Of a stretch of 64,000 nt of DNA, positions 1 to 64,000 are shown one piece after another. The notes under the pieces were generated by a model. The model did no database searches, was not told the DNA's origin, and worked only from the letters and a program-made list of their open reading frames with translations. A program made the translations under genes and the position numbers. The stretch's first letter is position 1; every line of letters starts with the position of its first letter. The DNA is from Mobula hypostoma (lineage: Eukaryota), in assembly GCF_963921235.1 (NCBI RefSeq), contig NC_086097.1:38318001-38382000 (forward strand), given 5' to 3'.

Positions 1-990
1 GACTAGTGGTGTACCACAGGCGTCAGTGTTGGAACCGCTTCCTGTCACGTTATATGTCAATGATTTTGATGAAGGAATTGATGGATTTGTGGCCGTTTGT
101 GGGTGATATGAAGATAGGTGGAGGGCAGTTGTACTGAGGAAGCAGGGTGTTGGCAGAAGGACTTGGACAGATTGGGGGAATGGGCAAAGATGTTGCAGAT
201 GAAAGATAGTGTAGGGAAGTGTATGGTCATGAACTTTGGTAAAAGAAATAAAGGCTGGTCTATTTTCTAAATGGGGAGAAAATTCAAAAATCAGAGGTAC
301 AAGGGGACGTCATGCTGGATTCCTTAAAGGTTAACTTGCAGGTTGAGTCAGTGGTAAGAAAGGCAAATGCAATGTAAACATTCATTTTGAGAAGACTAGA
401 ATATAAAACCATGGCTGTAATGCTGAGGCTTTATAAGGCATTGGTCAGACTGCACTAGGAGTATTGTGAGCAGATTTGGACCCCTTATCTAAGAAAAGAT
501 GTGCTGGCATTGGAGAGGGTTCAAAGGAGATCTCGGAAAATGATTCTGGAAATGAAGGGTTAATATATGAGGAGTGTTGATGGCTCTGGGCCTTTATTTG
601 CTGGAACTTAGGAGAATGAGAGGGGATCTCATTGAAACCTATCGAATATTGAAAAGCTTAGATAGAGTGGATATGGAGAGGATGTTTCCTATCGTGGTGG
701 AGTCTGGGACCAGAGGGCACAACCTCAGAACTGAGGGATACCCATTTAGAACAGAGATGAGGAAAAATTTCTTTAACCAGAGGGGGATGAATCTGGGCAG
801 AGCAGGACGAGTCACTGGGTATATTTAAGATGGAGGTTGATAGGCTCTTGATTAATCAAGGCATCAAAAGTTACAGGAAGAATGCAGAGAGTGAGATTGA
901 AGCAGATAATAAATCAACCATGATGAAATGGTGGAGCAGAATGGGCCAAATGGCCTAATTTTGCTCCTGTGTCTTTTGGCTCTATGGTCT
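1..990 (+). mobile_element. CR1-type LINE, RT C-terminus and 3' UTR, decayed
   Basis: TSGVPQ.SVL and L..RRMRGDLIETY remnants; 3' tail gggccaaatggcctaattttgctcct. Confidence 0.85.
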
Positions 991-1467
991 ATCTCGTGTA
1001 CGATGAACAAGGTCATTCACAGAACCAGCCAAGGAAGTAGACCTGAAGCTGTAAGACCTATTAACAAGTGGAGTGTGCAATCTTTTGTAACAGGAAAGGA
1101 TTAACTGATCAGGAACAACTGTCATAAATTGATATAAATCTATATTCAGATAGAAAATGATTTGGTTCTATCTGAGATTAAAAAAATATTTGGACAAGCA
1201 CCTGTATCACTAAGTATGGAAGGCTGCAGAGCTAGTGCACATAATGTGATAAGGATAGATGGTCAGCATGAACTTGTTGGGCTGGCCTTTTGTATGAGTT
1301 TGACTCCATGAAAGGGTCTTAAATCTGAACGACAGAAACTACCAACATATATGTTTGCTATCATGGATCTGAAAACTACGTTATAGGATATGACAGTGAA
1401 CCAACAATACTTAGATCTTTATAAATTAATGCATACTTTACAAGAAATATATTTTCCTTAAAGAAGA

Positions 1468-2550
1468 TGGGCTTCATAACTTTGCAGATGACACAAAAAT
1501 TGGCAGAGTCGTAGATTGTCAAAGGATACAGCAGGATATAAGTGGAGATATGGGCAGACAAAATGCAGATGGAGTTTAATCCAAACAGGCGTGACATATT
1601 GCACTTTGGAAGGTCAAAGGCAAGATGAAAGTATACAATAAATAGCGGGGCACTTCGAGCATTGCTTTGCAGAGGGGTCTTGGGGTGTAAGTCTATAGCT
1701 CTTTGAAAGTGACAACACAATTATCTCTCTTTCTCTCCGTGACTCCGTCTGTGTGGGTCTCTCTGTCTCATGGAATAGGTCCTTCCGGCCCTTCGAGCTA
1801 TGCCGCACAGCAATCCCCCGATTTAACCCTAGCCTAATCATGGGACAATTTACAACGACCAAGTACCCTACTAATCGGTGCACCTTTGGAATGTGGGAGG
1901 AAACCGGGGCACCTGGAGGAAACCCACACAGTCACGGGGTGAACATACAAACTCCTTACAGGCAGTGGAAATTGGGAATTGAACCCAGGTCACTGGTACC
2001 TTAAAGCATTGTGCTAACCACTACGCTAGCATGCTGCGTACTGTGATAGGATATTAATGAAGACATATGGTATACCTGCCTATATAATAGGTGGGAAGCC
2101 ATGTTGCATCTGCAGTAAACTGGTTCGGCTTCCTTTGGAATACTGTATGGAGTTCTGGTTGCTGTATTATAGGAAAGGTGATAAAGCTTTGGAGAGGGTT
2201 TAGGAAGGGTTCACCAGAGTGTTATCTGAATTGGATAGTATTTCCCTTAAGGAGAGTTGGGACAGACTTGGATTATTTTCTTTAGAGTGTCGAAGACAGG
2301 GGGACAAGCTGATAGAAGAACATAAAATTATAAGAAGCATAGATCGGGTGGACAATCCAAGTCTTTTTTCCAGGGTGTAAATGTCAAATACTGAAGTATT
2401 AGGTTTAAGTGAGAAAGGGAGTGTTTAATGGAGATCTATCCAATAAGTTTGTTTATTACACTGGGAATAATGTGTGCCTGGAATGCACTGCGAGGGGAGG
2501 TGATGGAAGCACTTAAGAAGCATTTAGATGCCCATGTAAGAGGCTGGGAA
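1468..2550 (+). mobile_element. Decayed CR1 RT fragment interrupted by a SINE
   Basis: FADDTK (tttgcagatgacacaaaa) at about 1480; CR1 sequence resumes after about 2040. Confidence 0.7.
1770..2037 (-). mobile_element. tRNA-derived SINE (V-SINE/HE1-like)
   Basis: On - strand: A box TAGCGTAGTGG, B box GGTTCAATTCC, core ggtttcctccaggtgccccggtttcctcccaca, CR1-like tail. Confidence 0.8.
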
Positions 2551-2779
2551 TAGAGAGATTTATAAGGAAAAGGAATGTAGAATATAAAATTAGGTAGGTG
2601 ATAAATATAAAGGCAGATGGTGTGAACTTTGAAAAGGAAAAGATCTTCAAAAGTTATTGTGGCTATCTTACATATTGAGATGGAAGAGATTATCTGGGAA
2701 AGAATGAAATGACAAAAATTAAGCGAGTATTTTGCCTGTCTCTACAAATATTTCATGTGCTCTCCTGGCATTTAAAAAA

Positions 2780-3990
2780 CATCAGCATTAATGTAATATA
2801 TCCAAACATGGCTGACGATATAAATCTAGGAGGCAGTATGTGATTTCAAGAGGATGTCGTCAGGCTAAATGAATAGGCAACAACATGGTAGATGAATTGT
2901 TATATTCTGAAACACAAGAATGAGAATCAGAATCAGGTGTAATATCATTGATATATGTTGTGAAATTAGTTGTTTTGTGGCAGCAATACAATACATAAAA
3001 AGTACTATAAATTACAAAATGATTTGTGTTAAAAAGTTAAATTAGTAGATTAAAAGTGCAAAAATAGTAAGGCAGTGTTCAAAATGGAAGTCATCCATTT
3101 TGGTGGAAACAATAAGGTATTTGTAAAATATCAATAGATTGAATGGTATTGATGTTCAGTGAGACACACGCATTGTTTGTATATGAATCTGATTGTTACC
3201 ATGTACATTTAGCAAGCACTTGGGAAGTCAAGTGGTATGTTGGACTGAATTGAAAGATTTTTTGAATATAAAAGTAGGAACATATTGCAGCAGGTATAAT
3301 GAGACCACAATGTTTGGAATAATGTACACAGATCTTGGCCACTTACCTAACAAAAAATACTCTTACGAAAGTGTGAACGCAGTGAAGCCTCGCCAGATTA
3401 CTCCAGAGTTGATGAGTTCCTTGTATGAGGAGAGATTCAGAAGGCGAGGCCTGTTCTTTCTTGAACTGAGAAGAGCGAGAGGTGATCTTCTTCATAAGCT
3501 TTTAAGGAACTTGACAGAGGATAGGTGCATAGTTGTTTCCACAGGCTGGATTATCTAAAACCAGCGATCATGATCTCAAAATTAATAGATAGATATACTT
3601 TATTGATCCCAAGGGAAATTGGGTTTCGTTACAGGCACACCAACCAAGAATAGAGCATAAATATAGCAGTACAGAAACCACAAACAATCAAACAACAGTA
3701 TGCAAATTATGCCAGATGGAAGTAAGTCCAGGACCAGCCTATTGGCTCAGGGTGTCTGACCCTCCACGGGAGGAGCTGCAAAGTTCGATGGCCACAGGCA
3801 GGAACAACCTCCCGTGACGCCCAGTGTTGTATCTTGGTAGGATATGGCCAGAGTCCAAAAGCAAAAAGTTCACTTACCATTTAGTACAGAGATGAGAAGA
3901 AATTTCTTCACCATGTCAATCTTTGGAATTCACTACTCGAGAAAGTGGAAGTATATTCAAGACATAGTTAGGTTTTTGTATATATAAAAG
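2780..3990 (+). mobile_element. Old CR1 remnant with two antisense Rex1-like 3' ends inserted (about 2923-3080 and 3585-3870)
   Basis: LFFLELRR.RGDL motif; inserts begin with reversed tails agaatcagaatcagg and atagatagatatactttattgatccc. Confidence 0.6.
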
Positions 3991-4776
3991 AATTAAAAGA
4001 TCAGTTATATACAGCAGTTAAAGTGACAAATTGGCACTTATTCCTTGTAAGCTGAAGTATTTTATTCATTTCTGGGATCTCAGTGTTACTAGCAAGGTCT
4101 GTATCTATCACTCATCCCTGTTTGCCCTTGAAGGAAGTGGTGAACCACCTCAGAAACTTTGCAAGAGAAAGTACTCCCTCAGAAGCATTAGGCAGAGAGT
4201 TCCAAGATTTGGATCCAAACACGATGAAGGAATAAATGGCAGTGTATTTCCAAATCAACATTGTTTGGAGGGGAATATGGAAGTTGTGGTACTTTCATAA
4301 GCAGCAACAAGCATCACTTTTCCTTGGGTTCTTTTTGCGTAAATATGCAAGCTCACTTCTATCAAAAGCTATCTCAGTGAATTCACACCATGGGACTTGA
4401 TTGCAGTTGAATGGAAGAGGAAAGGCATCAATCATTCTCAATTCACCCTTTTACTGAGAAGCAAAAACGTGTATGTGCATTGGAAATGAATTTGGCTCAT
4501 TTACATTACACAGAATATGTATTGTAAAATACAAATCAATAAGTAATCAAGTGAAATTAATTTTTATTGTTGTCAAGTGGCACTGCTTATTTTGCCTACT
4601 CCTTTAAAACAAAAGGAAGAGGTGTTTGATTGTGGTTAGGCAAAAGTATATCAGATGGAGCACAGTACAGGTAAATGTGAAGCCATTCTCTCTAACCAAA
4701 GGGAACAGTATGCATTCTAAATGTTGAAAAGCTTCAAATAGTGAAGAACCAAAGAATTATTTGGGGGCATATTTAA

Positions 4777-5112
<336 letters not shown>

Positions 5113-5199
5113 TAATTTGACTGTGCAATGTTTCATTGGTGGTTTATTTTCAAAGCATCCCTTCCAAACGCCACTTTCCAAGAGTCAGTAGAGTTTTGA

Positions 5200-5515
5200 G
5201 TGGTGGCACAGTGAAAGTGCTGCCTCGTGGCTCCAGTGACCCAGGTTCCATCCTGACCGCCACTGGTCTTTGTGTGGAGTTTGCATGTTATCCTCAGGAA
5301 TACCTGGGTTTTCTCCAACATACCAAAGGTATTTGTGATTCGCAGGTAAATTGGCCACAATAAATTGCCTATTATGTGTGGGTGAGTTATAGGGTCTGGG
5401 AGTGGGGTGGGAACAAATAGAAGGAACTGATGAGAATTGTGGGGAATAGGTTACAAGGAAAATTCGTGGGAGAATGAAAGCTGGCATAGATTAGATGGTG
5501 TTAAAATGGCCTCCG
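5200..5515 (+). mobile_element. tRNA-derived SINE (V-SINE-like)
   Basis: A/B-box-like ggtggcacagtg...ggttccatcc; core tgtgtggagtttgcatgtt...gggttttctcc. Confidence 0.75.
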
Positions 5516-7231
5516 TTTTGCAAGGAAATGAATCATGCATAAATACATGAAGTGGTATGTCAAAAAGTTTGTTTCCATTTCAATTTGTATTTCATCTTTT
5601 ATCTTGAACAATTTGCCCACCCAGAATTTGGCTCAATTAGCTCCCTATAAGAAGGAAACATTTTGGAGGGAGACCTCAGTTGGATTCTGGAGGGATACGG
5701 GGATGCAAGAATCTATTATAATAGATGAGAAATTGATTTCTGAACTCAGTACATTGGATTGTGATGCAGGGAGAGGCTAGTGACAGGAAGAGGTGAGTTT
5801 AATGGTTTGGGAGAAAGCATTCCCATTCCTTCTAAAGTTGAATCTGCTACAAGCAATTCTTTGGCCACAAATTTCATGCCAAATTCTGGCAAATGGTCTA
5901 TTCTATCAGAAGGTTTGTGTCTTTGAAATTATGTATGACTCTGAGATGAGCTTTGAACTATGAATTTATATCAATGTTAGACTGCCCACTTCTATCTCAG
6001 TGAAACCACCTGATGCAGCTCCACTAATTTCCCTGAATCCATCTTAAGAACTTGGTCTATCTTCTTTGCCTCCAACCAATGTACTCTCAAATTCCCAATT
6101 TTACTACTTCCACTGTTGTGTAGACTCTAAAATCTGGTTTTACCACTTTTGGTGGCAGTATTTTTAATTATTCATTTAGGTAATGTTTCTGTGAAACACT
6201 CAGAGCATTTTACAACTAAGAGCACTTTAAAAAAACAATGAGATTGGAAGAATTACCATGCCTGCAGGGAGCAAGATATTCCCCTAATCAACTCATAGTG
6301 CCCATAATCCACCCCTGGTTCTCCAATTTAAAACAGCCGATGACAATTGTGGTTGGGTATGAGAATTCTAAAGTTTTAACATATCTATAGTTCATACTCC
6401 TATACCTTTGATTACACTTGACCCTTGAATTGATGGTATCTCTCTCATGTATGAGAGAATAGTAGATACCATATTATCATTGCAATACATTCCAAAATGA
6501 GATGAGCTTAAGATGTAAATAATGATCCTAAGTAAACACAAAGAAAGATTGTAATTTCCATTTTCTGTTTTGGAGTTTTATTTCTTTTCCATTCCAGTTT
6601 TCCTGATGATCTTTCCCCTCCAACCTCCTCTCACCCCTGTGTGCTTCTCACTGGTCTGCCTTCCACTTTTCCGTAAGCTGCCATTCTGTACATTCTCTAT
6701 ATCTCATGTTGTTCTGCTTTCTGTGTGCATCGCCTTCATCATACCTGGTGTTCTCATATCTCTACAGTATCCGTTGAGCCAAATGGGTTTATTTTTGTAC
6801 CCCAAAGAAGATGCAAAAATTTGAAGACATTTGACTGCTGAAATAATAGTGCATTACCGATCTGGAACTCTGAAACTAATAATGTGTCAATTACATGAGT
6901 TCAAATGACATCATTAGTGTAGTTAGTTGATGTGCTAACTCACGATAGTTATTTCAACGCTTGGTTAGCAAATGAAAAGAAAGTTTCGTTCTGTACTACA
7001 TTTACCAATGAGAGCATTTAAGTGCTTATCTCCTTTCTTTCTCCACTGATGCTGACTGACATACTGAGCAACCTTTTGCATGCTCATGTTGTATTTATTT
7101 AATGTAACTGTTTAATGACTTCAAGTCTGTTTGTGGTCTCAGAGGGGTATTAACCTAAGATTCTTTGTTAGAACTGGGAAAAATAGATGCAACCCATATT
7201 ATAAAACACACCAAAATGAGACGGCAAAAAA

Positions 7232-8637
7232 ATAGAAACATGGAAAACCTACAGCACAATACAGGCCCTTCGGCCCACAATGCTGTGCCAAACAAGTACG
7301 TACTTTAGAAATTACCTTGGGTTACCCATAGCCCTCCATTTTTCTAAGCTCCATGTATCTATCCAGGACCCTATTGTATCCACCCCCACCATCATCGCCG
7401 GCAGCCCATTCCACACACTCACCACTCTCTGCATCAAAAAACTTACCCCTGATATCCCCTCTGTAGCTACTTCCTAGCACCTTAAAACAGTGCCTTCTCA
7501 TGCTAGCCATATCAGCCCTGGGAAAAAAGCCTCTGACTATCCACACGATCAATGCTTCTCATCATCTCATACACCTCTATCAGGTCACCTCTCATCCTCC
7601 GTCATTCCAAGGAGAAAAGGCAGGGTTCACTCAACCTATTCTCATACAGCAAGCTCCCCAATGCAGGCAACGTCCTTGTAAATCTCCTCTGCACTCTTTC
7701 TATGGTTTCCACATCCTTCCTACAGTGAGGCGACCAGAACTGAGCACAGTACTCCAAGTGGGGTCTGACCAGGGTCCTATATAGCTGCAACATTACCTCT
7801 TTGCTCTTAAGCTCAATCCCACGGTTGATGAAGTCAACCTCCACAGCAGCATTAAGTGTCCTATGGACTCGGACCCCAAGATCCTTCTGATCCTCCACAC
7901 TGCCAAGAGTGTTACCATTAATACTATATTCTGTCATCATATTTGACCTTTTTTAAGGTGTATGTGCTTAAACTTTTCAGTCTGCTATAAGTCATCCCTA
8001 CAATCGCCAAGGTCGTTTTCCGTAGTGAATACTGAAGCAAAGTATTCATTAAGTGCCTCTGATATCTCCTCTGGTTCCATACACACTTTTCCACTGTCAC
8101 ACTTGATAGGTCCTATTCTTTCACGTCTTATCCTCTTGCTCTTCACATACTTGTAGAATGCCTTGGGGTTTTCCTTAATCCTGCTCACCAAGGCCTTCTC
8201 GTGGCCCCTTCTGGCTCTCCTAATTTCATTCTTAAACTCCTTCCTTCTAGCCTTATTATTTTCTAGATCTCTATCATTACCTAGTTTTTTCAACCTTTCG
8301 TAAGCTTTTCTTTTCTTCTTGACCAGATTTTCAATAGCCTTTGTACACCATGGTTCCTGTACCCTACCATCCTTTCCATGTCTCACTGGAATGTACCTAT
8401 GCAGAAATATCCCCTGAACATTTGCCACATTTCTGCCGTACATTTCCCTGAGAACATCAGTTCCCAATTTATGCTTCCAGGTTCCTGCCTGATAGCTTCA
8501 TATTTCCCCTTACTCCAGTTAAACGTTTTGCTAACTTGTCTGTTCCTATCCCTCTCCAATGCTATGGTAAAGGAGATAGAATTGTGATCACAATCTCCAA
8601 AATGCTCTCCCACTGAGAGACCTGACACCTGACCATG
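7232..8637 (-). mobile_element. CR1 LINE, internally deleted (endonuclease end, linker, RT C-terminus, 3' UTR)
   Basis: ORFs with GEHFGDCDHN, IKENPKAFYKYVKSKR, LVRPHLEYCAQFWSPH. Confidence 0.9.
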
Positions 8638-9848
8638 TGTACTACAGCAGGTTTCAATCTCATTGCCTTTCCCTGTACTTGATAATGGTTCCTCTGATTC
8701 ACATTCCATTTCATTTGTGAGTACAGGCTTACACACATGCGCCATGTTCAAACAAGCTTCCATAATATTCTGGCGAGCATTCGGTCGATGATGACAGATG
8801 AGAAGAGCTTGTTTATCCCAACAGCCATTTTTATTGTGACAAGCACAATAACAGAGTACAGTACCGTGGCTCTTTCTGTAACTCAGTCACATACAGATAG
8901 GGGAGGTGATTATTACACACCCCGGTTACAGTTAGGGTGGTACACAAACACAAGTGAACAACTATATAACCTAAGTTAAAATAAATGAACTTGAACATCC
9001 CATCATAATTCTACTGAACACGCACACAATGAACATTTTTAAAAACTGAAGCAATAAGTAGTTCCGGCCACTAGGAATGCTGGGGTGCACCCCCAGAGCG
9101 CCACAATATTATTAAATTTAATTTTAAAAGTCTGGTATAAATATGTACATATGTTTGTTCCACAAAACCAGTTTCCCCTCTCCCTCTATTCTTGGCACTT
9201 TTTCTTTCTTATCATTCCTGTGTTAATTTGATGCCATTCATTACAATGAATGTGGGGGCATGGATACCGTGTTTTCCAACTCACAAGATTGATTTGAGGA
9301 CATTTTCAAAAATTGAGACCCATTCATTTCAAAAGATGGCTTAAAGCTTCACTTGGCTTTTTATAATTTTTTTCTTTTTTGCTATCTATTAATTGGCTTT
9401 TTTAAGCACTTCTTTGCTTCTAAATTTCTCTTATAACCACAAGTTTTATTTTACAAGAAATTGACCTCAAATAGCTGCTCCATCACAAAAGCAGCAGTGT
9501 TCCCTTGTGACCAGTTTGCTGTAGATATTTTTAATGTGTGATGTTTCATTTCTGGTTAACAAATACTAACAAAATGCTTCTTTCACATTCCAACATGTTT
9601 ATAATATGTTCCCAAGTTTGAGCATTTCTTCTTCTCCCTTCAATATGCTGTCACTGTAAAGAAGGTGCCAGATGACCTTTGAGTGAAGAGTATGCAATTT
9701 ACCCACAATGTAATTTCCCAGACAGTGTATTTTTCAGAAACCTAATAGCTTGAGTTGCTCATTTTATATTTGTGCCATTTTGAATTTCAGATGCAATCAT
9801 CTTGTTAAATATGTAACTTTGAATCACTGCATTCAGGTAACATTTTGA

Positions 9849-10103
<255 letters not shown>

Positions 10104-11234
10104 TAAATGCTTTAATAATCGTGCACGTTATTGTTTTGCTTTTGTTTGTAACCTGTGCATTTTATTTGCAATCATAAGCTTTACCCAGGTCATTATTGAC
10201 AAGTGAAGGTTGCTTGCTAGTGTTCATATAAATCAAGAGAAGTGCTGACAAAATTCCACGAAATTTCATACCATTTTACCTTTAAACATATGCAATCTTA
10301 AGGAGAAGTGAAGAGTGGAAACCTAGACAGTTGTATAGTTTTAGAAATAGAAAACAAGAAAAAGGGTGTTATTAGGAAGTAAACTTTATTTTGAACCTAC
10401 TTTTGGCATGTAATGATGTTATAAAATCTTTTGCTCAAAGACTCATACATACAGATTTTTCAATAAGATGTTTATACCACTCTTGTAAAGTTTACTGCAA
10501 TATGAACTTAAGTAAGTAAGTTTTATTGTGAAGAAATGAGGATGACCCCTGAGGGCTGAATGTCTCAAGCTTTCTCTGAAACAAATGCAGAACATGCTGC
10601 AAGTACTTGGGTCCTGTAGCATTTGTGAAAGTAGTCATATAGTTACAGAGTAATACACATGGAACAGATCCTTCAGCCCATCTCATCTATGCTGTCAAAG
10701 CTATTCTCGCATTCTCATTAATCTATTCTCATTTACCCATGTATGGCCCCTCTCTCTGAATCTTTCCTATCTAAATGTCATTCGACTGAGGGATAAATAT
10801 TGGTCCCAGGAAATGAAAGGGAATTCCACTGCTCTACCGTGAAGTAGTGTATGAGATCCTTACAGCCCCAAGAGTCATAAGATTTGCACAAGTACCAGAT
10901 GAAGAGCTCTTGAAGGACTTCTATCACCAGCAAGGTGATAGTAGATTGTGGACTGATCTCCATTTGACATGTTCTTTGGATGGAGATGGCATTTTCACTT
11001 TCCTTTTTACTACAATATTAATAACCTAGCATATAATTGTTCCTGGCATATAATTGTTTCCTCCAAAATAAATTAGTCAATTTGATTGGTTATGATCTAT
11101 CATTTTGCTGAAAAATCAGTATGTACATGATTCGTACTACCCTTCAGAGATTTTTTTAAGTGATTTGTCCAAGATTGATATTGGGCCAAATAGTATATAA
11201 TTAGCTGATAATTAATAGTAATAGTACATAATCA

Positions 11235-12157
11235 TGGACGTTGCCTTTCTGAGACACCACTCCCTGAAGATGTCTTAGGTACTTTTTAGACTAGTACCCA
11301 AGAGATGGAGCGGACTAGATTTACAACCTTTTGCAGCTTCTTTTGGTCCTGTGCAGTAAACCCTCTATATCAGACAGTGATGCAGCCTGTCAGAATGCTC
11401 TCCATGGTACAACTATAGAAGATTTTGAATGTATTTGTTGACATGCCAAATTTCTTCAAACTCCTATTGAAGTATAGCCGCTGTTACGTTGGGACCAAGT
11501 TAGATCCTCAGAGTTCTTGAAACTGCTCACTCTCTCCACTTCTGATCCCTCTATGAGGATTGGTATGTGTTCCTTTGTCTTACCCTTCCTGAAGTCCACA
11601 GTCAGTTCTTTTGTCTTCCTGACGTTGAGTGCCAGGTTGTTGCTGCGGCACCACTCCACTAGTTGGAATATCTCTCTCCTGTACACCCTCTCGTCACCAC
11701 CTGAGATTCTGCCAACAATGGTTGTATCATCAGCAAATTTATAGATGGTATTTGAGCTATGCCTAGCCACACAGTCATGTGTATATAAAGAGTAGAGCAG
11801 TGGGCTAAGCACACACCCCTGAGGTGCGCCAGTGTTGATCGTCAGTGAAGAGGATATGTTATCACCAATCCACACAGATTGTGGTCTTCCAGTTAGGAAG
11901 TCGAGGATCCAATTGCAGAGGGAGGTACAGAGGCCCAGGTTCTGCAACTTGTCAATCAGAATTGTGAGAATGATGGTATTAAATGTTGAGTTATAGTTGA
12001 TGAACAGCATCCTGGTGTTTGTGTTGTCTAGGTGTGGAAAGCCATTGAGATTGCATCTGCCATTGACCTATTGTGGTGATAGGCAAATTGCAATGGGTCC
12101 AGGTCCTTGCTGAGTTCGGTCTAGTCATGACCAACCTCTCAAAGCATTTCATCACAG
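11235..12157 (-). mobile_element. Rex1/Babar-clade LINE RT fragment
   Basis: [39 protein letters not shown]. Confidence 0.88.
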
Positions 12158-12579
12158 GTTTTCAGAAAGAATAGAGTAAACAGTTTTATCATGTTTACGT
12201 TAAGACATAATATTGTGGGGAAACTATGACTTGTTCATGATTGCAAAGATATGTGGTTACTTTTGAATTTGTTTTCTATTATACTCTGTTAACACATATC
12301 CAGCTTTACCAAGTTATAGAGCCTTTACTGTGAAAAGAGTGAAGAAACTTAAATGTCTTGTAAAATCAAGTAGGAAACTAATGTCTCTGAGTTCAACTTT
12401 CTCAAAAAAAGTACTGTACTCTCACCGTTAGAGTACCCGAGAAGAAATCAGCAGTCCAACTCTAAAGGAATTTTTCCGCAGAATCTTTTAAGCTCGGGTT
12501 TTAATTGGCAGGCATATGTTGGTTTGAATAAGCAATTTAAGATACTTTTAAATTTCTGAAACCTTTTGTGGCACTTTGA

Positions 12580-12837
<258 letters not shown>

Positions 12838-12870
12838 TAAAAGTAGAAACTGATACATGTATTTGGCTAT

Positions 12871-13810
12871 ATACTGCTGATTTTGATTAATTGGGACACA
12901 TCAGACCAGTACCTTTTAACTCAATTGGCTGCCCCAATTCTCTGAAGTTTCATAGAAATAGTTTTAAAAAAAGGTATTTTAAAAAAGACAAACTACCATT
13001 TATCTGAGGAACAAATTATGTATTTAAATGAAATACAGAACAAAGTAGAACACTACCAATAGTACTACAGTATTAAAAAACTGAATTAGTTCCTAATAGT
13101 CACCAACAGAGGAACCAGTGTATGCTGGTGTGTTCTCATTCACTATAAATGAACAAAATCAGCACAGCCACCTGGTTCAGATAATGAACTGCCTTCTTGC
13201 ATGAAGTAATGTTGTAATGCCACAATAAATTTCCTGGCATCCTGTGTAGTCACTAGCTCAAGTTCAGTTGTTTCATCCTCATCATATTCTTCATCTTCAT
13301 ATTCCCTGCCTGGTAATTTGATACGATGCTTTTAATGATTGCATTTCCCAGTTCTCCATTTGCATTGTAACATTCAAGATGATTGTCAATACCTTCATTA
13401 TGCATAGTCCATAACTTGTTGAAGGAGAGGAATTGCTTCATTTTCACTTCCGGCTGTTTCCAGCATCTCCAAGTCTGAAAGCTTGAAACCGCAGTGAGCA
13501 AGGCAGTTCTAAGTAGTCTTACTGCTTTGTTATCACCAACTATCACTGGAAAACTGTACTGACTGTAAAAGATTAGCCCTTGCACTCACTTCCTTGGCTT
13601 TTGAAGAAGATGTCAGTAGATTTTCATCAAAATCAATTGTTTTAAGAATATGGTCACCAATTTCTCCCACCGTAATTAAACAGCATAGAGTCTCAAATAA
13701 ATTGGGGAATCCCGCTTATTTTCTCAATTTGTTTTTGTACTTTAAGAGTTGTCCCAAATAAATGGCTACCTTGATTAACTGATGGCCCAATTAACCAGAA
13801 TCCACTCTCT
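12871..13810 (-). mobile_element. Non-autonomous Tigger/pogo-like DNA transposon
   Basis: Degenerate TIRs (gattttgattaattggg ... cccaattaaccagaatccact); reverse-complement similarity to 27316-28145. Confidence 0.65.
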
Positions 13811-16800
13811 ATTTCATACACTGCATTTATTTTCCATTGAACATGACCATAAATAGCAAAAAAAGCAATTGATGTGTAAACACATGATCGTCTATTCAAC
13901 TAGATTACTACGGTAAGCGTGTGTAGGGGGAAAGAGGGTGAGAAGGAAAGAGGTGGCAGCGATTTACCTGTGAAGCAAAACTGACAAACATTCAAGAGAA
14001 TGGAACTAACCAGATTGTTACTTGAAAAAGAAATGGCAGCCATGAAGGATCGAATAGCTGTCATCTATGCTGCACTATCACAACACATCAATGTCTGTCT
14101 TCCTCATTTCAGAAGAAATGTTGCATTGGAGATGGTGATCCTTCCTATCTCTTAACTACTCCACTGTTTAACATCTCCTCACCAGATTGCTTGCAACTTT
14201 ATTGTCCTTTCTTTCCTTCACTGGGCATTATACCATATGTTGACTTTGTAACTGTCTCTTTCCGTGTAATGTCAGTAAACCTTCCTATGCTTCACTGTTC
14301 TGCTCAGGTATATACTGTATCTTTGCCTAAGTTTACCGCCTTGACTTGGCTCTTCCAATGACCAATTTTCCTTGTTCAACACTACACCTTAAGGTCAACC
14401 AAAACTTTGCCACGTTAAAGGAAATCTCCACCAAATCCATTTCAGTTCATTCTGAGATACTGTCTGATTGCCCTCGGCTGTCTCTTGCTATCACGTAGAG
14501 TGAACTGAATTGGCTGAACAAGATGCTGAATAGATCAAGTTTTAGCATTCGCATGCTGGAATAAAGAATGTTCCCTCCTCTCATTAGCTGTATAATTGCA
14601 CACAGTATTCACGAGACGTGGTGGTGTCATAACCGATTAACTGGACTCTGGCGGCTCTCACATGTTTGTCGCTCACAGTTTATTTACTTGCGCACAAGGA
14701 GAACAGATCAATCTCTTGTCACTGAACTGCTCGGGAATTACAGTTCAAAATTTCCATTTATGTACAGCTAGTGATCCAGCAGAAACTTTGTCCACTTCTG
14801 AATCTCTTCATTTGCATATTTAAGTACCAATCAAATGTTAATAACCAATTAAATCTGTATTAAAAGCCAATAATATTTAAGAATTAACAAAAAAAACTGT
14901 CTAATAATAAATGCCGTAGAATCCTTTCTTTGCATCTTTATCTTGCCCTGGTCTTCTTGGTGACCTTGGGTCCAGGGTTGAACACAAAAGACTGAACAAA
15001 GGGGAGTTAGGCTTTTAGGGACCATGTTCAGTCAAAATGACAGCACTGTTTGCACATTGTCTCTGCCAGTTTATCCTCCACACCTTTGTGACCTCCCACA
15101 GGAGAATCCCAAAACTGGCTGCGAGATTATATGCTGTTTTTGGTGCTTGGCCTGCAAGAAGTCTTGTAGGTTCAGTAGGCTGGCATCTCATTATTTTTAA
15201 ATAGTTGCTGATCCCAACATGTCGCTCTTCACTCTTCATTGAACCACTGACTTGATAGAAGAGTGAAGGATATGTTGAGCTGTGAATTACAGATTGTGAT
15301 GATCTGGCTTTCTGAAGCTGATAGTCCATGTAAACGCATGCTCAGTTTTGAGCAGCCAGAGATGTTGTGGATCAGTCCTATTTACGATCATTAGAGTGCC
15401 TCACAGCACCTTGGTGAATGTCCTTCGGGTGAAGATTTTATCTCCAGAAGGGGTTTGTGGTGTTCATTCTACCAATGCTATCATAGAGTGATGCGTTTTT
15501 CACAGGTAGATTGGTGAGGATGAGATCAAGCAGTTTTATCTCATTCAGTCCTCATCACAGATGTACTCTGGCAACTATTTCCTTAGAGCTCAGCTGAATC
15601 AGCCAGTGTTGGTAATTCCAAGCTATGGTTATTGGTGGACATCGAACTTGCCTAACCAAAATACTTCCAGTGTTTTGCCCAAATGTTGTTCGGTATAGAT
15701 TGTTGCTTCTCTATCAGTCCACCCTGAAGCTTCATGTTAAGAACACCAAAGAATGCTTTCTCCTGCCTGCACACCCATGTGCTGCCATCTGTTGCTGGCA
15801 CAACCATCCTGGCAGCCACAGGCAAGGCCTAGGGTTTGTGATGGAGGAGTCCCACACGTTGTCTACAAGGTGTAATTCTGTCAAGATGACCACATAAGGA
15901 TGTTGCTTAACTAGACCCTGGGTCAGGTCTCCCTATGTGGAAGCCAATGTCCAATCGTAACCTTTCGACTACCTTCTACGCAATCTACAACACCACCAAC
16001 TTGCATGTCATCTGCAAACTTACTAACCTACCCTTCACCCAACAACACAGCAAAATGGTTTCCAAGAGGGAGAGGTTGGCCAGCTTAGGCCTTCGTTCCT
16101 TGGAACATAAGGGGTAACCTCATAGAAGTGTTTCCAATTATGAGAGGCATGGATAAGATGATGATAGATAGAGGATGGTAACTTGGAGTCCAAAACTAGA
16201 TGACAAAAGTTTAGGTTGAGAGTGGAAACATTTAAATAGGAGCTGAAGGGCAACGTTTTAAGAAACATTTAGATAGATAATGGCAGAATGAGGCTTAGAG
16301 GAATTTGGGCCAAAAAGAGGAAATTAGGCCTATCTGGGTGGGCACCATGGTTAGCATGGGCCAGGGATTGTCCCAGGCATCTAGCAGTCATCTTTTGATA
16401 ATAGACACCCTGTCATGCCTTTAAATTGAATTTGCAGCAACAAGTCATATATCTATTGGAATAATATGTGGTTTTTTTTGGTTTTGTTAGAGTACTTGGC
16501 TTTTTATTTTTTTCTTTCCCTGATTAACTCATTAACTTTAATGCCTGAGACACGATCTCTATTGCTCTGGTTTATTTCTTTTACAAAAGTGTCAGAACCA
16601 TTTCTCATGAGACCTGCCCTATTTACCAGTTTAAATTCCTAATTGTTGTACTGTTTATCCTTCCTGCCATGTCCCTGTCCCAAATGGGTTCAGGTAGCAC
16701 CCATCCCAGTGGAGCAGTTCCTTTCAGTCTCACTGTACCAATAAATTGGAAAGCCTCTTTCCCAATCACTCATGCTGCATTTACTACCCTTCTGTACTTT

Positions 16801-17187
16801 TTGCCCAATCTTTCTTGTTCTTTTTGTGTACGGGGGAGGGAGATTTGGGACTCAATGTGCCTGTTCTGTTTTTGTTGATTTTTTTTCTGTGTGAGAAGAA
16901 GGAATTTGGATATTGATGATCATGCTGCCGTTGTATTCTTTCTTAGTTTCGTGGCTTTATGCAGAAGGAAAATTTCAGAGTTGTATACTTTGATAATAAA
17001 TGAATCTTTGAACTTTATTTTCTTCACCAACTTGCATATGTCTAGGGTAATAATGCTAACTTTATAATCCTTAAGTTTGTAACATTTAATTTGATAACTA
17101 ACATTCCGTAGTCACTAAAGAAGACATCTTCCTTGCTCTTGTGTTATAAGATTCATTTTAAAAGAAAAGAAACAAAAATTTCAGAGG

Positions 17188-17375
17188 AACAAACTCAAAA
17201 TGCTGGAGGAGCTCAGCAGGCCTGGCGACACCTATGGAAAAGAGTATACTCGATGTTTCATGCCAAGAAACATCGACTCTACTTGTTTCCATAGATGCTG
17301 CCTGGCCTTCTGAGTTCCTCCAGCATTTTGTGTGTGTTGCTTGGATTTCTAGCATCTGCAGATTTTCTCTTCTTT
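17188..17375. repeat. Penelope-derived fold-back (palindromic) short element, older copy
   Basis: caaaatgctggaggagctcagcagg...cttctgagttcctccagcattttg inverted arms plus one-sided tail atttctagcatctgcaga. Confidence 0.8.
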
Positions 17376-17443
17376 GAGAATTTCAGCGGCTAGGGTTTGA
17401 AACTAAAGGCTTAATGCCAGTGGTGGTCCACTGATGGAGATAG

Positions 17444-17689
<246 letters not shown>

Positions 17690-18849
17690 TAGTTTCTTAA
17701 TAATAATCATAGAATTTTGCATTAATTATGTTTGTGTGTGTAAAATATAGTATGTGTGGACACAAATTAAGTAATTGCCAACCACAACAGAGATTGTTTC
17801 TGTGTTGTGCACTGTTAATAAGCAGAATACGTTATCTTTTTTTTGCTAATTTTTGGTTTCAGATGTACTCTATTTAGCTTACAAGGTACTGCAACTTATA
17901 CCCAAACATGAAGATGGTTTCTCTTGCAGAAGTGCAGAAATCCTAAGACCGTTCTGTCTTTTGCACTTAAGCTTGCGTTTTAACTAGAGCTGTTGTTTTG
18001 CTTGGGGTTTCCAGTTTATTTTTGATTTTGATGTTCATCTCTTCCCTTTTCACACAGCTGCTATTCCATTTTGTTTTATCATAGACCTTTCAGCCTGCCA
18101 CAACCTCATACAAATCCCAAGCATTTCTTCTTTAGAAACGACACTGGTACCAAGCTGTATCGGTGCTTGCCCTTCCCTTGGACAACATCAGTGACGTGGA
18201 GAGGGGGAACCCACTGCATGGGCAACAGCCAGTCCTTCAAATCTTCCTGCTCAGTCTTGCGCCCTGGAGAGGACACAGTCCACCAGAGGCTCAAAAACCC
18301 ATGATCCCCTGGGATTGATGGCTGCCTACATTTAGTTCTTCTGGGACTGTACCCAACACTGAAGAGGTCATTGTCCTTGCATGTTGATGGAAAATTCATG
18401 TCTGCTACAATTCTGCTGGCTCATTTGGATTTTATAACCAGATTTTAAGTCATTTTTCTTAATTTTACAGCCCTCGGGTGCAGTATAGTTCTAATTATTC
18501 TTGCTAGTTCCATGGCTTCCTTAACAAGATGCTCAGGACTTCAGATTTATAGTCAAATGCTCTGTTCTTTAATTGATGACTCAATGTTCATTCCTATCTG
18601 CACTGATGGAGTTAAATATGTATGTATTGAATTTCATTGCAATCATAAGTCATATAAGTTTCATTACTAGTAGTGGGTGTTACATCAGATTCCCTAACAA
18701 AAGATCAGGTGAAATCTTGGATTTATGATTGCTGTAGGTGAAAAAAAACTGAATTATAAACATAGCTCTCTTTTCTAAATGTACCCCTTTAATCTATAGG
18801 TGATCCCTTGTTTTCTTTTAATGTTATGAATTCTTTTCACCTGCAATAG

Positions 18850-18996
<147 letters not shown>

Positions 18997-19201
18997 TAAA
19001 TGTCATTTTATTGAGAGAACGCATGTGGCAAGGTTTTTAATTTAACATGTCGCATTGATTGATTGTTGTCAGGTTTGTGTGGCCATAAGTATGTACGTGC
19101 TACCTGAGTGAATTGAAGCAGGAGGGCCAAACTCATTTGAAAGGCTGTTAACAGGATGGAGAAAACTGTCTAGGAAAAAGTCTGATCTGACTTCTCTGTA
19201 A

Positions 19202-19459
<258 letters not shown>

Positions 19460-21164
19460 TAGAAGCTACAGCGTCCTCAGGACTCGCACCACCAGGTTCA
19501 AGAACAGTTACTACCCCTTAACCATCAGGCTCTTGAACAAAAAGTGATAGCTACACACATTTAAGGACTCTGTAATGTAGTTATTTCATGCTTGTTATTT
19601 ATTACTATATATTTATATTTGCACTTGCACAGTTGTTCACGGTTTACAGTTACTATTCTATAGATTTGCTAAGTATGCCTGCAGAAAAAGAATCTCAGGT
19701 TTGTATGTAGTGACGTGTATGTACTCCGATAATAAGTTTGACTTTAACTTTGGAATAGGACAGCGCAGTGGAAGTGTTTCACTATGAATTATTTCTCCCA
19801 GCTATATTGTATCGAATTAGTGTAATGAATTGCTTGTTAATAGGAACTAATCAGTTTATTACAGGATTGATTACTTGGTCTTATATTGGAATTGCTGCAG
19901 TGTTGACATTTAGAGGAACATCGTGGTTTTCTTCCTTGGAAGAGTATAGATAATCTTGAGGCAATATAAAGTTGAATGGTTTAGAATTGTGTTAGTCCTG
20001 ACCTTCCCCCCATGGGAGCTTTTCGATTGGTAAATAAGCAATCCTAATAAAGCAGACTGAACATTGCTTTCAATGTTAAAGTTAATATAAAAGTTCTTAA
20101 GGCAGGTGGGTTGTGGCCTGATCTGCTGAATATTTGAAAAACTTTCTGCTTGTGTTCTGGTTTTTCGTTATCTCCATATTTTGCCTTTTGTTTTCATGAA
20201 ATGTGTTCTTTGACTAGCAAGGATACAAGGCTATATTGTAATTTTTAAAGTTATGCAAAATCTACCGCTCTCACCTCATGACTGCCAAACTAATCTTCCT
20301 CTGCTTGTCTAAGTTTTTTTTTTCTCTCATCTCATCCTATCTGTTACATTAAATATGCTCCGACATGAGAGGTCTTTATTCCATACCATAGTGATTTTTG
20401 CTATTAAAACTTTTAAAGTTAACATTTCAAATGCAAAATATGAATCAGATAGGTTTTTTCCCAATTATTGGGGATCTAAATCTGGATCTGCAATTTTCCT
20501 AAATCTGATTTTTATGACCCATCAAGTTTAATGTCAAACTGAGTGGAAGGATGGCACCTGAAATTGAAATATTTTTTATGTTACTGCTCTGATAAAGTTA
20601 TTTCTGATTTCAATTTCACAGGCATTCCTGATATTGTATGTGTGGTCCAACAGAGTAATAATTAATTTTCATTACTGTCAAACATCTGTAAATATTTTGT
20701 ACACAGTTGTGAAATGAATCCAGGTTTACTTCACACTGTAAATTCAGTTTGTATGAGCCGCTCCGTTGGTCAGGACCGACCATGGATGTTGCATGCTGGT
20801 TACCCATGTTCGACACGCAAGCCAGGGCAGTATGATACTGACAGCAAGTTGTTCCCGAGCAGCAGGCTGCTGGTGAATCCAAGGAAGCAGCAGAGACCCA
20901 TTCGGTTTGTAATGATACATGTTAATACCTTTTCAATGACTGATTCTTCTGGGGTCACATGCTAATTCTTATTAAATTCACCTCTGATTAATGATAACTG
21001 CAACACTGTCCTAATGACCAAGGTGTCTGTGTAGTATTAAGTTATATGTATGTGATAATTCCAAATTCTGTTTTCAGTTTGTACTGAATTTCCTGAACGG
21101 AACATGTTCGGCCTTTCTTTATGATAAGGAAATGGAAATGGAGTTCCTACTATGACCTCTGAAG

Positions 21165-21980
21165 TGTATGAAAATGTCCAAGGTGGAAGGATATACTTCC
21201 GCCATCTTCTACAGGATCCAACCGCCAAACACATACTTACCTCACCACCCCACCACCCCACCCCCCCGTTCACACCTGCTACTGTCTGCTTTCCGTGATT
21301 CCCTTCTCTATTCGTTCCTCCCCATTAACCTCCCACCTGTCAGTTATCTCTACAGGTGCAGGCTACACCTGCCCATTCATTTTTTCCCTTACCTCCATTC
21401 AGGCCTCACTTCCTTCAAGTTAAGGAAAGGCTTCACCTGCCAAACTGCTGGGGTCCTCGACTGTGTCCGGTGTTCCTGATGTGGCCTCCTCTGCGTAGGT
21501 GAGACCTGACATAGATTGGGGGACCCCTCTGTTGAGCGCCTTTGCTCCGTCTGCAATAAGCAGGATTTCCCACTGGCCAATTCGTTTCTCCACTCCACTT
21601 CAGACATGTCATTTCATGGCCTCCTCGACTGCCACACTGAGGCCACTTTCAGGTTAGAGGAGCAGTACCTCATATTCCATCTGGATAGCCTCCAACCTGA
21701 TGGCATGAGCATCAACTTCTCTAACCTCCAGTAATTTTCCCCTTCCCCTTCCCTCACTCTGGCTCCCCTTTTACCTCTTCCCTTCTCCTCACCTGCCTGT
21801 CACCTCCTCCTGGTGCCCCTCCTCCTTCCCTTTCTCCTATGGTCCACTTGCCTCACCTATCAGATTCCTTCTTCTTCAGCTCTTCACCTTTTCCACCTAT
21901 CACCTCCCAGCTTCTCACTTACCCCACCCACTCGGCTTTACCTATCACCTTCTAGCTTGTGCTTGCCATTCCCCACTTTT
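21165..21980 (+). mobile_element. Penelope-like element 3' part (GIY-YIG remnant plus pyrimidine-rich region)
   Basis: Decayed FTC...GV..CVRCS.CGLL.VGET..RLGD...E.L motif; its terminus resumes at about 25690-25800. Confidence 0.8.
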
Positions 21981-23367
21981 TTTTAAGTTTACCTTTTTCT
22001 TACTGTGTCAGGGGTACTTAGTGTAGTTTAAGTGGCCACTGTGTGTTCTTCATGCTGGATACTGGAGTCCTGGGAGACCCAGAGTCTCCCAGGGAACTAC
22101 ATCTGCATGAAGCACATCCAGCTGCAGCTCCTTGAAGACCGTGTTAGGGATCTGGAGCAGCAGCTGGACGACCTTCAGCTTATACAGGAGATAGATCATC
22201 AATCAAAGTTACAGGGAAGTAGCCATCCCTAAATTGCAGGAGGCAGGTAGCTGGGTGACTATCAGGAGAAGAAATGGGAAGGTGAATAGGCAGTTAGCGT
22301 AGAGAGCTGTTGTGGGAGATGACCTCCCAGGTGAATGCAATGGAGACCTGGTTACTGGCACTGAACATGGGTCTGTGGTGCAGAGGGAAAGTGGGGAATG
22401 GTAGTGATAGGGGACTCAATAGTCAGAGGAAGAGACAGGAGATTATGTGGACATGAATAGGACACCCGGATGGTAAGTTGCATCGCAGGTACCAGGGTCA
22501 GGGATGTCTTGGATCATGTCCATGTTGGTACCAATGACATAGGAAGGAAAAGCAAAGAAGTCCTGAGAGAGAATTTAGAGAGCTAGGTAGAAAGCTGAGA
22601 AGCAGACCTCCAGGGTAGCGATTTCTGGATTGCTACCTGCGCCACTCACCAGTGAGGGTAGAAACAGGATTATTTGGCAGATAAACGTGTGGCTGAGAAG
22701 CTGGTGCAGGGGGGCAGGGCTTCATATTCTTGGATCATTGGGATCTCTTCTGGGGGAGGTATGACCTGTTCAAAAGGGATGGTTTGCACCTGAACCCGAG
22801 AGGGAACCAATATTCTGGCGGGCAGGTTTGTAAGAGCTGTTGGGGAGAGTTTAAGCTAATTTGGCAGGGGGATTGGAACCAGAATGATGAGACTCAGGAA
22901 AGACAGAAGGTTTAAAAAAAAAAGCAAAGATAGCATGCAGTCTGACTGTCAGGAAGGGCAGGCAGATGGCAGGACAAAATTGCAGCCCATAGGGTAAGTA
23001 TCAGTATATTAGGGATGCAGAATCAAAAAGGGTAGCAAATACAGTACTCAAAGTGTTATATCTCAATGCACGGAGTATAAGAAATAAGGTGGATAATCTT
23101 GTTGCTCTATTACAGATGTCAGGTATGATGTTGTCGCCATCACTGAATTGTGGCTGAAGGATGGTTGTAGTTGGGAGCTAAATGTCTGAGGTTACACATT
23201 GTATCGGAGGGATGGGAAGGTAGGCAGAGGGGGTGGTGTGGCTCTACTGGTAAAGAATAGCATCAAATCATCAGAAAGATGTGACATAAGATCGGAAGAT
23301 GTTGAATCCTTGTGAGTTGAGTTAAGAAACTGCAAGAGTAAAAGGACTATCATGGCAGTTATATAGG

Positions 23368-24195
23368 TTTCAAAAGGTACACTTACAGTCAGAAAAATGT
23401 ATAGAATATACATCCTGAAATTCTTTTTCTTTGCAAACATCCACAAAAGCAGAGGAGTGCCCCAAAGAATGAATGACAGTTAAATGTTAGAACCCCAAAG
23501 CCCCCCCAGCTCCCCCTCCCATGCATAATCTGCAGCAAAGCAGTGACCCCCCCCCCCGCACCAGCAAAAAAGCATCGGCACCCCCCACCAAGCACTGAAG
23601 CGTGCAGCAAAGCATCAATAAAAACACAGACTTGCAGTACCCCAAAGACTACTCGTTCACCCAGGAATTCGACATACCACAGGCTCTCTCTCTCTCCCTA
23701 ATAAGGGAAAAAGAGATGTCCCCGTTTCACAGCAAGAGGGGGAGACATAACAACCACTCGCTGATTTACGATGTTAAAAGTCTGCTGCGTCACTTTTTCC
23801 GAACTCTGTGCCCAAAGGACTCAGTTCTCTGGGCACGTACCTAGCTGCAAGTTCGCTGCTTCCGATCTTCCGTGTACTCCCACGACATATCAGTCGGCGG
23901 CACCAGCCTTGGATCAGCCTGTCTCCAGAGCCACGAAAATCTGACAGCCTGAAGGCGCACCAGTCTTCCAGGCTGCTTCCTTGGAATATCGAAAAGCGGC
24001 CGGTCGTGAGGCCCTGAGAGCAGGTCACTTTTCTGCAAAGAACTGAAGTCAGCATGTAACTCCAGGCCAGGGTCTTCAAAAGAACCTTGAAAGGGTAAAA
24101 AAAGAGATATCAAAGATAGGAATAGAGCTGTTTCGGAAGATGCAAGCGAAGGAGTTGTCGTTCAGCGCCATCATCCTAAGCTCCTCCCCTACGTC
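23368..24195 (-). mobile_element. Unclassified, apparently non-coding retroposon (about 830 bp) inserted in the CR1 endonuclease region
   Basis: Splits the CR1 sequence ggcagttatata|..gcctcc.aacag; GC-rich 5' end and tttgaa-type tail on - strand; related ends at about 16790-17015 (+) and 29420 (-). Confidence 0.55.
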
Positions 24196-24359
24196 CCTAA
24201 GCCTCCAAACAGTAGCTGGGATGTGGACTACAGACTACAATGGGAAATAGAAAAGGCATGTCAAAAGGACAATGTTATGATAGTCAGGAGAGATTTTAAC
24301 ATGCAAGTAGATTGGGAAAATCGGGTTTGTAATGGACCTCAAGAGAGTGAGTTTGTTAA

Positions 24360-25457
24360 ATTCTCTCTGTAATTGGATCCTCGACTTCCTAACCGGAAGG
24401 CCACAGTCTGTGCGGATTGGTGATAACATATTCTTCTCGCTGACGATCAATACTGGCGCACCTCAGGGGTGTGTGCTTAGCCCACTGCTCTGCTCTCTGT
24501 ATACACGTGACTGTGTGGCTAAGCATAGCTCAAATACCATCTACAGATTTGCTGACGATACAACCATTGTTGGTAGAATCTCAGGTGGTGACGAGAGGGC
24601 ATACAGGAGAGAGATATGCCAACTAATGGAATGGTGCCACAGCAACAACCTGGTACTCAACGTCAGTAAGACGAAAGAGCTGATTGTGGACTTCAGGAAG
24701 AGTAAGACGAGGGAACACATATCAATCCTCATAGAGGGATCAGAAGTGGAGAGAGTGAGCAGCTTCAAGTTCCTGGGTGTCAAGATCTCTGAGGATCTAA
24801 CCTGGTCCCAACATATCGATGTAGTTATAAAGAAGGCAAGACAGCGGCTCTATTTTGTTAGGAATTTGAAGCGATTTGGCGTGTCAACAAATACACTCAA
24901 AAACTTCTATAGTTGTACTGTGGAGAGCATTCTGACAGGCTGCATCACTGTCTGGTATGGAGGGGCTACTGCACAGGACCTAAAGAAGCTGCAAAAGGTT
25001 GTAAATCTAGTCCGCTCCATCTTGGGCACTAGCCTACAAAGTACCCCGGACATCTTTTGGGAGCGATGTCTCAGAAAGGCAGCATCCATTACTAAAGACC
25101 TCCAGCACCCAGGGCATGCCCTTTTCTCAATTTTACCATCAGGTAGGAGATACCAAGGCCTGAGGGCACACACTCAGCAATTCAGGAACAGCTTCTTCCC
25201 CTCTGTCATCCGATTTCTGAATGGACTTTGAAGCTTTGGACACTACCTCACTTGCTTTAATATACAGTATTTCTGTTTTTGCACATATTTTAATAATCTA
25301 TCCAATATACTTAATTGATTTACTTGTTTATTTATTATGTTTTATTTATTATTATTTTTCTGTCTCTGCTAGATTTCGTGTTGCACTGAACTGCTGCTGC
25401 TAAGTTAACAGATTTCACGTCACATGCCGGTGATAATAAACCTGATTCTGATTCTGA
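24360..25457 (+). mobile_element. Rex1/Babar LINE, 5'-truncated, RT C-terminal frame still open
   Basis: 299-aa ORF with [30 protein letters not shown]; tail aataaacctgattctgattctga. Confidence 0.92.
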
Positions 25458-26174
25458 GAAGGCTTGTTAGAGCAGTTTGTCATTGAGCGTACTAGGATAT
25501 CAGTTATACTGGATTGAGTGTTATGTAATGAACTGGAGGCAATTAGAGAGCGTAAGGTAAAACAACCTTTAGGAGACAGTGATCACAACATAATTGAGTT
25601 TAACTTAAAACTAACCAGCCATGATTGAATGGCGGAGCGGACTCGATGGGCCAAATGGCCCAGTTCTGTTCCTACGTCTTATGGTCATTGTATTCTAGCT
25701 TCTTGCCTCTTCTTTTCCAGTTCAGTGAGTGGTCTGGGCCTGAAATGTTGACTGTTTATTCCTTCCCATCGGTGACCTGCTGGGTTTCTCCAGCATTTTG
25801 CATGAATTGCCCTAGAAGGGCATGGAGATGATTCTGATACACACTATGTTTGAATAAGCAGCTAAGTTTAAGATTCCTGGATTATTTCCAATGTATGATT
25901 GTCAGCCAGAGTTCTAGAGGGGAGAAAGGCATCACTGTTGTTCCTTTGTACTTGAAATTTTCACTGTTAACTTTGTTCAAATCAAGATTAACTTCATGAT
26001 TTTGTTGCAGTATTTGCTTTGAATTAATAACTTGCACAATGTTCAACCCCTATGCTCAATTTAGTTAACTAAGCAATGTTGATTTCAAGACTACCTAAAA
26101 ATTATAAATTTATCGGTAAAAAGCACTGTTTATTTGAAAATTATATGGTAAAAGTATTTCTTTTGTCTGCTTAG

Positions 26175-26324
<150 letters not shown>

Positions 26325-26455
26325 TAATTCGATTCAACATATTGCCAAGAGCCATTTAATGTGTTCAGATTAACTCCTTTTATCCTTTTATCAAATGTAC
26401 AGTAATTCCCTTTTCTACCCCTGTATAACTGAAATGCATCATTCCAGTTAATGTA

Positions 26456-26678
26456 ACACACATCAAAGTTGCTGGTGAATGCAGCAGGCCAGGCAGCATC
26501 TCTAGGAAGAGGTACAGTCGACGTTTCGGGCCGAGATCCTGACGAAGGGTCTCGGCCCGAAACGTCGACTGTACCTCTTCCTAGAGATGCTGCCTGGCCT
26601 GCTGCATTCACCAGCAACTTTGATGTGTGTTGCTTGAAGTTCCAGCATCTGCAGAATTCCTCGTGTTTACGTTTTTAA
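26456..26678. repeat. Penelope-derived fold-back element, 82-bp arms, 15-bp TSD
   Basis: Arms 26455-26536 and 26550-26631; TSD attccagttaaYgta at 26441-26455 and 26679-26693. Confidence 0.9.
26537..26570 (+). ncRNA. Hammerhead core with truncated stem I
   Basis: TC CTGACGA A GGGT-CTCG-GCCC GAAACGTC GACT; only 2 bp of stem I remain. Confidence 0.5.
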
Positions 26679-27315
26679 ATTCCAGTTAACGTATCTTGTT
26701 TTGAACTTCCTGCACCTTATTATGTAAGACAAAGAATATTTTCTTGCTGAACCATCTGGTGCTCTCAAAACTTGACCATTTAACGAGAAAATATTCACCT
26801 TTTCTTTAAGCTGTTTGAATAATTTTCTCTGTTTGAATAATTCAGTGAAGACTGACACCAATAGAGTGCCAGAGTATACAGATGAAACATGAAAATGAGA
26901 TTCAAACCTCATGTTCTTGTGAATTTTAAGCGTAAAAGGATTTTCTAAGATCTAGCTCACAGCCATACCTTGAATTAAGTGCTATAAAACTCCATTAATA
27001 TGGCATAATCAGGACTTTGGTGGCAGACTGGTAGACAATTGAGTTTTATTCCTATTTAGTGCACCAATAGACTTTTAATTCACTTTTTATTAGGCATTAC
27101 AAGAGATATGCTTTTTAAGGGAATCCTATGCATTTTGGGGGAAGCACAAGACACAATCTGACTAGTGTCAGGGGAGCTTGAGACACACACTCCAGTGAGT
27201 TTTAGGGGAGCATGAGACCTGGGTCCCAGCAAGTCTCAAGGAAGGGCACGACACAGTTTATTGGGTTTATGCTGTAGCTAGTCAGTTTCTTCAGTGCTAC
27301 TTGGAGAGACCATTC

Positions 27316-28145
27316 TGCATTCTACGGTTAATTGGGAAGCCACTTATTTGGAACAACTCTTAAAGAACAAAAAAAATTAAGAAAATAGCTGGGATTCCCT
27401 TGATTTAATTGGGATATTTTGCCGCTTAATTGAGACAAGAGCTTGTTGCTGAACATTTTCGAATTAGCGTTAGTCATGTGCACTTTGTGTGGCCGTTAAG
27501 CACTGCACAGTGCTAAGGTGAACAGTTTTTAAATAGCATCACTTGTGTGTATTTGTGTTCAATAAGTAGTGATTTTTGTCACTGACAGTTGGCGAGTAAT
27601 AAGCAGTAAGACAATTCAGAACTGCTTTGCTCACTGTGGTTTCAAGCATTCAGGCTTGGAAATGTCAAAAATGGCCAGGAGTGAACATGAAACAATTTCA
27701 CTACTTCAGCGAATTAGGAACTATGAAGAATTTGAAAGTATCAACAACCATCCTGAGCGTTACAATGAAAATGAAGATTTGGAGGATGCAATCATTTGAT
27801 AGCATTGTTTGAAGGCAGTCGGTATTTGCACTTGATGTCTGCACTGATTTCATTCATTTACCATCAGTGAGAAGAACACAGCAGTGTACACTGGATTAAT
27901 TCCTGTGTCGATAACTATTAGGAGTTAATACACGTTTTATAGTACTGTAGTATTATTAGTCATCATCTAATTTGTTCTGTATCTCATTTAAATACGTGAT
28001 CTGTGGCTCAGTTAAACAGCAGTTTGTCTTTTTTTTTAATACCCTTTTAATTATTTCCATGAAACTGCAGTTAATTGGGGCACAAGTTCAATTTGGTCAA
28101 TATTGACTGGTCCCAGTGTGCCCTAATTAGCTGGAAGCGACTGTA
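27316..28145 (+). mobile_element. Tigger/pogo-like DNA transposon remnant
   Basis: SWRVISSKTIQNCFAHCGF resembles the pogo/Tigger C-terminal W...TI.NCF..GF motif; ends ...gactg|ta. Confidence 0.7.
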
Positions 28146-28304
28146 TTTTACTACAGAATAATAGTCACTGCATCCAAAATTGATTGGGTAAATCTGTGTT
28201 TTTTAGAATGTTATAAACTAGTAATTTTAGGTTTTGTGGAATTAACTTGTGTAAACATCATGTCTGGTGTAGAATCCAGCAAACTACATGATGATTTGTT
28301 TTAA

Positions 28305-28421
<117 letters not shown>

Positions 28422-29419
28422 TAGGAATTTAAATCATTTAATTCAGGATCTCCTTCAGGCAATTATTGGGCTCATACCTGATTAAACCTCAGGTTAATCA
28501 TGGAGATAAATTTAATTGTATTTGTGCTTTAGCAGTTCATTTTGTAATTATCTCTGTTTATATAACTCGTACCATGTAAAATCTTATCAAATAGCACATG
28601 AAGATTTATCACATTATGCTGTCTTACAGTGTTTAATTATTCTTCCTTCCAATTCAAATATTTGCTTGAAAATTCTGAGTTTTTTTTTGTTTCTTCATTC
28701 ATTGTTTAACTACTTTTCATGGATGGGTTAATTTCTCACAAACTGTATTTTCTCACAATCTCTCTGTAGCTGTTTCATATTTGCCAGTAAGCTTCAAAAA
28801 GGAATAAATGGAGGTTCATGTTGTAGTTGATCATACAGGTGTTCTCCTACAGATGTGACATACATATATACGGGTGCAATATGGATACAGCATACTCTGT
28901 CACTGTGAAAATTACACTTGTGAGGAAGTAGGTTTTTTTTTTACAGGGTACTGGTATCAGTGCCAGAAGCTGTTCTTGAGGGCAGCATGAGTTGAATCGG
29001 GTTTGGATTTTTGCCCAAATGAATTCAATAAATAGGGCCATAAGTAAGTCTTTAAACGAAGCACTGCGGATGCAGATTCTGATGAGGGGAAGTTTACTAA
29101 ATTAAAAGAGAAGGTCAAGGTAAGGGTGCAGAGTGGATGATGATAACAGGAATCTCTGGCAGAGCATTAGAGGAGCATGTTGCAATGGTAAGTACAAGAA
29201 TTGCGAGAGATTTTAGGTTTGCCAGTCATTGAGTAGATTAATGAGCTTTAATTGTGTGGAGGATGACTTCACAGTGTGTGTAATAGATCAGGAAGTTCAG
29301 TATATTTTTTGTTCAATGACAATGACCAATAATCTGGTAGTGAAAGGGCTTTAGAGTTAAATGATCATAATATGTTAAATTTTCTTAATAAAGTGGAAGT
29401 GATTTAGTTAAATCTGAAA

Positions 29420-29960
29420 TCAAGATTCAAGTACATTTAATATCAAAGAACGTATAAATTAAACAATCTTGAGATTTGCTTGCACACAGCTAGCCACAAA
29501 GCAAGAAATCCAAAAGAACCCAATTAAAGGAAAAAAAGGATAAAAATAAAAGACCAACCCTCAATGTGCAAGAGAAAGAAAATAAAAGCAAATCATGCAA
29601 ACAGTTGAACCGAACAACAGCATTCCAAACCAAAACTGAGTCCTCAGATCCGAACCCTGGAGCATCCCACAGTAGGCCCAAAGCCTCATTTATCAGTTCA
29701 TCATATTAGCGGCACAGAACACAGCAGCTAGGGCAGTCTTCTTAGTGCCATGGAGATGACCATCATCCTGTCTTTTCAGTCCATCTGGACCAGCGTTTAA
29801 ATTGACCAAACAACGGAACACCAAAAGGCTCCAGTGCCCTGGAGAGAGGAGTGAAGATCGCGGAGAGCAAGTGAAATCAGCTCTCATCTCCGATCTGGGC
29901 CAGTGTTTAAATTGTCTTATCAGTGGATCGTATCTTGCACTAGACCCGGCCACCACTGCT
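29420..29960 (-). mobile_element. Unclassified retroposon 3' fragment
   Basis: Reversed tail tcaagattcaag; similar to the end of the 23368 element. Confidence 0.45.
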
Positions 29961-30084
29961 GTGAAAGACTCCAGACAGAGACCCAGACATCCCACCTCTC
30001 CCGGAACTTCCGGGAGTCTCCCGCATATTAATAGTGTCTCCCTGATGCCCACAAATTATATACAATATCATGGAAAAATTTAAT

Positions 30085-30880
30085 AATAGTGAGAGGTTGC
30101 AAAGTGTTAGTATTCAGAACAATTTTGTATCGTTGTTCACAAGTCAGTGAACATGAAAGACTAGCAAACAGCTAGGAAGGCAAATAGTTTGTTGACCTTT
30201 GACCAGAGTCCTGAAGAATGGTCTTGGCCCGGATCGTCGACTTTTTGCTTTTTTCTATAGATGCTGCCTGATCTGTTGAGTTCCTCCAGCATTTTGTTAG
30301 TGTGTTGCAAAGTGTTTATTGATCTTTATTGCAAAGGATTTCAGGACAAGATCAAAGAAGTTCGACTCCAGTTATTTATAATCTGGTAAAACAGCACCTG
30401 GAATATTATGTTTAGATATAATCCCTATCCTAAGAAATGATGTAATTGCAATAGTAAGAGTGGATGGAAAGTTCATCAGATTGCTTTCTGGGATGACTAG
30501 TTTGCCCCAGGAGGAAAGATTAAGCAGATGGACCCATAACCCTTTGAGTTTAGAAAAAAGATATGAAAGGTGATTTCACTGAAATATACACTATCCTAGC
30601 CCTGCTTGAAAAGATGATGTTTCCCTTAAGTGAGGGACCTAAAATCAAACTAAGAACTTGGCCCTACAGGACTGAGATTTCTTCATCTGGGGATAATGAT
30701 ATTTGGAAGTCACTACTCAATCAATGAATACTTAAGCAATAATTTTTGGATATATAGGCAATCACAGACTAGGAGAAGAAAATGACACTGAGATAAAATA
30801 TCGGCCATAATTTTATTGAACAATGGATCAGGCAGGAGGAGCTGAATGACCGACTTGCATTTCTCATGTCCTGTTTCTTG
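30085..30880 (+). mobile_element. Old CR1 3' remnant containing a Penelope-derived terminus (about 30205-30308)
   Basis: LVKQHLEY and KGDFTE remnants; insert agtcctgaagaatggtcttggcccggatcgtcgact. Confidence 0.6.
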
Positions 30881-30923
30881 TGTAATACAAAATTTTAAAT
30901 TGAAAATATTAATCAATTTCTAA

Positions 30924-31256
<333 letters not shown>

Positions 31257-31630
31257 TAAGTTAAAACAGAAGTTATCCAAGCAAAATAGAATATTTATTA
31301 AATTTACCAAACACACTACATCTTCATATTAAAAAATCCTACTCAGATTTTGTTCTAATTTGGCTAAGTGATTAAAAAATAGTTTTCTGTGAATATTTTA
31401 CAGTTATTAAGTAATGTATTGATTAATACTTTTCATTAATGCCTGACACAAACTGCACTTGCTTTTCATGACATATAATTGAAGAATTCATTTATGTAAA
31501 TATATTGGAAGTACATTTTGTCAGATGCTATACATATTTAGTGGTGACTTTATATGTGAAAGGTGAATTACTGCTGGTTGCTGTAATTCTTAGTTATCCA
31601 CTGCTAGAAACGCCATTTGGTTTTGATATC

Positions 31631-32775
31631 ATTGTGAGGATCGTGTTTTTTGATTACTCAAGTGCCTTCAATACCATACAGCCCTCAGTGCTTGGGGAAA
31701 AGCTCCATTCAATGCACATTGGCACTTCCATTGTATCCTGGATAAAGGACCACCTGAATGGCAGACCACAGTTCGTGCAGCTTCAGAGCTGTGTGTCAGA
31801 CATGGCTTTAAGCAGTACTGCGACCCCCACAGAGGACTGTATTGGCTCCCTTCCTGTTTACCCTATATATCTTGGACTTCAGGTACAACACTGAGTCATG
31901 CCATCTGTAGAAATTTTCTGATGACTCAGCAATATTTGGGTGTATAAAGGGTGGACAAGAGGATGAATACAGAGCCCTGGTGGAGGACTTTTGTCAAATG
32001 GTGCAAGCTGAATCATCTGCAGGTCAACATCAGTAAGACAAAGGAGATGGTGATGGACTTTAGGGAGGCTAAGCCTGCAATGCTCCCTGTTACTATTGAT
32101 GGTGAGGATGTGGATGTGGTGAAGACCTACAAGTACCTGTAGGTGCACCTTGATGACAGACTTAAGTGGAGGTCTAACATGGAGGCTGTGCAGAAGGGCC
32201 AGAGTCACCTCGACTTCCTGAGGAGACTGAGCTCCTTTGGAGTATGCAGGCCTCTCCTTCACATATTCTACCAGTCTGCTGTCACCAGTACCATCTTCTA
32301 TGTGGTGGTATGCTGGGGCAATGGCATCAACAGGGATGGTGCCAACAGGCTCAGTAAACGGATTAGAAAAGCTGACTCTGTTTAGAAACTGATTAGAAAG
32401 TCAAACTGGACACACTGGAGGCTGTGGTAGAACAAGGGACCCTACGGAAAATCCTGGCAGTTCTGGACAATGTTTCTCACCTTCTGTATGCCACCTTGGC
32501 TGAACCGAGGAGCACTCTCAGTAATAGACTAAGAAAACTGCGCTGCTCCAATAAGCGCTATACAGTATGAGGTCATTCTTACCCTCGGCCATTAGGCTCT
32601 ATAATGAGTCAACCTGGAGCCGGGGAAGTGATGAACCCTCCTGTCAGAACGTTTGAGGTAACTTTTTTTTTATTCTTTCATACTTCTTTTCTAATATTTG
32701 TATATCTGTGCACTTGCAATGCTACTGTACACTGTAATTCCTTTGGGATCAATAAAGTATTTATCTATCTATCTA
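31631..32775 (+). mobile_element. Rex1/Babar LINE (second subfamily), 5'-truncated
   Basis: FFDYSSAFNTIQP, LQVNISKTKEMVMDFR; tail aataaagtatt(tatc)n. Confidence 0.85.
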
Positions 32776-33031
32776 CATTATCTTTCTATCAACTTGAAGG
32801 GCTTTCAATTAGAATTTATGGTTTCAGCTTGTCTACAGAAAGTTTTCTTTTAAAGGATCACTCTCTGTTGGTGTATGGTGTCTGCTCACATTCCTTAGAA
32901 CTTGTAAGGTAGCGCCCCACAAAAGACGTTCAAGCCTGCAAGTATCCTTGTTAGTTGTTTTGATTGTGTATCAGGATCAGTTACAGTGCAGCTGCTTAAA
33001 AGATTTAATGCTATTTATTAATTTATCCTAA

Positions 33032-33256
<225 letters not shown>

Positions 33257-34140
33257 TAACAAGAGTATAAATGATTTAAACAGGACTTTTAAAGTATACT
33301 TTAATGAGAATTGTCTGGTTTTAGCAGATATTTTAATCAATGGATCCATCTTGTATAATGTAGGATTTGATGTACGTGTTCCTGAACTAAAACCTCTTCC
33401 TGTTGAAACTTTGCACATAATCATTTATCTTTATCAATCTGCTAGTCGTAATTGAGTAATATCACCATGTGAAAGATATATCTGATTTCACTTTAAACAC
33501 TTTAATTCTGACTTGGTCTATAATTTTCAGTTTAATTCTCATTTCAATACTCTGCACACACTGACCCACAGCACATCTTCACTCAGTAACTTACAATTAT
33601 GCCTTCTTTCTCTTGCCAGCACTGTGCTTCAAATGTGAATACTGTTCAAATCCCTTCAATTTACCTCTGTACTGCACCCTTCAACTCTCTGAAAACTTGG
33701 TGTGGCTCTGACGCTTGCCTCTTTCTTCCACCATTCCCCAGTGCCATTCTGTCCAATACTGGTGTCTAGGTACAAACTTGGGAATTCTTTCTGTCCTCTT
33801 CCACCTTTTGAAAAGAGCATTTAATCCAAGATGCTCACAATGCTATTAGCTAGCTCTGCTGAAGCAATTCTCCCCTAGATGGAGTCAGTATTTTTCATTA
33901 CTGTCTACCTTCCACATTCCCGGCCTGAGGGAGATGAGTGTTAACTCAGGTCAGTGCAGGAACTTTGGCCTTCAATGGGAGGGCTGTAATTTTAACCCCT
34001 AACCTTCCAGTTCATTATTGAAGGGGGAACCTCTATACTGATAGTAAAGTACTGTGGAAGGCATTAGCTCTCTTTAGCATAGTTTTGGATTAACCAAAGT
34101 GTTTTTATTTCTTTACGCCAGTTTGTGTTTTCTTCTTTAG

Positions 34141-34302
<162 letters not shown>

Positions 34303-34851
34303 TAATCTCTCCTTAAAATTAAAACTATCAATATATCTTAGTGACACTAGTGTAGGGAGAGCAGTTCCAAAACAGGCTGACACAATGCAAAAGAACTTAA
34401 ATTGCATTGTATAGATTATTAAAATTAAATTTGATTACAAATGTAAAGTGATGAGATTGGGAAAAATAAATGTTACAAGTTAACCTTGGATCTTTTTCTA
34501 TTTAATGGCAGACTGCCCATTGAAACCACCTTATGGTATCTGGAATTGTATGTGCATGGAGTGAGAACATGGATTTTAGATGTGACGTATAACCTGTATG
34601 ATGTGTTAGCTCGAGCCTTCGAGATTATTGTAATGCAGAAAGGCATCAACCCCATTCGAGAGTGTGTGATTTTGGTTACCTTACAACAGGAATAAATGAG
34701 CAGAAAGCTGAAAATTTGGTCAATACTTGCGGAGAGGAATGCAAGCTCAGGATAATATATGTAAAAGTGAAGCCTCCAGATGTGGTTTTGGTTGGGAATG
34801 TTGTTAAGGAATACATCTTCTATGAATGATGAAAGATGACTTTTTTTTTAA

Positions 34852-35051
34852 GCAACACACACAAAATGCTGGTGGAACGCAGCAGGCCAGGCAGCATCTA
34901 TAGGAAGAGGCACAGTCGACGTTTCGGGTCAAGATGCAAAACGTCAACTGTGCTTCTTCCTATAGATGCTGCCTGGCCTGCTGCGTTCCACCAGCATTTT
35001 GTGTGTGTGCTGCTTGAATTTCCAGTATCTGCAGATTTCCTCGTGTTTGTG
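34852..35051. repeat. Penelope-derived fold-back element
   Basis: Inverted arms around cgggtcaaga-tgc-aaaacgtc; flanked by ttttttaa on both sides. Confidence 0.88.
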
Positions 35052-35069
35052 TTTTTTTAATTGGGATTC

Positions 35070-36248
35070 ACAGTGTTGATTATCCATACCTGCACAGAAA
35101 AGCTGGATGTGTCTCTTTCATTGTAGGACAGTATTTACCGCGGTATCGCATTGGTGAGGATATTGGTGAAAGCTGCTGTGAAAGCCACCATGAAGCCGAA
35201 AAGCTGTTGCAGAGCACAGCATCTAGAGAGGGAGAAATGCAGATCAGGGTGGGATGGCCTGGAGCAATGATTAGTATTTGAGTGGGTGTAATTAAGGGTT
35301 CAGAACTCACTATACTTAGAGTCCAGTATGAAAAGCTGGGAACTGGGTTGACTTAGTTGAATGCATTGAGGGAGAGGGATATATATAATCAATGCATTCA
35401 GCTCAGTCAACCCAGTTCCCAGCTTTTCATGCTAGACTCTAAGTGTGTATATATTTATAAAACAGTGACCTAGGGGGCTCAGAAAAGGAAAGAAAGTGTC
35501 CATTCAGTAGGTAGGAAACACGAAGATAGATCTGTTATAATTGTTATTATTGAAGATATTTTACAATTAATAGACAATTAGTGGTTACAATTAATACAGC
35601 AGACCGCACAACAGTTCTAGGGATTTAGAGGAACAAATTTGCAGAGATGCAGACTGTTCACAAGAAACATAAGGTTGTTGTAGTAGGTGATTTTAACTTT
35701 CCACATGTTGATTGGAAATCCCATACTGTAAAAGGACTAGATGAGAAAGAATTTCTCAAATGTGCTCAGGAAAGTTTCCTTCATCAATACGTAGAAATCC
35801 CAGTGAGAGACTGTGTGATACTTGATCTGCTGTTAAGAGCTGGGCAGTTTGTGTAGGGGAACACTTTGTATCTCATGATCACTATGCCATTAGTTTCAAA
35901 GTAAATATGCAAAAAGATGGGCCTGGTCTGCAGGTTGAAATTCAGACTTGGAGAAAGTCCAATTTTGATGTATTAGAAATAATTTGGGAAGTGTGGATTG
36001 GGATAGGCTGTTTTCTGGCAAAAATGTACTTGGTAAGTGGGAGGTCTTCAAAAGTGAAATTCTAAGAGTACAAAACTTGTATGTGCCTGTCAGAATATAA
36101 GGTAAAAATAACAAGTGTAAGGAACCTTGGTTTTCAAGAGATATTGGATTAGGCATGGGCTTTGTGGGAGAAGATCAAGAGTGGTAGTCAAATGGTTGCC
36201 TCTGACTGGAAGCCTGTGGAGTGCCACTGGGATCGGTGCTGGGTCCAG
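35070..36248 (+). mobile_element. Fragmented CR1 (probable ORF1 piece, endonuclease, RT scrap)
   Basis: VVVVGDFNFPHVDW...ILDLLL; SGVPLGSVLGP at about 36220. Confidence 0.7.
35311..35447 (+). repeat. Local inverted repeat, 59-bp arms with 19-nt loop
   Basis: 35311-35369 is the reverse complement of 35389-35447 with 6 differences. Confidence 0.9.
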
Positions 36249-37734
36249 ATTACATGGGGATTGTGAGTGAACAGACCTTTTCAAGTCCAGCCACAAATTC
36301 TCAATTGGCTTGAGGTCTGGACTCTGACATGGCCACTCCAGGAGATTAGCTTTGTTTTTAAGCCGTTCCTGTGGAGCTTTGGCTTTATTTTGCTTGGTCA
36401 TCGTCTTATTGGAAAATAAATCTTCTCCCAAGTCGCAGTTCTCTTGCAGACAGCATCAGGTTTTCTTCCAGGATTTCCCTGTATTTTGCTGCATTCATTT
36501 TACCCTCTACCTTCACAAGACTTCCAGGTCCTGCTGCAGTGAAGCATCCCCACAGCATGATGCAGCCACCACCATGCTTCACGGTAGGGATGGTGTGTTT
36601 TTGATTGTGTGCGGTGTTTGGCTTATGCCAAACATAGCATTTGGTCTAATGACCAAAAAGCTCAGTTTTGGTTTCATCAGACCACAGAACCTTCTTCCAA
36701 CTGACTTCAGAGTCTCCCACATACCTTCAGGAAAACTCTAGCTGAGATTTCATGAGAGTTTTTTTCAACAGTGGCTTTCTCTGGGCCACTCTCCCATAAA
36801 ACTGCAACTGGTGAAGTACCTGGGCAACAGTTGTTGTATGCACAGTCTCTCCCATCTCAGCCACTGAAGCTTGTAACTCCTCCAGAGTTGTCATAGGTCT
36901 CTTGGTGGCCTCCATCACTAGTCCCCTTCTTGCACAGTCACTCAGTTTTTTAGGATGGCTTGTTCTAGGCAGATTTACTGCTGTGCCATATTCTTTCCCT
37001 TCTTGATTGACTTAACTGTACTCCCAGGGATATTCAGTGACTTGGAAATGTTCTTACATCCATCACAGGACAGACCAAGACTGAAAAACTGACAAAAACC
37101 ACATAATTATAACATATAGTTACAACAGTGCAAGCAATACCATAACTTGATAAAGAACAGGCCATGGGCATGGTAAAAAAAAAAGTTCAAAGTCTCTCAA
37201 AAGTCCCACATCTCACGCAGACAGGAGAAGGAAGAAAACTCTCCCTGCCATGCCCGACCACAGTCCAACTCTGAGTCATCTGAAAACTTCAAGCCTCCGA
37301 CCAGCCCTCCGACACCGAGCACCATCTCTCCCAAGCGCTTCAACCCCAGCCCCGGCCGCAAGCAGCAGGCAAAGCCGAGGATTTTGGGGCCTTCCCTCCA
37401 GAGATTCTCGATTGCGCAGTAGCAGCAGCAGTGAACTGGACATTTCAGAACTTAACTAATTATGTGACCTCTAAATCCAATTGGTTTCACCAGTGATGAT
37501 TTGATGTCATATTAAAGTGAGATGAATACTTATGCAATCAATTATTTTGTGTTTTATATTTGTAATTAATTTAGACCACTTTGTAAAGATCTGTTTTCTC
37601 TTTGACATGAAAGAGCCTTTTTCTGTTGATCAGTGTCAAAAAAACCAAATTAAATCCACTGCAATTCAATGTTGTAAAACAATAAAACATGAAAACTTCT
37701 GGGGGGGGGCGGTGAATATGTTTTATAGGTACTG
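36249..37734 (-). mobile_element. Tc1/mariner transposon, 3'-truncated, interrupted at about 37063-37450 by another repeat
   Basis: Transposase remnants TTLEELQ..GRVA.RKPLL and LEWPCQSPDLKPIENLW; single TIR cagtacctataaaacatattcacc on - strand. Confidence 0.88.
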
Positions 37735-38968
37735 CATGTGTAGACATTACAATTCGATGTATGAAACTGGGAAAAACAAAATATCTTTGCAGCACATTTT
37801 GTTTAAAGTATGATGTTAATTATTGCTAATTGATTGAACAGCCATTTTTAAAAGATTAATTGTATTGCTGAGTAGGCTGTCTACTATCTGATTCTCGTCT
37901 CAACTGATGCTTGAACTAAGGATTTCTCTGTGGGGTTTATTTGATGTCATTTGAGGTGGAGAAAATATCAAATTATTTTCTTGCAGGATCGTGAAATTTC
38001 AATTTCCCTTGTTTAACGGGACTAACAAAAATGCAGAGCTAACAGCATCCTCAAATTTCTGCAACTGCTGCATTCATTTCACTGTTTGTGGTTTATTGAG
38101 AAGGCAAGAAATCACTCAGTTTCTGGTTTGAGAGAAGAAAGTTCAGTGTCCTTTTAGGTTGCAGTGATTTCAAAAGTGTGAACAGTAGCCAAACTTATTT
38201 TTGAACTGGAAGAATTCGCCTAAAATGTAAAACTTGCCTTGAAGCATTACCACTTGTTATCACAGGTGTGTAGCTAATATTCTTGTATTAACATTTATAA
38301 TTGAAAATGCTAGGTGAATACTTATTATCCACAATTCCAACACTGTTTTTTAAATACTATGGAGAAGTTGTAGATCTGTCACCACAAATGCTGCTGTTGC
38401 TCATTTTAATCTAATTCCACACACTTTGCTCTCCTAATCTCCAAGACTGGCCCTTTAGTTCTTTCCTATCTTGACTCTGCTCTTTCCCTTGTTGCTCGGG
38501 TGGTTTGTGCTTTCATCAACTTTGCCCCTCTATTTTCACTCTTTGCAGCAGCAACATTAGTTTTTTTTAAATACGTCTAACTCTTCCACAACCACACAAA
38601 TTCATTTTGATCTTGTTCTTTATTTAACATCGAATATTATGGATTAATGTATTCTTACTAATTAGAAAAACAATCATTAGTGTTTATTCTGTACTTTTCA
38701 ATTTGGCACATTTTCTTGTAGAACAACATATTCTCTATAACCCCAACTTCACTTCCGAATCCAAAGTTATAGTTGTGTTATTATGAACCAATATTGCTTT
38801 ATAATACTGCAACATGAAAAATCTCGAGTTAAGTTATAAGAAGAATTCCATCTCCAAAGTGTGTACTTGATACAGTCCATAATTTATTTCAGTGCTGATA
38901 AGGATTAGAATGTAATAAATACTTGATACTTTTATTTTCATCAAGTCAGTGTTAAATTATGTCTTTGA

Positions 38969-39130
<162 letters not shown>

Positions 39131-39539
39131 TAAACTATTAAGTAATTCATTTAAATTTTTTTTATTAAGAAGACCAAAGATTTATTTTATTCAAGTATAT
39201 CAACTGAAACCCTTTATGGCCTTCCCTCAGTTTATTGGATAAATTGTGCTTTCAAGACCACCTCAATTTTGGAATGGAACTCTGCCTACAGTTTACAACA
39301 GTGTGAGAATCGGCAGATAGTAGCTAAAAGTAGAATCACATGTTCACAAGAAAATAAATAGAATCAAATGTAAGACCCAGGTTCATTTTCAGCGGGATAA
39401 AACAGCACAGAAACATGCTATTGTTGGAGTACTGGGTATTCTATAGAAAGGCTATTGGAGTTGATGTGAATCAAGGGGAAACACTGTACTGAGTTGTATC
39501 TATCTCTCAAGCAGATGGTTCAACGCCAATTGTCTCAAC

Positions 39540-40698
39540 TGAATCAGAATCAGGTTTAATATCACTGGTATATGTCATGAAAATTGTTGTTTTGTGGCAG
39601 CAGTACAATGCAATAGACAATAAAAACTAAATTACAAAAAGAAGTATATATAAACAAATAAATTAAGTAAGTAGTGCAAAGAGAGAGGGAAATAATGCTG
39701 AGGTGGCTTTTACATGTCAATTCTCCTCAAACTTCTCATGAAATATAGCCATTGCCTTGCATTTTTTGTAACTGTATCAGTATGTTCAGCCCAAGATAGA
39801 TCTTCAGAGACGTTGACACTCAAAAACTTGAAACTGCTCAACTTTTCCACTGCTGGTGTGTGATCCCTCAACTTCCCCTTAATAAAATCCACAGTCAGTT
39901 CCTTGGTCTTACTGACATTGAGTACAGGGTTGTTGTTGCAACACCATTCAACCAGCTGATCTGTCTCACTCCTGTACGCATCCTCGTCACCGTCTGAAAT
40001 CCTGCCAGTGATAGATGTGTCATCAGCAAGTTTACAGATGGCATTTGAGTTGTGTCTAGCCACACAGTCGTAGGTGTAGAGAGAGTAGAGCAGTGAGCTA
40101 AGCTCATTTCCTTGAGGTGCACCAGTGTTGATTGTCAGTGAGGAGGAGATGTTATTTCCAACCTGCACAGACTGTGGTCTCCCGGTGAGTAGGTCAAGGG
40201 TCCAGTTACAAAGGGAGGTACAAAGGCCCAGGTTTTGGAGTTTGTTGATTTGAACTAAGGTTATGATTGTGTTGAACACTGAGCTGTAATCAATAAGCAA
40301 CAGCCCAGTGTAAGTATTATTATTGTCCAGTTGATACAAGGCTGAGTGGATACCCAGTGAGATTGTATCCACTGTAGACCTAGTGTGGTGATAAGCAAAT
40401 TGCATCTGATCTAGGTCCTTGCTTAGGCAGGAGTTGATTCCGACCATGACCAACCTCTCAAAGCATTTCATCACAGTAGATGTGAGTGCTACTGGGTGAT
40501 AGTTATTGAGGCAGCTCACCCTGCTCTTCCTGGGTTCTGATATAATTGTCACCCCTCTGAAGCAGCTGGGAATCTCCAAATGCAGCAGTGAGAGACTGAG
40601 AATGTCCTTGAACACTCCTACCAATTGGTTGGCACAGGTTTTCAGAGCTCTACCAGGTACACCATCAAGGCCTGACACCTTGCAGGGGTTCACCGTCT
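39540..40698 (-). mobile_element. Rex1/Babar LINE RT fragment
   Basis: PVALTSTVMKCFERLV, QFAY, TGAPQG, KLADDT; reversed tail gaatcagaatcagg. Confidence 0.9.
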
Positions 40699-43600
40699 TA
40701 AGACCATAAGACATAGGAGCAGAATTAGGCCATCTGGCCCACTGAGTCTGCTCTGCCATTCGATCATCCTTTTTTTCTATCTCCTCCTCAAACCCAGTTC
40801 TAGGTGTTCTCCCCGTAACCTTTGATGCCATGTCCAATCAAGAACCTGTCAATCTCTGCTTTAAGTATGCCCAACGACCTGGCCTCCACAGCTGCATGTG
40901 GCAAAAAATTACACAAATTCACCACCCTTTGGTTAAAGAAATTTCTCCGCATCTCTGTTTGAAAGGGCGCCCCTCTATCCTGAGGCTGTGCTTTCTTGTC
41001 CTAGACTCCCACCATGGAAACATCCTTTCCACATCTACTCTGTCTAGGCCTTTCAACATTTGAAAGGTTTCAATGAGATTCCCCCCTCATCCTTCTGAAT
41101 TCCAGCTAGTACAGACCCAGAGGCATCAACGTTCCTTGTATGATAACCCTTGCATTCCTGAAATCATCCTTGTGAACCTCTTCTGGACCCTCTCCATGCC
41201 AGCACATCTTTTCTAAGATGGGGGACCCAAAACTGTTCACGGTACTCAAGGTAAGGCCTCACCAGTGCCTTATAAAGCCTCAGCATCACATCCTTGCTCT
41301 TATATTCCAGACGTCTTGAAATGGCATCTGCCTTCCTCACCACCGACTCAACCTACAAATTAACCTTCAGGGTGTTCTGCACAAGGACTCCCGAGTCTCT
41401 CTGCATCTCAGATTTCTGGATTTTCTCCCCATTTAGAAAATAGTCCACACATTTATTTCTACTACCAAAGTGTATGACCATGCATTTTCAACATTGTATT
41501 TCTCTTGCGATCCATTACCAACCTGATTTTCCTGATTGACCTGCATGTTAAAATCTCTTATGACTACCATAACATTGCCCTTTTGACACGCGTTTTCTGT
41601 TTCCTGTCGTAATCTGTGGGCCACCTCCCAGCCACTGTTGGGAGGCCTGTATATAACTGCCATCAATGTCCTTTTACCCTTGCAGTTTCTTAACTCAACC
41701 CACAAGGATTCAACATCCTCCGATCCTATGTCATATTTTTCTACCAATTTGATGCCATTCTTTACCAGTAGAGTCACACCACCAGCTCTGCCTACCTTCC
41801 TATCCCTCCAATACAATGTGTAACCTTGGACATTCAGCTCCCAACTACAACCATCCTTCAGCCATGATTCAGTGATGGGCGCAACATCATACCTGGCAAC
41901 CTGTAATATTGCAACAAGATCATCCACCTTATTTCTTATACTACATGCATTTAGCTACAACACCTTGAGTACCGTATTTGACAACAGACAATAGGTGCAG
42001 GAGGAGGCCATTCAGCCCTTTGAGCCAGCACCACCATTTACTGTGATCATGGCTGATCATCCACAATCAGTACCCTTTTCCTGCCTTCTCCCCATATCCC
42101 TTGACTCCACTATCTTTAAGAGCTCTATCTAACTCTTTCTTGGAAGCATCCAGAGAATTGGCCTCCACTGCCCTCTGAGGCAGAGCATTCCACAGAACCA
42201 CAACTTTCTGTGTGAAAAAATTTTTCCTCAACTCCGTTCTAAATGGCCTACCCCTTATTCTTAAGCTGTGGCCTCTGGTTCTGGACTCCCCCAACATCAG
42301 GAACATGTTTCCTGCCTCTAGCGTGTCCAATCCCTTAACAATCTTAAGTTTCAATCAGATCCCCTCTCATCCTTCTAAATTCCAGTGTATACAAGCCCAG
42401 TTGCTCCAATCTTTCAACATATGACAGTCCCGCCATCCCGGGAATTAACCTTGTGAACCTTCGCTGCACTCCCTCAATAGCTAGAATGTCCTTCCTCAAA
42501 TTTGGAGACCAAAACTGTACACAATACTCCAGGTGTGGTCTCACCAGGGCTTTGTACAACTGCAGAAAGACCTCTTTGCTCCAATACTCAATTCCCCTTG
42601 TTATGACGGCCAACGTGCCATTAGCTTTCTTAACTGCCTGCTGTACCTGCATGCTTACTTTCAGTGACTGATGAACAAAGACACCTAGATCTCGTTGTAC
42701 TTCCCCTTTTCCTAACTTGACACCATTCAGATAGAAATCTGCCTTCCTGTTCTTGCCACCAAAGTGGATAACCTTACATTTATCCACATTGAACTGCATC
42801 TGCCATGCATCTGCCCACTCACCCAACCCATGCAAGTCACCCTGCATTCTCATAACATCCTCCTCACATTTCACACTGTCACCCAGCTTTGTATCATCTG
42901 CAAATTTGCTAATGTTACTTTTAATCCCTTCATCTAAATCATTAATGTATATTGTAAATAGCTGTGGTCCCAGCACCAAGCCTTGAGGTACCCCACTAGT
43001 CACTGCCTGCCATTCTGAAAGGGACCTGTTAATCCCTACTCTTTGTTTCCTGTCTGCCAACCAATTTTCTACCTATGTCAGTACCCTACCCCCAATACCA
43101 TGTGCTCTAATCTTGCCCATTAATCTCCTATGTGGAACCTTATCAAAGGCTTTCTGAAAGTCCAGGTACACTACATCCACTGGCTCTCCCTTGTCCATTT
43201 TCATAGTTATATCCTCAAAAAAATTCCAGAAGATTAGTCAAGCATGATTTCCCCTTCGTAAATCCATGCTGATCCTGTTACTGCTATCCAAATGTGCTAT
43301 CCTTTCTGATTCTGCATCCCTAATGATTTGATATTCAGCATGTTGGTTGCAACTAAGTCCCATCACCTGCCTGCCCTTTCTGACAATCTGACTGCACGCG
43401 ATCTTCACTTTTTTTACCATCCATCCTTTCCTGAGTCCCTTCGCTCTGGTTCCCACCTCCCTGCCAAGTTAGCTTAAACTATCCCCAACAACTCTAAGAA
43501 ACCTGCCTGCAAGAATATTGGTCCCCCTCGGGTTCAGGTGCAACCCGTCATTTTTGAACAGGTCATACGTCCACCAGAAGAGATCCCAATGATCCAAGAA

Positions 43601-44385
43601 CCTGAAGCCCTGCACCCTGCACCAGCTTCTCAGCCACACATTTATCTGCCAAATCATCTTGCTTCTACCCTCACTGGCACATGGCACAGGCAGCGATCCA
43701 GAAATTACTACCCAAACGGTCCTGCTTCTCAGCTTTCTAGCTAGCTCTCTAGATTCTATTTTCAGGACCTCATAGCTTTTCCTTCCTATGTCATTGGTAC
43801 CAATATGTCCCAAGACATCTGGCTGCTCCCCCTCCCTCTCCAAAATGTTGTGGACGTGATCTGAGGCATCCCTGACCCTGGCAGCTGGGAGGCAACATAC
43901 CATCCGGGTGTCTCGTTCACATCCACAGAATCTCCTGTCTGTTTCCCTCACTGTCAAGTCCCTTATCACTACCACTCCCTTCTTCTCTCTGTTTCCGTTC
44001 TACACCACGGACCCATGGTCAGTGCCTGTAACCCAGTCACTGTGGCATTCTCCCGGGATGTCATCCCCCACAAAAGTATCCAAAGCAGTCTACTTGTTTT
44101 TGAGGGGAATGGCCACAGGGCTGCTCTGCTCTAACTGCCTATTTCCATTTCCCCTGATGGTCACCCAGCCACTTGCCTCTTGCAACTTCGGGGTGACTAT
44201 TTTTCTGTAACTTTGATCAATTATATCCTCGCTGTCCCGTACAAGCCAAAGGTCATCCAGTTGCTGCTCCAGATCCCTAACACAGTCTTCAAGGAGCTGC
44301 AGCCAGACGCATTTCACGCAGGTGTAGTTCCCTGGGAGACTCTGTTTCTCCCAGTTCTCCAACATCCAGCACAGGGTCATCGGAC
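40699..44385 (-). mobile_element. CR1 LINE (ORF1 esterase, endonuclease, 3' end; centre deleted) with a second CR1 nested at about 41981-43297
   Basis: ORF1 HIGTND...DGLHLN; endonuclease ITESWL, YRPPN; nested RT VTSGVPQGLVLGP/KFADDTK splits the host sequence gtatttg|ctatcc. Confidence 0.9.
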
Positions 44386-44469
44386 GTTGCAGGGATTTAT
44401 GGCATCCCTGAAGAGCATGGCTGCAGGTATTCCTTAGGATAATGTCCTTAACCCAAAAAAATTATGCAG

Positions 44470-45020
44470 TTATATATCATGGAAACAGGATCTTCAACCC
44501 AATTCGTCCATGTTGACATTTGCCTGCATGTGGCCCGTATCCCTCAAAACCTTTCCTATCTATGAACCTGTCCAAGTGGCTTTTAAATATTATAATTAAC
44601 CTTCTCTGGCAACTCATTAAACTCAAAGAGCTAACATCTTCTGTATGGAAAGCTTCAGGTCTCCTTCATATGTTTCCAATGTCACATGAAACCCTTTGAT
44701 TTTACACTCTCCTGTCCTGGGAAACAGACTGTTACCATCCACCTTTGCTGTGCCCCTCATGATTTTATAAACCTCGACAAGGTCACCCCTCAGCCTCCTT
44801 CACTCAGGAGTAACGGTCCCAGTCTAGTCAATTTCTCCTTGCAAGTCAAGGCCTCCAGTCCCACCAACATCCTCATGAATCTTCTCTTTGCTCTGTTTTG
44901 CTTAATCCAATTCTCCATATAGTATGGTGACCAGAACTCCATGTGATAATCCAAATGCAGTATCCCCAGCATCTGGTTCAGTTATAACATGAAGTCCCAT
45001 CTCCCATACTCCATACCCTC
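44470..45020 (-). mobile_element. Old CR1 3' remnant
   Basis: EFWSPYY...RRFMRML.GLE..L..E motif. Confidence 0.6.
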
Positions 45021-46407
45021 TCCAGTCATTCAGCAGAATAAAGGCATCCATCACTAACTAATTATTTGGAAAGATTGCAGGCTAGTGTTGGAAACTGTTT
45101 TAATTTAACCAGGGAATTTACTCATTCCTTTTGTATTGTGAAAGGAATAGGCAAGAGGTTTCTACAGTAGTAAAGGATAGAATAAAAATTACATTTGGGT
45201 AATGAGCCACATGGTAAGTGTTATTGAATTAATATTAGAAAAATAGGGAAATGGATACTGAAATGAAATGGATATTGAGACTGCCAAAGAGATTAAAGAA
45301 GTAGAAAGAAATCCAAAAGTAAAGCTGTTTTTTAACTAGCAGTTCTGAAGTAAAGGGGTTATGTCAAGTGGAAATAAAGGGGGGTATATTTTACTAAATT
45401 TGAGTCACCCGAGTACTTTACATTTTCCTGCAGGAAAAGGTAAATGTAGAGCAAAATGATTGTCCATCAGCAGTGAAAATGCACTAGTTCTGGAAACTAG
45501 TGTTCAAAAAACACTGGACTGGTCATGGAGGGGAAAGTGGAAAAACACACCCAGTCTGAAAGAGTGCACACTCTAACATGAGAGAGAAGGGAGGAAGAGG
45601 GAGATATTGAATGCACTAACCATAATTTCCTAAGGATAAAGAATGGCTAATTCTGCATTAATGTTATTTTTTTTAATATCTGGAAGGATATGACCACTGC
45701 TTATTTCTTCTGGAGTTTAAAAAAAAGTATTCTTAAAGGTATAAGTCAAAAAGGTAAATAGCAAACAGACTTCAACATCACTTGGTGGAGTTTTCAGTAA
45801 CTACCACTAAGAGTGGCTTTGTACAGATGACCAGGTCAACCACAGCTAGACTTAACTTCCAGACTGTGGTAGCATCAAGTGCAGTTTGGAACCAGATTTA
45901 TTACTGCTGACACTGTCGTGGAATTTGTTGTTTTGGGGCAGTAGTGCAGTCAGTGCGAGACGTAAAGATTACTATTTTACAAAATAAATAAATAGAGCAA
46001 AAATGAGTTATTGTTCATTGCTTCATGGACCATTCAGAAATCTGATGGCAGAGGGGAAGAAACTTTTTAAAATGCAGTGTCAGTCTTCAGGCTCCTTGAT
46101 GGTGGTAACACAAAGAGGGCATGTCCTGGGATGGTGGGAGACTTTAATTATGACTTTAACGAAGATAATAATACCGAAGATATAGAGTGCTGAATGTAAT
46201 TTTAGTTTGGTATTTCAAAGAACCTAAGGTGTAAAAATCACTTATTAAGTTGCTGAAGGAACTAATTTTGTTTATTACTATAATCAATATTGTGAAATTA
46301 TATTAATGAAATCATATTTATTTGTTGGCCCTTAACTTCATGGTTGGTTGTTTTTTCATGCATCCTTTGAAAATCAGCATGATCAATAAACTTTAACATT
46401 TGTTTGA

Positions 46408-46608
<201 letters not shown>

Positions 46609-47784
46609 TAGCCATCCACTGAATGAAGCACTTGATTTGAATCTTTAGAAAGTCCACCGTACAGTCCTGTTGAAAGTATAAGTAAAACACAAGATTTAGA
46701 GGAGAAATATTTTATAGACATGACATAAATCCAAACTTGTTGAAAGTGCACGGTGTTTCCAAGAAGGTTCTTGTTCTGAGTCATAGGCATCCATTGGAGA
46801 TAACCAAAATGTTGGCTTCTCTCTCATTTTTTCATAGCTCTTGCAAGCTAATAGGGATGGGCAGTAAACACACATGTAGCCAGCAGCACCCACAAACTAT
46901 CTGTGAATATAAATACAATTCCTACGTAAGCCATGTTGTTATTTGTCACTTGTAATCTGAGGTTTTTGGCAACTGAATTTTGCTGTCTTTATTTATAAAA
47001 GGTTTATGATGTACCCACCGTTCACTAGAAAATAATACAGAATATACTGGAAATACTCAGCTTGCCAGGCTGCATCTGTGGAAAAAGAATTGCTTAAGAA
47101 TTCTTCCATCTTTTGTTTGGTTACCCCTTGTGACGTTACATTTGTGCTCTAGACAGGTTCCTGTCTGTCTTTGAAACTTCTTTGGATGATGGAAACATTG
47201 TAAGGGCACATGAGAGTCAGGAACTCTCAGTGTACAGAAAGACTGATGCTTTCTTTGCATGGCATGTCGAAAGAGCAGTTCCAAACACTGATACTGAATT
47301 TCACCCAGCTTATGTTTGCAGTGTTGTTTTTTTTTGTACATGAGAAATCTAGTGAAACTAACTGCAAATTTGGAAGACTGCTGCAAATCATTGAGAAGGC
47401 TAAATTTACCACACTGATGTGGAGCCTTCTGTAAGTTTTGCCCGTGACAGTTTCAAGCAAAATTACAAATTCACCATAATAAAACTAATTGTAATCTTGA
47501 GATGGAAATAAAAGAATAAATTTAGAGATGAGTACTTGTACCTTTTGCAAAATCCCTGGCCAGCAGAGCAACAAAGTAATGTAAGTAATTGAAAGCAACA
47601 GTGGCTTTCCGCAGTGAGAAATGAATGCAATCTGTGAAGTAACACATTTGGGGGTGGGGGGGCTTAATCTTTGAATGCAGAGTTTATGATATTATGTTGC
47701 TTCTTTAGCCTTGTGATTTTTTTTTGCTTTAGTAAACTTTACGATATTATAGACATGAAAGAGGCAGACTGCAAACAAATCTGA

Positions 47785-48264
<480 letters not shown>

Positions 48265-48985
48265 TGATGTATTCATTTACTTCAAAAGCATTAGAAATGC
48301 TACTGTCAGTATTTAAGAAGGTTCATTGTTTTTAAGAAGTAGTACAGATGAAGGGGGTAGTGTTTGGTTTACTGGTGAACAAAATATTGCATCATTTTCT
48401 TTATTCAGTTTGTTCATTTACTGGCAAGAGGCCATATATATAATCTGGTTATAGGATTAGAAGAGCACAGCACAGTGAACTGTTCAAGCACTCACTACCT
48501 CCGCCATCCAGTAAGATCATGCTTGATCCCCTTCCACTTTCTTGCACTAATCCCATTTCCCTTGAAACCTCATGCATGCCACATTTTTGTATTTAATCAT
48601 CTGCAAGTTAGATTGTACCTCCCAAGCCTATTATCTAGAACAAGGGCTGTAGATGCATTCAAGGTGACACCCCACGTTGAATCATGAAGGTACCAGCATC
48701 TTTTCGTAAGGTCAGAATCCTGGAATTCCCACCCAGCAAATATTAGTGGTTCAAAAAAATCAATGTAATACCACCTTCACAGGGGAAAACAGGAATGGAC
48801 CACCCTTGCAAATAATCTCCTGCGTATTTACAAATCACTTCTTTTTTAAAAAATGTATATGAAATGTAATAATGCACAGAATAAAGTTCCTTGTAATGCT
48901 TTATGTAAAACTTCAAAGAAGAGGGTAGGAACCAGTGAGCCAATTACTGGTTTCTGCCAAACATCTTGTAATTTGCAAAATTTAA

Positions 48986-49213
<228 letters not shown>

Positions 49214-50349
49214 TAAATGGGTATGATTTTTGCAGAAGATTTTGCTTAGATGTTCATAATCGACCTGTGCATCATTCTGTTGAAACAATATGTGATTTTG
49301 GTTATGGTTCCTGTGAAATGATAGGCCAAGAGCTGCTCTGAGGAAATTATGACCCTTTATTCTTAATAATTGCTAAATATAACTGAGAACACGAAGGCAG
49401 TAGGGCAAACTTTGTAGCTGAAACAAAACTTGGCAGTAATGTGACCCATGGAGTGAATAGTGATATATTGTAGCAGAATGTAAATAGGCTTATGAAATAG
49501 GTAAATGCATGACCAGTGCTTGGAAAAATGGTGAGGTGAATAAGGGGATGTAATGTAAAATAAAGAATATTATTCTAAAAATGGGTGCAGGAGCAGAGAG
49601 ACCTAGTGGTATACATGCATAAATCATAAAACGATAGGGAAGGTTGAGAAAGCACTTGGTTCTGGGCTTAATTAACAGTGGTACTGTGTAAAACCAGGAA
49701 ATTATGCTGAAGCAAAAATCAATCTGTTGGATAAACAGTGATTCAAGCAGCATCTGTGAACACAAAGGGGATGTCAACATTTCAGGTAGGGACATAGTAT
49801 GAGGCCTGAAAGTGTGGAAGGAAGAGGTGAGAGTGAGAGGAAGACGGGGCTGATGAAGGTGGAATCGGATGAAGTGAGGTAGGGGATTACAATCAGAATC
49901 AGGTTTATTATCACTGACTCGTGAGATGTTGTGGTTTGTGGCAGCAGCACAGTGCAATATACAAAATATTACTACAAGTTAAAATAAGAAGTACAAGAAA
50001 ATAAATAAACAGTGTGAAAAGAAAGCAGCGTAATGAGGTAGTGTTCATGGACCGTTCAGAAATACGTGGGAGTGGAGGATAATGGGCCGATGGGGATGGG
50101 AAAGGAGATGGACAGTTTTGAGAGAGAGACTGGTGGGTGATGGTGGAAACAAATAAGGGAGGTATAATGGGCATATGGATCCAAGGAGGCAAAGGGATCA
50201 GGAAAGAAGGCCAAGGGAAAAAATGCCTGTGTGGAAAGGTGTATGGGTGACAGATGGAACCAGCTGAGGGTGGGGATTTGGGGGTTTAGAACATTTTTGT
50301 AAGGGTTGTAAGGAAACTCTCTTCCTTAAAATATGGCCATATGGTTATA

Positions 50350-50780
50350 AGATATAGAAGTCAAATTAGGCCATTTGACCCATTAAGTCTGCTCTACCAT
50401 TCAGTTGTAGCTAATGTTTTTTCAACCCCATTCTCCCACCTTCTCCCCAATTGGTAACTCACTTACCAATCAAAGGACCTTTCAATATCTGTTTTAAAGA
50501 CACTCAGTGATCTGGCCTTCATAGCGGTCTGTGGCAATGCGTTCCACAGATTCGCCACCCTCTGGCTAAAGAAATTCTTTCTCAAGTCAGTTTTAAAGGA
50601 ATGTTCCTTTATTCTGAGACTGTTCCCTCAGATCCTGGACTGTCCTACTAATCGAAATATTCTCTCCAGATCCATTTTATCCAGGTCTTTCAGTAAGTTT
50701 CAAAGAGGTCCCCCGCTTATCCGTCTGAACTCCAAGTTAACAGGCCCCAAGTCATCAACAGCTCCCTATAATTTAGGCCT
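50350..50780 (-). mobile_element. CR1 3' end fragment
   Basis: Similar to 40700-41150 (aaattaggccatt..., ttcgccaccctctggctaaagaaatt). Confidence 0.7.
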
Positions 50781-50914
50781 TTCAAGTTCAAGGGCAAGGT
50801 CAAATTTAATTGTCATTCAGCCATGCACATGAGTGCTGCCAGATGAAACAGCATTTTTCTGGGGCCAAGGTACAAAACATAGAACCGAACATTAACACAC
50901 GACACATATAGCAC

Positions 50915-53900
50915 GGGGTGGATGACCTAACAGAGGACAGTCACAGTGGTTAGGTCTCTAGCACTGAGTCTGTCTCTGTGACTCAGAACGGAAAGAGGGA
51001 GAAAAGGCATGCTGTGGTGATAGGGGATTTGTTACTAAGGGTAACAAACAGCAGGTTCTGTGGGCAAGAATATGATTCCCAGATGGTATGTTTCCTCCTA
51101 GTGCCAAGGTCTGGGATTTCTCCAGTGGGAGAAAATAAGTGGGAGGGTGAACAGCCAGAAGTTGTGGTCCATGTAGGTATCAATAACATGGGTAGGACAA
51201 GTGTCGATGCTCTGCATAGGGAGTTCAGGGAGTTAGGTATGAAGTAAAAGGGCAGGACCTCCAGGGTTGTGATCTCAGGATTGCTACCTGTGTCATGTGC
51301 CAGTGAGGCCAAAACTAGAAAGGTTTAATACATGGCTAAGACGTTGGTGTAGGAGGGAGCGCATAAGAGTTTTGGATCATTGGGCTTTCTTCTAGAGAAA
51401 GTGGGACCTATACAGAAGGGACAGTTTGCACCTGAACTGGAGGGGGACTAATACCCTAGCAGGAAGGTTTGTTAATGCTGCACGATGGGGTTTAAACTAG
51501 AGTTCAAGGGGATGGGAACCAGAGTGCCAGAACAGTTAGTGAAGATGTTGTGGAGGCAAATGTTGGTAAGACCTCAGACAAAGTTATGAATCAAAAAGTT
51601 GAGCAAGGCACAACTAGTGTCCTGGGCTGTCTGTATTTCAATGCAAGAAGTGTCATAGGAAAGGCAGATAACAGTGCTGAAGATGACGTCGCTGGTTTGT
51701 AAACAGAGGCAGTGTGTAGTGAGGAGAGGTTGTTGATAGGGCAATATTGCAGTCAACAGGATGAGTTGCAATGTAAAAGGCGAACAAAATGAAAAGGGTG
51801 AATACAGGACTGAAGGTGCATAGTATACGGAATAAGGTAGAAGAACTTGCAGCATAGTTGCAGATTGGCAGGTATGATGTTGTAGGTATCAGTGAATCAT
51901 GGCTGAAAGATTATAACTGGGAACTTAATGCCCAGGGATGCACATTGTATCAAAGGGGCATGTAGGAATGTAGATGGGGTGGTGTTGGTCTGTTGGTTAA
52001 AAAAAAAATGAAATCAAGTCATAAGAAGGAAGTGACATAGGGTTGGAAGGTGTTGAATCATTGTAGAAAGAGCTAAGGATGTGGTCTACAAATTACAACG
52101 GGAGATAGAAAATGCATGCCAATAGTCATGGGGGACTTCAATATGCAGGTAGATTAGGAAAATCAGGTTGGTACTAGATTCCAGGAGGAGGGTTTTCTGG
52201 AGTGCCTACTAGATGGCTTTTTAGAGCAGCTCGTGGTTGGATCCACTAGAGGATCAGCTATTCTGGATTGGGTGTTGTGCGATGAACCAGAATTGATTAG
52301 AGAGCTTAAGGTAAAAGTACCCTTAGGGGAAGTTATCATAATATGATTGAATTTACCCTTAACTTCGAGAAACAGAAGCCGAAGTCAGATGTATCAGTAC
52401 TACAGTGGAGTAAAGGGAATTACAGAGTCATGAGAGAGGAGTTGGCCAGAATTTATTGGAAAGGAACACTGGCAGGGATGACAGCAGAGCAGAAATTACT
52501 GGAATTTCTGGAAACAATTCAAAAGTCTCAGGATATAAAGAGGAAGAAATATTCTAAAGGAAAGATGACACAACTGTGGCTCACAAGAGAATTCAAAGCC
52601 AACATAAAAGCCAAAAAGAGACCACATACTAGAGCAAAAATGAGTGAGAAGTTTAGAGGATTGGGAAGCTTTTAAAAACCAACAGAAGGCAACTAAAAAC
52701 GCCATTAAGAAGGTAAAGATGGAATACAAAAGTAAGCTAGCCAATAATATTAAAGAGGATACCAAAAGTTTATTCAGATACATAAAGTGTAAAAGAGAGA
52801 TGAGAGTGAATATCGGACCGCTGGAAAACGATGCTGGTGAGGTTGTAATGGGGGACAATGAAATGGCAGATGAACTGAATAAGTATTTTGCATCAGTCTT
52901 CACAGTGGAAGACACTAGCAGTATAGTGAAAGCTCCAGGCGTCAGGGCATGAAATGTGTGAAGTTACCATAACTAGAGAGAAGGTTCCTGGGAAACCGAA
53001 AGATCTGAAGGTAGATAAATCACTTGGACCAGATGGTGTACACTCTAGAGTTCTAAAAGAGGTGGCTGAAGAGATTATAGAGGCATTAGTAATGTCTTTC
53101 AAGAATTACTAGATTCTGGAATGGTTCCGGAAGACTGGGAATTGAGAAGAAACTATAGCCCAGTTTAGTTTGCCTCAGTGGGTGGGAAAGATGTTGGAGT
53201 CGATTATTAAGAATGAGTTCTTAGGGTACTTGGAGGCACATGATAAAATAGGCTGTAGTCAGCATGGTTTCCTGAAGGGAAAATCTTGCCTGACAAATTT
53301 GTTGGAATTCTTTGAAGAAATAACAAGCAGGATGGACAAAGGGGAAACAGTTGAAGTTGTGAACTTGAATTTTCAGAAGGCCTTTGACAAGATGCGACAC
53401 ATGAGGCTATTTAACAAGCTATGAGCCCATGGTATTATAGGAAAGATTCTAGCACAGATAAAGCAGTGGTGGATTAGCAGGAGACAAAGAGTGGGGAAAA
53501 GAGAGCCTTTTGTGACTAGCTGCCGGTTACTAGTAGTGTTCCACAGAAGTCTGTGTTGGGACTGATTCTTTTGACGATATATGTCAATGATTTGGATGGT
53601 GGAATTGATGGCTTTGCTGCAAAGCTTGCAGACGATACAAAGATAGGTGGAGGGGCAGATAGTTTTGAGGAAGTAGGCTACAGAAGGTCTTAGACAGATT
53701 AGGAGAATGAGCAAAGAAATGACAGATGGAATACAGTGTCGGGAAGTATATGGTCATGCACTTTGGTGAAGAAATAAAAGGTTGAGTATTTTCTGAATAG
53801 AGAGAAAATACAAAAAAAAACAGGTGCAAATGAACTTGAGAGTCCTTGTGCAGGATTTCCTAAAGGTTAATTTGCAGGTTGAGTCTGTGGTGAGGAAGGC

Positions 53901-54690
53901 AAATGCAATGTTAGCATTGATTTCAAGAGGACTAGAATATAAAAGCAAGGATGTAATGTTGAAACTTTATAATGCACTGGTGAGACCTCACTGGAGTAGG
54001 TAAGCAGTTTTGGGCCCCTTATCTTAGAAAGAATGTGCTGAAAATGGAGAGAGTTCAAAGGAGATTCACGAAAATGATTCCAGGATTGAATAGCTTGTCT
54101 TATAAAGAGTGTTTGATTGCTCTGGGCCTGTGTTCACTGGAATTCAGAAGAATAAGGGGTGACCTCATTGAAACCTATCGAATTGTGAAAGGCCTCGATA
54201 GAGTGGAAGTGGAGAGGATGTTTCCTATGGTGGAGAGTCTAAGACCAGAGGACGCAGCATCAGAATAGAGGCAAACAGCAGGAATTCTGCAGATGCTGGA
54301 AATTCAAGCAACACACATAAAAGTTGCTGGTGAATGCAGCAGGCCAGGCAGCAGCTCTAGGAAGAGGTGCAGTTGACGTTTCAGGCCGAGACAAAGGGTC
54401 TATCAGAATAGAGGGGCGACCTTGTAGAATGGAGATGAGGAGGAATTTCTTTTGGGAGAGGATGGTGAATCTGTAGAATTCTTTGCTACAGGCAGCTGTA
54501 GAGGCCAAGTCTTTATGTATATTTAAGGTGGAAGTTGATAGATTCTTGATTGGTCAGGGAATGAAGGGATACAGGGAGAAGGCAGGAGGTTAGGGCTGAG
54601 AGGAAAATTGGATCAGCCATGATGAAATGGCAGAACGGACTAAATGGGCCAATTGGCCTAATTCTCCTCCTATATGCCATAGTCTTGTAT
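50915..54690 (+). mobile_element. Near-full-length decayed CR1 LINE (ORF1 esterase, endonuclease, RT, 3' UTR)
   Basis: VVIGD..VVVHVGINN, KLANNIKEDTKS, QHGFLKGKSCLTNLLEFFE, RRIRGDLIETY; many stops and frameshifts. Confidence 0.92.
54272..54401 (-). repeat. Penelope-derived terminus inserted in CR1, 13-bp TSD
   Basis: atcagaatagagg at 54259-54271 and 54402-54414. Confidence 0.9.
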
Positions 54691-55384
54691 AATTATTATA
54701 GCAGAAAACATACAGGTGCTAAAAAAAATTAAATAATAATAATATAGCCCAAGTCCCTACGTGTCATGGCCTGCAGATTGATGGTACATGGATGTTGTCC
54801 TAGAGTCATGTTTCTGCAGGAACAGCCTGCAACAGTTCCTCATTTGGACAATGCAGCTGCAAACAAACACAATCCAGCTCGTCTCCCACCAAGCAAACAC
54901 TAGAGGGCAGCCCCAATGTGAGGGGCCAGTCGAGCAAACACTGGAGGGCAGCCCCATTGGGAGGGGCCAGTCTCCAAACCAGTAGTGGCACATAGCCAGT
55001 TCTGCTGTCTCCTGCCTCAGTGGCCGCAGCAGTCTTCCTCAGAGCATGAATGAGGAACTAGTCCACACCACACTGAGGCCACACAGCTCCCCTGCTTTCG
55101 GTCTCGCCAATGAACAATTGAATTGGACACATAGTATTCTACATTACCAACGTCCAACAGGTTTTTGCAATCACAAACACTTCCGAGACATTCACCTGCC
55201 TGAATGTGCTGCCGCTGACACCTACTTCCCTGGGTGGCTGAAGCAGGCTGTAATACAGCTTGAAATAAATCCAACTCGACCACTATCCAGCAACTCACTG
55301 GAGACATGCAGTATTCAGTGTTCTTGATAACCAGCAGTGCCTTGCAACATGAAAAAGGACAATCACATTTGTGGTATTCTTCAT

Positions 55385-56660
55385 GTGAACCTCCTTTGGA
55401 CCCAGTCGAGAGCCCGCACAACTTTCCTTAGATATTGTGCACAAAGGGGCTCACGATTGTCCAAATGTAGTCTGAACAATGCCTTATAAAACCTCAGCAG
55501 TATATCCTTACTTTTATGTTCTAGATCAATCAAAACAAAATGCAAACATTGCATTTGCTTTCCTGCAATCAATCTGCAAGTTAACCTTGAGGAAATCTGG
55601 AATTCAGACTCATAAATGCCTTTGCACCTTTAATTTCTGAATATACTTCCTATGTAGAAAATAGTTCATACCTTTATCTTCCTACCAATATGCATAACCC
55701 CACACTCCTTGTGCTGTATTTTGTGTGGCACCTCTTTGCCCACTCTTCCAACCTGTAAGTCCTTCTGTAGACTCCCTGCCTCTGCAGAAATGCCTGTCTC
55801 TTCACCATTCTTTGATCATCTGCAAAATTGGCCACAGTGCCGTCAGTTCCTGCATCTGGATTATTTATGTGTAAAGTGGGAAGTTGTGGTTCCAAAACTG
55901 ACCCCTGGTGCACTCCACCAGTAACTGGCGGCCATACTGGAAGGATCCCTTTATCCCTTTGTTACCTTGCCTCTAAAGCTATGGGCTCTATGAAAGCCCA
56001 ATGTGCGAGATTTTGTCAAAGACCTTCTTGAAAATCCACGCTAACTAATTCACTATCTAACCTGCTTGGAACCGCAAAGAATTCTAACAGGTTTATCAGA
56101 TAACATCTCCCTTTAATGAAACTGTGTTGATGTCACCCTATTTTATCATGAGGCAACCAGAACTGAACTCATAACCCCAAGTGTGGTTTAACCAAAATTT
56201 TATAGAGTTGCAAAATTACCTCACTGCCCTTGAACTCAATTGCACAGCATAAGAATGTAAGAAGATAAGGAGCAGGAGTAGGCTATCTGCCCTGTTGAGC
56301 CTGCTGCTCCATTCAGTAAGATCATGGCTGATCTGGCCATAGACTCGTCTCCACCTACCTGCCTCTTAACCACTCTATCAACTTGCGCGACATGTTTGAA
56401 GGATCTGTGGATGAACTCCAAGGTCCCTCTACACTTCACAGAATCCTGGCATTAATCTTGTACTCTGCCTTCAAGTTTGATCTGTCAAAGGGCACACTTT
56501 GCACTTTTCCATCAGACACTTCACTACCCGGCTCTGCATCTTTTTAGTTATCCAGTTCTATATTCATTTGTAACCTACAACAACCTTCCTCACTGTCCAC
56601 CAACCTTCGTGTCGCCTGCAGATTTACTGATCCACCCTTCCTCTTCCTCATTTATAATCA
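55385..56660 (-). mobile_element. Cluster of decayed CR1 RT fragments
   Basis: QGSVLEPQL, NFADD, YKALFRLHL remnants. Confidence 0.7.
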
Positions 56661-56968
56661 TCACGAAGAGTGATTGTTTTAAATACAAAGGTGGATGGAT
56701 TTTGGATCTACAAAATAAAAGTTGAGTAGACGGGAATGCAAAGCTGAGGTCACTATCAAATCAGCTGTGGTTTTATTAAATGGTAGAGCAGCTTGAAGGG
56801 ACAAATGGTCTGTTCTAGCTCCTTGTTCACATGTGAAAAGACTGAATTATAAACTCGCATGTAATAGGTGGTTTCAGTTTTATAGAATGGAATTTTAATA
56901 TACTTGTAGTGATTTACTATCACCTTTAAAACCTTCAAAAAAGAGCAGAAAAGCTATATGAAAAAGTA

Positions 56969-57188
56969 AACAACAGGAATTCTGCAGATGCTGGAAATTC
57001 AAGCGACACACATCAAAGTTGCTGGTGAACACAGCAGGCCAAGCAGCATCTGTAGGAAGAGGTGCAGTCGACGTTTCAGGCCGAGACCCTGTTAGTCCTG
57101 ACGAAGGGTCTTGGCCTGAAACGTCGACTGCACCTCTTCCTACAGATGCTGCTTGGCCTGCTGCGTTCACCAGCAACTTTGATGTGTG
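56969..57188. repeat. Penelope-derived fold-back element, 84-bp arms, 13-bp TSD
   Basis: Arms 57007-57090 and 57105-57188; TSD atatgaaaaagta at 56956-56968 and 57189-57201. Confidence 0.9.
57093..57130 (+). ncRNA. Minimal type I hammerhead ribozyme motif (Penelope-type)
   Basis: TAGTC CTGACGA AGG-GTCTTGG-CCT GAA ACGT C GACTG: stem I UAGUC/GACUG, core CUGAnGA/GAAA, palindromic stem III ACGU, predicted cut after GUC (57125). Activity untested. Confidence 0.7.
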
Positions 57189-57201
57189 ATATGAAAAAGT
57201 A

Positions 57202-57625
57202 GTGAGGTAGCGTTTATTGGTTCAATCTCCATTCAGAAATCAGATGGCAGTGGGGAAGAAGTTATGTCTGAATCATTGAGTGTGTGCCTTCAGGCTCTGG
57301 TACCTCCCTTCTGATGGTAGCAATGAGAATAGGGCGTGTCCTGGGTGATGGGGGTACTTAATGATGGACACTGCCTTTTGAGACATCACTCCTTGAAGAT
57401 GTCCTAAATACTGTAGAGGCTACAGAATACTACAGAGCCCCCATCATGGAGCTGACTAAGTTTACAACTCTCTGCAGTTTTCTTCAATCCTGTGCAGTAG
57501 CCCCCACCCCCATACCAAATGGTGTTGCAGCCAGTTAGAATGCTGTCCACGGTACATCTGTACAAATTTTGATATGTTTTTGGTTCTTCTCAAACTCCTA
57601 ATGAAATATACCTTCTGTCGTGCCT
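57202..57625 (-). mobile_element. Rex1-like 3' fragment
   Basis: Reverse-complement similarity to 24840-25230. Confidence 0.7.
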
Positions 57626-58209
57626 AAGACTGAAGAGATTGAAGGGAAATACTGTAAGTGTGATGAGAAATATCTGTTTAAAGGGTGATCACCCAAAAGG
57701 TTGTCTCTTTTTGCATTGTAACCTCAGTGAATGACTGTGGGAATGGGGAACATTGTTGAACTTAATCATGGTGGGGTTGTAAATGTACAACAATGGTGCC
57801 TTATGTGAGAGAATCAATTCAGTGTGCAGAGGGAGACAGGCTCAGTGGAGGAGGTAAGGAGACAGGAATTGCAGCTCATTGAGGAAGACCAGAAGCAAAC
57901 ATACACCTCATGCAGTCACGATCTCTAGGTTTCCAGTTAATTTCCATTTCACTTATGTCCCGAGTTCCAAACTCGTGTATATGTAGAATTCAATGCTGAC
58001 AAATAATTGATGATTATAGTTAATGAACTAAACAATCAAATATTGAAACAAAAAAACAGAAATGATGGAAGACTTCAGTCAATCAAGCAGCGCTGGTTTC
58101 TCTTTCCACAGATGCTGTGCACTGGCTGAGTTCTTCCAGCATTTGTGTTTCTACTTTAAATTCTAGCATCTGCAATTTATGTATTTTGCAATTGAATGCT
58201 GAAAATTAG

Positions 58210-58500
<291 letters not shown>

Positions 58501-58560
58501 TAGTTTTTTTTTACATTAATAGAACAGTAGTAATATAAATATATAGGGTTTGTTATATGA

Positions 58561-58782
<222 letters not shown>

Positions 58783-58919
58783 TAATTGTCTCATCTTTCT
58801 AGTAAATGCATTTCACTTAATAAATTGTATTTCAATAGCCAAAAATGTTTTTAAAAAGATACAGATTCATTAAGAAAGTACTTTTTTCTTTGCCAGGCAA
58901 AGTGCTGATTAGTTTTCAC

Positions 58920-60850
58920 AAACCAGATAAAATCTGCAGATGCTGGAAATCAAAGTAGCGCAGACAAAATGCTGCAGGAACTCAGCAGGCTAGGCAGCAT
59001 TTCTGGGAAAGAGTAAACAGTTGACGTTTCAGGCCAAGACTCTTCATCAGGACAGGAAAAAAGATGAGAAGTCAAAGTAAGAAGGTATGGGGAGGAGAAG
59101 AAGAAGTACAAGGGCGTAGGTGATAGGTGAAACCCGGAGAAGGGGAGAGCTTGAAGTAAAGAGCTCAGAAATCGATCGGTGAAAGAGATAAAGGGCTGGA
59201 GAAGGGGGAATCTGATAGGAGAGGACAGAAGGCAATGGAAGAAAGGGAAGGGGGAGGAGCAGGTAAGTAAATAAGGTAAGAGAGGGAAATAGGAATGGGG
59301 AATGGTGAAGAAGCGGGTGTGGGCAATTACCAGCAGTTTGAGAAATCGATGTTTATGCCATCAGGTTGGAGGCCATCAGATGGAATATAAGGTGTTGCTT
59401 CTCCAATCTGAGTGGGGCCTCATTGCAGCAGTAGAGGAAGCCATGGACTGACATATCGGAATGGGACTCGGAAGTGGAATTAAAATGGTTGGCCACTGGG
59501 AGATCCTGCTTTTTCCGGCAGAGTGTAGGTGCTTGGCGAAACAGTCTCCCAATCCATGTTGGGATGCAGATACACTGAGATACAGGAGGCCGCACCGGGA
59601 GCACCGGATACAGTAGATGACCCCAGCAGACTCACGGGTGAAGTGTCGCCTCACCTGGAAGGACTGTTTAGGGCCCTGGATGGTAGTGAGGGAGGAGGTG
59701 TAGGGGCAGGTGTAGCACTTGTTCTGCTTGCAAGGATGAGTGCCGGGAGGGAGATCAGTGGGGAGGGACGAATGGACAAGGGACACTCCTGGCACTATCC
59801 TTGTAAGTGGAACAAGTGCCACTCCTGCCCCTGCACCTCCTCCCTCACCACTGTTTAGGGCCCTAAACAGTCCTTCCAGGTAAGGTGACACTTCACCTGT
59901 GCGTCTTTTGGGGTCATCCACTGTGTCTGGTGCTCCCGGTGTGGCCTCCTGTATATCAGTGAGACCCGACGTAGATTGGGAGACCGTTTTGCTGAGCTCC
60001 TACGCTCCGTCTGCCAGAAACAGCAGGATCTCCCGATGGCCACACATTTCAATTCTACTTCCCATTCCGACATGTCAGTCCATGGCCTCCTCTACTGCTG
60101 CGATGAGGCCACACTCAGGTTGGAGGAGCGACACCTTGTATTCTGTCCGGGTAGTCTCCACCTGATGGCATGAACATCGATTTCTGGAACTTCCTGTAAT
60201 GCCCCCCAGCCACCCTCCCTTCACCGTTCCCCATTCCCATTTCCCTCTCACCTTATCTGATTACCTATCACCTCCTTCTGGGGCTCCTTCCCCCTTCCCT
60301 CTCTCCCATGGCCATCTGTCCTCTCCTATCAGATTCCCTTTCCTCCAGCCCTTTCTCTTTCACCAGAATCAGAATCAGGTTTATTATCACCGACATGTTT
60401 CATGAAGTTTGCTAACTTAGCAGCAGCAGTTCAATGCAATACGTAATATACAACAAGAAGAAAAAAGTAATTAAATAAGTAAATCAATCACAGTATACAT
60501 ATATTGAATAGATTAAAAATTGTGCAAAAAAACAGAAATATATTCAAAAAGTAAGTTAGTGTTCACGTGCTCAATGTCCATTTCAGAATCGGATGGCAGA
60601 GGGAAAGAAGCTGTTCCTGTATCACTAAGTGTGTGCCAATCAATTTCCCAGCTCTTTACTTCACCCCTCCCCTCTCCCCATTTCACCTATCACCTACTAC
60701 TTTGTACTTCTACCTCTCCTCCCCCCAACTTCTTACTTTGACTGCTCATTTCTTTTTTCCTGTCCCGATAAAGGGTCTTAGCCCGAAGCATTGACCTTTC
60801 CATAGATGCTGCCTGGTCTGCTGAGTTCCTCCAGCATTTTGTCTGTATTA
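58920..60850. mobile_element. Penelope-like element as a large inverted pair (- arm about 58920-59780, + arm about 59780-60850), with a Rex1-like tail inserted at about 60365-60635
   Basis: C..C.TCPY...FQVRRHFT.ESAGVIYCIRCSRCGLLY GIY-YIG remnants on both strands; flanked by the near-direct repeat ctgattagttttcac / ctgactagttttac. Confidence 0.88.
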
Positions 60851-61102
60851 CTGACTAGTTTTACCTGTATTTCAATAAATGTTGTAGATACAACTCAGCA
60901 GTGGTAATGTAATGTGAAATAAACTTTTAGATTCACAATGATATCTTCCATCTTCAATATTGTGTTTAATAATGTAATGAGTAATTAGAATATTGTCTAC
61001 CAAAATTACTTTAAATAATTTATGAAGATTAAGACATTTTATAATACATGCAAAATAGTTATTTAACTTAAATTCTTTATTGTTGCTTCCTCATTGAATT
61101 AG

Positions 61103-61327
<225 letters not shown>

Positions 61328-61509
61328 TAAGAAACGGGAGCAGGAGTCGGCCATCTGACAGGTCATTCAAAGAGATCATGATTGACATGGCTGCGGGCTC
61401 AGCTCCGCCCACCTGCCTTTTCCCCATTACCCACAATTCCCCTGCTGTGCAAAAATTCTAACTTTATTAAATTGATTGAATGAAGTTGTCTCTACTGCTG
61501 GGGCAGACA

Positions 61510-62920
61510 ATTCCACGGGTTTACAGATTTGTACAGACAGGATCTCCCTGTCGGGGAAATCCAAAGGAGGTGGAATTGTGTATACATTAACAAAAGGTTG
61601 ATGTACAAACTCATCTGTAGTTAGTAGTCATTGTTCTGGGCAATTGAATGTGTTACAATTAAATGCTGGCCACATGACCTGCTCAGGGAGTTTACTGTTA
61701 TCTTCATCATGGCTGTCTGCATTCCCCTGAGCACGAATGCCAAGGGAGAGCTTTACTGTATCATCAGCTCTCTACAAAACAAGCATCCGGACGTTCCCTT
61801 CATAATTGAAGGAGACTTCAATCACGTTAACCTGCAGGACATTTTACCCACAATTCCACCAACTCGTCACCATGGCCACTAGGGGAACAGACAGACTCAA
61901 CCATGTTATGCAGAAACAGTAGGCCACCCCATAAACAGAGAAGACACAGACATCAAGGAGTATGCCCCATCTGTCACCAGCCACATCAGTAAGGTGTGTA
62001 GACATCACTGGTACCTCAAGAACAGTCATCCCATGACCCAAGCAGAAGCCGTGGCTGAATGCAAAGGAGCTCAAAGTCCAGGATGCTGCCTACAAGTCTG
62101 GAGACAGAACAGTTCTCGGAGCAGCCAAGAGAAACCTCATCTTAGGCAGTCTTTTCCCTCTTGAATCTTACACAGGAAGGGAAACATCACTACTCACACC
62201 CCTCTTTACATTGCAAATTCAGGAGCACCAGTCTAACGACGCTTCCCAGCATATGTGGCTGGATATCAAGGGCATTACTGACTACACGAGGGAAAACAGC
62301 ATTGACTAGTGAATCCTTCCTCCCTCACGCTCTAAATAACTTCTGCGCGTGCTTCAATGAATGCAACACAATGCCAGCTGCAAAAGCTTCCCCCCCCCCT
62401 CCCCTCCCCAGGTGAGCAGCCATTGTCTGTAACAGCAGCAGATATGAGAAGGACTCTGCAGAATCAACTCTTGTAAGGCAGCCAGGACACACAACATCCC
62501 AGACTGAGTACTCAGAAAGTGTGTACATCAGCTCACTGACGTCTTCACGAACATCTTCAACACTTCACTCACCCAGGCCTGCTGTCCCCACATGCTTCAA
62601 TCAGCCACCATCATCCCTGTACCAAAGAACTCTACACCTTCAGAACTAAGTGACTACTGCCAATCATCATGAAGTGCTTTCAATGGCTAGTAATACGACA
62701 TATCAGAAACTCAACTCCTGCCACACTGGACACTCACCAATATGCTTACCCAAAGAACTGCTCTCCAGCAGATACCAAGAGCATCTGTCATGCACCTGAC
62801 CCTGGCACACCTAGAAAACAAGGACACTTATGTCAGAATGCTGTTACTGGATTTCAGTTCAGCATTTAACCCTATTGCCCGACAGACTTTGGTGAACAAA
62901 CTCCTACTCCTCAATCTAAC
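61510..62920 (+). mobile_element. Decayed Rex1/Babar LINE (endonuclease plus RT N-terminus)
   Basis: [34 protein letters not shown]. Confidence 0.82.
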
Positions 62921-64000
62921 TTCAGTCATACAGTGATCACTCTTTCCAAGAGGATTTCTAATTGCAAGATTGTTGTTTTTGCCTCTCTCATTGCACAGGG
63001 CCAGATCTAAGACAGGATGTTCTCTTATGGTTTTAGTAACATACTATACACAGATGCATTCTCTGAAGACCTCAGCGCTGCCTTTACTGACTTGTTTTAC
63101 CCAATTCAATCTGAAAGTCAAACTCGGACATGATAACTGCTGTTCCATTCATACGTGCATCCAATATTTCTTGGTTTATTGCTTGCACCGTTGTCATTGC
63201 TACCAAGATGGATTCAACATTCAGCTTATTACATCTTGTATCATCTCTTGTTATTGCCTTGATTTCATCCTTAATTTCACTCCCCTTTCTGCCTTTTGCA
63301 CTCATTGCCCTTTTAGAACCTAGTGATCTCAATGACCTTTGCTTTTGGCATTAAGAACGTTAGATGAATTACATTAACTTTTTAAAAAGTGCAATTAATG
63401 AATGTGAATTTTGGATATAAATTATGTATAAGTTATTGATTAGTCATAATTTTCAGTATGAAATCTACTGTAAGATGATTCTACTGTAGTTGTGTACTAA
63501 GGAAAGCAAAAACCATTTTCCCTGCAAATGTTCAAAGCTGAAATAATTGAATAGAAGTTTTGGTATAATTATACAATTACATTTACTTTTTATTATATTT
63601 CACCAAATTATGTACTTTAGTGCTGCATTTAGTGAAATTGTTGCACAGAGATTTTCCTACCAAATATATTACCATATAATATTACCATATTACCAACAAG
63701 GTGTGTTCCTCATCTTTACTTTTGAAGATATTTTGAGCCAATTAAATAAGTTTGTTTTTTGCTTGCATTACTTGAGAGTCGCTTAATGAAGCATCGTTAT
63801 ATATTACCAGTACAGTACTGATGCTTGTGTACATTTTTAAATAATCTTTAAAGTGATTAGGGTTCATAGTTTCTGCTTTCTCCCCAGTTCTCCACATCAT
63901 CAACAAATGTTGAAACTGGTGGATCACCCTTACTTTTTTTAAGTCTTCCTACAGTCCACTGAATTTAAAATCCATGCTTGATATCACCTGATTGCATGTT

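Follow-up and report, generated by a model that had tools for sequence, protein, structure and literature searches.

The window analyzed here is a stretch of 64,000 nucleotides from Mobula hypostoma (NC_086097.1, positions 38,318,001 to 38,382,000) that carries EML5 on its plus strand. The host gene was assigned through one exon that is 98% and 96% identical to EML5 of ray and skate, respectively, with EML6 matches at 75–90%. A short fold-back insert lies between the EML5 exons 49037–49174 and 58345–58437, in an intron of about 9.2 kb. The original prediction, made from the sequence of the window, had placed the hammerhead motif in an EML5 intron, in sense orientation, and the exon matches with the insert between two of them bear this out. 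The features are as follows.

49175–58345, plus strand: host EML5 intron, 5′ boundary approximate.
56956–56968, plus strand: TSD, left copy, 13 bp.
56969–57090, minus strand: inverted, 5′-truncated 3′ end of the element, family positions +129 to +7 (C3 = 0), without the CUGANGA box.
56969–57006, minus strand: Penelope "tail" of 38 nt, on the inverted arm only (distal end class).
57091–57188, plus strand: sense, 5′-truncated 3′ end, tail-less, family positions −7 to +90 (proximal end class).
57093–57130, plus strand: minimal type I hammerhead motif, from sequence, with the register from folding and the layout per PMC4209133.
57189–57201, plus strand: TSD, right copy, 13 bp.
58919–59999, minus strand: older, longer relative of the superfamily, with a decayed Cys-linker and GIY-YIG-like frame, pyrimidine tract, hammerhead remnant and tail.
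26455–26673, plus strand: sister fold-back in another EML5 intron, with the tail and the core (G-C at 10.1–11.1) on the sense arm and the 5′ strand of stem I truncated.

Exact copies of ATATGAAAAAGTA at 56956–56968 and 57189–57201 enclose the 220-bp insert (56969–57188), just as predicted. This repeat is not a chance match, since 25 of the 30 best-matching copies of the family have a TSD of 11–16 bp. The two arms, 57007–57090 and 57105–57188, are 84 nt each and 98% complementary, and both mismatches are CpG decays. The predicted hairpin has a free energy of −108.7 kcal/mol (z −19.6), and none of 200 shuffles folds as well. The contig of a second organism covers the left flank and the first 21 nt of the insert; the insertion is therefore common to two organisms, predates their split and has persisted. 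No empty site, recognizable as a joint skipping the whole insert, was found among the joints listed for the contigs of four sequencing runs.

The hammerhead letters at 57093–57130 read as predicted and include every core base: CUGACGA at 57098–57104, GAAA at 57118–57121 and UH at 57124–57125, with C17 at 57125. Stem I (57093–57097 with 57126–57130) had been given as 5 bp; of these five pairs, four are Watson-Crick and one is U-G. The proposed stem II, AGG/CCT, has a pair probability of 0.01–0.02 and gives way to the likelier register GGGU/GCCU (57106–57109 with 57114–57117; 0.5–0.75), in which A57105 is bulged. With stem II lying one base further on, position 10.1–11.1 becomes G-U instead of the conserved G-C, a pair that is typical of these ribozymes and stands outside the minimal descriptor; 57117 is a T, as it is in the dominant subfamily. 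A57105 is the extra nucleotide between 9 and 10.1, and ACGT at 57121–57124 supplies the palindromic 15.2–16.2. The same layout characterizes the minimal hammerheads of Penelope-like elements (PLEs), which have a type I core, a helix III limited to a palindromic 15.2–16.2, the extra 9/10.1 nucleotide and a short helix I (PMC4209133). The present dominant subfamily differs from them in its 4-bp stem II and in having G-U for the conserved G10.1–C11.1. The sequence and the published layout support a minimal type I motif with palindromic stem III and a cut site after 57125. It is not a canonical hammerhead, as no loop separates 15.2 from 16.2, so that helix III is not closed, and the model search that had been suggested returned no hammerhead family among 12 Rfam matches at E ≤ 10. 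The miRNA families that did match the insert are hairpin artefacts. The motif alone folds no better than its shuffles (z −0.19 and −0.85). The cut site is also the centre of a 6-bp palindrome (57123–57128), and 3 of the 50 loci listed are perfect fold-backs centred there.

Longer copies, whose 3′ end matches the insert at about 95% identity, carry an upstream pyrimidine tract and a frame with a CKRNKCYTC linker and GIY-YIG. In one of these (L036:332–1204), GIY-YIG is matched by PF01541 at E 0.00019 and 22.1 bits, 0.5 bit below the cut-off of 22.6. The linker fits the CX2-5CxxC pattern that precedes GIY-YIG in both the Neptune and the Nematis clades (PMC8557442), and Neptune is preferred to Nematis on account of the vertebrate host. 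The EML5 insert therefore appears to derive from a Penelope-like element of Neptune type, of which it represents the 3′ end (pLTR), the clade being read from linker and host. Further traits of EN+ Penelope-like elements found in the family are 5′ truncation, an inverted or tandem partner, an optional tail of 30–40 bp and a TSD. An RVT_1 match in another locus (L052) was rejected as the RT of the element; it belongs to flanking LINE-like sequence fused in frame. Within the window, the relative at 58919–59999 shows the position of the hammerhead in the parent element. The intron of the EML5 insert also contains, at 54271–54392, a short antisense solo copy inside another repeat, with the tail and without the hammerhead core.

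Across the 3.48-Gb genome, the exact 36-nt core has 35,322 copies and a reversed control has 0. The C11.1 variant of the core has 6,478 copies compared with these 35,322 with U11.1, under search patterns that differ slightly. By comparison, about 4,000 motifs were reported in coelacanth and about 9,000 in Xenopus (PMC4209133), against at least 35,322 exact ones here; the available text of that paper does not mention cartilaginous fish, to which the present host belongs. Similar short fold-backs number 6,585. The locus is thus one fossil among thousands, all short fold-back Penelope insertions with the known minimal hammerhead motif of their family.

Neither the motif nor the inverted arrangement is new. 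Pairs of minimal hammerhead motifs on opposite strands, 100–700 bp apart, were described in the pLTRs of metazoan PLEs (Cervera and de la Pena 2014, PMC4209133), and inverted 5′-truncated PLE insertions with a tail of 30–40 bp at one end and a TSD are already published (PMC3846280, PMC8557442, PMC8969392). The EML5 insertion resembles those of Arkhipova et al. 2013 (PMC3846280) and Craig et al. 2021 (PMC8557442) in its head-to-head arms, a 38-nt tail on one arm, the TSD and palindromes or microhomology at the junction. Unlike them, it has arms of only about 100 nt each and no coding sequence. Non-LTR retrozymes (PMC7229834; bioRxiv 10.64898/2026.07.22.740005) are likewise PLE-derived, hammerhead-bearing and non-coding; the EML5 insertion differs in being inverted, with one complete motif and no tandem partner. 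A retrozyme-like form does occur elsewhere in the family: at L015:1596–2619, a 233-bp unit is repeated 4.4 times in tandem with 98% matches. Each repeat holds the hammerhead together with beyond-tail sequence, and dimers could fold there; some of the repeats have a change in stem I. On the features tested, the EML5 insert can be counted among the PLE minimal hammerheads that sit in inverted, truncated insertions. The literature searched contained no proposal of twin priming for PLEs, none of fold-back masking and no description of the present cartilaginous-fish family, any of which subscription papers, repeat libraries and supplements may hold.

A one-tail rule could be measured as well. The earlier description of a tail "often at one end" (PMC3846280, PMC8557442) becomes, in this family, 6,424 matches with the tail on one side and 74 with tails on both sides, where about 1,567 would be expected if tails were independent. 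Several of the two-tailed cases listed join arms of different subfamilies and look like chance neighbours. When the first 50 of the 6,585 fold-backs were cross-checked by hand, the exact tail motif was present on one side in 40 and on both sides in 0. Furthermore, both arms come from one template, since subfamily-diagnostic bases agree between them: in a sample of 34 fold-backs, with the duplicate rows L026 and L032 dropped, the two arms have matching bases at three subfamily sites, in 30 of 30, 29 of 31 and 28 of 32 scorable insertions, compared with agreements of 0.42, 0.53 and 0.35 between insertions.

Fold-backs make up 10 of 28 distinct insertions selected only for an intact core, and all 10 are one-tailed; the other 18 have no partner within 1.5 kb. 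At the apex of these 10, the tail arm is longer in 3, the tail-less arm in 4, and 3 have arms of about equal length. In the EML5 insertion, too, the tail-less arm exceeds the other, and at L040, with a TSD of 12 bp, it measures about 1.1 kb against 265 nt. Tail-less solo copies with TSDs also exist (L037, L045 and L058). A top set of 30, chosen by likeness to the EML5 fold-back, consists of 30 fold-backs, 25 of them longer on the tail-less side; it is biased by that choice and was not used for rates. Fold-backs with a span of 151–181 number 6,585 against 1,719 at a span of 86–116, where uniform stops would give about a 1.9-fold difference; on these two bins, a hotspot of the apex at the hammerhead is only a candidate.

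These arms point to how the fold-backs form. A cDNA that snaps back has no means of beginning the return arm past its own end or of adding a tail that was never copied, and therefore the EML5 insertion and L040 call for two cDNAs or a later one-sided deletion. The protein of an Anolis PLE cuts and extends both target strands, has two start sites bracketing the tail and takes uncleaved RNA as template (PMC11167929); this favours twin priming on a single RNA rather than snap-back followed by a later deletion. We see about an even prospect that inverted Penelope insertions are made by twin priming from two RT start sites of one RNA. The endonuclease would nick both target strands 13 nt apart, and each nicked 3′ end would prime reverse transcription on the same RNA. 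One start would be distal and produce the tail arm, while the other would be proximal, 38 nt upstream, and produce the tail-less arm. Both cDNAs would stop near the hammerhead and be joined, leaving the 13-bp TSD. Such a route would explain the one-tail rule, and it is a new reading of these insertions.

The Anolis element, Poseidon of Anolis carolinensis or PAc (Frangieh et al. 2024, PMC11167929), resembles the present family in its two end classes one tail apart, its uncleaved RNA template and a hammerhead just upstream of the start sites. It belongs to a different clade, the present family being of the Cys-linker type, and the accessible text of that report does not link the two start sites and two-strand extension of PAc to inverted copies. 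In L1, twin priming is priming by both target strands, after which a single TSD encloses an inversion and the joint shows microhomology. The two L1 arms copy different parts of the RNA, whereas both arms here copy the same stretch, so that twin priming would here require strand displacement or a transcript with a second copy of the pLTR.

Alternatively, the same neutral fossil could have been produced by snap-back, in which the cDNA folds and is copied back, the endonuclease resolves the product at the tail boundary, and deletions at the apex follow. This would account for the identical arms and the single tail, and self-priming and endonuclease-mediated resolution, rather than twin priming, are what the available accounts of inverted PLE insertions propose (PMC3846280, PMC8557442). 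Perfect or near-perfect palindromic apices exist at several of the loci listed; for instance, a near-perfect palindrome of 2.3 kb (L059/L060, G000:C1 ~2444600–2446950) has arms of about 1.1 kb that are 98% alike, one tail and a 13-bp TSD. Nevertheless, snap-back predicts that the tail arm reaches at least as far as the tail-less arm at the apex, and the reverse is seen in the EML5 insertion and in 4 of the 10 core-selected fold-backs, once by about 0.9 kb. Apex deletion is a known process in palindromes and could mimic this asymmetry, and the identity of the arms could also stem from snap-back or gene conversion. We hold snap-back to be possible, if somewhat unlikely. By either route, the fold-back most likely arose at insertion, as a routine product of the way this family inserts, and not through selection to hide a ribozyme.

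Whatever its origin, the upstream arm is predicted to affect the motif. Constraining the fold to the hammerhead shape has a cost of 4.4 kcal/mol for the sense arm by itself but 47.7 kcal/mol with the antisense arm, and the fold prediction gives the latter cost already for a transcript ending at 57135. Similarly, helix I (4–5 bp) and helix II have predicted pair probabilities of 0.5–0.76 without the upstream arm and 0.0 with it. The pairing of the upstream 84-nt arm with the 3′ half of the ribozyme had been predicted, and on these folding energies the arm almost certainly sequesters the motif. In the EML5 pre-mRNA, the insert would form an 84-bp hairpin that locks the motif up. Because the head-to-head geometry always transcribes the antisense arm first (here 56969–57090), masking should hold for any such copy.

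Whether there is an activity to mask is a separate matter. The motif had been proposed to cut the pre-mRNA if freed from the arm, which published tests of its relatives do not support: a minimal hammerhead showed no cleavage as a monomer and low cleavage as a dimer (PMC4209133), and the Anolis hammerhead cleaved only with the protein, its insertion did not need cleavage, and no reads ended at its site (PMC11167929). The EML5 motif cannot make a helix III by itself and depends on a partner copy, and its G10.1–C11.1 pair is lost; across 114 kb of EML5, just one further sense core was found, 30 kb upstream, inside a separate hairpin and with stem I truncated. In 6 of 9 hand-picked solo copies, folded in their own context, stem I is predicted to be unformed (≤0.01). 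Tens of thousands of family copies run intact through the cut site. The motif of the EML5 insert is thus probably nearly inert as a lone copy. Some cleavage in vivo within the family may still occur: the 5′ boundary falls at the cut site in 576 copies, compared with 167 at a control position 3 nt away. Among 100 of the former listed, however, a hand count gave 53 whose three flanking bases would equally fit element-internal GAC microhomology or the loss of a single base.

Our preferred reading, which we consider quite probable, is that the insert is a dead, 5′-truncated head-to-head pLTR insertion, a neutral repeat in which the hammerhead is a passenger of the family. The intron would tolerate it as such because the motif is nearly inert as a lone copy anyway; its neutrality in the EML5 intron is suggested by the same reasoning, and masking is probably irrelevant to its tolerance.

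The original prediction suggested instead that masking may explain tolerance in introns. On such a self-silencing reading, a free motif would cleave the pre-mRNA, perhaps helped by the protein of the element or a second copy, so that sense solos would be purged from introns while fold-backs survive. The test of orientation that it called for was applied to a census of 164 kb of intron, comprising the window and L061–L070, where the orientation of L066–L070 was inferred from colinear family matches. The census contains 7 fold-backs and 14 solos. All three intact sense cores lie in fold-backs (the EML5 insert included), whereas all three intact antisense cores are solo, and none of the 6 sense solos retains an intact core. 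The pattern leans the predicted way without reaching significance (Fisher two-sided p = 0.1), and 2 of the 6 intact cores have a damaged stem I. The solos themselves are 6 sense and 8 antisense (p = 0.79), which does not suggest purging. A Pfam scan of 150 of the 167 unmasked frames in the 28 core-selected loci found no host exons by which these loci could be oriented, and only two mobile-element domains.

The rise of the hammerhead-shape cost under the antisense arm also speaks for self-silencing, as do the depletion of tandem retrozymes from Xenopus introns (bioRxiv 10.64898/2026.07.22.740005) and the finding that intronic ribozyme scission can lower splicing (PMC10919898). Against it, the cases tested were inactive as monomers or dependent on protein, stem II is weak and stem III absent, and stem I is predicted to be unformed already in most of the hand-picked solos. 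The next EML5 exon is only about 1.2 kb from the cut site, a distance that the elongation rate given for mammals in PMC10919898 would cover in about 20 s. About a third of the copies fold back wherever they are located. Long sense copies moreover carry a splice-acceptor-like signal upstream of the motif (17 of 30 loci), a rival cause of any orientation bias. We therefore find masking as the explanation of tolerance unsupported, fold-backs being a routine insertion product, and regard self-silencing as improbable. If it were true, the insertion mechanism would give about a third of the copies an upstream antisense off-switch, and introns would keep sense cores mainly as fold-backs, across thousands of genes.

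That the host has co-opted the hairpin or ribozyme to regulate EML5 is very unlikely. The left junction is common to a second organism, and a hairpin of this kind is a potential substrate for editing or Dicer, yet the insert is one of thousands of like copies with CpG decay as in its siblings, and the Rfam miRNA matches, which score far below the gathering thresholds, merely pick up the hairpin. A pair of independent insertions, or a DNA element of MITE type whose terminal inverted repeats just look like a hammerhead, would fit a short, palindromic, high-copy repeat but are refuted by the single TSD spanning both arms, the unlike termini (tail versus none), arm lengths from less than 50 nt to more than 1 kb and the continuation of longer copies into the GIY-YIG frame, and deserve next to no credence.

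With the insert read as a neutral fossil, the single locus matters little, but its family is a large natural data set for two questions. One concerns the way in which inverted copies and the tail of Penelope-like elements are produced; any model of formation is constrained by the exactly-one-tail rule, by the use of a single template and by the finding that either arm may be longer, all of which can be tested in the existing in vitro system. The other is whether any cutting by minimal hammerheads takes place in vivo. With gene annotation, a test of selection becomes possible on the intact cores, which number tens of thousands and occur in both orientations, masked as well as unmasked.

The acceptor-like signal consists of a branch-point-like sequence, a pyrimidine tract and an AG that ends exactly at the 5′ strand of stem I; it lies at about 1470–1500 (element orientation) in L047, L036 and L048. 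The label "branch-point-like" follows the branch-point consensus. The EML5 insertion starts at the G of this AG. The segment with the branch-point-like sequence and pyrimidine tract may pair with the core and so hide the hammerhead until spliced. The same acceptor-like layout is reported for the intron of the D. virilis Penelope (PMC4209133).

Several other sequences were noticed beside these copies. Decayed LINE-type RT or endonuclease frames, most of them antisense to the gene, lie in EML5 introns at 7985–8497, 11456–12067, 24311–25231, 39710–40837 and 41433–43072. A frame on the minus strand of L013:1–315, about 1.3 kb from a two-tailed composite insertion, had no Pfam match and resembles a SMAD2/3 gene in its first coding exon. 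About 0.45 Mb upstream of EML5, at G000:C1:37780623–37780892, one of the exons of the gene is matched a second time (residues 395–484, 88%), possibly through a partial duplication.
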